A stretch of 63,726 bases of DNA, the filler included, from Reticulomyxa filosa (taxonomy: Eukaryota; Protista; Foraminifera): assembly GCA_000512085.1 (NCBI GenBank). It is 20 parts of 20 records of this genome, joined end to end, with 100 filler letters (N's around TTAATTAATTAA, not from the genome) between each part and the next. Parts side by side here need not be neighbours in the genome. Positions count along the whole stretch, not along the records: positions 37,642 to 54,052 come from ASPP01001397.1; 19 more parts are not named here. One strand, given 5' to 3'. Every line of letters begins with the position of its first letter. The stretch's first letter is position 1. Shown one piece after another: positions 1-63,726 of this stretch. The translations under genes were made by a program, and so were the position numbers. Below the pieces are notes generated by a model that searched no databases, was not told the DNA's origin, and saw nothing but the letters and a program-made list of their open reading frames with translations.

Positions 1-183
1 GCATGATAGTTTCTCTTCTATTATACACATTAAAGAAGTTGAGAGATTTGCACAACTCACTAATGCTTTACTCAATTGCATGTTTACCCTGCTGTTCATC
101 CCTCTGACGTGGCCTGACAGTTTGTCACGATCTTTCGTGTGATGCGCCCGTGGTGCTCAATCTGGCGCTTTTTCTGAAGATAT

Positions 184-430
184 AACTTTTTCAAAAGCGT
201 GGAATTCAATAGGAACATTCATCCCAACAACATCTTGATCATGCCCGATGGACATCTCGGGCCTATCGACCTACGGCCAGTTGAAGTACCTTTTCAAGGA
301 GGAACTCACTTGGCCGGACTGATCATTGCCATGACCGATTACAACTAGGAATGTGTTGTCGAAAAAGCCGATAAAATGGTGTTTCGATTCCCAAACATAT
401 GGACCACCATTACTTCATCAAAGATATGTC
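184..430 (+). pseudogene. ABC1/UbiB-family atypical kinase fragment, degenerate
   Basis: Manual translation gives FNRNIHPNNILIMPDGHLGPID, then a frameshift, then YGQLKYL. This matches the ABC1 DPHPGN...LGLIDYGQ motif. Stops and frameshifts are present. Confidence 0.6.
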
Positions 431-1595
431 CATCATTGGATTTGGTAATGATATTCTGTATTGTTTAACAGTTTTTCTCGGGTGTTTGTTTTTTTTTTAA
501 CTCGATTCAAATTTATTAAACCAAAATCAAAATATTTGTTTATCTAGTTCAACTATATATAATATGGCTCAATACTGGTTTTCATTTCCCAATTTTAATT
601 GACACGTACCAATTTTAACTTTTCAGATGTATAATTGAATTTTATTCAAAAGCACTTGATTCGTCAAAAATTAAACAAATAAAAATTGTACCCTTTATTT
701 TAAATAAAGTAAATATGCCAGATTCCTTTGGATGATAAGAATAGTTTGGAACAATTTGACTTGTCTTATTTGTTCTTTTTTTTTTTTGTATGTAGTTTAG
801 TTTCAATGTGTGAGATTGACCGGAAAAAATGGCATTGTCGATTCTTGTTTATCTTGACGCAGTTGTATGTTGATGTAAAGAAGTTGTGATACATATTGCA
901 AAACTCAGTTTATTCCATGGAGGAATACCTTTTAATGATTTGTGGACTTGCAATTGCAAATTCCAAAAAGGTATTTTACAAAAGAATTATGGAGAAATGT
1001 CATTGAAGGATTCGAACAGAATTACACAAAAAAAGTTGATGTTACTTGAAAATAAAACACATCATCGAAATAAAATTGAACCCATTCACGATCAATCTCT
1101 TTAACACTCTAAATAAACTTGGAAAATCCTAATAAGGACTATGGTTAATTGATGTGTCCTAATTTTTTTGCTATTTGTCTATTAGTTACTTCAGTTGAAA
1201 TTACTCCAAGTAATTTGCATATGATCCATCTTTCAATCCATTTGTGAAGGAACCAATAACTTTTTTTAGTTATTTCTCGGACAATTTCGTTAAAATGTAT
1301 CAAATAATTTTGCACATGAATTATGAATATTTTTATTTTCCATTTAATTCATTCATCAAAGCTTTCCCTGATTTTTTTGCTTTTGTCTTGTGTTTTTCTT
1401 TGTTGCTTTCTTTTTCTTTCACTCTTGAAGCTTCAGCAAGAAGGTCTTTTTTTCCCCTTTCTGGTTGCTCAGCATTAATTTCTGCTTGAATGTTGCATCA
1501 TCACATGTGTACATATTTGCACATTGTTCTGCTAATGTCAGCAACAATTTTGTGCTGGAAAAGATATAGGGTTATGCACTTCATTGGCTATTTTG

Positions 1596-1695
1596 NNNNN
1601 NNNNNNNNNNNNNNNNNNNNNNNNNNNNNNNNNNNNNNNTTAATTAATTAANNNNNNNNNNNNNNNNNNNNNNNNNNNNNNNNNNNNNNNNNNNN
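1596..1695. other. Artificial contig linker (N44-TTAATTAATTAA-N44), first of 19
   Basis: The same 100-bp N/six-frame-stop spacer recurs at about 3957, 6539, 8829, 10300, 12217, 18268, 19564, 21467, 22857, 25626, 34624, 37542, 54053, 55717, 56965, 58656, 60934 and 62468. Confidence 0.99.
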
Positions 1696-1987
1696 AAAAA
1701 AAAAAAATCCTTTGAACCTTCTTTTCGAATTTCTCGATCATCTTTTTGCAGCTCTCTAATTTTTTTGTGCAATCGAATGCGCAACAAAGTTGGCGTCCCA
1801 AATGAATTTAATCCCATATAACGGCACATGTTCACAAGCTGCGACGAAGTGGCATTATCCAAAGTGATTTGATCATCGAACAACTTCGCCACTTCCAATA
1901 TCTGTTCGTTCGAGATGGGTTGTCCATTTCGCACTTTTTGAACAATTTTCACCAAGTTGTCTGCCGAGTCTCCGAATTTGCCTCCTG

Positions 1988-2020
<33 letters not shown>

Positions 2021-3369
2021 TATTATTTATTATTTATTATTTATTATTTATTATTGTCACTTGTTCACAATCATTGCATATTTGCACGTGTCTTTTTTTC
2101 TCATTTCTTTAAACAAGTAATTTACTTGTTTAAAGAAATAAAAGTATGCGTGCATATATTTGTATATAAATATATCAATATAAAAAATGATCACAATAAT
2201 GAAAAATTCCAAAAAGTTTGAGTTAGCAAAGGACCTTGTTTTTTGACATCTTGGGCAAACTCTTCCAAAGTCTCTTCCAAGAATTTGGCCAAGTCGAGCC
2301 TCAGTTTCAATTGTTTGGTCCTGTCTTCTTGTTTCTTGAGTTTGGATTGGAACTGGGACGGCAACATATTGGGGAATGCCCAGAGGGCGACAGGAAGCAA
2401 GAATTCCAAGAATGGAACAATGATAAAGAAGGCAAAGGGAATCATTCGCAGCAAGTCCATGGTGGTGCGTTTCAATTGCTTGCGCTCTCGAAATGTCAGT
2501 TCGGAGCCATGCAACACTTTGCGTAAAATGCGAACACTATGTTTGATGTCTGCCCACAGCAACACCGCCCCTGATTTGTAATGATGAAACTCTTCCTTTA
2601 TTTTCGCCCATAGACGATGCAGCCGTTCTTTTCCTCGACTGGGATGGATCACACTATCCATTAGCGTGTACAGCAATCGCCATATCGGTCTTAACACCAG
2701 CATCGGATTCAAATAGTGTAGCCACGAGGTCTTCACTGGCGCTCCTACAACGGGTCCTACCACGACTACCTCTTTGCCTGGCTCACTTGCTCCTGGGGAT
2801 GTCTTTTTTGATTATTTATTTGACATACATTTTTTAAAAAATAAAATAAAAAATTAAAAATTAAAAAAAAAAAACAAAACAGAAATTTTCAGAAATTTTA
2901 AGGTTAATAAATTAGAATACCAAACTGGTTTGGATTTGTCTTTGTCTTGTGGTAGGTGTTGCTGTGTGGACATTCCCCGACGAAAGGTCATATGATAATA
3001 TGCATAATTATTACCCGGTTTATGTGAGAAATATTTGCAATCATTTTTGTTCATTGATCGATTAAAATAACCCATATTACTATTTTTGTTCTCCATTACC
3101 ATCATTCCGCTCCATCTCTTTTGTGTCTCTTTTCCATTCTTGTGTTCCAGATCTTCTTTTTCCTTCTTTTCATCCGATGCCAACAACAGACTTCCACCTT
3201 GGTGCCACAAGTCTTTGTTCATGTTGTATTTATCTCTTTTGTTTGTGTTGGAGTGAATTTGATAGCGGTTCAATTGCAATAAAGAGAAATCAGCATTCTC
3301 CACTGAATACTGTCGGTAGTGAAGAGAGCTTCTCCGTAAAAACACTCTATTCACAGCTCTAAAAGACAT
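1696..3369 (-). CDS. LETM1: LETM1/Mdm38 mitochondrial inner-membrane protein (multi-exon, 3' truncated)
   Basis: HYKSGAVLLWAD...LTFRERKQLKRTTMDLLRMIPFAFFIIVPFLEFLLPVALWAFPNMLPSQF and LDNATSSQLVNMCRYMGL...LQKDDREIRKEG; Arg/Ser-rich presequence-like N-terminus. Confidence 0.93.
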
Positions 3370-4933
3370 GGCAAGTTCACTTTTGTATTAGCAAAAGCAG
3401 CTGCAAGGCATGAAGCAGCGATATTTTATTTTATTTTTATTCTTTTTAATTTTATTTTCCCTTTTCAGTAACCATTTTCTGGAAACTTTTTTTATTACGC
3501 TGTTCTTCGTCTTTTTACTCTACACTTTTCATATTGGAGCATATTTTTTTTGTACATTTCTTTTACTGATATTTCTGGAAATCAATGCCCATTTTTTTCA
3601 TATTAGGAACAGTTTCGTCTATTTTCATTTGCAAAAAATATAATTTTTAATACAAAATATTACAACACATCTTAACTTAATGTCATCGTTCGAAAAAGTC
3701 TGTCCAAATTAAAGTGCAGTTAATTTTACAAATCAAAAAAGAAGAAATTGATTGATAGTTTCGAGCAAAATTATTGAATATGTTTAAAGAGATCATTGCT
3801 ACTCATCATATTAATGATATTATTATAGTGTTTCTTTTGGACAGTAGGAAAAAAAAAGAAGAGATAAGGCTGTCAAGTATTTGTTCAATCATTATAACGA
3901 TTTTGCGTTACAATTTCTTTTTCCCCAAATTTCAAATAAAATCAATAAAAGAAAAANNNNNNNNNNNNNNNNNNNNNNNNNNNNNNNNNNNNNNNNNNNN
4001 TTAATTAATTAANNNNNNNNNNNNNNNNNNNNNNNNNNNNNNNNNNNNNNNNNNNNATAACTATTCATTTATTTTATATTAATTTTTTGTAATAAAAACA
4101 CTCCTTCTTTTTTTCAACACAAATATACACACACTTTCTTTTTTTACCTTACACAAAGTTGTTAATAGTAGGATAAATGCAAGAAGAACAAAAATTTAAT
4201 AATTAGATAGAACAGTTAACAAAGTTTGCAATTACAAACAAAAAATTCACTCCTAAAAAGTTTCCTTTTTTTTGTTGTCAATACTTTTTTCAGTTTCTAA
4301 TCACATTTATTTTGTATCATTAAAAAAATCAAAATATCTTCATAACTGAGAGGCCAAAAAGAATACATTTAATATTTTTTTTTTTGGAGTTGTACAATCT
4401 TGGTGTTAACGGAATAGTACTACTTCATTAGAGAAAGAGATGTTCTTTTTTTTTTGTTTGTTTAACTTAACATTCTAATTTTTCAAAATGATATAGTTGA
4501 TATTTTCAAAAAGAAGTGCAATATTGTTTTTGATTATGTTTTAGGACTCAAGCAAACTTTTGAGTTGCCATTTTCTCTTCAACACACTCATCAAGTTTTT
4601 GTTTTGGATTGTCTAAATTTTTCATTATAAACTTACTTTAGCTTTATTTTGTCACACAAAAAATTACTAGTTTAACAAAAACACAATATATTGTGAGATC
4701 TTCATTTGCTAAACACAGAATAGTGATAAGTTATTTTACAATATGATGAAATAGTTTCATACTATATCTGTAATGGCAGAGATATTTAGAACAATTCATA
4801 AACTATAAAATTACCAAATTATATGGAAGCAATAATTTTTGTATTGAAAGTGAAAAGCGAACGATCTGGCAAAACCAATTCAAATAAAGAAGAAAATTAA
4901 AAAGAAACTCATTTTTTGAGTTAGGAAGGGAGA

Positions 4934-6538
4934 ATGAATACTTGCATGACAAATGAATTGAAAATACGGGTATATATTGATGATGGAAGAACTTTTCAAA
5001 AAGTGAGATGTCGTTTTAAAGATATAATTTTTGCTGCAGTGAATGAATTGAAGTATAATGAATTGAGAGAAGGAATTATCAATGAATTTAAAGAGAAAGT
5101 TCCTGGCATTCTCGATGACAATTATTCGATTAATATAAAATGGAAATTGGTTTCGTTCAAACATGCAGCTGATCTATTGGAAGACACAAGCAAAGACATC
5201 AAAATATGTGACGATGAAGAATGGAGAAAAGTACTCGCCTATGCGGAAGAGATCGACAGTGACAACAGTGATCAAAGTGATCAAAGCAACCAAAGTGATA
5301 AAAAGAATAATCCTTTCGTGAATCTCCTCGTTAAAAGATTTGGTATAACACTTTTGTTTTCTTTCCAAAAAAATAATGAAAAAAGTATGATGACAACAAT
5401 ACCAAATAATATAAATATATATTTTTTAAAAAAAGTGGAGTGTATCCCTGTGGACACAAAAATAATTGGAGTGGAAATGAACCAAATAATATTGGGTTGG
5501 AAATTGGAAGATGTGTCATTGAATTCAATTCAAGGACATTTGGAGAGATGTAAAACGAAAGGATTGCAAGAAGATACAGCCAAGCTGTGGTGGTTTGAAG
5601 TCCGCGTCATAGATATCTCAGGGTCAATGCAACAAAGACCTTCAACAGACAGCAAAGAAATGGAGGAAAAGATCGAATTCAAAGTGGATCTAGAGCCTCT
5701 CTACTTCACGGTTGCGAGTGACAAGAGACATGTGGTATTGAAAGACTTGAAAGAAAACAGCAAATATGAGATTTCAGTGCGAACGTGTATCGACTGGCTC
5801 ACCTCCAAAGATGTGAATAAGAAGATTAAAAAGGAGTCATCGTTCACATCTCCGTTGCACGAGAAAACATACAAAACCTTTGAGGATATGCTGGGGCTGT
5901 TGACGCGACCTCGTCGACCATTGTTCCCACAAGTGATCAACTTCGAGGCAACCAAGGTGCAACTGAAATGGTGGCCTGCCAAATTTTCCAAAAATGATTC
6001 GGAAGATATCACTTATCGCATTCGTGAGTACAATCATCATCAAGGAGTTGTCGTTGCCACAGTTAAAGACACTACCAAATGGACTTTTGATGGCTTGAAA
6101 CCTCAATACGAATACTTTGTGACCATATCCGCAGTGAATCAACAAGAAAAGGAAACAAAGGAAAGCTGGCCGCTTGTGTTCAAAACATGCAAAGAAAACA
6201 CATCTGACGAAGCCGAGTTGACTCCGGCTTCACCGATCGACGTTCGGCTGTTCCGTTTTAGTGAGGACGAGAAACATCCTCAATGGGTGTGCTGGGGTTC
6301 TCCTTATGAAGGAGTTGGTAAGATCGGCTATGAGATGCAGTTTAGCAGCAATTACAAGGACGAAAAAACAAAATTTGTCGAGTCCATTGCTAATCCACTT
6401 GTTCCTAGCTCGCGAAGCTATCGCTTCTTTGTATATACTCAATCCGAATTTGAAGGGATTGAATACACTTCCAGTGCAAGTGATACCCTCGAAATCATCA
6501 GCGAAAACATAGTTCGAACAGAATCTCCATTCATGTAT
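4934..6538 (+). CDS. Intracellular fibronectin type III repeat protein with a possible PB1-like N-terminus (partial)
   Basis: FN3 signatures LKDLKENSKYEISVRT and VQLKWWPA...TFDGLKPQYEYFVTISAVN; no signal peptide; probable intron near 5343-5435. Confidence 0.75.
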
Positions 6539-7014
6539 NNNNNNNNNNNNNNNNNNNNNNNNNNNNNNNNNNNNNNNNNNNNTTAATTAATTAANNNNNN
6601 NNNNNNNNNNNNNNNNNNNNNNNNNNNNNNNNNNNNNNAACAATGGTCATTTTCTAACTGCTTTAATCCTTTTTTTTTTTTGCGAAATTTGTCCAATACA
6701 TTTACAGTTTTACTTGTTGACCGGTAGTCAATACTATTTCTCCACATATAATTTTTCAACATTTATGTAACACTTTTCACATTGTCATATCAAAACTTCC
6801 GTATAAATGTTAGAGTGCTTTTTCGATATGATATTGCCTTATACAGTTTTAATTTCTTCTTTTCCCGAGTTTTCTGTCATTGAGCAAACACTAATTGATA
6901 GAAATTCTGATGAAAAAAAAAGGTAAAAAAGACTTTGGACAATTTACCTAACCGCGTTTACCCCGTTGAGCCAACGTCCCCTAGAATTTTGCTTCTTCAA
7001 GGACTGAGCAAGAG

Positions 7015-7468
7015 ATGGATGAAGAAGATTATGACAATTTTCATCCTGATATATATGCAGAAATGTCAGAAAATTTTGTGCTCCAAGACGATTTTGACTT
7101 CTACGTGGTAAAGTTACAGCGTCAGGTCGACTTTGAGGAGATAGTATCAAACCACATGATATGGCTAAGTAATATTACAATTGATGTTGAAGATTTACGT
7201 ATTCGAATACTAGATTTAGTTCCGTGGACGAGAGCAAGAATATTATGTTTACCAACAAGTCTAAGACGCCAGCTATTCAAGCTGTACGACCTGGGTCAAA
7301 TCATAGCTTCAAAGGAAGAGCTATTGCACTTTTTCAATTCGCAGTGCGGAGATGACGAAGAAGACTCTAATCCTGAAGATTTGTTCAACCGCGTAGTTGA
7401 GTAAAGCTCACTCTAAAAAAAAAAAAAAGTTGTGCGATTTGGTGCATATACAAATTTTATTTTATTTA

Positions 7469-7504
<36 letters not shown>

Positions 7505-8828
7505 TAAAAGTTGATTCGAGATATAAACGCAGAAATTGCAACCAACGACTATCTACCAGTAAAAAGAAAAAAAAATGAAGATAAAGACAAAGATGACACA
7601 AAAGCAGAAGAGAACAAAAGTGGATATATTGTAAGTGAAAACGACGAAGAGATGACAGTAAGCTATAGATGTGAAAATGGATGCAAGATCACAAAGACCA
7701 TGAAGAAACCGATTAAAAAATCCGAAAACAATATAGAGAACGACGAAGAAAATGACGAAATGGAAGACGACGATGCTGCATCGCTGAGACGATTTTCCGC
7801 GTCTTTCAAAGTGAAAACAAAAAAAGTATTCTGTCGAAAGTGCAAGCAAGCACTGCTATTATATATGCGAATCTTTTACTATTGTAAAGAAGTATATTCG
7901 ATGCTGTCAAGTCTGAGACAGCGGCGCAAGAGAAGACACTCGCGAAAGTATAGACATTTTCATAAAAAAAACGAACTGGCTCTAGATACCAATGATGAAA
8001 GTACGGATGAGAGCAAGAATGAAAAGCATGCCTGTTATGTTGATGACAATGATAATGATAATGATAATGATAAAGACAATGACAATGATGATGAAAATAA
8101 GTATACAACAAAAGATGCAAAAGATGCAAAAGAACAAGAAGAAGAAGAAGAAGAAGAAGAAGAAGAGAAGAAGGGGAAGAAGAATGGAAACGACGACAAC
8201 GCAGAAAAAGAGAAAAAAAAAAAAAAAAGGGGACATCACCAGAGTTTGTGCAACGAACAATGCAAAGAGCCGGAGAAAGTAGTTTGTTCGAAAATGACAC
8301 AAGAGGAAAGAGACGCCAATTACCTCGAACAAGTGGAGAAGGATATTCAACAGGCACTTAAAGGGCGTAGTGACCATGCCGACAACAATATACCCGTGCT
8401 ATATGAGGGCAAGGACCAGTGCCAATATCCTTTGTGTCGCAACAAGAGGATACTCCTGCGATTGCCCTCCATTGCTCTTCATTGCACAGAGCAATGTTTC
8501 TTGCGATTTCATAATTCGCAAACCCCGTTATTCGCTTGTTTTGATAAGGCTACCGCTGATTATATTGCACGATATCAATGTTCATACTATATATACATAT
8601 ATATATATATATATATACGTTTTTTTTTTTTGGAGGTTTTTTTTTTGTTTGTTGTGATTGTTGTATACGTTATGCGGACTAGTGGACAAAAATGACTTCA
8701 AATTTACGCATACGAGCCCATGTCTGAAAGATGGGTGCAAAGGGACAATCAATGGAATTGCTGTTGAGAAGAAAGGGGAGTATAAAACCTACCTGCTACG
8801 CCCAAAAGATTTTTTCCCTTGGTCTACG
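7015..8828 (+). CDS. Hypothetical protein with an acidic/Lys low-complexity region and Cys-rich Zn-binding motifs (multi-exon, partial)
   Basis: Consecutive plus-strand ORFs separated by poly-A/(TA)n introns; CQYPLC...HCTEQCFLRFH...PCLKDGCKGTI. Confidence 0.6.
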
Positions 8829-8928
8829 NNNNNNNNNNNNNNNNNNNNNNNNNNNNNNNNNNNNNNNNNNNNTTAATTAATTAANNNNNNNNNNNNNNNN
8901 NNNNNNNNNNNNNNNNNNNNNNNNNNNN

Positions 8929-10299
8929 GACGAAAAAGAAAGAGAATCTACATTGAACACACGACCGACGACAACGACGACGGAAAATGAAACGTTGAAA
9001 CGCGAATGGCAACGACTGAAAGACAACGTATACGGCTTGGAACAAATGCTACACAAAACTCGCGACCAATTCGCATTTGCATTTGTGAAAGGCCTTTTGA
9101 TCGAGTGTGTGGAAAAGGGGCACTGGCTGCTCTTGGACGAAATCAACTTGGCCAACAGCGAGGCGCTGGGACGCATCTGCGGCATTTTGGACAGCGGAGG
9201 CAGTACCGACGAGTACGGCAATCACACCGGCAGTGTGGTGCTCATCGAAAAGGGAGAGACCAAATGCATTCCGAGACATCCCAACTTTCGATTATTTGCA
9301 AATATGAATCCACCGACAGATTACGGCAAAAAGAATTTGGCTGGCTATCTTCGCAATCATTTCACCGAACTGTACGTAAATGAAATTGAAGAACAGAGCG
9401 ACTTGGAAATGATTGTCCGACACTTTATCTTGCGCAAGATCAATCCACAAGAGACAAGCATCTGCAGTCAGATTGTCACCTTTTACTTGTATGTCCATGG
9501 CAAGAAAAAACAATGGCTGAGCAGTGATGGAAAAAAAGAGGTCCATTTCAATATGCGGTCGTTGATACGTGCCTTGGAATACGTGTGCAAAATCATAAGC
9601 GCTACTCGCTGCTACGAGCCTTGTACGAAGGCTTTGTCATGGTGTTTGTCACACCATTGCGCGAAGAAAGCAAAGGGGAAATGGAGCAACTTGTCAAAAC
9701 GATGATCTTGTCCGGCAAAGACAAACGTCAATTGAAAGAAAAAGAATACAACTTGCATTTTATCCCGTCCTTGACCGATGAGGAACAACGTCTGTATCGA
9801 ATCGAGCAAACCTTTGTCTTGAAGTTGGGCACGGTTTCGAAGGACAATCAAGCCTTTGTTCAGCCTTTCATTCGCACCGAAACCATGGAAAAACGCTTGA
9901 AAGACCTATGCCGTGTGGTCGGCAGTGGTAAAAACTATCCCGTGCTATTGGAAGGTCCTACGTCCAGCGGAAAGACCTCGCTCGTCGAATACTTGGCTCA
10001 CGCCACACAACACAAATGCGTGCGCATTAACAATCATGAGCACACCGATATGGACGAGTATATCGGATGCTATGTCACCGATCCATTGAGCGGCAAATTA
10101 ATCTTTGAAGAAGGTTTTATATACAAATATATATACATATACATATACATATATATATATGTATATGTGTTAATGTGTACTTTTTTAAAAAAAAAAAAGG
10201 TATATTGATCAAAGCCATGCGAAATGGCTGGTGGGTAATCTTGGATGAATTAAACTTGGCACCAAGTGAAGTGCTAGAGGCATTGAACAGATTACTGGA
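8929..10299 (+). CDS. MDN1: Midasin AAA ATPase, internal fragment
   Basis: KGHWLLLDEINLA, IPRHPNFRLFANMNP, PVLLEGPTSSGKTSLVEYLA, VRINNHEHTDMDEYIG, WVILDELNLAPSEVLEALNRLL; intron 10114-10199; 1-nt frameshift in an A-run near 9590. Confidence 0.95.
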
Positions 10300-11128
10300 N
10301 NNNNNNNNNNNNNNNNNNNNNNNNNNNNNNNNNNNNNNNNNNNTTAATTAATTAANNNNNNNNNNNNNNNNNNNNNNNNNNNNNNNNNNNNNNNNNNNNA
10401 GATTTAAAAATTTCTTATTTTCAATAAATGTTCAATTTATATGAACTCCTTCGAAATTTTTAAAAATATTTCAAAAAATCATATTTTTCATCAATCTAAA
10501 TAATTTTAGTTTCATCTAGTGAAATTTATACTTTTATTAGACCACAGCGTGCTTTGAATAATTTTAAAAGTTTGAAATGTTTCAGCTAATTTTTTTATAT
10601 ATGTATTTGTAGTCTTCACTAAAAAAACGCAAGTGAGCTGTTGTTTGATTGCGAGCAAAATGAAGGAAAAAGCTTACTTTTTGACTGATATAACGTTGTT
10701 CGTATTTACAAAGATGATCTTAGGCTTAAAATTGCTCTATTCAAACATAGGGCTCTGGCAAGTATATTTGTCGAGTGTGACAAGATCACTAATTGTTTTT
10801 CATAATCGTAATGCATTATAACATTGTCAAGCATTTGTGTGTAAATGGAGCTGAAATTTGATGACAAGAGAAAAAGGTTCGCAAAGTATTTTCAATCAGG
10901 TCAATATGATGGGTAGATTATATATCATGATTGCGTTTTGTTTTATTATTATTTTTTTTTTTTATGTTTTATTTTACTTTCTTTTGTTTGCACACTTGAG
11001 AACCAAAAAAAACAAAGGAACAAAGAACAATATTCGAATTCAATCGTTTCTGGCAGAAAACTTGGGAATAACAATGACAATTCCGCTCAAGCTATTGGAG
11101 CGTGCAGATTTGGAGGGGTCTTTCCACT

Positions 11129-11440
11129 TTAAAATTCGCTCACTCGAAAAGATTGAGCGACGTATTGAAAAGTGTTCATATCTCCCTCAAACTCGTAGCA
11201 CTCAAAGTGATCCATTACCAAGTCACCCCACTGATGAGGGAATTTTTCTTTGAAGATGTTGAGTACGTGGTCAATGGCAGGAACTTTCCACAGACGCCTT
11301 TCAATTTCATCTTGAATGGGCACATACGTTTGCATCCATATCTCTTTGTCCATTCCTTCTCTTGCATACAAATGATCCAGTTCGATTTCTATTTACGACA
11401 CAAGAGCAATGCATTCATTCATATTTTTTTTTTTTTTTAA

Positions 11441-11471
<31 letters not shown>

Positions 11472-12216
11472 GGAGTATATTGTACAAAAAATAAAAAGAA
11501 GTCGAAATAAAAAGTAGTCAAAAAAAAAAAAATGAAACTTAGTGATTCAAGATATGCCTCACTGAATTTGCACGCAATCTGAAACAAGTGGGGCAGATAC
11601 ATAGCGAACAGATAGGACGACAAGATGTTATGGCTGAGTACGTTGGACAGCAGCGTGACGCCATAAAAGGTGAGTTTCTGATAGTCTACACTGAAGCGTA
11701 TGCGATGGAATTGGGTGTCACTGCAGTAATGAGCAAAGGCGATCAAGTCGCTGATGATGAGATCGACACAGTCGAATTGGATATTCCAATTGCGACTATG
11801 ATACTGTTGAGTTTTCGGGACTTTCTTTTCGACGTGATTGGGATCCAAGTCTGCATCAGTGTTCAATCCATTAGGGCCAGCACCAACATCAATTCCATTT
11901 CCAGTTGCACTTGTAGTTGCAGTTGGAGTTGCAGTTGCATTTGAAGTTCCAGTCTGGCCTTTGCCTTGTGTCTTCTTCCGATACGAGCCCTCTTCCTTTT
12001 CACTTTCGTCTTCATATTTGGTTTCATTTTCGGTTTCGTACTCGCTAAAGTCTTCATCTCTCCACGCTTCTCTTTTTTTCAGTGAGCTTTTTTTGACGAG
12101 TGGTTCCTCTTGAGTTTTGACGGGAGATCTAGGTTGTTGCTGCTGCTGCTGTTGTTGTTGTTGTTGTTGTTTTTTTTTTTTACTAAGCTTTCTAACCAAT
12201 TCATTGCCGCCTGTGT
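11129..12216 (-). CDS. Hypothetical protein (poly-Q, multi-exon, partial)
   Basis: Two minus-strand ORFs with coding-like composition separated by a poly-T/(TA)n intron; no family recognised. Confidence 0.55.
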
Positions 12217-12406
12217 NNNNNNNNNNNNNNNNNNNNNNNNNNNNNNNNNNNNNNNNNNNNTTAATTAATTAANNNNNNNNNNNNNNNNNNNNNNNNNNNN
12301 NNNNNNNNNNNNNNNNTACAACAAATTGAATATATATATATGTACATACATGCATGCACACACTATGTACATTTATATGTATACGTATATATGTATATGT
12401 ATATAA

Positions 12407-12981
12407 CCAATGACTAATTTCGCGTTTCGTGAATGAATGTAATCCGCAATGGTCTGAATATCAAAAATAGTTAAGTAAGGGTTGCTTGGACATTCCAACA
12501 AAATCAGGTCATTCGTGGCTATCTCTAAACTCTTTATTTTTTGCAAACTGCTGTCATTCCAATCAGCATCCTTTACGACCACAATTTTGGTGAGGTCATT
12601 GATACTTGTCAAGTTTCCGCTATACCCGTGATTGCTTATCACCCGATCTGGCTTGTAAAAAGTTATTAAACTCCGCAATGCATTGACTCCACTTGGATAT
12701 ATCACACAGACGTTATTCTTTCCTAATCCGCTTTCCAGTTGCGCCAATACGTTCTCGGCTCCGTGTCGCATTGGGGTGTCATGACGGACGTATGTGAATG
12801 AGCTTGCGTGATTCATTAATGAATACGTTGTACTGGTCACTAAATCCGGGCTCAACCCTCCATGCCCAGTCCAGCCTTCCTCTTTTTCTTCAGACAAAGC
12901 TTCTCCTAGTATGCTTAACGTTTCAAACCCAACATTCTCTTCTGGATTTTCTTGTTTATCACGTTCACTTTCTTCACTCAT
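12407..12981 (-). CDS. Cys/Met metabolism PLP-dependent enzyme (cystathionine gamma-lyase/synthase family), first exon
   Basis: LSPDLVTSTTY, YVRHDTP...ENVLAQLE, YPSGVNA, LLECPSNPYLTIFDIQTIAD...AKLVI. Confidence 0.85.
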
Positions 12982-14845
12982 ATCACAAGCAAATAAACGC
13001 TGAATTCAGCAAATAACAGAAATTAATTAAAAAAGTAAAAACGTTTTTTGATGCTTCTTGCCAGTTTTTTTAAAAACTAGGAGTTTTCCAGGCAAAACAA
13101 AACTTTGTCAATTTCCTAAACTAAAGTTATAAATTTGTCTTTTACTATCTAACACTTTTTTTTCTATATTCAAAGGTTTTTTTAGGCTTTGGCGACTATT
13201 CCGACGTTGGCGACTTTGAAAAAGTAAAAGGAAAGCTCAAAAAAAAAAACCTATGCTAATATGAATAATGTTTGTGAAGATTTATCTTTTTTCTCGCAAA
13301 TCTCATCTCAAATCAAAATGCTCGCGTTGATATTGCAATTCGTTTGAGCAAGTTGACAAGCAAAGTAAGTGGAGAAAGTATAACGTAGTCCAAACATTTT
13401 TCTGTTTTATCCCTTCTATGCAATTAATTGTTTTCTTCGGTATATGATCAATACATAGAAGATGTTAATGATGTACATGAAGCGATTTCCTGTGAACGTA
13501 AATTTTAATCCTTTGAATTTTTTGTATTACAAAAGTTCTTCAAAAGTGTAAAACCAAAAGGTATTCTTGTAAAAAAATTATTTTGTAACTTGGAAATAAA
13601 AAAAATTGAATAATGGTTTGTCGTGTTTTAATACAATAAATATGAACAGAAAAAAATGAAAATTTCCTTAAAAAAGGTGTGTAAAGAAATGTTTTTTGTT
13701 TTCATTTTTTGTTGGCACTATTCATTTGCTCTTTATTTTGTTAAAAAAAAAGATCTTACTCAAACAAAAAAGTTTCCATCAAAACATTGATTCAAAAAAA
13801 GGAAAAAAAAAGATTATACGAATTGAAAACTTCGAATTTCATTGTTTATTATTTTGATAATAAAAAAGGTGTGACAAAAAGATATTATATATTTTTATTA
13901 AAAAAATTATCAAAAAGAATATCAAAATTAATTGTATGATTTGTTTTGAATGACAATAATAATAACAAATAGCATTTGTTATTAATAACTTATAAAGAAG
14001 AAGTGCATATAAAGTTCAAATATATAACGCGACAATGTGAAATAGTATATGAATATGGTTTAAAAAAACCAAATAATCCAATTATCTTACTATCTCTACA
14101 TACCTGGTTCGAATTCATAAGTGATCAAAATGGCTTATGGGTAGTAACTTGTTAGTCTTTCAGTTTATAAAATGCACTCACACCACATTGACTGACTGAC
14201 TAACGTGTTATTTTGCTATATCCCAAGTGGAGTAGCAGTCGACGCAATATTTGGCTATGGTGGATGCGTTAATCGCACCACCTCCCTATTTTTATTTTTT
14301 ATTGGTGGTAGAATTTAATTTGTATTGGTAATGATTACTCAAACATTTGTACTACCAGAACAAAAAAGTATAGCATTATTTAATTGTTTTTATTTTAGAA
14401 TGCTTCGTTTTAGTTTATTCGATTTAATTGTGGTGTTTTCACTCCATTAAAATGTTTTTTAAATGTCATGAATATTTTTGTTTTTCATTTTTTAGATAAA
14501 AACTTATATGTCTAAAATAATCAACGATAAATGATACTACTCAATTACATTTCAACATTTTGATACTCAGACCTTGTTTCATTTCTCTTCATTCTCTGTT
14601 TCTTTTTGTTATTTCTTCATATCATCTATCAATTGTGCTTTTGAATTGTACATGGTTTTGTGTTATTATTTACAAATGAGTCATTGCGAAAGCAAATTTT
14701 AGCGTTTTCATAACGACTACAAACGAGCATTTATATAAAAATGCAAGTGACTATTTTCCAAAGTATTGAAATTGCTTTAATAATAAGCCTATTTTACTCC
14801 TTTTTTCTTGATAGCACTGTATACAACAGTGTAGCCTTTAAAAAA

Positions 14846-16714
14846 TTAAAGGTTCTCTAAAGAGATGTGATTGAACCGATGAAAAGGTCCAGTAATTTCC
14901 CACCATCTCTGATCATGATTGTCACTCGTTTTTTTCCAATTCCACTTAGGAATTCGGTAGTTGTAAACCACAGTCCGAACAAATTTTGGTTTGGAATTAT
15001 TCGTTTGGTTCCTGCGAACATCAAGCAGCTGCAGGACAGTAGGCTCTTGTTGTAAAATCTTGATCATTAACTGCACATACCAGCGAGGGAAATAACCACT
15101 TCCTTTGCTGTTTTTCACGTGGGAAATGCCCCCTTCAGCGAGCAATGATCGATGCATTTGCAACGGTAGAAACCAGACCATCCAGTCCAATCTCGGCCAA
15201 TGGAGCGGAAAATATCTTGCACATTCATGTTCATCCAACGGAGGTTTGTATTTCCAATGCCAAGTTTGCCAACTGGACAAGTCGTTGGACGTTTCAATCT
15301 CAAATTCGAAACGAAAATCGTGCATTGCTGCAAACATTCCATACTGGTTGAATATATGCAAATGTGCAAATGTATTGTGTACGTACATTACCCATTGTGG
15401 TACCAAGGTACCTACACTCAAACTATTATTTCTATTAAAAACCCCCACCCATCTCTATTTTCATTCTTCCGTCATATAAAATTCGTAAACAATTAAGATA
15501 AATAAAAAGAAATTGCAATTTAATACCGTTGGCGAAGTACTTCGGCCAGTGGGAGTAATGAGCATCGAAAGTGTACGTATGCGAGAATGCAAGCAAGCAG
15601 TTCAACAAAAAGCAGCAATGGCGAAAAAAGTGAATAATAAGAAGCACTTGTCTGGCCATTAAAAACACGATCGTCAAGCAAGGAGAGTGCACAAGTGACA
15701 GAAATTAACCCAAGCCAACCGTAATTGCCAGATACGTTGATCAACAGCAACAATCCAAAGAACGCTATGAAAGCAATATACCTTGCACTGGCTACGCTAA
15801 AACACAAAAAACAAACTGGCATTTCCACGACCAACGACATGAAGCAAGACATCTGATGAAACCACGTGGGCATATTATGAAAGTAGTATGACAACCAGTT
15901 TGGCAACGGCTGCGTAAAATAGTGCACCGACAGTGCCTCCAAATCTTTCCATTGACTGCTTCCAAACCATTTTACCACGCCTGCACTTAGCATTAAACGA
16001 AAAATAAAATAACGAAATATTATTATCCCTTTTTTTTTTTTTGTTTGCTTTTTTAATTAGTATTTATTGCATTCAATTTTTTTTTTATTGTGACACAATG
16101 ATAATTACAGTAATAATGATATAAATAATAACAACAATAATAAAAATAATAAATTAAACTAAACCCAAACAGTCAAATGGCGATGAAATTGCCATTAAAA
16201 AATTTATTTCACACATCATTGGCTCCATTTGTAAAATGAAAGGGCCCAAGTTGTTTTCGAAAGATAGTGCCAATAAAAATTGGCTCCAACATAAGATATT
16301 GTAGAAGAGCCAATGATAAGACAATGGAAAATTGTGCAACAATTGCAACACGGAAATAAGTATACCAAAATCACATTGTCGTAGCAACAACGTGTCTGAG
16401 CTTCCAATGAACCAATTCATGGTTGGAAATTTCCAAAAGAGTTTACATTTTTCTTGCCAATTCGGACTTTTTATCTCATGCTTTGTTGGTGTGGAGGATT
16501 GATCACTTCCAGTCGCGGGTATGTACTTTCCTTGTTTGTTTGACAAGACCTGACATAATGGATGCAATCCATTGGTCCCAATCAGTCCCACCACTTGCTG
16601 TCGGAAACTCATAAAGACGCAGAGATTAAGCAATGCCAAGCAATGTTGCAAGATAGACCAAACTAATGAGACAGAATATAGGAGATTAATTTGATTTACT
16701 AGAAGCGAGAGCAT
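14846..16714 (-). CDS. Lipase maturation factor family protein (3 exons)
   Basis: QVVGLIGTNGLHP, MLSAGVVK...YFTQPLPNWLSYYFH, INVSGNYGWL, NQYGMFAAM, WKYKP...WPRLDWMVWF. Confidence 0.92.
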
Positions 16715-17288
16715 TATTTTTCCAATGAATGACTAGACCTTTCTAAAACGGGCATAAACGGTAAGTTTGTTAAACCCCTTCGTCTAGTTGTGTACCTTTT
16801 CGCAACTGATCTTGTTTAAAACAGCTACTGTGGCTATGCAGAAAATAATAATTAATTTTTGAGATAAAATTTTTAGAACTGTGTTGAAAAATGCACTTAA
16901 TATATAAATTTTCACCTAGTTGTAAAGATTTCTTCCAAAAGTATTATAATTATATTGTAGTTTTATATCCTGACTGCTGTTTTTTTAAAGAGTTGATGAT
17001 TAACAATAAGTGTTTGTTGCAAACAGTCCGAAGGTCAATTTGTACTTATATTTGAGCTATTACAACGTTGATTATACCAATATTAGAGTTATAATTTTGA
17101 TTGAAAAATTATTTGACTTGATATTCATATAATAGATACATTAGCAATAATTTTTTTCAATTGTAAATTTTTTAATATCACAATTACTATATACTGTCAA
17201 GAGTATGACAGTTTTGAGACTGCTGACCTGTGGTTTTTTTTTCAAAAAATAGAAGCTGAAAGTTCCAACTTCCCTTAGACTAAGAAAA

Positions 17289-17333
17289 ATAATCAGTCAG
17301 GTAAGATATTGAATTTCTTACCTGACTGATTAT
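17289..17333. repeat. Perfect 18-bp inverted repeat with a 9-nt loop
   Basis: ataatcagtcaggtaaga-tattgaatt-tcttacctgactgattat. Confidence 0.9.
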
Positions 17334-18744
17334 ATTTTTGATATTTTATTAATGTGTAACAAAATTTAGTTTCACTTATTTATATCATTTATTATATTTT
17401 TGTAAATCAATTGTACTATTTTCACACTTTTTAAATAAAATTTATTCATAATTTAGAGAAAATATTTAATACAAAGAAAAGCTATTTGTTGGTGTATTCA
17501 TGTTGCAAATCAAGTTTTCAGTTTTCACCATATAAATGAAAGAAGTTTGACAAGAAGATATTACAAATGACAACTTATAAAAAATTCTTTTACTATAACT
17601 TTTTTCTACATCTAAGGGAAATTATTCAACACTTAAGCAACCAATCAATAAGTGACAAACAGACTATCTATTTCTGAAGGACGAATAATTTTGACCAAGA
17701 TATATTGCAACTGGATCAAGTTTGAATTCTTGACAATTGCGACTCTTTGATATAGTATTTCGTAGTAAATTCTTTTTTTCCGCTTATGTCATAACAAAAT
17801 GTTTTGGCTTGTTATGTTTATCATCAACACGCTTTGTTTGAACGTTTCAATTCGTTTAATCTATCTAACACTTTGATTGCAACCCTCCTCTTCAAAAAAA
17901 AAAGGCTAGCACGCGTTCCTTTTTGGACAAATAACCTTCGAATAGAATCGACACCAATTTTCTTCATCAATAAAAAAGACAAATATAGTGTCTTTGTGTT
18001 TTACAATTCTGCTTCTCATATATCCCTATCGATTTCAATTCCTTCTGCGATGAATGGCCTAGTTTTGTCAATGTTGTAGCATTGAAAACCAAACAATACG
18101 TATTTTTTAAGTTGGTCACTTTCAATTCATGAACCTTTGACGAAATTTTGAAAAATTTTAAAAACATTGACGTGATTTTGGTCTTCATTAACAAAAATAA
18201 AATAAAATAAATTTCAAAGGAAAGTATTTTTGTAAGAATGTTTTTTTAAAAAATGGAGAACATCTCTNNNNNNNNNNNNNNNNNNNNNNNNNNNNNNNNN
18301 NNNNNNNNNNNTTAATTAATTAANNNNNNNNNNNNNNNNNNNNNNNNNNNNNNNNNNNNNNNNNNNNAGAAATTTTTTTTAAAGAAATTTGTGCAAAACT
18401 GAATATACAAGATTTCAACAAAAACTTTGAAAATAGTGTTTTGTAGATTTTGAAGAATGTTTGAAAACAAAAAAGGAACTTTGATGTTGAAACGAAAAGT
18501 GTAATTTAACACAACTTTTATAAATTTTACATGTGTTTGTTTTTGTTTTTAAATTGATTATTGCTTTGCTAAGCTTGAAGAGTAAAAATTTAAATATTCA
18601 ACTTTGAAACATTAAAACTGCTTAAATCTAAATTTCATAAATGATATGTTAAAAAACATTTGATAGAGTAATATTTCTTTAGATATTTGCAAAGCTTGAG
18701 AAATGATTTGATTTTCATTTCATTCATTATAATATTTTGATAAG

Positions 18745-19140
18745 AAGATAAGAAGAGAAAAGCAAGAACAATGCGAAATCAATCCCTCAACAACAGTCTT
18801 GCTTTGATAAAAATTGGATTTTACAATTGGACAAGCAGGAAGTCATTCACGACTTTATTTGTTTGATTTGAAAACAAGTTGCCAACGACCCAATGGAAAT
18901 CAATTGCATTCAACATAAAAACATGGATACATCATTGATCGTTGGATAGAATTGATTGAAGCAATTTCTTAGTCAAAACCCAAATTCTTGTCCAGTCGAA
19001 CCTCATGACAACTGTTTGTATTCTCAAAGTTGAATGACGAAACGATACATTAATGAATTGGATTTGATATGTCCACGACAATTTCAACAAGAACAACAAT
19101 TACAAATAGCAACACAACAAGGCAAAGGTCAAACAAATGA
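18745..19140 (+). pseudogene. RING/TRAF-type zinc-finger family pseudogene
   Basis: SCFDKNWILQL...FICLI*KQVANDPMEINCIQHKNMDTSLIVG*N*LKQFLSQNPNSCPVEPHDNCLYSQS*MTKRYINELDLICPRQF, with four in-frame stops. Confidence 0.8.
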
Positions 19141-20181
19141 TCTTTTGGAACATTCTTATTGTCTACAAATGGTTTTCTGTTTTCGAAAAACACGAAATAT
19201 TATAAAAAACTTAAAATATTGAATTTTTTCAAAGACTAAAACGATAGATATAAGAAAATTCATTACAAAGGTAATTTTTATCAATTGAAGCATAATAAGA
19301 GGAGAGGATATGATTGTGGATCAATTGTGGCTATCAACAAAAGCATTATACATACACTATTATGAAAATCATCACAAATTAGACAAATACGAAATAGAAG
19401 TGTTTACCCGCATCAATATATTGGAAAACATCGCAATGACAAAACAAAGCTTTTTTTTTTTATTCCATAACTATGAAATAAGCAAATTATGAATTGCACA
19501 CAACATCAAATTAACCTTATACAGTAGGTTGCAAAGAAAACTGAACACCTAAAACGATATCATNNNNNNNNNNNNNNNNNNNNNNNNNNNNNNNNNNNNN
19601 NNNNNNNTTAATTAATTAANNNNNNNNNNNNNNNNNNNNNNNNNNNNNNNNNNNNNNNNNNNNTATTAATAGTGATAAAATTTGCACAAGAAAATGCAAC
19701 AAAATTTTATTTTCAATTTATTTCAGCTTGTTAATTAGTCGTTTTCACATCTTTTTTATTCGATTAGTGTTTCGTGACATGTTGGCCCGTTTTTATATTT
19801 CGTTTGCTGCTTGTGGTCTTGTCGGACCATTTACGAAACCACTTCATGAAACTTTCTGCAGGCTAACTCATTATTAATTGCCATCTACATTATCATGCCT
19901 TATCACTGTTCGCTATTTTTAAAAAAGGTTTTCTCAATATCTCTTTAAACACAAATTAGAAAGTAAAAATTTACATTTATGTAAGTGTGAAGCTAGATCT
20001 ACATAAAAAACAATGCTGTTTGCTAGAATCTAGCTTTATCTGATATTTCAAATCATAGTACAAGAATCTTTCTTAGATTTTTTCAAACAATTGGTGAAAG
20101 ACATCAATAGCAACATAAAAAAAATGCAATTATCAATTTGGCCTAATTTCAAGGCAAAAGCAAGTTCAAATGGTAAAGCAA

Positions 20182-21466
<1,285 letters not shown>

Positions 21467-21779
21467 NNNNNNNNNNNNNNNNNNNNNNNNNNNNNNNNNN
21501 NNNNNNNNNNTTAATTAATTAANNNNNNNNNNNNNNNNNNNNNNNNNNNNNNNNNNNNNNNNNNNNCACACACACATGGCTCAAAGTCCACGTGCGCATG
21601 CACACAATCAGTGTCGACACAAACAATCAGTCCATGCGTTTCGATTGTTGTTCAGCGCGCCATAAACTTAGCGCCAATTTTCACAACGATCGAGTTTCCT
21701 TTGTTCGTTGATGTTGGCATGTTTCAATATCACAATCTCGTTTTGATCAAGGAAATTAAACATGCCCTTGATCTGTGAG

Positions 21780-22680
21780 CCAAATTTGGAGTATGTTTTT
21801 CCATTGCATTTGTCTTCGCCTTCGTGTCATGATCAGCACGTTGATCTTTTTGAGGCAGTTTGGATGTTGCATTCATCAATGTCGATTTTCTCCAAGATTA
21901 ATTGTCAGTTCGTCTGACGATACCGAGCTCAATCGTGAATATACTCCAAACGCGAGTCGACTTGGTCACATTTCGAGCATTGGAAAAATCAATCTCCTTT
22001 GACGTGTTTGCTCCCCATGATGATAACAGCTGTCACACACCATGCCGACGCCTTTGTAAGCTCCAGGATGATTTCGCAGCTTCAAAGACTCGCCTTCACA
22101 TTCTGGATATCGTTGTTTCGAACATTGGCGACTAGGATCATCGTTGCGGTGACGCTTTACTGTCTTCCTTCGCTTCTGTGGACATGCGAAGTAACGTACG
22201 CGCTGTCGTGCTTGTTCTATCCATCGTGTCACTACTCACCTATCTGCTCGTATATTGTGAAGTGCGTAATGCCAATGAAACAGATCGTGGCCACAATGTT
22301 ATTGGTCAATTCCACGATCTCGTCCAACTCAAGAGGCTAATCGTCGTTTTTTTTTTTCGATTCATGTTGGGACCTATTGTCTTGGTCCAACGCGAGCAGC
22401 AAATTGTCTGGAATGCTGAAGCGTGAGCGCGTTATGCTATGTCCATGTTTCACACTAAAGCGTCTTGTTTGTCCCACCTCGGCGTTTATTGTCTTTCCGG
22501 TTCACACGTCGACCTCGATGCCATAGTTTTCTCCTTCGTCAATGTCTTCAATTTATTTTATGTATCCATGACGTCCACGGTCCACTTTCACTCGGTCTCC
22601 TACTGTATTTTGGAGCATCATTTCGTTGATTGCCGTTTTGATTGCATGGTCCCAAACAAATATACGCCGTCCAGGTCTTT
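21780..22680 (-). pseudogene. Degenerate gene with a Cys-rich (ZZ/C1-like) zinc-binding motif
   Basis: PECEG...GMVCDSCYHH, then a frameshift, then FFQCSKCDQVD; many stops; higher GC than intergenic DNA. Confidence 0.4.
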
Positions 22681-23927
22681 TTTTTTTATATATGTATAAA
22701 AAAAAGAAAAGCATAAATATTGAATTTTGTTTTGTTCATTTGTCCTCCTATCCCTTCTATATCAATGGCAAACAATAACAAACGTATACTTGAAGTATGT
22801 ACTGACCATAGGTATCTTTGAGTATTTTTTCATTAACTCAATGTCGTATACGTCGTNNNNNNNNNNNNNNNNNNNNNNNNNNNNNNNNNNNNNNNNNNNN
22901 TTAATTAATTAANNNNNNNNNNNNNNNNNNNNNNNNNNNNNNNNNNNNNNNNNNNNTTTTTTTTTAGATCGAGTCACTTAAAAAATAATAACTTGAAAAA
23001 CTAATAGAAAATATAATAAAAAACGAAAAATATATCTAAATAAGATATCAAATGATATAATTAATGTGATTGAACAACTGTTTAAATGTCGTATTGCACT
23101 AGGGCTGTATGTGAGTAGTTGCAATGCTTAGACAAAGGCGTTTAGACTATCCAGATTGTGCTCAATCTGTATACTGCAATCACAAGTCAAATATGTGCAT
23201 GTGTTTTGTAGGATGCTATCGCATAAGTTGGTGACTAGTTCCATAAAGCAAATGTCTTCGATCTTACGTGACCCAAGCTAACATACAGTGATCACTTCGA
23301 CAGTGTGATCATCTTCAGGATTCATGCCATGTTGATATTTTTTTTTCATTTTATTCATTTTTTTAAAAAAATATTAAGAAGACGCACTAAGTGTAATACG
23401 AAGTTTTTTTCACAATAAAATCTTTAAGTATTTTCAAAAAGTGAAATGCTGAAAAGATAATAGACAAGCAACAAATGAAAGTCGAGAATGTTAGCGAAAG
23501 AGAGTTGCAACATTATTGTCTTAGTTCAAAAAGGAGCAACAAGTGCTCTTTACAGTTTGTCAAATAGTTCATTTACAAACTTCCAAAACAAATTTTGGAC
23601 ATATAGAATATATCTATTTTTAAAATCTTTTTTAAAAGAACACTTAAACTGAAAAAATCCTTTTGAACAAATAAACATATTGATTACGAAATTTTTTTTA
23701 AGTTGATGCAATGACAAGTATAAAAGATGGCAAAAATCGTGGGAAAATATGAAGAAATATTTCAGTTTTGATGTTAATCCTGGCATAGCAAAGAAAAGTT
23801 TGCTCAGATATGGATCAATCATTTGCTAAATAAGACTATAACAAAGCCAAACGATAAAGCACAAAAAGAGGAACCATACAAATTCAAATTCTTGTTCCTT
23901 ATTGGTTTTTTTTGTATTAAAATTCAT

Positions 23928-24454
23928 TTATTTCTGCTTATCGTTGAGGGAGGCAATAACTTCATGCTCACGTAATAATACATACTCCTATAATTGTATA
24001 ATATTTTCAAAAAATATGTTGAACATATGTATATTGACATTCAAGTACATATACCTCTTCATTTATTTTAAATTCAAAACCACTAAATTGCGGTAAAACC
24101 ACTTGATCTCCAATCTTTAAATACACTTGAAGATAATCACCACTTTTGTTCCTAGCTCCTGGGCCCGTGGCGATTACCACTCCCTAAGAAGGTGTTTATG
24201 TCTCAGAATTTTATGGTATTTTCTAACCTGTACTAAGTCGTCAAGCGTAACTTTGACTGGTTCTTGTGGTTTTGATGATTCAGGTAAATACAATCCCCCT
24301 GCTGTTGTTTTAGGCGGAATCACCTTTTTGATCAACACACGATCGAATAATGGCTTTATGTTCTTGGCCAGTAGTTGTGCCTGTGCTCCAAAAAGTTTGC
24401 TTGGAATTCATTTGCAATGAAGTGTATAAATACAACAAAGATTACTTTTACCAT
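23928..24454 (-). CDS. HSP10: 10-kDa chaperonin (Hsp10/Cpn10), 4 exons; absent from the ORF track
   Basis: Manual splice: M|AQLLAKNIKPLFDRVLIKKVIPPKTTAGGLYLPESS...|GVVIATGPGARNKSGDYLQVYLKIGDQVVLPQFSGFEFKINEE|EYVLLREHEVIASLNDKQK*. Confidence 0.9.
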
Positions 24455-24833
24455 TGTTCTGCCACAAAAGCAAGGTAGGAGTGCTATAATCAAAGACAGA
24501 GTCCACTGCCAATTTTATTGTTTACTCCTTTTATTTTCGAATTCCACCAAAAGTTAGCCAATCCCAAGAAACAACTAAAACATTGATAAATTTATTTTTT
24601 CTTTTTGAAATACTTATTCTATCTCAAAACACTCGTAGAGTTTGTGTTGTGTAAGATTATTGTTGTAATTGAAGGTATTATTTAATATTTGATCATAAAG
24701 AGTTATATTTTCTGCCAATAATCACTTGCTGACGACAAATTGAGACAATCTGAAAGTCTGCCAGCCTTTTGAGGCCCAGAACGTCGAATATATAATCAAA
24801 TTTGTCAACACCAAGGTCGTGTAAATTTGAATT

Positions 24834-25605
24834 ATGGATGAAATGACGAGTGAATTTGACGAAGAGGTAGCAGAGAAGCCTCAAGATGACAGCATTCAAG
24901 TGTTAGTCCGGGTACGACCGTTTGTTGACGCCGAGAATGAGCTGAATTCCCGGGTTTGCATTGACGTTAAGCATTTTTATTGCGTCTCTTGCACCCAAAG
25001 TGTACAAAAAAAAAAAGATTGTTATTGTTGATACCAAAAAAAAAAACAAAGGCGGATGAAAATAGTAACACTATTACTATTTCTTGTAAACCTACCCCTA
25101 AAACTTTTACATTTGATCATGTCGCTGGAATGGACAGCACACAAGAAAAAATATTTCAATGTGTAGGAAAGCCAATCACTGACACTTGTTTGGCTGGATA
25201 CAACGTTAAACAATTACTTTTTTTTGTCAATCCATTTCTATTCCTCCGCTGCACGCATGTGCGTGCAGCGTGCAAGCATATTATACATTAACATGTGTTT
25301 AATATATATGTATGTACATATATACATATACATATATGTATATGTATATGTCAATGCAATTATTGTTTTTTTGTTTTTTGTTTTTGGGTCTTATCAAAAA
25401 AACACGATGATCGAACTATGCGTGTATTGAACATTCGCGAACCCAATGAACAGGGGACAATATTTGCTTATGGCCAAACAGGCTCAGGGAAAACATTCAC
25501 AATGCAAGGCGAGTTGGAAGACACCACTTATGAAAAGCGAGGTTTGATACCAAGAGTATTCGATTACTTGTTTTCGCAAATGCTTCGACAACGTCAAAGA
25601 GTTTA
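24834..25605 (+). CDS. Kinesin motor domain N-terminal part (kinesin-12/KIF15-like), partial
   Basis: [17 protein letters not shown]...[53 protein letters not shown]. Confidence 0.92.
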
Positions 25606-26698
25606 ACAAAAAAAAAAAAAAAAAANNNNNNNNNNNNNNNNNNNNNNNNNNNNNNNNNNNNNNNNNNNNTTAATTAATTAANNNNNNNNNNNNNNNNNNN
25701 NNNNNNNNNNNNNNNNNNNNNNNNNCCCGGTGGGTTAAACTTTCCGCACTCTTCACAACCTTTCTTGCGTTTTTCCTTTTACTCTTTCGTTGTTGTTTTT
25801 GCCATTTCTTCTTTCTTTATTTAAATTACTTTGAGTTGTTGAAAATCTGCTCGAAAGAGTTTATCACTTTTCGTATTACATTTAGTGCAGTCTCCTTCCG
25901 CAGCAACAGCTCTTACATGTTACAGCAGCTCATCACATAACAGCAAACACAGCAAGAACTGCAAAAAATCTATTTGTGAAAAACTGCGAAGCCAAATTGA
26001 AATGGCAACAGAGAAAATAAGTCACAATTTGAAACCAGGTGATATTCTAAGTTATATTTTGGACAAACGTGCTTAAATCCAAAGTGCTTAAACCGACACT
26101 CTGACAATTCCAATGACATGATTTATTCAAATGTTCATCCAAGTCTTTTATTTGACCTTTGAAATCACAAATCTGTCATACATTCCAATATCTTTCCTTC
26201 TTTGTTGCTTTTCGACATTTCCAGTTTTAGGAGTAAATAATATATGAATAATTGACAAAGGCTATCAAGTTTTGTTATGATTTGAACTGTTTTTTCAATT
26301 AATATTGATAATTTAAAAAAGGTATAAAGTGGCTAAATAATTTATTTCACGTACCAGCAGGTACATCAATTAAGTACATATGTAAAGGTCGCTTGAGAGG
26401 ACCAAAAAAATATGTATTGCCCTGTTTAATTTTCCAATTAGCAACACCACATTGTTGTTCTCAGTAGTTCGGTTTGGAGCCTTTTTTCTTTTTTTTTTTT
26501 TTTGCACATTTTTTGAAACAATTTCAAGCAAATCTAAGCGATTGTGACATTGCTGTACTCAAATTTTTTTTCAGTTTTTAGAGGTTCCAGTCGTTTATTC
26601 TTTGTTTCTTCCTGTGTTTCGCGTTTGAACTTGTGTCTCGACGACTTCTGAAGTAAATTTTTCAAAGTAATTGAAAATTGGAATAACTGATTTAAGCC

Positions 26699-29600
26699 AT
26701 GCAAAGACAAGGCCCACCTCCAAATCAGCCAAATCGTGCACCTTATAAGGCACAGCCCAGTCAGCCCATTTCAGCTGTTCAGAAGAAAAAAACCATTATT
26801 TTTGAGAAACTTTGTAATTTGTTCTGATGCGACATTTCGCACGTAATAAAAAAAAATAAATAAATCAAACAGAATTATGGAATAACAGAAAACATTCCAG
26901 CCCGACGTCGTCCACCAATTCAATCAGGTGGTGCTGGTCGCGGTTTAACCAACCCAGCAGCAAGTACCCTGACTGCGGTAAGCGGTGCCGGTTACTCTGC
27001 TCCACGACAAGCTCAAGGTCATATTTTGCCTGCAACACAACCTCAACCATCACAAACGGGCTATTCTTTCCAAGTCTTTCAAGGTATGATAACATCCAAC
27101 ACACCAAATATCGCATAAACGTAAATCAAAAAAATAACTTCAAATGTCGTGTTTTTTTTTTTAAAGATTTTGCAGAGTGGGATAAAAAAAAATTAATAAA
27201 TAAAAAAATTGAACAGGGCAACAAGTACCAATTAACCAACCCTATTTCCCAGTGTATAACCAACCAGTAGTACCGCAACTGCCCCAACAAACAAAGCAAC
27301 CTCAGGTAGTGTTTTTTTTTTGTTTTTTTTTGCGTTTGTGTTTTATCCAAAGTCACATAAAACAAAAAACTTGTTTGGTTTTCTTGCATGTTTAAAGGCC
27401 ACAAACGTCAACCCTGCACGCCCAACAGCGATGAACCAACCAGCAGGCCGTAGACCTCCTGTTCCTCCTGCTCAGTCTCTTCCATCGCAATTTGGTAGTT
27501 AATCCAAATGAATACACACAATTACATAAATGCATACCTAATGCACAACTATTATTAATTATTATTGTTTATTTGCTGTTTGTCAGTTTGCAACCTCACA
27601 CACTTAATTTTTCTTGTTTTTTTTTTTTTTTTTTTGCAATGTGCGAAAAATTGGCAACATGAAGGTGGTGAAATGGTTGTTGAGAATCAGCAATCTTTGC
27701 AAATGCCGGCGACAGTGCCACATGCGGTACCTGCAAGACAACAACCCTTGTCAAGTACCTCGTTTGTTCCTTCTCATGGACGTCAGCCTCCAGTGACAGC
27801 GACGCAAGTCGTGCAACCGGTTGTTCCGTTGCCATCATCGTATGGTGTTGCGTCTCAACATCGACCCCCAGTTGTTGGCGGACCACCGCAAAATGTTCCA
27901 GAAGTGCAGAAGCCACCAGTTGTTGCTCAATCTGTGGCCAAAGTCCCGACTTCGGCAACGATTGTAGCTGCAACGACAGCTACGGCGACTTCGGTTTCCA
28001 AAACTAGTGCTTCTGCGACAGCCCATCAATCAGCCGCTGACGTCTCCGGAAAGGCAAACGTTGCACAAGAACAAGCAAGTGCAAAAAAAGCAGCCGCAGC
28101 ACCGACTGCAGCCGCACCAACAATGTCTGCCGCACCAAGCAAACCGTGGACACAATTCACTGGTCCTGGAAAAAAAGACCCTATCCTTGCAATATGGGCT
28201 ACTGTGAGACAAGTGAATTCGGGACACATATTTCGATTGGCTGTGAGCAGCAACTCTGCTAAACAACCTTTAGCTTCTCCCAAATTGATCGATTTAGTCT
28301 TAGAGGGTATTCGCACTCCTGCGGTTGCACGAAGTGAAAAAGGCGACGCTGTTAATTAATACATACTGTCTTTTTACTTTATTATAACACGTAAATTTTT
28401 TGTGACACTTTTTTTGTTTGTAAAAATACTGTATGTTGAATTATAAACAGCCGTATGGATATGAAGCCCGTGAATTTGCAAGAAACTTGGTGTGTGCGGG
28501 AGCTCCAGTGTTGTGCTGTGCTTGGACTACATCGAAGGGAAAAGAGAAGGATAGTGAGAAGGAAGGAAAGGAAAAAAGAAAGGAAAAAGGACAACGTTTC
28601 TTGGAGACATATACATTGCAACAGGAAAAAACACCAAGGAATCATTGACCTATTTGATAGTGTCGAATGGATTTGCTGAATTGAATGCCAAAGAAAAAAC
28701 ACAATTGTCACCAACCGAGTACGAAAAACTTTCCAAAGCGTTGGAAAAGGCAAAGAAATCGGGCTTAGGCAAATTTGCCGATGGTGGAGCAACTGCCGAT
28801 GTGGATAAAAAATTAGCGGACAGTAAAAAGAAAGGTGGAAAACAGCAAGTACCTCATGTTCGCAAACTCGTGTTTGCAAAAAAACCAGAAGAGAGAAGCA
28901 AAATCCTTAACAAGTACCTCAACAAAGAAATTCCTGCAATTGTAGATCACGTAAGAAGTGGATCTACTTTGTCTGTGGAACTGATTCCTGACGAGAAAAA
29001 CAATATCCACGAGATAGTGTTTATTCACTTGGCAGGATGCATTGCACCACGAACTTCACAGCCACAGGCGGAAGACAATGATGAAAAAAAAAAAAGGAGG
29101 AAATCGTAAATCTGAGAGATATGCCAATGAAGCTAAAGAATTTACGGAACAGAGATTGTTGTCCCAACGAGTAACTGTCAAAATTCTTGCAGCAGATCAA
29201 AAATTCAATCTCTATGGTGTCGTGTCACATCCTAATGGACAAATTGCCGTTTCGCTTCTTCGAACTGGATTGGCGGAATACGAATCGTGGACCGCAGAAT
29301 TGCTGAGCAAAGAAGAACAAAAGGCGATGAAGGAGGCGTTGAAAAGTGCTCAAGAAAAACGTTTGCACATTTGGCAATACAAACATGCCGAGCATTTGTC
29401 TCATGATTATGTGCCGGTGACTGTGACACAAATAATTTCCGGAGATTCTTTTTTTGCCAAATTTGAAGACGGCACTGAAGAACGTTTCACGTTGTCTTCA
29501 ATCTACCAGCCTCGATATAAAGAAGAAAGACAAAAATCAAAAAAAGCAGAGGGAGGCAAGAAGAAAGAAGCAAAAGAAGGGAAAGAAACGAAAGAAACGA

Positions 29601-31559
29601 AAGAAACGAAAGAAGCACCTGCCCAATACACGGAACATCCATGGGCGAGACCAGCCAGAGAATTTTTGCGTGAAAAATTGATTGGCAAAAAGGCTATGTT
29701 GTTGTACGAATACAAGAGAGTTTGGAAGAATCAATCTGACGAAAGTGATTCAAAAACACAGAAAAATGAGTCAAAGAAAAAATCGGAACCTAGAATACAG
29801 AAATTTGCTTCCGTTTTGGTGGACAAAGAGTTGAGCTTTTTTTTTTGTTTTTCATTGTTTAGAAATTACTAAATATTTGAATGGCTGTGATTATCAGAAA
29901 CATTGCTGTTTCATTAGTAACTGCTGGTTTGGCTGAGGTAGTTTCATATGGAGATAAGAGCGCGGCTTATGCGGAATTACAAAAAGCACAAGAAAAGTTT
30001 CGTTGAAGATAAATTTTTTTTTACAAAACTCCACACTTATTACTAAATTTAAGAATTTTCCTATTTTTAATTGTAAAAAAAAAGAGCGAAAAAAGCGAAA
30101 AAGGGCATTCATGGCAACTCAGAACCAAAGCCGATTGTTGATTATTCCAAGAGTTTGGAAGATGTTCCTCCCAATGTAATTATTGGTTTGCAAAACTATT
30201 TGCAAGGTCACAAACGAAAAGCTGTCGTCGAATTTGTAATTAGTGGAACTAGACTAAAAATTTATCTTCCTGAACAAAATTGCTTCATTCCTTTGATGTT
30301 AGCATACGTTATTTGTGACCCATTGCCAAAAAGAGGCAAAGGCCAGATCAAAGGTCAAAGCACATTTGGCAGCACTGCATTGAAATATGTCAACCAACAA
30401 ATATGGCAAAGAAATGTATGTAAAATTATATATTTGTATACGAGTTCATATTGCAGGAGTGGAGTCACGGTATAGTTGTAACAATGGCAAATAGACAAAA
30501 ACATTACGTGATAATAACAAACATATAGATTGAGGTTGAAGTAATTGGAAGCAAGGACAAGAAAGACAGCAAGGATAAAAAGAATTTTCTTCTTCCTGGA
30601 AAGGCAAAGTCTGGGTCAATGGCAAGGACTTAGGATTGGATCTATTGGAAAAAGGTTTGGCCAAAATTGCCAGACCTCCACTATCTTTTAATGTGCGAGG
30701 CAAACGTCAAGCCCCAGCTTCGGATGTTCCAAACGCATATTTGGAAGCAGAGGCAGCCGCCAGTGAAAAACAAATTGGAAGATGGAAAGAAATTTTTGCA
30801 AAAAAACAGGAGTACGAAGAAAAGAAAAAGCAAAATGATATGACCGGAAAAGAGGCGGCTGTTGTTGTCAGCCACATTGACAGTGGTGTGTACTTCTGGA
30901 TCAACAAAAGTGGTAACGACTTAGAAAAATTGGAAGAGGCAATGTCTCGCCTTCGTTCTCAACGTCTTTCTTCATCACTCCGTGTAGGAAGGACTGTAAG
31001 TACTTCGTATGATGGATTGAATTGCCGTGCCAGACTTATAAGACAACTGCAAGACCGTTCGTGGCTTGTGATATTTATTGATTACGGCAATAAGGCGATT
31101 GTTGCTGAAAAAGATTTGATTGGTTTATCACCAGATGTCACTTTGGACAAATTCCGTCCATTGGCTCAGCTTTGTCAATTGGCAGCATTGCGATCTCCTC
31201 ACCGCAAGAGTGAATACTTCAATGCTGCTGGTGAACACTTTGCCAAATTGGTTATGCCTGATAAAGAAAGTAAGACTTTGAAAGAATTGAAAGTCAAAGT
31301 GCTTCATGATGACGGTCGTAAATGGCATGTTGTGTTGTTGGATCAAAACACTATTGTGAACGAGCAAATGCTCAAGGAAGGGTATGCTCGATTTGATCAA
31401 AAGGGAAAAGAAGCCCCACAACAACTGCTTACTTCAAAGGATGAGTTCGCTCAAAATTACTTGAAGACAGCAAAAAAATTAAACGATGATGCATTAGAAG
31501 GAAGACGCGGTCTTTGGGAGTTTGGTGATGTGAACTCCGACGAAGAAGAAGAATTTTAA
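26699..31559 (+). CDS. SND1: Tudor-SN (staphylococcal nuclease domain-containing 1) with a long Pro/Gln-rich N-terminal extension
   Basis: Repeated SNase modules (LEGIRTP...PYGYEAREF; AIVDHVRSGST...YANEAKEFTEQRLLSQRV; QIISGDS...PWARPAREFLREKLIGK; AVVEFVISGTRLKIY), Tudor VIFIDYGN, and C-terminal RRGLWEFGD. Confidence 0.9.
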
Positions 31560-32497
31560 AAAACCATAAAATGGTTCAGGAAGGAAAAAACATATAACAC
31601 ATCAATCCAAAAGAGGTTGTGAGTTACTTTTTCCATCTTTCTTTTTTGAAAGAAACTGAATTAATTGCAATCAAAAAATTTTGTTTTTTTTTTGAAACAC
31701 TTTTTCAAATTAAACAACTCGCAAAATTCAAAAAATTGCTAATTGTGACAATCCTTGAATAATTTTGTCGTTTGGAAAAGGTTATAACAATATCACTACA
31801 AATTCGTAGTTAGCATTTTGATTACAATACTTTTTGCTGTTATCATTTGTTTAGAAAATGTATCTCTGTATCACAGTAGCTCATCTTTTCGATTGCTTAC
31901 TAAATATTTGCGTTTTACACATAAAAAAACTCGCGTTCAATGAATACGGCGCCTCTTTCAAAAAAAGTGTCATATTAGATCGGGTGATGCAGTTTGTAAT
32001 TTTTTTCTCTCGAAGAGAAGCGCTTACTTCGAAATTTAATGCTGCATCGACTCTGTATGAAGATTCTGCATTACACACAATTTCATTCGAAGTGGTGTTG
32101 CAATTAACATAAAAACATACCTACAAATTTTTTTATCAATTATTTGGCTTAGAATTTTGCATTAAAAAATTTGTTGTAATTGGTAGAAACAAACCACGTG
32201 TTGATGCGTCTTCACACGGGAAACCAATTTACAGCGACTCATCAAAGGAAAAAATACAATGAAAAAAAAGTCAAACAAACCCAACACAAAAAATAATAGC
32301 TGCACTACACATTTCATGTCTGGCGGTTCTTGAACTCCAAAAAAAAAAGAAGAAAGAAAGAATCACCAAAAAAAAAGGAGAAATAAAAGATAAATGAGGG
32401 AAAAGAAAAAATCCTTTGACAAACAATGGTCTCTTTTTTTTTCATTTTTGTCACGAAACAAATGATGAAATGAAAAATGGACAGTTAAAATAATGAA

Positions 32498-34600
32498 TTA
32501 TGTCTTCGGCTGCAATGGCACATCTTCAATTTCTAATGCGCTTTGCTGGGACTCAGTTCTGTCATGAATATTTGGTTTCTTAGAATTAGCTGGATTAATA
32601 ACCATGGGCTGACGCAGCACAAAGGCAACAGGTTCGTGCGAAACTGACGGACTGGATGCATCTGCTCGGTCAAACTTGGGAGTGTTTTCCGCATCCGTCG
32701 AATATTGCACATAATGAGTGCCCAAAGCAGACACCACACTATCATTTTTAGCCTGTGAATATATATTGACACCCAATCAACCTCTTTTTTTTTTTCAAAT
32801 AAAAAAACAAACAAACAACTAAGTAATATTTAGCAACGAAACATGATCGCCGGAATCAGTAACGGGAACATAGGGAGTGTGCTGATCATCTTGACTGGGT
32901 GAGACTTTATGCGTGCTGACGAGAAAGTCCTCACTGAATTGGCTGCTAGCCTGTTGATGATAGCCCTGCGGATAAACGCGTTGCAGGACAGGTGCCAACG
33001 AGGATTGCGAATGTCGTGAGAGCTTGCCAGTCTGTTCGTCCATGTTTTTATCCGGAAGTTGTATGGGAGAAGTTTTTTCTCTGATGGCATTGATATCTCC
33101 TTCTTCTTCTTCTTCTTCTTCCTCTGTTTGGTCTCGTTCTGTCGACAGGTTTTTGGAGTCCTTCACTCGCACAATCTGCGTGCCCTCCCGGGTGTGTCTC
33201 ACGTCCTTCAACGACGGAGTGATGCCATAGGCCGCCGCGGGGTCCGTTCTCTCATTCACCTTCTTCAAGAGACTACGAAGGTTGGCGTTCACGTCACCCG
33301 TGGCAGCATCTGATTGTTCTTGTTTCGCGTTCGCTCGCGACGACGACGTGGTAGCACGCGCTTGGAACCCGTCCATCCCAGGTATGTCGTTGATCGTGGA
33401 CTGGTTGGACGATATCGTGTCCGCACGTTCACGGTTCGTGCGACGCGACTGTCTCTTGTATGGTTGGAACGCGGGGATTACATCTATTGCATCCACACGT
33501 TGCAAACTGTCACGACGCAGTCCCCAGGTCATGAAAACAAAGTTGAAAGTATTGCATATCATTATGTTTATATACATGTATATGTATATACAATACCTGG
33601 TGGATTCTTGCGATCTTTTCCGATTCCAATGGCAATGGCAGTCTCTTCCATGCTGAACTTTTCATTGACTGAAAACAACTGCTTGGGATTGTTTAAACTG
33701 GTGTGAATATACTTGGAATTGATATTTGCATTAGCATTGGCATTTATGTTTTGTGTTCGTATTTGCATTCATGTTCGTGTTCATGTTCGTGTTCATGTTC
33801 GTGTTCATGTTCGTGCTCGTGTTCGTGCTCGTGTTCGTCATGCTCGTATTGGATTCAGCTTTTTTGCCTCTATAGTTGACAGTAGCTACTTCCTCCGCTT
33901 CTTGGCTCTCCTGTTTTTTTTTCGCATTTTGCAATTTCATACTCAACTCTTGGCGGGAGACGCGCATGGTCTCGGACAGGTCTACGTAGTTGGCACTTTC
34001 GCTGCTCACGTCGCTGATTTCGCTGGTCATGGACGGGCCGTTTTTAAAATGAAAGTTGTCGCCATCATTCAGAAATGCATTCGGGGAACTTGTGGGCTCG
34101 AACTGGCTCCAGCTGTGCTCATCTTCTTCCTCCTCACGCTCTGTTTTGGCTCTTTTTTCTTCTTCTTCTTCTTCTTCTTCTTCTGCTTCTGCTTCTTCTA
34201 CTTCGTTGTCTTTTGGCTTCGATCGTCTGATCGCCTTGTCTCTCGTCTCATCGTCTTGCCTTTTCCTGGACTTTAAGTCTGGCAGCGAAATCAGTGCAGA
34301 AAAGCTGTTCACCTTGGAGTTTTCATTGGACAATAGCGCAGGCTTGCTGTTCTTCATTGCTGCTGTGTTGGCTTCCAACATCAAACCCGTCTTGTTGCTG
34401 TTATTGTTTTCCCGGCCTTTGTCTTTGTCGTTATCTTTGTCTTGGTTTGTCACTCCGACAAACAGTGGCGTGTTCTTGTTCTGTCTGTTATTGTCATCGT
34501 AGTTGATTTCTTCTTCTTCCTCTTCTTCATTCTGCGGAGCTATGGTGTTGTTGTTTTTTGAGGTTACTAAATAATAATTCATAACAATAACAATAACAAT
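32498..34600 (-). CDS. Hypothetical low-complexity protein, C-terminal exons
   Basis: Successive minus-strand ORFs (283, 252 and 92 aa) with poly-E and (NTNM)n repeats, separated by GT-AG introns. Confidence 0.6.
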
Positions 34601-34879
34601 AATAATAATAATAATAATAATAANNNNNNNNNNNNNNNNNNNNNNNNNNNNNNNNNNNNNNNNNNNNTTAATTAATTAANNNNNNNNNNNNNNNNNNNNN
34701 NNNNNNNNNNNNNNNNNNNNNNNCTTTATTTTTACTAACCAAGTTCTGGATCAATTTTACGGGGTAAGGACACTCAACACAGCGGTTAATAATAGTAGGC
34801 GATCATTTCATCAATTGATCCTTTTTCCTCGGCGATTAATGTAAACTGTTCGCTTTGCAAAGAGTCGCTTTCTTTAAGT

Positions 34880-35830
34880 TTAGATGAAATAATTGGTGGG
34901 GCTGTAGTCAATACTGGAGGACTTACTACCCATCTCTGTACTTCCATACATTCGAGTTATGAATTTTTCTGCTCCTATTATACTTCCTGATGTTAATACT
35001 TGAGAAAATCTGAATACTTTTGCTTCATTTTCTTTTTCAAGTTTACCTACAGCTATAACTCCAAGCTCATTCTTTACTGAAACATCTTGCCCCCAGCACT
35101 TACCTAATGAATAAAAATCATGCCGCCGTGTCAAATCGATTAAAGTATCTGAAGAGAATTCACGAGAAGCAGATGGTGCTAAATGAAGAAAATAAAAAGG
35201 AGTGCCTGCAAATTTTTAATTCCATCAGGGTATCGCTTTATTAATGGCTCTGTATCTAGAAACTTTAAGTATTGAACAAGCTCAGTATCACAGTTTGAAG
35301 AGATAGAGCTATAACCTTTTATCTCTCTCAGTGCTCGTGCATATATTGCATTATCAATCTCATGTGCACTCATCCTTTGAAGGAATCCATCCCTTCTTAT
35401 ATAAGCCTGCTCTTTATTATTACGTAATGGCCTATCTTCTGATTGTGCCATTTGTATTACAATCAAATCGCCAGTACTCACAGGTATTCTGCCTATCTCT
35501 ACTAGTCCTTCTTTGTATTGGTTTAAATAACTTATAAAGGACTCCAATAAAGCTCTTGTTAGCATATCAAAATTTTTTATCTCTGGTTGTTTTTCTTTGT
35601 TTTTAAGAAACAATGGGTACGATATGGGAGTTAGGTTGTTAGTGTGTACCTTACCTTGATCGTCTTCTGGTATGCCTATAATAATATAACCAACTGGCTC
35701 ATCTCCATTAATAAAACCCAACATTGAATTATGAAGGGCATCTATTGCAGGAAAGCTTCTTTTAATTTCAAGTTTTTTAGATTCATATTGACCTTCGAAA
35801 AATATTCGTTCCTAAAATATCATGGATATT
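34880..35830 (-). pseudogene. Bacterial-type AlbA_2/Schlafen-like domain gene, disrupted
   Basis: YESKKLEIKR...MLGFINGDEPVGYIIIGIPED...LIVIQMAQSEDRP...AYIRRDG...M fits AlbA_2. There is an upstream in-frame TAG and a frameshift near 35210 into KFAGTPFYFLHLAP. No introns. Confidence 0.7.
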
Positions 35831-36214
35831 GCTGTACTCTCTTTATATTTGTCAAGCTCAATATAGGTCTGTCTTAGATAGATTTATATGTGCTTTAATC
35901 TCAACAAGACCTTAAAAAATCCGCTGATTAAATTTGATGCTTAAAATTACAAGACATATAGGAGATAATGCTCATAGGTAGCTGTAAGATAATATTGGTT
36001 TTTCATAAATCTTACTTCAGAGTACATCATGCAGAACCCTTTTCGTACATTTATCAGCTTCTTCTAGGCAGCGCCTAAGAAAGCAAAAGCAATACTAGCG
36101 ATCAATACTTAGTTTGCAACATGCTCTTACTCTTAATACCCTGCATAAAATTGTGCTTGCTAAATAGGAGATTAACTGGCAAATATGTTAAAATTGCTGT
36201 TAGTAACTAATTAA

Positions 36215-37541
36215 ATGGAGCAACAAATGCAATTATCAATACCAAATTATCAACCAATAACGCAAGTATTATCGAATACGTATGAATCTTTACCTGGCTT
36301 TTGGGACATTAAGAATGCCGCAGTGGACGTATACTCTTCTTTTTATAACAGTAAAGCATTTTTACCTGTAAGTTCTGCTGTTTCTGGAGCTATGATAGCT
36401 GGGGCACCTGGAGCTCTTGCTGCAGGGCTTGCTGGTGCAGTAGATGAGATAGCTATTTCATATGGCTATACTAGTAAAGCGTATGTTGCACCTACAGTTT
36501 TATGTGGGATCAGTGCATACAAAACGATTGTAAAACTATCGTCATTTTTATCGGATACAATAAAGCAAATAGAAGCTCAAGCAGAAGAATCGATGAATGA
36601 GACTATAAAAGCAAATGATTTTTCTAATAGTGAAGAATATCAAGAACTAAACGCACTAAGAGAAAAGCTACAATCTGAAAAAACAACAACTTGGCAGACG
36701 TCTTCTGATGTTAGATTGGCTATACAAGATGAATTACATAATATAAAGCATTACGAAAAATTACGCGAAAGTTTTAACGAAAAATTGGTTGATGCAACAT
36801 CGAAGCATTCTCTGAGCCAGCATGAGACTTCTGCTAAATGGGGAGCGATGTATGAAGCACAACGATATGTTGAGGGGACTAGAGAGCATATAGATCACCT
36901 TCTCAAAGTTATACGCCAAGATGACAATGATATAGCGAAACTAAAAGATAAATTAGAATGGACTTGGGATGAGGAATATACCAAAATTAAAGAGACGATT
37001 CAATATCTGACAAAAACCAATCATAGTCGCAAAGATCATATTGAACTGTTGCAGAATCATGAAAACTTTCTAAAAGGTGAAAAGATAAAAGCTACGAATG
37101 AGTGGCTTAATGCCCAGTTTCTAGAGAAACAAAATGCAAAATTTATTACTGAGCTTAAAGAAACATTAGAGTATGATATTGAAAGGACTATTCAATGGCA
37201 TAGAGAAGGTATGGCGCACAATATAAAAGCTCTAGATAATTTAACAGCATTAAGAAAGGTAAATGCTAAGATAAAAGTTGCTGAAGCATCGTATACTAAT
37301 CCTGCTCCATTTGATCCTATGCACTATATAGGAGTCGAGGTAGCTAAAATGTTTGGTTTTGACGAGCAATATGCCGATATGTTTTTAGGTATGTATAGAA
37401 CAGCTTCTAAGGTTTCTAGCGGTTTGGAGGCATTGAACACAGTAATTAATTTAAGCGCTGAGAACGTATTAAGTGCAATTCCGTCTGTGTATACATTAGG
37501 TAGTGCTGCCGCATCGTTTGCTACAGTTGCTGCTCCTGTTG
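36215..37541 (+). CDS. Hypothetical bacterial-like coiled-coil protein with Gly/Ala-rich hydrophobic segments (3' truncated)
   Basis: Uninterrupted ORF of more than 440 aa; GAMIAGAPGALAAGLAG glycine-zipper-like segment; long heptad-rich centre; codon usage (tta/ata/gct) appears unlike the host genes. Confidence 0.75.
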
Positions 37542-37641
37542 NNNNNNNNNNNNNNNNNNNNNNNNNNNNNNNNNNNNNNNNNNNNTTAATTAATTAANNN
37601 NNNNNNNNNNNNNNNNNNNNNNNNNNNNNNNNNNNNNNNNN

Positions 37642-37687
37642 TATGATGATAATTGATTTTCTCCATGAAAAATCAATTATCATCATA
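37642..37687. repeat. Perfect 19-bp inverted repeat at contig start
   Basis: tatgatgataattgatttt-ctccatga-aaaatcaattatcatcata. Confidence 0.85.
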
Positions 37688-37689
37688 GG

Positions 37690-40062
37690 ATATCGTTTTA
37701 GGCGTTCAGTTTTCTTTGCAACCTACTGTAGTACGACAGCTAGTTTTAAATAAAGAGCCAACATCGTTATTAGAAACGGAAAGAGCACTCCAAATGGCTC
37801 AGACTAGATTTGAAGAAGAAAGGATGGTGAAAAGAACATAAATTGTCAAGGGATCAAGAAATCGAGATCAAGAATTCAATGAAAAATTTGAGTTTAGAAA
37901 ACATGGATACATATGAAGTAATATACGTGGGAAGGTACTGGATCATGGATTTAATAATCGAAATAAATACATAAAGCAATACAAAGGAAAAAACATTCCA
38001 GATTATGTAAAAGATATAACTAGAAAAAACGAAAAAAGAAGTTGTAATGACAAATGCTGGAAATGTGGATGGAATTTTGGTCCTATCGAGTTTATTTCCA
38101 AAAAATTTGACAATCATCAACTAAATTGGCATATGTCGGAAAAGTAGCTCTATTCAGTAATTTATGCTGTGCAAAAATTGCGTCACTATTTGCTTCTACA
38201 GTGTATACCGATCACAAAAATTTAGAATCTTTATTTGATGTACGTAGCAAACAGGTAAATAGCATACTTTCACGATGGTCATTACAATTAAGCGAGTTCT
38301 CGTTCGAAGCACGATATTTTTCAGGAACAGAAAATGTAGTAGCAGATTTTTTATCTCGAAATCCTGATGCAATTCCAAAAACGGAACAAATATTGGTATT
38401 TACGCGTACTCAAATACAACAAAATATAAATCAAGAAAATAAATTTTCGAATGAAGATTTAAAGAATCAAATTGAAAAATCATTTGAGTTATCACGTGAA
38501 ATAAGAGATTTTGATCAAATATTTAAAACAGAAACTTTTGTTGAAGCACAAGAAAGTGATAATGTACTAAAATACATTAAGGAAAATTTGTTAAAGCAAA
38601 TATCTGAAGCAATGAATCTTCCTTTACACTGGCATACAGCATGGTATAAAGGAGAATTGGTGGTCGATAGAGTGAACCTGCTTTTACGTGCCGGAAAAGT
38701 AGTTGTTCCGGATCAAATGAAGTGCTTAATTACTTTTATTCTCACGTATTAGTATAACATCCTGGAGCAAAAAGAATGGCCTTATCAGTGAAAGAAAGGT
38801 TATACTGGCCAGAAATGGATAAAGATATAAAAAAATGGTGCAATCAATGTTTTACTTGCCAAACATCAAAAAGAAAATAGATTCAAAGTCTGGCAAATTC
38901 AACACTTTCCAGCAACAGTACCATTCCAGATAGTGGCAATATACATAGTAGGTCCTTTACCTAAAACTGAAGATAGCTATCGCTATGTCATGACAATGAT
39001 GGATCGTTTTACAAGATACGTCGAAGCAGTCCCACTGAAAACGCAATTGGCAAAAGAAATTTCATTAACATTTGTAAGTAAATGGATATTTAGATATAGT
39101 GTGCCTGAAATAATTTTATAGTATAATGCATTGTAATTCAGAGGAAAAATATCAAGTCTCATTGCAGAGATTTTAGGAATGAAGCATCTATTTAAATCAA
39201 TATATCATCATCAAACAAATGGTATGTTAGAAATGTTCCACATATATTTAAAAGAAAGATTAGTCATATTGGTGATAAAAAAGGATTTAGATTTCAGTCA
39301 AGGTGACTCGTTGAACAGTTTTATTCCAGCAATTGTGGCATCATATAATATTACACCGAATCGAATGTCTTTATCAAATCCACATGAATTAGTATATGGA
39401 TCAAGATTTATGTTATCAATCGATATTAAAATGGACCATTTGCGCAAAAACAAAATTTAAAGCCAAGATATGTCAGTATTTAAAAATATTTTGGGAAAAC
39501 AGCTAGAATGTATACGATAATCCGCAAAGATAGCACAATTCCGTTATAACATCAACCGAATACGTTTTGAAAATAAAAATAGTCTTAGTCGTTCATTTGT
39601 AATTGGATACAAAGTACTATTATACATTGGATATCAACGCACCGGGGACAATGCAAAACTACAACCAAAGTTTGTTGGACCTTATAAATTATCGAACAAG
39701 TAGGCCATTCTACAGGAAAAATTGTTTCAGAAAAAGAATTTTTGAAGTTAATACACGTATCAAAGTTGAAAAAATTAGATGCTGGAATCGATGTAACGAC
39801 GAATAAAGGAAATAAAAATCGAGACCCTGGATTCAAGCAAACAGAAACACACCAAAGTGGTCATACAAAAACAACATTAGTGACAAATCAGCTCCAAGTA
39901 TCAGCGCATTCTAAACCTGTATCATCTGAAGAGATTTCGAGAAATGTGAAAGAAATCAAATTGAAGATAATTCGAAGGAAATCGAAACACAAGTTAAAAA
40001 ATTCGTCACCACCCCCTCTGAAACCATTGTCTGAAAACGATGAATTCGTGCCAGAACTGTAA
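37690..40062 (+). mobile_element. Degenerate Ty3/Gypsy LTR retrotransposon remnant (gag remnant, RNase H end, integrase)
   Basis: CWKCG knuckle remnant; TDHKNL...RWSLQLSEFSF...NVVADFLSR; HPG...YWPEMDKDIKKWCNQCFTCQ; IVGPLP...MDRFTRYVEAVPL; QTNGMLE; PKFVGPYK; many stops and frameshifts. Confidence 0.9.
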
Positions 40063-41183
40063 AAACTGGAAAATTTAAATGGATTTGTTTTATGTTTCCT
40101 TGACCAGGCAAGGGTCATAACTGACTCCAGAGTTGTAATAACTCAACTCATAAAATAAAACATTCTTTTTTATCCTCAATTTTCTTGTACGTTTTAGTTT
40201 AGCTTAGCTCTCTTTCTTGCATCTCTCTACAACGTGCTTTCTCGCTCCAGATTCTCTATATGTATAATGCTGCAATTTGAGTATACATTAAATAATCCGC
40301 TTAAATGCAATAAAAAATATTATTCATAATTGTTACTTTTTTTCTGTTAAATGTTTTACCAATAACGCGACAGAAAAATGTAATTTTTTGTTATTGAACT
40401 CACATAAGCAAAAGATTATTGTATTGCGGTAAATAAGTTACTAATTGTTGTACGAAAAAATATTAGTCTTTTAAAAGAAAAAACGTTTTATGTTTGCGCT
40501 TTTGCGTATAAGTAAAAATTATGCAACAAAAAACTTACAACCAACTAACCACATGGTATTTTGCATTTGAAAGGTTTATGCTATGTTTGCATAAACCAAT
40601 TTCGTTTTGTTGTCATTTTCTTACTTACTTGAGCATACTGTGTAATACAGAAACAAAGAAGTAGAAACATTAAAAAAAGCGAATTCATCAAAGATAATAC
40701 GGTGACATTACATTATTATAATATCTAAAAAATGTTTAATATTTAGAATTCTACATCACTGGCAATTTCTAAATACTTCATTTGCTTGTGTAAACAGGAT
40801 AAATTGAAACTGAGTAGCCTTGTTTTACAGGTCAAGCTGTAAAGCGAGAATATAAGCGATATCTTCAAGGAAAATTTGAACAATTTTTGATGTTTAAATT
40901 ATTCAAAATTCAGATCTACGCGAAAAAGATGAACTGAATGCACTAAATACTACAATTGTATTTGGTCACATCCAACTAAATTTATTTTATGAGCAATTAT
41001 ATTTCACGTGATGTTTCTTTTGAATATGATTAGCAACTTGTATTCGTGACTCAGAAGAGCTCTTTGCTAAAAAAGAAGATAATCTTTGATCAGTCGTAAT
41101 AATTCTGTCAGAAATGACTCTATTTTACTTAAAGAAATCCACAAGAACTGTTATACGCAATGAAAAAGCACACAATTTTACAA

Positions 41184-43435
41184 TTAATCTAAAGGTTTGT
41201 GAGCCAAGAAATATTTGAACATTTTCAAGGCTTGAGCTGGTCTCCATTGTGGTACCCTGTAAAAAAAAAAAATCGAGTTTGGGATTTAAATTTGATGATA
41301 ATTGATTTGTGTAACAAAACAAAAAGGTAAAAAGTAAATCCTAAACATGTGCCCTGCTCCTCTGACAGTGACAAAGGATATTTTGGCATAATCTTTGGTC
41401 CAGCCGGCGATTTGGTTATCCAACATCCAAGTGCGATAGTTGTCATCACCATCGACTCCTTGCAAATCATCGACAAACCACTCATCGCCCAAGAAGTTGC
41501 AAGCCAAATCGGTGTCACCATTGTACACAAATGCGTAGACAGTGCTATCCAGCGCAAAGATGTTTTTGTAGACTTGTTCCATAGTGTCATACAAGGTGGT
41601 GTAGTTCAAAATGTCACTGCAAATGGACCATTGCACCGTCAAAGTCGAAGGAATGTGAATGGCCTGTCTCACCGTCATGTTGTTCAAATAAATATCAGCG
41701 CCCGTGCTGTCCACACAAGCCAAATATTTACAACAAAATATATATTGAGTCACAAACATTTACCAAACATGTGCACGCGCGTGCACGTGTTCTCATTAAA
41801 AAGTGTTATACCTGTCAATGCAAGGAACATTTTCTCTATTTAACAATATATGATTAAAGGGGGGAAGGGATCAAAAACATAATGCATGTTAATATATATT
41901 ATAATAAAATAACTTTTCATCAACAAAAGAGATCAATGAAATAATTATGCCTCCCTCTCTCCCCCTTTTTTTTAACTGTAATCTTTGCAAGTAGTTGTTA
42001 TTTGTCTTTTCGTGGAATCTGCGGTGCAACAAGGACATATCTCGGGCATATTTCTTGTGTGAAAAGCCTTGCGTGGTCTGCAAGCAGTCGCCATAAATGT
42101 TATACCAGTTCAGTCCACTGTTGTAAATGGCTTCCATCACAACGGCGTAATCTGCCGCGCAGGCCGGCTTGTCCGAATCGAACGGGCAGTTTTGACGGGT
42201 GTAAGGCGTCTTGCAACAGTTCTCAAGCAGCGAGTTCCACAACTGCTCTGACACTAATCCATGATGATATGCGTACCACACACTGCTATCGTCATTGTCG
42301 GGATAAGATGACAATCCATTTCCAACTTTTTTTTTTTTTTTTTATATCCACTTGTTTACACTTCTTTCCCCTTCCTCCCTTTCTGTGTGAACTTTTCTTG
42401 CTCACCTGCAAATGCTTGCAAATTAATGTGCACTCCTTCATTGTTGGCATTGCCTTGTAAAAGTCTTAACACGAGTGTTGGGACGTATATACCTATAAAA
42501 AAAGGGGGTGGGGGACCAACATTTCAAACACCAAAGTTCAACTGGACAAAAAAAAAAACAAACCTCCGTACGATTCGCCCGTAACATAGAATTTGCGGCC
42601 AACATAATTCTAAGATTGATTGTTATTGTGTGATTGTTGGTTGGAAAATGTATATCACAAAAGACCAACTGGTTGTTCAGTCAAGTTTTGAAGGAAAACA
42701 TACAACAACTATTTCGAGCTGTTTTTCAATTAACTGGAAACTTGTTAAACCAAACCAACAAAGCATGGTAGTTGTCATCTGCCGTGGTGTTGTCGTTCAT
42801 TACGTAAACGCCGTCATTGCTGTTATCACACATTTGGAGGTTATTACATACACACGATTTCAAAAAAAAAAAAAAGGGAGCAAATTAATTATTTCGGCAA
42901 AATATTTTTCGCACAAAAAAAGTCATATGAGTGATATAAAAAAGTGTATCATTACAACCGCCAAACCTGTAGGAAAAGCCGACGCCGATCGGTGCTTCCA
43001 AGTAAATGACATTCGAGTACAGGTTCCACGCGTATGTGTTGTTGTACAAATTGCCTGAGTCGTCGACGTGGATCGGACCGTGTTCGTATAAGAGGCCGTC
43101 CAAAGACGAGCATCCTGGACCACCGTTCACTACGTGTCCCCCCAAAAAAAATACACTTGTGTGAGGACATAGAAACACTGTTTTGTGTATTTTAGGCAAT
43201 ATGCATTCTACTAACTCCACAGTGTCACTGGATCCGTGGCTGGATCGTTTTGCGACTCGAAAAACCAATAGTGCAGATTGTGATGGTTGGACAAAGTCAA
43301 ATAGCCACTGTACATGTTGTACGGAACTGACCACGTAAGTCCTGGCAAATTGGTGATCAAATCTGCCGTCGGGCCACCTTGTGCGGCAGCATAAGAAAAA
43401 AGACCTGCCAAACTTAAAGATAATCCAGCAAGCAT
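41184..43435 (-). CDS. Serine carboxypeptidase, family S10 (cathepsin A-like), multi-exon
   Basis: Signal peptide; YSGYL...[12 protein letters not shown]; [18 protein letters not shown]; FYVTGESYG; [10 protein letters not shown]; TVRGAGHM|[13 protein letters not shown]. Confidence 0.95.
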
Positions 43436-44439
43436 TGTTTTCAGATGGCTAGTACAGATCACAAGAAAAAAAGAAAGAGGAAAAAAGCTTGGAAAACAGT
43501 TTCCCTTCAACTCTTCTGCCACTAAAGTCCTTGCATAAAGTTAGTTATATGCCTTAAAGCATTAGCACAAAAGCGAATCAATCGCTTTTTATGTTTTATA
43601 CAGATTTGTCAATTGAAAACATAAATTCAAATTCAAAGCCACCGATTATTGTATTTTCATTTGGTCGTAATGACAAAATTACGTACAGTGTGGATTTTCC
43701 TGCTGAAAGAGGTGCGCAAACTGTAATACGAAAGGTTTTCGCTCTTTTGAGCAATTTAAAACAAAAGATTAATGATTTAAATAAAAGAGAAAACAAACAA
43801 CAAGATTCAACAAGTGAAAGAGGAAAGACAAGTCGTGAAAGTGAGTATTGTGTTGTTAGAATAAAGGGTTCCAAAGTTCACTTGTAGTGCGAGAACTACT
43901 TATTACGACATCATGAGTACTACATTAGTCACACGATTTTATTCAGATAATTGACGTACTAAACATCGTGTGGTGTACAAATACAATTTGCAATTTAGAT
44001 TTGTTATTAATCGCTGCAGTAATGAAAATAAAAACAGATGCCAAGCAATACTAATTAGAAATTGACGCAGAAAATAAATTATATTACCACCAACATATTT
44101 TCTTTGCCATTTACTGAACTTTTATCTTCTTATAACATAGATGTTGCGATTTTGTAGCAATTATAACATTAACTAAAGATTTTTTTAGTCAGTATTAATC
44201 TACTTTTGCCTATTACACATGACTGAACCCTTATGGAACTTGTTTGTGATTGAATCAACACGAAGAAAAAATTATTTGATTATTCAGCACTGAATTCAAG
44301 TATTAAAGATTAAAGTATTATGTGTCCATTATTTCAATAAGCCTGTTTTCGATTATGTTATGCACGCTTTCTTTTTTTATTCAATGTCAGACAAATATTT
44401 ATTACTAACCACCTAAAACGCCACCTTATATAGAGATCG

Positions 44440-44865
44440 ACTTTCTTCATGAAAAAAGAACATAATTTTTTTAAATATATACAAATCGTGTAGTTTTTAA
44501 ATATCATTTTGGTTTTTTATTAAATCTTTCATAATTATTTAAAAAATTTGAATATTTATTGATTTTTGAAAAATTTTCGAGAAAAAGGTTGACATCTTGA
44601 CTTTGTCGTAACTATGAAATTTGCCAACATTTTTTAAAGTATTTTCAGAAAGTGCTAAATGCGTAATTCTTTTTAAAAAATAAAAATGATTAAGAAACAC
44701 AAAGATCGAACTATGCTTAGCTAAAAAAAAAATAATAAAATAAAGGAAGAAATATTGAAATAATTATTAAATATTTAATAAAAACCAAAAGATATTTAAA
44801 GAATACACGATTTATAGATATTTTAAAAAATTAGGTCTGTATGTTGTTTTTTCATGGAAAATCAA
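44440..44865. mobile_element. MITE-like/fold-back element with about 100-bp imperfect inverted repeats
   Basis: About 44448-44542 (catgaaaaaagaacat...aaatcgtgtagtttttaaatatcattttggttttttattaaat) is an imperfect reverse complement of about 44756-44856. Confidence 0.6.
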
Positions 44866-44879
44866 ACATCAATATAATG

Positions 44880-45355
44880 TACTGTTTTATTTGTCAGCTT
44901 TACTTTGCATTCTACTGTAAATTATCCATTTTTGACATATTTTGATCATCTTCTATGTAAATACATTCACAGTATATACTAGCATTGTATGGAGTATTGA
45001 TCATTCAATATTTGATGGTAATCAATTCATTTGTTCTGGATCAGGATAGTGTGGAGTTTATTTATGGTATATTGATAGCAAAAAATAAGTTCAAATATTA
45101 ATACAACGTTCAGATCCTGTGTATTGTGTGAAATTTTCATCATATTATTATCGTAATAAACGTCGAAAGTCTATTTGTTATTCATCAAACAAAATAATTC
45201 GTGTTTGGGATATTCGATAAAAGAAAAATGAATTATATATTGTTTTAAATTTATATCATTGAAAAAGGAATTTCATTATAATGAATAAAAATCAAATGAT
45301 TGTGTAATTAACTTATGTTATGGTACAGGAAATAGCGTCATATATGCTTGGGTAT
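44880..45355 (+). pseudogene. WD40-repeat family pseudogene
   Basis: NTFTVYTSIVWSIDHSIFDGNQFICSGSG*CGVYLWYID...VYCVKFSSYYY...IIRVWDIR...CVINLCYG; stops and an apparent internal deletion. Confidence 0.8.
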
Positions 45356-45721
45356 AAATATATGGATGAATTTACTACAACTTTGTTAAGTGAAACGACA
45401 TAGATAAAGTTTGTTTTTGATTTCGACTTTCCAATTCATTCATTTTAATATTTTTTTTTTCTTTTAATCAAATCATGGCTGTACAAATTAACGAAATAAG
45501 ATGAACTAAAAAATTTCATGTAAAAGAGTAAATAAGTCTTGACATGAGGAAACATTATTATTCTGCTTCAGCAAACTTGTATATTACTCGGCTCCATAAA
45601 AGCAAATAAAATAGTTTTCATACACAATAATTTTTCAACAAAAGAAAATGCATATTGACCCAAAGAAAAAGTAATATGTATTTCAAAAAAACCAAACAAG
45701 ATACCGGCAAAACAAAAAAAC

Positions 45722-48700
45722 CTACTCTTTTGGCGTTAATAATGTTATGACTTGTTGTGACTTGCCTAAGCGACGAGCCATTTCCAGTGGTGTTTCTCCC
45801 ATCTGTTGTGAACATTTTATTTAATTTTTTTTTAGCCTTTTGAGAAAGTCAAGTTTGTGTGAGCAAGTAAAACAAACTTGATTATTTGTCATCTTCAACA
45901 ATTGTGTCCATATGGTGGCATCAATATGGCTTTGGAGCACCGTCAAGGTATCTTTTTCACTGCGAGAGCGACCTTGCAAACTTAAATGAAGAATGTTATT
46001 TCCATAATCCAAATGATTTTTCTATCGGCACAGACCAGATAACAAACAATAGAAAAAAAATTCACATGAGGGGGAGGGGGGAAGTGAGGAAAAAAAAAAA
46101 AGAAGATAACATTGACAGTAGCTTTCCAAAAAGTTTCATCACTATTCTTTGGAATAAGTGCCAACAAGATCTTCTTATTAATTTCAGATGACATTGTTAT
46201 AGCCCACATCAATGGTGTAAATCCAAGCTAAAGCAAAAAAAAAAAAGAGTGAGTACGTCGAATTGAACAAAAAGTCGAGCTGTTGTATCTTAATTATGTT
46301 TATAGTATTATCGTTGTTGTTGTTGTTGTTGTTGTTGTTAACTTACGGTGTCTGTTGTAGCAAGCATTTTTTGCCACGATTGTACAGGAGCATATTCTTG
46401 CAATGTGGACAAGCGTGTCCATACACGTAATTTCGGATGTTCAAATAAGAGATGCAACAGGGTTTTTCCCATCTAAAGGGAGCATATTTGTATGTAATGT
46501 GTAAGAGATCAAGATTTATACAAAAACAAACAAATAAACAAACAAAATGATCATTGCATCTTTTGTTCCAAAATCCTTCAATGTCGTCGATATTGGTGGG
46601 AATGAGTGCTTTGATAAGATCGCTGTGAAGATCAGAGCGCCACAGCACCGCTTGCATCAAAGGAGTGAAGCCTTGCTATAAGACGAGCATGCAAGTGTGA
46701 GTGAATGCATGTTGCATGTTGCATGTTGCATGTTGCATGAAGAAGAAAGGCCAATATATGTGTCATTCGTTAACATTGGTTTCTTGCGTTTGGATTAAAG
46801 TGTTCCACACGCGATCGTCGGTGATGTACTTTTTCAATAGACCCAGTATCTCTGAGAACGTAATGCGATTATTTCTCACGCCAAAGTCAATGCAAGACAT
46901 TTGATACTATTTTCACAACAATAACAACAATAAAAAGGAGGAGAATGAATAGAGTAAACAAAAGCAAAGAAAGAAACAGTGTTGGTGGAGTGCCAGATGG
47001 TCGGAATAGCGGACGACGACGACGACGACGACGACGACGGAACAAAGAGTTCAATATTGCGAGTGGATGGCTGTTTCCACAGGGCGTACATGAGAGGGAA
47101 GGCGCCCTCTTTGCAAGGAACTAAGAGCTGATGCTGCACGACGTGCTCGGGTATGTAGCGTTTGCTATGCAGCAATTCGTGAGCGCAGTGGAATTGGATG
47201 TCGCTGCTATTGGCCATTTGCGCAACAAAGTTCTTGCCATCGGCGCCGGTGCGCTTGAGAATGAGCTGCGAAGTGGCAAAAGAAGAAGGAAAGAAGAGCA
47301 TAAGTGGAGTGAGTGACGAAACATTGAAACCGGCGAGTTGCAATTGAAAGTCAAAGTGGTTCAATCGAATCTGTTGCAAAGATCCGCGAATGAACTCTTC
47401 TTGACGCGATATCTCATACATTTGATGTTGCTGTTGTTTCCATGACGCCATGGAATCGAGCAAGAACTGCACTTCGCCGACAATGCTTTCGCCGTCATTG
47501 TGAATATATACGATATTTACTTTGATGTCTTTGTATTCGCTTGGAATGGCAATGTTCAATCGACGACTGTAAAGTGCTTGTGTAGACACATCTGCACGAG
47601 GAGTACTCGCTTCGAAACCATTCTTGATACGCATTACATCCAACGTATGACCGAGATATTTGCTTAATTCCTTTTCAAAGTGCAACAGACCATCGCGCAG
47701 ATGCACGATACTGAGGAAATTGACCTGACAGCGCACCACGTCGATAATATGTGCCGACTTGGGAAACTTGCTGTTCCTGTAGTCGACCTGCGCCTTCATC
47801 TTGGAACGCTCGTGACCCTTGATAGGTCCACTCACAAACTTGCAGCCGTGACATCGCGCAAAGATGCCGCGCATGCAATACTGGAACGAGGAGTTCATCT
47901 TATGTGCACGTGTGAGCAGGTGGTGCAGATATATGTCAAAGTCGTACGTATGTTTGGGTTGGAATAACACATCGTCGCTCTTCATTTGAATATGCAATAG
48001 CTCAGTCTCACTCACTGTCGATTGCAGTCCGTCTTCTTGTCTCTCGTCTTGTCGCCAACGCGACTTGTGCGAATATCGCGCGTCAATCTTCACTGACTCC
48101 AATCTCCAATTGCATATCTCCAAAAACTCCTCCTCGTTCCGCTCAATTTCCTCTTTCAACTCCTGTTCAAACTTTTTCATCCCCAGGGTCACTTCGCTAT
48201 CGCAAATCGATTGAACCTGTTTCCAAGGAGTGTTTACCGTTGTTTCATTTGCATGTTTATTTGCATGTTCATTTGCATGTTCAATTGCATGTTCATTTGC
48301 ATGTCATTTGCATGTTGTCTTTCTTCATCTTCTTTCTTTTTCTTCTTTTCTCGTCTGAGTTAACATGCTCGTGAAGCCAAATCAACAACTCACGATTATC
48401 CAATACATATGTTTTCAATCCACTTCCAATCGTTGGGACGACTCGACAGCGTTTGCATGTTCAACAGCTGCTTGCACTTGGCGAACATGACATCGGACAG
48501 TTGGGACGAGTCGTAGAGCCAACACAGGTTGAACACATCGCTGACAATGACCATGCGTTGTTGGATCATGTGCTTCATCGTCCTACACAATGCATCCATC
48601 ACTGTCTTGAACTCGGTCGCACTCGTCTGCTCCTTCAAACATGACATCAGCTGCTCGCTCTTCGATCTCTCTGTCAAATATCTCAGCGCGTACTCTCGCA

Positions 48701-49521
48701 TCGTCTTATCTTTTTCGTCTACGTACATCGAACTCATCAACAGCTTTATCCCGTCCGTGTTTTGCACACGCATCGCTATCTCCAATGCTCCGGTCCACTT
48801 CTCCCTGTTCTCGTCCAGTTTTATCATTCCCGACTCTAACAAGTAGCGCGCACATTTTATGTTGCCCACGCCCCTCACGTGTAACAAATGGGCCAGGATA
48901 TTGTACTGTTATTTGTCCGTTTGTCTACTTATTACATTATATATACATGTATACATATATAACATATATAACATATATGCATATATACATACTGTGAAAC
49001 GCTTATATTTAAATGGTCTCTCAAAATTACTTGCTGCTTGGCATTGTATCTTTCCAAAAGACTTATAAACAATGCCTCGTTTTTTTCCTCTGCAAAATCA
49101 CACGCATACGTCAAAATCAGATCCTTTTTTTTTTTTTTTTTTTTAAGAAATAATAATAATAAATTGTTGTTGGGTGTTCGTTACAATATGTGCGTGTCAC
49201 TTGGCCAAAAAAAAAATAAATAAATAAATACACAACTGATTTTTCTGTCTTGTCCGACAGACTGTCAATCTCGCTGATCCTTCGCATGTATAATGCGTCT
49301 TCGATTTGATTCTCTTTACTCATTTTCGTGTTGCTGTTCACAATGTCCTGAATCACCAAGTTCGGATTGCCATTAGCCTTTTTCAGCTTCTCTTGCAGCT
49401 CTTCTTCACTTAACACGTCTGCAAACAATACTTTCAACGCGTTCAAAGTCTTCAGAGCTTTATCTTGATTTGCTTCTTCTCTCTGTTCTTGTTTTTGTTC
49501 TTGTTCTTTTTCGTTCTCCAT
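45722..49521 (-). CDS. Ankyrin-like repeat protein with a RelA/SpoT-like nucleotidyltransferase domain (multi-exon; apparent frameshifts near 48250-48420)
   Basis: GPIKGHERSKMK...DY...IIDVVRC...MRIKNGF...EYKDIKVNI...GEVQF...HQMYE; ankyrin-like motifs GFTPLMWA, GNNILHL, GETPLEMA; CUE/UBA-like N-terminal helix set. Confidence 0.75.
48243..48316. repeat. Tandem 12-mer (ttcatttgcatg)x~6, encoding EHAN-like repeats on the minus strand
   Basis: Read directly; one unit is 11 nt. Confidence 0.8.
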
Positions 49522-50374
49522 TTTAATTTCAAATTGTGAAAACGCCCTCCCCTCGTTGGCTGTTTCCAAAAAAAAAAACACGCCAGAAACAAGATAGTGA
49601 TCCTAAAAATGGATAATTGCGTAGCTTTAATGTAAAAGACTATATAATTAAACACTTTTTATTTTTATTTTTGATAATTGAAACGCTCTTGTATTACAAC
49701 TTCAGACTTAAATTTCATAAATTGATAACCTTGTGAATTGTATTGTTATTTTTAATCTTTTAAAACTTTTTTTTTGTCTATTTAATATTGAATAATAAAC
49801 TGCAACATTAATCTTAATTGATCCAAAGCCCGACGATTTCATGAAATTTATTATTATATTTCGATAACTGATAAAATTGTAACAAATTGTAATCAAGAAT
49901 GCTCCCTTAAACAAACAACAACACCAAACCAGAAAGTAGATTTTCAATATAAAATTGCTTACTGGTGTATTCAAGTATACTGAAGAAAATTTTTGGAAAT
50001 TTCAGCAAAAATCTGTACATTATTCATATTTTCAAAAGATATCATATAATCGACAAAAAGTTTCTGACCATTTCGAACTAGTAAATTTAATAGGATTCTA
50101 CCTATCTAAGAAAACGTATCCAACTTGCAAATGCCTATGGGAAGATGATTGAAAAAGTTTAAGTCTGACCCTGATCAGAAGTAAACTTTAGCAAGGAAAA
50201 AAAAAAGTGTAGAAGAGTGTCAACAGAAGCAAAATTTGACAAAATGGAAGTAATATATACAGAATGAATAGGGAAGCTTCCTTCAGGATGTCGAAAACTC
50301 TTAGTTCCTTCCCCAAACTTTTTTCACTTAAAAAAAAAATAAATAATTGGATTGATATCAAGTGACAAGAAGAA

Positions 50375-52249
50375 ATGCAAGTAACGGATCGTGATGAGCG
50401 CAAAAAAGCGCTGGATGAAGCAAAGAAAAGGTTGGAGACACGAAAGCGCGAAAGAGAACAATTGCGACAGTTGCGCGACCAGAGAAAGCAAGGACAAACA
50501 GTGAAGCCAAAAGACTACGGGCAAACAATAGTAGCAGAGACGGAGCAGTCGATCAACCGTTGGCAAAAGCCGCCCGAGGAGCCAGTAGTGGCCTCACCAG
50601 CAGCGAATGCGCCAGCAGCACCAGGAAGACGAGTGCAAATGTCGGAAGTGGGGAACATCAACACGCAGGACATTGCAAAGCGTGAGAAAGAGACATACGA
50701 AAAGGGTGTGGCAACAGATGCGATCGAGATTGCACAAGACGCGGAGATCATATCGGAGAATGCAAAGGAAGAGGAATTGGAAGCAATGTTGCGAGAGTTT
50801 ATGTCGGAGAAGATTAAGCCATGGCCACCCAAGTCAAAGCAGCAACAACAGCAACAAGGATCAAGCGCGAGCAAAGAAAAAGATGAGCATTTGGAACAAG
50901 TGATCGACTTATCAGTGGAAGACGATATCGCGGATAATAGCAACGCAGTGAGCGAGACAGTGTTGACGAATGAGGCGGTGGAGACGCTGTGGTCGTCGAA
51001 GGACTTCCAACAGTCGTTTACGATCAAGACGCGATGGATGGAGCGCTGCTTGGGTGTGAACGATGAACACAGCCTATTTTGGGAATTGGACGAGGATCGA
51101 GGTGGCAAAGACAAGGAGGACCAGCAGGAGTCGTTGAAACTGAAACAAGAGTTTGTCATTAGCGAATGGAACAAAAATGCGAATAATCGAAGAGCCGTGT
51201 GCGACTTGGACTGCTCGAATTTAAATCCCGATCTTTTTTTAACCAGCTATGCCAGTAATGACAATCTGGTCGGGTCGCCCAATGGCACTGTCGCCGTGTG
51301 GAACTTTATGCTGCCTAACAAACCTGAATACTTGCTGGAATCCCAGTCCATGGTCACTGTCGCCAAGTTCCATCCTATCAATGCCTTTATCATTTTGGGC
51401 GCTACCATGAGTGGACAGATTTTGGCTTGGGATGTCCGTGCGAAATCAACTCCGCAATTTCGATCGCGAAGTGGCCATTCCTCCCCGGTGTATTCTTTGC
51501 AGTTCTTACCCACTCATCATCGCAAAATGCTGCCGTTTTTGACTGTTTCCAACGACGGCAAAATTTGCAATTGGAATGAGGAAATACTGGTGGAGCCCCA
51601 GTCTCAATCCACTATCAAAACCAAAGAAAACAGACCCGATGAAATCCCCACCACTTGCTTCTCTTTTCCTTTGAAAGATTCCAAGGCTGTTATTCTCGGG
51701 TGCGACGAAGGACATTTGTACAAATGCGATATCCTTTTGCAGAACAAAGAACTGCCCGTTGATCACAAAATCGATGAGGCACACTTTGGCCCCATTACAA
51801 ATGTTGAATTTCATCCACCAGCTAAAAAAGCTGGAAGACACATGGACATGCTATTCTTGACCAGCTCTTACGATTGGACTGTGAAATTGTGGCACTTGGG
51901 AAAGAACAAACCTTCTGAGGTCGCCTTGTTCCGCGATATGCAAGACTATGTGTACGACGTGAAATGGAGTCCTTCTCATCCCGCCGTATTCGCTTGTGGC
52001 GATGGCAGTGGCAAAATCACTTTGTTCGATCTCAACTATGACTTTGAATCACCTGTCAATGAACCCTTCCAGTCCTCTCCCAATGGATCCATATCCAAAA
52101 TATGCTTTGCCAAAGAAGGTAAGAATTTGTTGGCGGGTGACAGTCAGGGAGTCGTTCGACTTTACGACGTAAGCTCAAATCTTCATGATGCTTCAGAAGA
52201 AGATTTCAGAACTTTTGAGGAAGCTATTCAACGTCGAATACCTAAGTAG
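50375..52249 (+). CDS. Cytoplasmic dynein intermediate chain (WD40)
   Basis: N-terminal coiled coil, ETYEKGVAT light-chain-binding-like motif, WD40 repeats AHFGPIT...FLTSSYDWTVKLW, DYVYDVKWSPSHPAVFACGDGSG. Confidence 0.92.
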   Translation: MQVTDRDERKKALDEAKKRLETRKREREQLRQLRDQRKQGQTVKPKDYGQTIVAETEQSINRWQKPPEEPVVASPAANAPAAPGRRVQMSEVGNINTQDIAKREKETYEKGVATDAIEIAQDAEIISENAKEEELEAMLREFMSEKIKPWPPKSKQQQQQQGSSASKEKDEHLEQVIDLSVEDDIADNSNAVSETVLTNEAVETLWSSKDFQQSFTIKTRWMERCLGVNDEHSLFWELDEDRGGKDKEDQQESLKLKQEFVISEWNKNANNRRAVCDLDCSNLNPDLFLTSYASNDNLVGSPNGTVAVWNFMLPNKPEYLLESQSMVTVAKFHPINAFIILGATMSGQILAWDVRAKSTPQFRSRSGHSSPVYSLQFLPTHHRKMLPFLTVSNDGKICNWNEEILVEPQSQSTIKTKENRPDEIPTTCFSFPLKDSKAVILGCDEGHLYKCDILLQNKELPVDHKIDEAHFGPITNVEFHPPAKKAGRHMDMLFLTSSYDWTVKLWHLGKNKPSEVALFRDMQDYVYDVKWSPSHPAVFACGDGSGKITLFDLNYDFESPVNEPFQSSPNGSISKICFAKEGKNLLAGDSQGVVRLYDVSSNLHDASEEDFRTFEEAIQRRIPK

Positions 52250-52902
52250 GAAAATAGATTTCTCCTCCCTACAAAATCCCCTTTAACAAACAAAACACAT
52301 TTTTATATTTCAGCTCTCTTTTCAATTTTTGTTTTTTTTTTAACAAAAATGTATAAAATTTTGACTTGCGGTTTTTGAGGATCCACACAATTCATTCAAT
52401 TTGCTGTGCTTAAATGTGCACAAAAATATTTGAAGAGATCAGTAACTCGTCCACAACGGTTGCTAATACCCTTCATTTTTATTTGTTTTTTTTTTTATAA
52501 TTTTTTTGCTTCACGACAAGAAAATGTCAATGTGGTTATTCTGTCCGCTAATACCTTTTGCTGCATTAAATGCTCACCAAAACAAGAACTAGATCCAAGA
52601 GCTGAATCCGCCCCCCCTCCTTAAATACAAAATATTCTATTTTGTTTTGAAATGCGTGCATGAATTGTCACAAACAGCGATTTTGCGTATGGTTTTTTGT
52701 TTTTTTTGCACCTTGAAATTTTCAGCAAAATTCAGAAAAACTCAGATAATAAAAAAATGCACTGCATTTTATTTAAGTTTTTAAAAATTCCTTTCCAGTT
52801 AATTTTTCAAACATAAATTGGGTACCGTTAAAAATACCAAACATTTTTTATTGAAATAATAGAGAAAGAAAAAGGAAAAAAACAACAGCACCATGTTGTT
52901 TT

Positions 52903-53985
52903 TCAGTTTTGTATATGTTGGAGTTTTCTTCGCTTGACGACATTTCCACTGTGATCAGAATCGTGGACGTGAGCAACCAATTTCATGTGCCCGGCTTTGG
53001 CGCAATTGCCAATTTGACATCCAAAATAAAATACCCCTGGTTTTATTGCTTTCCACAGGTAACTGTATTTATCACAGCCCGTTAACTGTTCACCTTGAGC
53101 AAAGTCATTGTTTAAATAAGCAGTTTGGTTTTTAAACAACCAAATATTGCGAGTATATTTCCATTGAAAATGAATTTGATCATTGACATTAATATCCAAA
53201 GGTTCCATTGCTTGATCGCGGAAACACCAATCAATATCGATCGTTTCCCCAATTTCTTCCTCTGTTTTTTTTGCTCCATTTCCTTTGTTGCTATCGTCAT
53301 TTGTATTAACAACCGGCGTTTTTTCCACAAGCAACTGCGACGCACTTTTGTTTTCGTTTATTGCCCGTTGGATATATAGCATTGTAGATTGCATGTTATT
53401 GTTATTGTTATTACTATTGATTAAAGGACGGTTCGTGTTTGGATCATTTGATAGCCGAGAGTTGGGCGTAGGAATAGTTGTAGTCGCAGTTACAGACGTA
53501 GTTGCATTCGACTCGGGGCCCTTTCGTTTTCTCTTGTTACGTAACTTGCGTGCTTTGGGCAATTCGGTGATATCTTTGGGAAGGACGACGGCTTCAGTAT
53601 ATAGTTCAAAAGATCTGGCCAAAGATGGCTTGGGAGCGAAATTGCCAGCAGTGGTTGTGGACACCTCTTGGCTCGGAAAAGAGGGTGGTTTGGGAAAAGG
53701 TTTGGCGGTGGTCCCAGTTTGCGGGGTATCTTTCAAAGCGCAAATGAGATTGTGCAAGTCCATTCGTTGGCGCAAGTTGTGAATATATAGGCCTTGGTCC
53801 AAATCTTTTAAGGTCAGCGAAACAAGCAGATCTCCGGTGATTTCGTTTCTGGCAAATGTATCGGCGTACTGTGTAAATTTCCCGCTGTCGACAGAGGAGA
53901 TCCAAGCTTTTACCATTTCACAAGACCATTGAGTCACACTTGGCACTTCATTTGTTTGAGTCTTTTCATCGGTTTCCTTAGCCAT
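52903..53985 (-). CDS. SAM-domain protein with a C-terminal cupredoxin/phytocyanin-like domain
   Basis: SAM: WSCEMVKAWI...YADTFARNEITGDLLVSLTLKDL. C-terminus: INVNDQIHFQW...NIW...PGVFYFGCQIGNCAKAGHMKL. Confidence 0.8.
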   Translation of the reverse strand: MAKETDEKTQTNEVPSVTQWSCEMVKAWISSVDSGKFTQYADTFARNEITGDLLVSLTLKDLDQGLYIHNLRQRMDLHNLICALKDTPQTGTTAKPFPKPPSFPSQEVSTTTAGNFAPKPSLARSFELYTEAVVLPKDITELPKARKLRNKRKRKGPESNATTSVTATTTIPTPNSRLSNDPNTNRPLINSNNNNNNMQSTMLYIQRAINENKSASQLLVEKTPVVNTNDDSNKGNGAKKTEEEIGETIDIDWCFRDQAMEPLDINVNDQIHFQWKYTRNIWLFKNQTAYLNNDFAQGEQLTGCDKYSYLWKAIKPGVFYFGCQIGNCAKAGHMKLVAHVHDSDHSGNVVKRRKLQHIQN

Positions 53986-55978
53986 GCTTTCTTGTTTTAA
54001 TACTTCCTTTTTTTCTTTTTCTTTTTTTCTCTTTCTTTTTCTTTTTCTTCTTNNNNNNNNNNNNNNNNNNNNNNNNNNNNNNNNNNNNNNNNNNNNTTAA
54101 TTAATTAANNNNNNNNNNNNNNNNNNNNNNNNNNNNNNNNNNNNNNNNNNNNTCACCAAGACAGCAATATTTGCTTCAACATTTATGTGCATCCTCTTCT
54201 TCTCCATTTACGGCTCCACTATCCGCACCACCTATGGAATTAGCGTATTCTAGTTTTGTAAAAACAACAAACAATAAATTACTTCAAATTGTTCAGAAAA
54301 AAAGACAAAAAATAATCAATGTTTCTTTTAACTTAATGCTCTTTCAAAGGTATTCGAATAAACAAAGCAAATCATTTCCTGCGATAACCACAGTTTTTTA
54401 CATCGAAAAAATAATCCAATCGACAATCAAATTGCAATAATATTTCCACCAAATCAATACGAAAGCCGTATCAATTGTACCTTGGAAATACTTCATTGCA
54501 TCATTGGTGTGTCGATATCTGGAGTCAAATACGCATTATCATAAATACATGCAAAAGGGGTTACTAATATTTGATCGAATTATATGCATTGATGAATTGG
54601 AGTGAATAGTGAAAGTAATGCGTGCCGATCTGAGGATTGTAAACACATAACAATCACAATATCGTCCACACTCAACGTCTTGGTGAAACGGATTTATTAT
54701 GTCGATTTCCTTTATTCACATTATCTTTTGCCTCACTCGATAAGTTCACAATTCTTGCACGATTTATTGTTAGTATACTTCTTGATATAATCCATATGCC
54801 ACGATACCATTGGTCCGCAGTTTTGCTTCTTTCTTTCTCTTTTTTTTCACTTCTCTTAATATACTCTTCCTTTTCTTTCATTACAAAACCTACAATTAAA
54901 TGATCTACGTTCACATTGTTTTAGTCGAAACATTTCACAACAACTGAAAATATGATAAAAAATAACATATACCTTCAAATGAAGCTGCTGTCATGATAAA
55001 ATATTCAATAATTCCAATTCACGATTCAGACCTTGATTATTCATCCAAGACATAGTCAGCAATGTATACGTGTTAAATGCCAATTCTGCTTTGGACAAAT
55101 TGTTACATCTTCACGGTTCACTTGAACAATTTTTTTTTATTGTTTCAGTCGACACCCACATGACTAACGCATCAACTAGGATATTATTCAAAAAGAAATG
55201 TATTCACTCTGGTAAATGCTTATTCCGAACATACTCCAATTGATTGACCTTTTTTCTCCATTTGATTGCGAGATTGACCATGTGGAACTTGACTTTGTAT
55301 CATTTCAATATTGCATCTCGGAGGTAAGGTTCAATTTATAAGCATCTAAATGTCAATTTGTAGCATTTCATCGACTTGAAAGTAAAAAGCATTAACATTA
55401 TATAATACTTGTTTGACCTTGCACAGCCTGTCTAGAGTAGATAACACAAAACTCCTTAGATAATCGATGGCCAATTTGAGGGTTTATGTCTGCACGCTAT
55501 AAACAAATTTGCGGACGTAATGGAATTGAAGACTACTTTGAATAACAATGTTGATGGCAATGATAGAATGGATATTGCACCAATCATGTCCAAAGGAAAT
55601 GGAATAGGATCGAATTGCAAATGTACCAATGGAAGTTAGCAATCATTGGATATCGACTCTTAAGATTGCTCTAAATATCATATCGCAATTGACGCATTTG
55701 CAATTGGATGCCAATGNNNNNNNNNNNNNNNNNNNNNNNNNNNNNNNNNNNNNNNNNNNNTTAATTAATTAANNNNNNNNNNNNNNNNNNNNNNNNNNNN
55801 NNNNNNNNNNNNNNNNGCGACCTGCCGCAAATCGGCAGCGAAGCATCCACCGATGGCAAGCCCGGCAGCTGAGCGCCATTGAAGCCCAGACCATCCCGCC
55901 GTGACGCCGTCTTGCGCGAAGGCCGCAATGCCGGGAATATCGAATGCCTTTCAGGGCTATTCGGAGAATTCCAGGCAC

Positions 55979-56654
55979 ATGAAGTTTGATGACGTCGTCC
56001 GCGGTCGCCGGAGCATTCGTGGTTACAAGCCGGATCCGGTCCCCCGGAGCTGATCGAGGAGATCATCGGCCTGGCGATGCGCGCACCATCGTCGATGAAC
56101 ACCCAGCCGTGGAATTTCACATCGTCACCGGCGAACCGCTGGATCGGATCCGCGCGGGCAATACGCAGCGGATGCTGGCGGGCATCCCGCAGTCGCGGGA
56201 GTTCCGGACGGGACAGCCCTTCGCCGGCCCGCACCGGGACCGGCAGGTCGGCGTCGCCAAGCAATTGTTTTCCGCCATGGGGATTGCACGCGACGACAAG
56301 GAGATGCGGCAGGATTGGGTGTTGCGCGGCTTCCGCCAGTTCGATGCGCCGGTGTGCGTGATCGTGACCTATGACCGCGTGCTGGACGGCAGCGACGACA
56401 CGCCGTTCGATTGCGGCGCCGTGACGACGGCGCTGGTCAATGCCGCCTGGTCGCGCGGGCTCGGGGCCGTGATCAACAGCCAGGGCATCATGCAGTCGCC
56501 GGTGGTGCGCGAACACGCCGGCATTGCCGACGATCAGGTCATCATGAAGAGCATCGCGCTGGGCTGGCCGGACGAGAGCTTCCCGGCCAATTCGGTCGTG
56601 TCCGAACGGAAGTCCGTCGGTGAAGCCACGGTGTTCGTCGGCTTCGACGATTAG
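55979..56654 (+). CDS. Bacterial nitroreductase family protein (two apparent homopolymer frameshifts)
   Basis: MKFDDVVRGRRSIRGYKPDPVP...AMRAPSSMNTQPWNF...FRQFDAPV...SIALGWPD; high GC; GGAG upstream of the start. Confidence 0.9.
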
Positions 56655-56783
56655 GCGCGTCGCCGATCTCCTCCGTTGACCTGAATCAAACGGTCTCCCC
56701 CCCTGCGCTGATAGGTTGATTTCCGCAGCGGAGGTGCGGCCTTCGCCTGGCGCGTGAAAGCGTCCTTCGGGGGGAGGGGATCG

Positions 56784-56964
56784 ATGGCCGAAGGGCCGGT
56801 CGGCTACGACGACATCGATGCGCATGTCGAGAGGCTGAAGGCGTTCGGGCTCGTCTGCTCGATCGACCGCGCCATCGACAAGGACACGGAGATGCATCCG
56901 CTGGTGCGCTGGCAGTACCGCGGCGGCATCGCGGAAGCGGACCGCAAGGCATTCCTCTTCACCA
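56784..56964 (+). CDS. Bacterial UbiD-family decarboxylase N-terminus (partial)
   Basis: YDDIDAHVERLKAFGLVCSIDRAIDKDTEMHPLVRWQYRGGIAEADRKAFLFT; GGAGG Shine-Dalgarno. Confidence 0.75.
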
Positions 56965-57064
56965 NNNNNNNNNNNNNNNNNNNNNNNNNNNNNNNNNNNN
57001 NNNNNNNNTTAATTAATTAANNNNNNNNNNNNNNNNNNNNNNNNNNNNNNNNNNNNNNNNNNNN

Positions 57065-58590
57065 AGAGAGAGAGAGAGAGAGAAACTCGAAACAACTGGA
57101 GTGACGCTTGGAGTTGTTGTAATGACATTGGAAATCCTCGCCGAGGGTGGGGCAGAGAATGGCACGTCATCGGGCAACGGGTCGTCCGATTTCAAACTGA
57201 TCATTTTGGGTTGAATGTTTTTGGGCTCATTGAATCTGGTTTTGCCCAGCTGATACCCTGCGGGCACCGGTTTAAGCACCAACTTGTTGTACTGCGCCAC
57301 GGCTGCTTTTCGCTTGGCCTCTTCGATTTTGCGCGCTTCCTCCAGGTTGTCTTGGTACATTGATGAAATGCGGCGAAGAGTCGCGTCGCTGCTCTTATGG
57401 TCGTCGAGCTGTCCGCCCGTCCTCACGAATATCGACCTTTCGCGCACGTGCGTCGTCAACTTGCCTTTCGCGTCTTTCAACGACTCCTCGAACGCGAGTT
57501 TCGCTTCCACCGCCGCCTCCAGCGCAGACTTATGTCCCTTTTGTTTCGGTTCCTTTGATTTCTTGCCCGCGTTTGCTTTTTGCTTTTCTTTTTCATCTTC
57601 TTTGTTTGGCGTTTCTTTTTCCAACTTTACCAATTTCTCTTTTGCTCTCTATCAATACATATGCATATATATATATATATATATTATATATGTATACATA
57701 TATGTATATGAAATACTAAAAATAAAAAACACACACATCAATGGATTCCATAAATTCCCAAAGAATTTTAAACAGGTTTTCAATCTTTTCAGGCTTGTCG
57801 TCATCTCCAAAGGCAAATTGCTTCATGGTCCGTTTGCGTCGGGTGTCCAAATTGCCCACGTTCATTGTCAGGTTTTTCATTGAGGTTTTGGCGCTTTCAT
57901 AAAATTTGCCTATTACCGACAAAAAGCAGTCGTCGGTGTCATACATTTCTTTTTCCTCGCTTTCCGTTACCTCCTTGATTTCCTTCATGCTCTCAGCCAC
58001 ACGTTCGTATGCCGTTTGTAGCACCTCACTTTCGACTTTTTTTTTTTGGATATGTATGTGTGCAGATATTATTCATGTCCAATTAAAAAAAAAAAAAAAA
58101 AATTTTTCAATTTTATACAAATAAATAAATAAATAAATAATAATAATAAAACAAACTGGCAGAGGCTCGCTTCAACATCGGAGATAACTCTTCGACAACT
58201 TTCAAAACATCGGGATAGTTTCGATCACAAAACTCGTAAATATACATTACAAAATTTTTTGAATTATCAAATGTCTTGATATCTGCCAGCTGTTTTTGTT
58301 GTTGTTGTTGTTGTTATCCCAATGATCGCTACCAAAAAAAAAAAAATATATATATATATGTATGTATATATGTATATTATGTAGTACATAGTAAGTGAAA
58401 CTTGTGGCAAGATTTTCAAATCAAAACCATAGGCTTGCCCCTTTTTTGTGCCTCCGTTCATATGGTTGCCAAAGGCCAACAAAATTGTAAGTAGTGTTCG
58501 AAGACGTTTGTTGTTCTTCAGTTTGTCACATGTTTTGCTGATCACTTTGAATTGTGTGGTAAGGGTGGATGAGATTTCTTGAAACTATAT
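57065..58590 (-). CDS. Formin, C-terminal FH2 region (partial, multi-exon)
   Basis: LRTLLTILLAFGNHMNGGTKKGQAYGFDLKIL; QFAFGDD...ENLFKILWEF. Confidence 0.9.
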
Positions 58591-58797
58591 TTTGTTGTTG
58601 TTGTTGTGACACGTTCGACACATATGAGACCCATTGCACCAAAAAAAAAAAAAAANNNNNNNNNNNNNNNNNNNNNNNNNNNNNNNNNNNNNNNNNNNNT
58701 TAATTAATTAANNNNNNNNNNNNNNNNNNNNNNNNNNNNNNNNNNNNNNNNNNNNGCTGCTGCCAGTCAAGTTCGCATATAAAATGAATTGTAATAT

Positions 58798-59738
58798 CAA
58801 ATGCGTGAAGACTTGAATTTAAAATGGGTTTGGGAAGAAAAAAAAAAATCAATCAACAGAATTTGGTTCTTTCTTCTTTTTGTTCTCTTCCAACGCTTTG
58901 TCAGTCAAGTCACTGACCTTATCAAAATTGTGCCAAACATAGTCAAAAAACTCAAGAATGTTCATATTTTTGACTTCCTCTTCCAAAGCTTGATCGAATT
59001 GATTGATCTCATAATCGACCTATTAAAAAAAAGAAAAAGAAATGTATATGTTATATAAAGAATTGATTAAGATAACGAATTTATTTTATTTTTTTTTTTG
59101 TATGAATCGATCCAAAGGAAAAAAAAAAAAATTAAATAAAATGAAGAAAAAGGAACTCCGATTTTATGTTTAATTGGCGAAAATAGCTTTCGAAAAAGTT
59201 GTCCCATTTCAGTGACATTTTGAATGTGATACTTATATTTGAGAAACAAAAACAAAAGATAAGAAAAAGCGCAGCAAAGAGTGGTTGTGAAAATAGTGGC
59301 ATAAATCAAGGCTTGAAATGCCAAAGAAACACTATCGTGATGTCGATGATACGACCAATATTCATTGGCATTTCGAAAATGCGTATATTGCAAACGGTGT
59401 TCGATTGGAACATTTCCCAAATATATCCAACGGTATTTAAGTCCATTCTTTGTATCGACATCCATTTTTCCTTGCTTTTGCGATACACTTTGTCCCGCTT
59501 TGCTATTGTTGTAAAAGGACCACAGTGACGTTATCGGCTTGTTCTCGTTCGTTGTCAACAGCTTCTTGCCTTCGGTCGTGTATTTTCGTAGCCACGAAAA
59601 TGACGCACGGCAAGTCCCTAAAAATAAACCACCTCCTATCAGTGTTCCTGCTATTGTGTAGGTTTTCCAGCTCAATCCTTTCTTTTGAGTGTTGTCTTGT
59701 TCATCGGTGGCTGCTTCGTTGTTGTCAGTGCTCTGCAT
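58798..59738 (-). CDS. Membrane protein, TMEM242/DUF1358-like (tentative)
   Basis: Two hydrophobic segments; LAFQALIYATIFT...KYHIQNVTEMGQLFRK resembles the TMEM242 ALRALGWG...GVHSMKDF pattern. Confidence 0.5.
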
Positions 59739-60080
59739 TTCGTTTGTTTGTTTTGTTTTGTTGGGATTATTATTTTGCCACCAATTTGAAAATTACAAAA
59801 TCTTACCATATTTGAGAAAAAAAACACAACACAAACAAAAAACAAAGTGAAGCAAATATTACATTCACAAAAAAAAAAAATTTAAAATATTGGAACTTTG
59901 CGTTTTGAACAAGTTTAAACCCCTTTTTTTTACAACAAAAGAAATACTGGATGTAGAGGAGAAAATTTTTATATTAAGTTTTTATTTCAGCAATAGATAT
60001 TGTACATTATTTAACTAAAATTGAAAAGCTCAGCAAAAGGGAGAGCCGTATATTTAGAAATCAAGTGCAAAAAAAAGACA

Positions 60081-60933
60081 ATGAATAATTATCTGCGCTT
60101 CATCATCCCACGCAGGACATTTATCTTGACCACATCTTCTCGTCGCTTTGTATCAGGCTATCCAGGCAAAACAATCAAGTCAGGTCAAAGAAATGTTTGG
60201 AATTTTCTCTTTGTTCCGAGAACAAACAAAAAAAAAAAAGAAAACAATAAACGATATTGTGAATGGCATGAACTTGCAGATGTCTGGCCAGGGTTAGAAA
60301 ACACCCGAACATATCTATACGGCTACGTGAAAGAGTGGTACCACGACAAAGGGTACGGCGTAATAATGGACGAAAGCGAGCGAAATTGGGAAGACAATAA
60401 ATGTGAATACTATGTTCATTGGTCGGACATTGCGGGTTTTAATAGGCCATGGCTTGACGTTTAGTAAACAAACAAACAAACAAAAAATAAAGTTTTTATG
60501 TCATTCAAAAAAAAAAAAAAAAAAAAAGTTGTTACTTGAATTGGGACAGAAAGGGGCCCCCGTATATTTCGAAGTCGTGGACGAAGACGAAACAAATAAG
60601 CATCACAGAAACATCCCTCGTTCGCATATGTTTGATTTCACGAGACCAAAGTTTGCAAACGAATATTCGAATCAAGTGCGTGCCATTAATGTGCAGCAAT
60701 TGGATCGAATCAATTGGCCAGAGGACTCGTCCAAACGAAAGAGTCCCTCGCCGAATGTAAATGAAGGGTCTAAGTTTCATGTGCATGAACAGGTCCATGA
60801 AGATGTTCTTAAAACCGTCGAAATTCGCGCACAAGTGTCTAACACTGCTCGTCGACCCTTTTTCTCTTCTTCTTCTTCTTCTTCTTCTTCCTCTGATGAA
60901 AATGCAAATGCAAACGCAAATGAAAATAAAAAT
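60081..60933 (+). CDS. Cold-shock domain protein with a putative mitochondrial presequence (partial)
   Basis: YGYVKEWYHDKGYGVI (RNP1-like), YYVHWSDI (RNP2-like), VYFEV...RAINV; Arg/Ser/Thr-rich N-terminus. Confidence 0.8.
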
Positions 60934-62089
60934 NNNNNNNNNNNNNNNNNNNNNNNNNNNNNNNNNNNNNNNNNNNNTTAATTAATTAANNNNNNNNNNN
61001 NNNNNNNNNNNNNNNNNNNNNNNNNNNNNNNNNTGTTTCATCCTCAGAGTATGGAATTATCCTTTTACCATCTTATGGAAACTGACATTGTGTGTTTTGC
61101 TTGATAATAAGAAATTTTGATCGCTAAACGCAAAAAAAAACATAAAATGCAAATATTTCAAAGGGATTGACACAGGAATTTAATGAGAATTTTCCCATAA
61201 ACAATAAATAGCTCACAAAAAACTCTTGTCGACCCAAAAGTTTTTTCCAAGTTGTTTTTTTTTTGAGAAGATGAGAATCAAAAAAGTCTAGTTTTTTTTA
61301 ACCTTCAAATATTCTTCAACATAATATTTAAAATTTCAATTCAAATTATCAATTTAATATTAAAGGAATAATTGTTTATTAGCTTTTTTTGCTTAAAGTG
61401 CCTTGTTTGAATATGGCACAAAGTGATATCTAATGTAAGATGCGAATTATCTATTTTGTTAAATCTGTTAATACACAAATAAAACAGACATTGATTAAAT
61501 ACTGTTGTTCGTTTTTTAAAAACTCTTTGTGTGTATAACGTGAAAGGACACCATTTTAAATGAAACACTAGTGTGTTACTACCCCAAAATTTTTATCTGA
61601 AGACTTTTTTCGTAACCTCGGAAAAATGCAAGGCCTGTTGCTGAAGTTTTTGAAGAGTTTTTCATTTTTTAAAAAAGGATCCTTTCAAAAAAAAAAGACA
61701 ACAAAAAAGTGTTTTACATGACATTTTTATTTGGCTAATGAAACAAAAAAATTACACAAAATTGAATAAATTAATCGACCATATCTTTTTGCAATATAAC
61801 GACAAAATATTGCACGAAAGGTTGAATTATTGTATCTAGAATTGTAATCTATCAACCAAGACTGAGATTGTTGAAAATAGTGAAAGTATCGGAAATACGG
61901 ATTTATCGCAATATGTACATAGCAAAAAATCTTTTGCAATTTTCTTTGTAATAAACATCAGATATTTTTTTAGTATTTTCTTGAAATTTCATTTGAAATA
62001 ACAAATTCTTTTTTTTTGTTGTTCAAAAAAATCTTTGGTGTGTTAATCGCAAAAAAAAAATCTCTCCACCTTTTTAGTGAACAGAATAA

Positions 62090-62467
62090 ATGCGTGAAAT
62101 TATAACAATAGAAATCGGTCAAGCAGGTATTCAAGTTGGAAATGCAGTATGGGAACAGTACTGCGCGGAGCACGACATCAGTAATGCAGGCACACAACGG
62201 AAAGTGACAAAAGACAACTCTTTTAAAGTTTTTTTCGAAGAAACTAGCAATGGTCAGTTTGTTCCAAGAAATCTTGCAGTTTATAGAACATGACCCCATT
62301 TTATTTGCTAATGTAATAAAAAAGACATATATACGCATATATACAATATATTTAACAAAAATGCAGCTAGATTTGGAGCCAAATGTGATTGATGAGGTGA
62401 AATCTGGACCACTTGGATCATTGTTTAATATCAATTCTTTGTTATCAGACAATGGAGATACTGGGGG
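62090..62467 (+). CDS. Divergent alpha-tubulin (foraminiferal type 2-like), 5' fragment
   Basis: MREIITIEIGQAGIQVGNAVWEQYCAEH...FFEETSNGQFVPRNLA|LDLEPNVIDEVK. Confidence 0.9.
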
Positions 62468-62567
62468 NNNNNNNNNNNNNNNNNNNNNNNNNNNNNNNNN
62501 NNNNNNNNNNNTTAATTAATTAANNNNNNNNNNNNNNNNNNNNNNNNNNNNNNNNNNNNNNNNNNNN

Positions 62568-63309
62568 AACGTTTTTGCTGGAATGCTTCCCTCGAAAATT
62601 AAATGCAACTTTGCTGTGCTTGTTGTCCCTTTTCCATTGTATTTTCAATCCCTGAAATATCTTCATAATTGCCGGGACAGCGCCTCGTTCATCAATAATT
62701 TGCCACTGTACATTAGTATTCAAAAAGTCGTGTCCATGAAAAAACTCCACAAAATGCCTTCCAATATCGTTACACTGCTTTTTTTTTTTGTTCAAAAAAA
62801 CTTGTGATGGGAGCCCTTGTTCGATGACCAATCAAAACTCACGATATTGGCTCTGTTGTATGAATTATCATCGACTTGGCAGTGCTCAAACAAATTGACG
62901 CGATGTTGTGATGTGTAAGTTTGAAAAACTGAAGCGACAATAAAGTGTTATGTAATGGCAATCCGCCGTTTTCGCAACATACAATAAATAACCCCTTTTC
63001 AACAATCATCCAATACTGGAGATTGTCCGTCATTTTGCACATGTAAAACGTCTTATGGTGATCCAAGTAGTCCAAATGCTCCTTATCTATCATTACCTCA
63101 CAGACCATTCGCAAATATTCCTGGACATACTTCAGATGGTGTTTGTTCTGGCTCATTCTCACTGAAGGTCTCTGTGTCGTCGTCTTTACTTTTAGAAGAA
63201 GGATCAAAGAGGAGATACACTCTTCCAATAAGCTTTTGGAAAATGCTTCTTCTTCTGAGTCTGGAAAACTTAAAAAATTATATGGAGTACTGGATCTTAT
63301 TTCTGACAC
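62568..63309 (-). CDS. Hypothetical helical protein (partial, at least 2 exons)
   Basis: 156-aa ORF plus a downstream exon (IIDERGAVPAIMKIF); no family recognised. Confidence 0.45.
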
Positions 63310-63726
63310 TTTTCTTTTTCAAAGAAAAGGGGGATTTTTGTTGTCCTTAAGTACTGACAACAAAACTGTTTGCTAACGTTTCTACATTTGAAAAAGCTTG
63401 AATATATTCCTTTTCTATCAAAATTACTCGTAGTTAACATTTTTTTGATTGATTGCACGCATAAATGAAATAAACTACATAATATTACCACATTTTTTAT
63501 CGAAAAATTATTTTTAGTTTTGTAATAAGGTTTTTTATTGCTAGAATATGATAATATGAAATCATTTCTAAACTGTTTGTGGAAAAAAAGTGATAATTTT
63601 GAGATACTTTATTGTTATACATTTGTAGAGTTGCGGCATAGCAAATTGAGAAATAAACATCATTGCATTGAATTTCCAACAGATTTGTGTTGTTCTCAAC
63701 CTAAATATTTCCAATGTCAGGAGAGA

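Follow-up and report, generated by a model that had tools for sequence, protein, structure and literature searches.

Alarmone synthetases are a signaling system of bacteria and plastids, and toxin relatives of these enzymes kill cells through (p)ppApp or by tRNA blockade. Alarmone chemistry would reach into the cytosol of eukaryotes through a large eukaryotic family predicted to share the fold and metal site of these enzymes. Several bacterial systems are relevant here, including the exported synthetase SaEAS of Streptomyces albidoflavus (PDB 6ox6 and 8vx3, with Tas1), RelQ and RelP (SAS1 and SAS2) of the Firmicutes, and the CapRel/FaRel2-type toxSAS enzymes, which are tRNA 3'-CCA pyrophosphokinases. 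The Pseudomonas aeruginosa type VI effector Tas1 (Apk1) has proven (p)ppApp synthetase activity (PMC11782079, PMC12691689), and CapRel is a fused enzyme-sensor, in which an RSH-fold effector is restrained by an attached trigger-sensing domain (PMC11782079). Divergent eukaryotic small alarmone synthetases ("divRel") are described in fungi, Dictyostelium, and diatoms, together with the plastid enzymes RSH1-4 (Atkinson et al. 2011, PMC3153485).

The gene described here is encoded on the ASPP01001397.1 part of the window (the whole 63,726-nucleotide stretch of DNA analyzed) from Reticulomyxa filosa, an amoeboid rhizarian (Foraminifera) and, as the first-pass annotation had it, a non-photosynthetic protist. 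We lean toward the reading that its product is a cytosolic protein of ~1,025 aa, in which an RSH-fold synthetase domain of ~190 to 230 aa, acting as a pyrophosphokinase, lies between ankyrin-like repeats. Like Tas1 and SaEAS, it has a single catalytic domain joined to other modules, but the family is eukaryotic and intron containing, ankyrin repeats flank the domain in place of modules for secretion or delivery, and no adjacent immunity gene or hydrolase is seen. The concept resembles that of CapRel, although the sensor would be the ankyrin repeats and not a pseudo-zinc-finger domain. The divRel and plastid enzymes are likewise eukaryotic, carry an RSH synthetase domain, and in some cases have no partner hydrolase; in contrast to the foraminiferal family they are detectable by RSH profile models, and the foraminiferal family is repeat fused and greatly expanded in Foraminifera. 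Ankyrin fusions are not mentioned in PMC3153485.

Gene layout and the two frame breaks

The exon model derived here, from three-frame reading and splice sites, agrees at both ends with the intron-containing gene proposed earlier and places it on the minus strand (Table 1). The eight introns are 71 to 119 nt long, all with GT..AG boundaries and all in phase 0, and have a GC content of 0.22 to 0.40 versus ~0.45 for the exons, which are colinear with the 1,036-aa paralogue P0017 (RFI_15807). Pfam and BLASTP searches were run exon by exon, and exon 1 has no match among the paralogues. A by-eye pairing of exon 2 with P0012 found no support by BLASTP, which matches P0011 instead. A 438-aa ORF (46876-48192, minus strand) contains all of the motifs listed in the first-pass annotation, whereas the database protein P0001 (434 aa) represents only the portion downstream of both frame breaks.

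Table 1. Features of the Reticulomyxa filosa gene, in window coordinates
Feature	Position	Strand	Basis or remark
Whole gene	45722..49521	-	Nine exons, ~1,025 codons; two frame breaks, both in exon 3
Exon 1	49521-49237	-	ATG at 49521; GT donor; acidic N-terminus, then possible UBA/CUE-like helical segment
Exon 2	49123-48989	-	45 codons; GT..AG boundaries; BLASTP to P0011 residues 91-117, E 1e-6
Exon 3 (large)	48905-46978	-	N-side ankyrin-like region, conserved linker, RSH-like domain, C-side ankyrin-like repeats
N-side ankyrin-like repeats	48720..48869	-	Ank_2 E 0.0085, 17 bits, below cut-off
Frame break 1	48405..48415	-	One extra base at ~48410 within 'gaaaaca'; WIEN continues as YVLDNRELLIWL one frame over
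12-nt tandem repeat, 6.2 copies	48244..48316	-	TRF; contains frame break 2 at 48296-48303; first copy one base short
RSH-fold (small-alarmone-synthetase-like) domain, predicted	47302..47985	-	228 aa as modeled; AF2 model and structure searches
Candidate donor-phosphate motif G-P54-I-K56-x3-R60-x3-K64-x3-D68-Y69	47779..47829	-	Resembles GRxKxxxSxxxK of RelP/FaRel2; spacing equals Tas1 P282..Y297
Motif GPIKGHERSKMK	47829-47794	-	Sequence
Motif DY	47784-47779	-	Sequence
D82, R85, C86, Q87	47725..47742	-	D82 invariant, aligns with RelP Mg2+ ligand Asp107; Q87 aligns with RelP R112
Motif IIDVVRC	Around D 47742-47740	-	Sequence
Motif RIKNGF	Around N 47622-47620	-	Sequence
Motif EYKDIKVN	Around Y 47535-47533	-	Sequence
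Candidate acceptor-loop motif Y151-K-D153-I-K155-V-N157	47515..47535	-	Aligns with GYxSxH; Tyr kept, Ser to Asp, His to Lys
Motif GEVQF	Around E 47475-47473	-	Sequence
E171-V-Q173-F-L-L ... M179 ... H187 ... Y190 ... R194	47404..47475	-	Aligns with EIQIRT..M..H..YK
Motif HQMYE	From 47427	-	Sequence
C-side ankyrin-like repeats in exon 3 (e.g., GAFPLMYALWKQ)	46978..47301	-	Alignment to P0004 352-438
Exon 4	46906-46775	-	BLASTP to five Reticulomyxa paralogues, E 2e-10 to 2e-6
Exon 5	46675-46544	-	One ankyrin-like repeat (QGFTPLMQAV...); BLASTP to P0004 461-503, E 7e-13; Ank/Ank_3 E 0.07
Exon 6	46472-46347	-	BLASTP to P0017 866-905, E 1e-7
Exon 7	46227-46111	-	One ankyrin-like repeat (LGFTPLMWAI...); BLASTP to P0004 and P0142; Ank E 0.22
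Exon 8	46021-45878	-	BLASTP to P0017 986-1021, E 9e-6
Exon 9	45802-45722	-	Last ankyrin-like repeat (MGETPLEMARRLG...); stop codon 45724-45722

The frameshifts suspected near 48250-48420 are both present in the assembly, at ~48410 and at 48296-48303. Both are +1, lie within ~115 nt of each other upstream of the RSH-like domain, and could reflect either errors in the assembly or recent decay. The interval between the two is itself homologous coding sequence, and the piece downstream of the first aligns to P0002 216-237 and P0012 179-201. A short intron behind either break was considered, with GT..AG candidates of only 18 or 21 nt; the former is rejected because it leaves the frame unchanged and removes conserved residues, and the latter because it removes a conserved Trp. 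If both frameshifts are real, the N-terminal third would be severed from the catalytic part and the window copy would be a pseudogene, even if the family is functional. The closeness of the breaks favors this, as do the uninterrupted paralogues P0002, P0010, P0011, and P0017 across the same region and a database protein that is merely the ORF beyond them. However, both breaks fall in error-prone contexts (an A-run and the 12-nt tandem repeat), the segment between them is still recognizable as coding, the remainder is open in all nine exons with canonical splice sites in all eight introns, and 23 of 23 family-conserved residues are retained; a pseudogene is thus somewhat doubtful.

Ankyrin-like repeats had been proposed on both sides of the domain, and this holds for the paralogues: P0002 63-109, homologous to the N-side repeats, scores 34 bits, P0004 352-438, colinear with the C-side repeats, gives 28.6 bits to Ank_2, and an Ank segment of P0030 gives 35 bits, all passing the Pfam cut-off. 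In the window exons themselves the signal is sub-threshold (Ank and Ank_3 at E 0.07 to 0.2, 12 to 14 bits, below the gathering scores), and the C-side piece at 46978..47301 has no Pfam match. The suggested CUE/UBA-like N-terminus fared less well, with no Pfam match to CUE (PF02845) or UBA in exon 1 at E≤10; the nearest named Atlas clusters (CUE, HBS1_N, and UBA_SDE5, at 0.77 to 0.78) fall below the tool's reliable level and leave it as a language-model lead. The acidic N-terminus (MENEKEQEQK...) is unlike a targeting peptide, and no HD hydrolase domain occurs in the gene, on the contig, or among 53 relatives, as had been stated for both features.

Predicted fold of the RSH-like domain

An AF2 model of the domain (131 relatives, no templates) has a pLDDT of 89 and a pTM of 0.81, with elements in the order helix, beta1, helix, beta2, helix, beta3, loop, beta4, beta5, helix. 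On this model the domain forms a mixed sheet of five strands with helices around it, following the RSH order beta1-alpha-beta2-alpha-beta3-loop-beta4-beta5-alpha. All of the top 50 Foldseek matches in the PDB are RSH synthetases (E 1e-7 to 9e-4), and an earlier model from seven sequences gives the same answer. VIA-align scores are Z 13.9 for SaEAS (8vx3), 13.3 for RelQ, 12.2 for RelP, and 10.5 to 10.9 for CapRel, Rel, and Tas1, over ~135 to 160 residues at ~3 Å. In an all-against-representatives search independent of Foldseek, RSH synthetases occupy ranks 1 to 8 of 48,161 PDB chains (Z 13.1 to 9.9), with TdT next at Z 9.3. In the ESM-Atlas, a search by shape recovers a PF04607 cluster (TM 0.54/0.66) alongside eukaryotic ANK- and TPR-fused clusters. 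With RSH synthetases the best match in three structure searches, structure prediction bears out the RelA/SpoT synthetase fold proposed in the first-pass annotation.

Among solved structures, the predicted domain appears closest to the small alarmone synthetases and the Tas1/Apk1-type toxin synthetases. SaEAS is the best overall fold match (Z 13.1 to 13.9), RelQ and RelP give Z 11.4 to 13.3 (~150 residues at ~3 Å), the CapRel/FaRel2-type enzymes 10.6 to 10.9, and Tas1 10.5; identities are highest with Tas1 and SaEAS (18 to 19%). Compared with RelQ and RelP, the foraminiferal domain has a variable insert of ~25 aa ahead of beta4, lacks a PF04607 match, and shows no sign of their homotetramer or pppGpp allosteric site.

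Pol-beta-type nucleotidyltransferases (Pol lambda and mu, TdT, CdnE, and TUTases) also match the model, with Z 8 to 10.7, and several RSH substrate-binding residues are replaced, as would be expected if the fold served a different reaction, for example nucleotidyl transfer (AMPylation, RNA tailing, or oligonucleotide synthesis). We consider this quite unlikely: RSH synthetases score higher, taking the top eight ranks with ~150 residues aligned versus ~105, the single Asp at beta2 and the ExQ on beta5 are RSH-like, the donor-site motif is common to Tas1, and the family is without the G[GS]...DxD pattern of classical nucleotidyltransferases.

Curated profiles do not recognize the domain. The window protein has no PF04607 match at E≤1 and no relevant NCBIfam or PADLOC match, none of 131 family members matches PF04607 even at E≤10, and none of 53 full-length relatives does so at E≤1e-3; across the window protein and sets of 11 to 131 relatives, Pfam, NCBIfam, and PADLOC return nothing relevant. 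Membership in the curated RelA_SpoT family, offered earlier as a check, is therefore not borne out. Profile-profile comparison gives a mixed answer: hhalign lines up every synthetase motif across 111 columns, but against a 16-sequence RSH profile P is only 0.055, and the score of 18.4 is reached by 4 of 100 column-shuffled controls (12.4 ± 2.5). This RSH profile was built from 16 plasmid-borne genes, and a homologue search with E. coli RelA gave only near-identical enterobacterial RelA; hhalign of the family against that single RelA found nothing. The 131-sequence profile finds one RSH match among PDB sequences, Tas1, at E 0.72 over 26 residues, below significance, spanning P-x-K-x3-R-x3-K-x3-D-Y; phmmer and hmmsearch against PDB sequences with the window protein or small profiles find nothing.

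A chance resemblance to RelA/SpoT motifs in an unrelated domain would accord with sequence statistics that, taken alone, are below significance. It is highly improbable, given that RSH synthetases come first in three independent structure searches and that motif order and spacings are identical (K-x3-[SR]-x3-K; E-x-Q-x5-M-x7-H). As judged on the predicted models, the domain family is real, divergent, RSH-fold, and Tas1/SAS-like.

Candidate active-site residues

All of the motifs named in the first-pass annotation are found in the stated order at 47404-47829 (minus strand) in the large exon, and the set is more than chance because the positions are invariant or nearly so (≥90%) across 131 relatives. 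Conservation is 98% for K56, 100% for K64 and D82, 95% for Y151, 99% for E171, 92% for Q173, and 95% for H187; Pro54 (Arg in RSH enzymes) and Arg60 (Ser in RSH enzymes) are conserved at 94% and 97%. The window copy has 23 of 23 family-conserved polar residues.

Residue roles in RelP/FaRel2-type enzymes were assigned from PMC5794853 and PMC11782079. By sequence-profile alignment, D82 and E171 coincide with the Mg2+ ligands D107/E174 of RelP and D90/E145 of FaRel2, which agrees with the earlier claim that the catalytic Asp and Glu are retained, and the spacing from E to M to H is that of RSH enzymes. The Mg2+ Asp/Glu, the two triphosphate lysines, the ribose His, and the G-loop Tyr of RelQ and RelP are all kept (roles from PMC5794853). 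Family-wide retention of the Mg2+-ligand, triphosphate-lysine, ribose-His, and acceptor-stacking Tyr positions is thus shown by computation from aligned sequences.

The donor side is changed. In the triphosphate motif R-x-K-x3-S-x3-K, K56 and K64 stand at the same spacing, with Arg replaced by Pro54 and Ser by Arg60; GPIK is no conserved GRxK, having Pro for the donor-adenine-stacking Arg. The second stacking Arg is absent too: the columns of the Arg pair (RelP R78/R112; FaRel2 R64/R95) hold Pro54 and Gln87 (Ser in most relatives), with a conserved Arg85 two residues before the latter. These are also the donor-site arginines engaged by the antitoxin elements of CapRel/FaRel2-type enzymes. Tas1 has the same P-x-K-x3-R-x3-K-x3-D-Y motif at the same spacing, so the Pro variant is no argument against activity. 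On the acceptor side, the alteration reported earlier stands, and extends beyond the loop: Y151, H187, and Y190 are kept, GYxSxH becomes YxDIK, and EIQIRT becomes EVQFLL (RT to LL). The Asp of the RSH "DYI" is an invariant Asn in the foraminiferal family.

The lost adenine clamp and the failure of curated models to recognize the domain could point to a catalytically dead nucleotide-binding or scaffold module. We regard this as improbable, since more than 20 polar residues, including both metal ligands, are conserved at 92 to 100% despite ~30% identity, which is typical of active enzymes, and Tas1 is highly active without the same Arg (PMC11782079). The domain is probably an active pyrophosphokinase.

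Proposed function and the foraminiferal family

As an Mg2+-dependent pyrophosphokinase, the domain would move the beta,gamma-pyrophosphate group from a nucleoside triphosphate, probably ATP, onto the 3'-OH of an acceptor that stacks on Tyr151. Given a Tas1-like Syn1 motif and altered guanine-side motifs, an adenine nucleotide (yielding a (p)ppApp-type product) or the 3' end of an RNA would be a likelier acceptor than GDP or GTP. The flanking repeats may bind a partner and control the enzyme; going by the architecture and lineage-specific expansion, the protein may make a messenger or act in signaling or defense.

More speculatively, Foraminifera, and probably other protists, may have a large, hitherto undescribed family of cytosolic enzymes, descended from or akin to the Tas1-type toxin synthetases of bacteria, that carry fused ankyrin, TPR, or WD40 sensors. 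Once activated by a trigger, these would produce a hyperphosphorylated adenine nucleotide or pyrophosphorylated RNA ends, as a eukaryotic alarmone-type signaling or cell-suicide system analogous to CapRel; we put this forward very tentatively, as a rather unlikely proposal. The family, which standard profiles miss, combines fusion to protein-binding repeats with expansion in a non-photosynthetic lineage of protists, and would supply a candidate that can be tested as a nucleotide messenger system or an effector of cell death in protists. For annotation, hundreds of foraminiferal proteins listed as "hypothetical" gain a name and a hypothesis.

In a profile search, relatives number at least 1,000 at E≤1e-3, including 503 at E≤1e-10; wherever a source is named, it is foraminiferal (Reticulomyxa, Nonionella, and Bolivina). 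Computation on these sequences shows a large, strongly conserved protist family outside Pfam coverage. No relatives were found in 185,579 prokaryotic genomes and viral contigs, a weak blank because each scan used only one or two short patterns, and tblastn of the domain against plasmids gave no match. Weak UfSP_MPN_N matches in 10 of the 131 members (best E 0.0017) are taken as spurious, and the source name of P0002, "Ras guanine nucleotide exchange factor," is without Pfam support. Ankyrin repeats are present in 35 of 53 scanned relatives, with WD40 or RCC1 in single ones, and the family copies cluster by species.

Gene structure and intactness

The gene lies on a single Reticulomyxa filosa contig (16,411 bp), the whole of which is in the window, and was modelled by three-frame reading and junction inspection as nine exons on the minus strand, with the same ends (45722 and 49521) as in the first-pass annotation. 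All eight introns (71 to 119 nt) are GT..AG and phase 0, with a GC content of 0.22 to 0.40 versus ~0.45 in exons, and the predicted full product is ~1,025 residues. Protein searches were run exon by exon; the top database match is the gene's own product (P0001, 434 aa), and the close relatives are all R. filosa proteins (37 to 46% identity). Searched singly, exons 2 to 8 match R. filosa paralogues colinearly, most clearly the uninterrupted P0017 (RFI_15807; 1,036 aa).

Features of the gene and its contig (exons from three-frame reading and junction inspection)
Feature	Position	Strand	Remarks
Contig	37642-54052		Entire
Exon 1	49521-49237	minus	
Exon 2	49123-48989	minus	
Exon 3	48905-46978	minus	Large exon
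Exon 4	46906-46775	minus	
Exon 5	46675-46544	minus	
Exon 6	46472-46347	minus	
Exon 7	46227-46111	minus	
Exon 8	46021-45878	minus	
Exon 9	45802-45722	minus	
RSH-like domain	47302-47985	minus	Within exon 3
First frame change	~48410		Exon 3
Second frame change	48296-48303		Exon 3
12-nt tandem repeat	48244-48316		6.2 copies, 3% indels
20-A run	49125-49144	minus	Immediately before intron 1 acceptor
(GAC)9	47012-47039	plus	Perfect; encodes nine-Ser run in exon 3
(GTT)9	46313-46339		Perfect; inside intron 6
RNase H-like ORF	38126-38752	plus	PF17917, E 9e-5, just under cut-off
S10 carboxypeptidase gene	41225-43334	minus	Multi-exon; upstream on same contig
WD40 ORF	50375-52249	plus	Single, 624 aa; divergent from the gene
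SAM-domain ORF	52903-53985	minus	360 aa; N-terminal SAM_1, E 2e-7

The frameshifts suspected near 48250-48420 are present as two frame changes in exon 3. At the first, '...NDWKWIEN' resumes as 'YVLDNRELLIWL...' one base on, within 'gaaaaca', and the paralogue P0002 is unbroken at the same region ('NDWQWLSEYMVEDRNLLIWL'); the second is inside the tandem repeat, the first copy of which is short by one base. No plausible short intron would explain either break. The window copy may be broken, and could be a true pseudogene in which the breaks are recent decay rather than assembly error, but we consider this somewhat unlikely, as the remainder of the gene is open, the splice sites are canonical throughout, and the family-conserved residues are all retained.

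The neighboring genes include the serine carboxypeptidase, represented by three ORF fragments that hit consecutive segments of the PF00450 profile (E 1e-28, 2e-7, and 2e-23), the WD40 protein, whose N-terminal half is charged and rich in Gln and whose propeller is C-terminal (WD40 E 2e-17), the SAM-domain ORF, and the reverse-transcriptase/RNase H fragment, probably a retroelement remnant.

Predicted fold and comparison with known synthetases

The central domain is unmatched in Pfam, NCBIfam, and PADLOC scans, and membership of the curated RelA_SpoT family fails. The claim of an RSH-like domain is nonetheless supported by predicted structure. An initial AlphaFold model, built on seven sequences and with a pLDDT of 68, matched RSH synthetases only; a model from 131 relatives (pLDDT 89, pTM 0.81) has its secondary-structure elements in the order of an RSH synthetase domain, and its 50 best Foldseek matches in the PDB (E 1e-7 to 9e-4) are without exception the synthetase domains of RelP, RelQ, SaEAS, Tas1, Rel, or SpoT. 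VIA-align aligns 135 to 160 residues at ~3 Å with RSH synthetases, with Z scores of 13.9 for SaEAS (8vx3), 13.3 for RelQ, 12.2 for RelP, 10.9 for CapRel and Rel, and 10.5 for Tas1, and ~105 residues with Pol lambda and mu (Z at most 10.7). A Foldseek-independent search of 48,161 representative chains also placed RSH synthetases at ranks 1 to 8 (Z 13.1 to 9.9), followed by other nucleotidyltransferase-fold proteins (TdT 9.3, CdnE 8.7). On these models, the domain very probably has the RSH fold.

At the sequence level, the link to RSH is weak and falls short of statistically established homology. Alignment by hhalign of the 131-sequence family to a 16-sequence RSH profile (built from plasmid-borne genes of the RelQ/RelP-like, long RSH, and 'RelA/SpoT domain' types, and from E. 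coli RelA) scored 18.4 (P 0.055), compared with 12.4 ± 2.5 for column-shuffled controls, 4 of 100 of which reach the real score. The alignment covers 111 columns with the synthetase motifs all in register, and the spacings K-x3-[S/R]-x3-K and E-x-Q-x5-M-x7-H are identical to those of RSH. When the family profile was searched against all PDB sequences (177,635 distinct), Tas1 was among three matches at E≤10 (E 0.72), and its residues 275 to 300 carry the exact family motif, P-x-K-x3-R-x3-K-x3-D-Y. We roughly estimate that chains with the RSH fold make up only a tiny part of this set, and the Tas1 match is therefore modest independent support and a pointer to the Tas1/Apk1 branch. SaEAS, the best structural neighbor, synthesizes (p)ppGpp as well as (p)ppApp, and its authors note a resemblance to the toxin domain of Apk1 (Tas1) (PMC12691689).

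Active site and putative activity

All seven motifs named in the first-pass annotation are found in the large exon (47404-47829), and the catalytic Asp and Glu are retained, as had been proposed. Residue equivalences were drawn from profile alignment and secondary-structure register, with roles as assigned in the structures of RelP and FaRel2 (PMC5794853, PMC11782079).

Active-site equivalences and conservation among the 131 family domain sequences
Role	Reference residue	Window residue	Share
Mg2+ ligand	Asp107 (RelP) / D90 (FaRel2)	D82	100%
Mg2+ ligand	Glu174 (RelP) / E145 (FaRel2)	E171	99%
Gln of ExQ		Q173	92%
Triphosphate	Lys80	K56	98%
Triphosphate	Lys88	K64	100%
Ribose	His190	H187	95%
Acceptor stacking	Tyr	Y151	95%

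In contrast, the pair of arginines clamping the donor adenine in RelP/FaRel2, R78/R64 and R112/R95 (PMC5794853, PMC11782079), are replaced by Pro54 and by Gln87 (Ser in most relatives), Ser84 by Arg60, the Asp of 'DYI' by an invariant Asn122, and EIQIRT by EVQFLL; the acceptor-side motif is altered as described, with YxDIK in place of GYxSxH. The family has its own conserved residues: Arg60, Arg85, Cys86, Arg119, Lys155, Lys183, and Arg194. Of these, Arg60 and Arg85 are candidate substitutes for the lost arginine clamp. Tas1 likewise has Pro and Arg at the positions of Pro54 and Arg60 and is a very active enzyme (PMC11782079), and catalysis is thus not called into question by the missing first arginine. 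Because the polar residues are near-invariant in members sharing only ~30% identity, we somewhat favor the domain being an active Mg2+-dependent pyrophosphokinase, for which an adenine nucleotide or an RNA 3' end is a more likely candidate acceptor than GDP/GTP.

Flanking regions, family distribution, and possible role

Ankyrin-like repeats had been described on both sides of the domain; homologous paralogue segments pass the Pfam cut-off on either side, whereas the window exons give sub-threshold matches only. The proposed CUE/UBA-like N terminus is not borne out by Pfam, the N-terminal exon having no match; among named Atlas clusters this exon lies closest to CUE, HBS1_N, and UBA_SDE5 (0.77 to 0.78), rated by the tool as a lead only. 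The protein start, MENEKEQEQKQEQREE, read directly, is acidic, and thus no signal or transit peptide is seen; HD hydrolase domains are absent from the gene and the entire contig. The first-pass annotation likewise saw neither feature in this protein. The linker between the N-side repeats and the enzyme domain is kept in paralogues and (residues 45 to 93 of piece 48411-48905, minus strand) weakly matches Atx10homo_assoc (PF09759, E 0.004, below cut-off).

The family is real, large, and missing from Pfam. Searching 1.84 billion representatives with a profile built from seven R. filosa paralogues recovered at least 1,000 relatives at E≤1e-3, of which 503 reach E≤1e-10. Strong ankyrin-repeat matches are present in 35 of 53 full-length relatives, with WD40 or RCC1 propellers in single members and RelA_SpoT or HD domains in none. 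Weak UfSP_MPN_N matches (PF22084; 10 of 131 domain sequences, best E 0.0017) were taken as spurious, and Pfam, which gives ankyrin repeats only, does not support the source name of P0002 ('Ras guanine nucleotide exchange factor, partial').

Among 30 relatives looked up, the source-named ones are all foraminiferal (Reticulomyxa, Nonionella stella, and Bolivina argentea) and the others are from ENA metagenome assemblies, the two with contigs examined deriving from one Tara Oceans sample. ESM-Atlas neighbors include ciliate- and diatom-labelled clusters and one TPR-fused cluster. A quick maximum-likelihood tree places the window copy in a 20-sequence clade (support 99) that includes all nine known Reticulomyxa copies, and the Nonionella copies in other clades; expansion of the family thus took place independently in each lineage. 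From the architecture and the species-specific expansion, it is conceivable that the repeats recognize a trigger and thereby control the enzyme, like the attached sensor domain of CapRel; a full signalling or defense role is tentative and we regard it as unlikely.

Full-text searches, with subscription journals mostly outside their reach, returned nothing on protist proteins that join an RSH-like domain to ankyrin repeats, or on alarmone enzymes in Foraminifera, and the family may have been mentioned elsewhere. In their survey of RSH proteins, Atkinson et al. list as eukaryotic entries only the RSHs of plastids, Mesh1, and a small number of divergent SASs (fungi, Dictyostelium, and diatoms), with ankyrin unmentioned (PMC3153485), and a survey of 1,369 Apk1/Tas1 homologues covers bacteria only, with 'eukaryot' absent from its main text (PMC12691689).

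We note that on one Tara Oceans scaffold (L017, 1075-12003) a 1,642-aa family member has as its same-strand neighbor an ankyrin-repeat protein of 2,238 aa, and on a second metagenome scaffold (L018) an ankyrin-repeat gene is immediately upstream of a family member; such genes may be clustered, or the gene calls may have been split.
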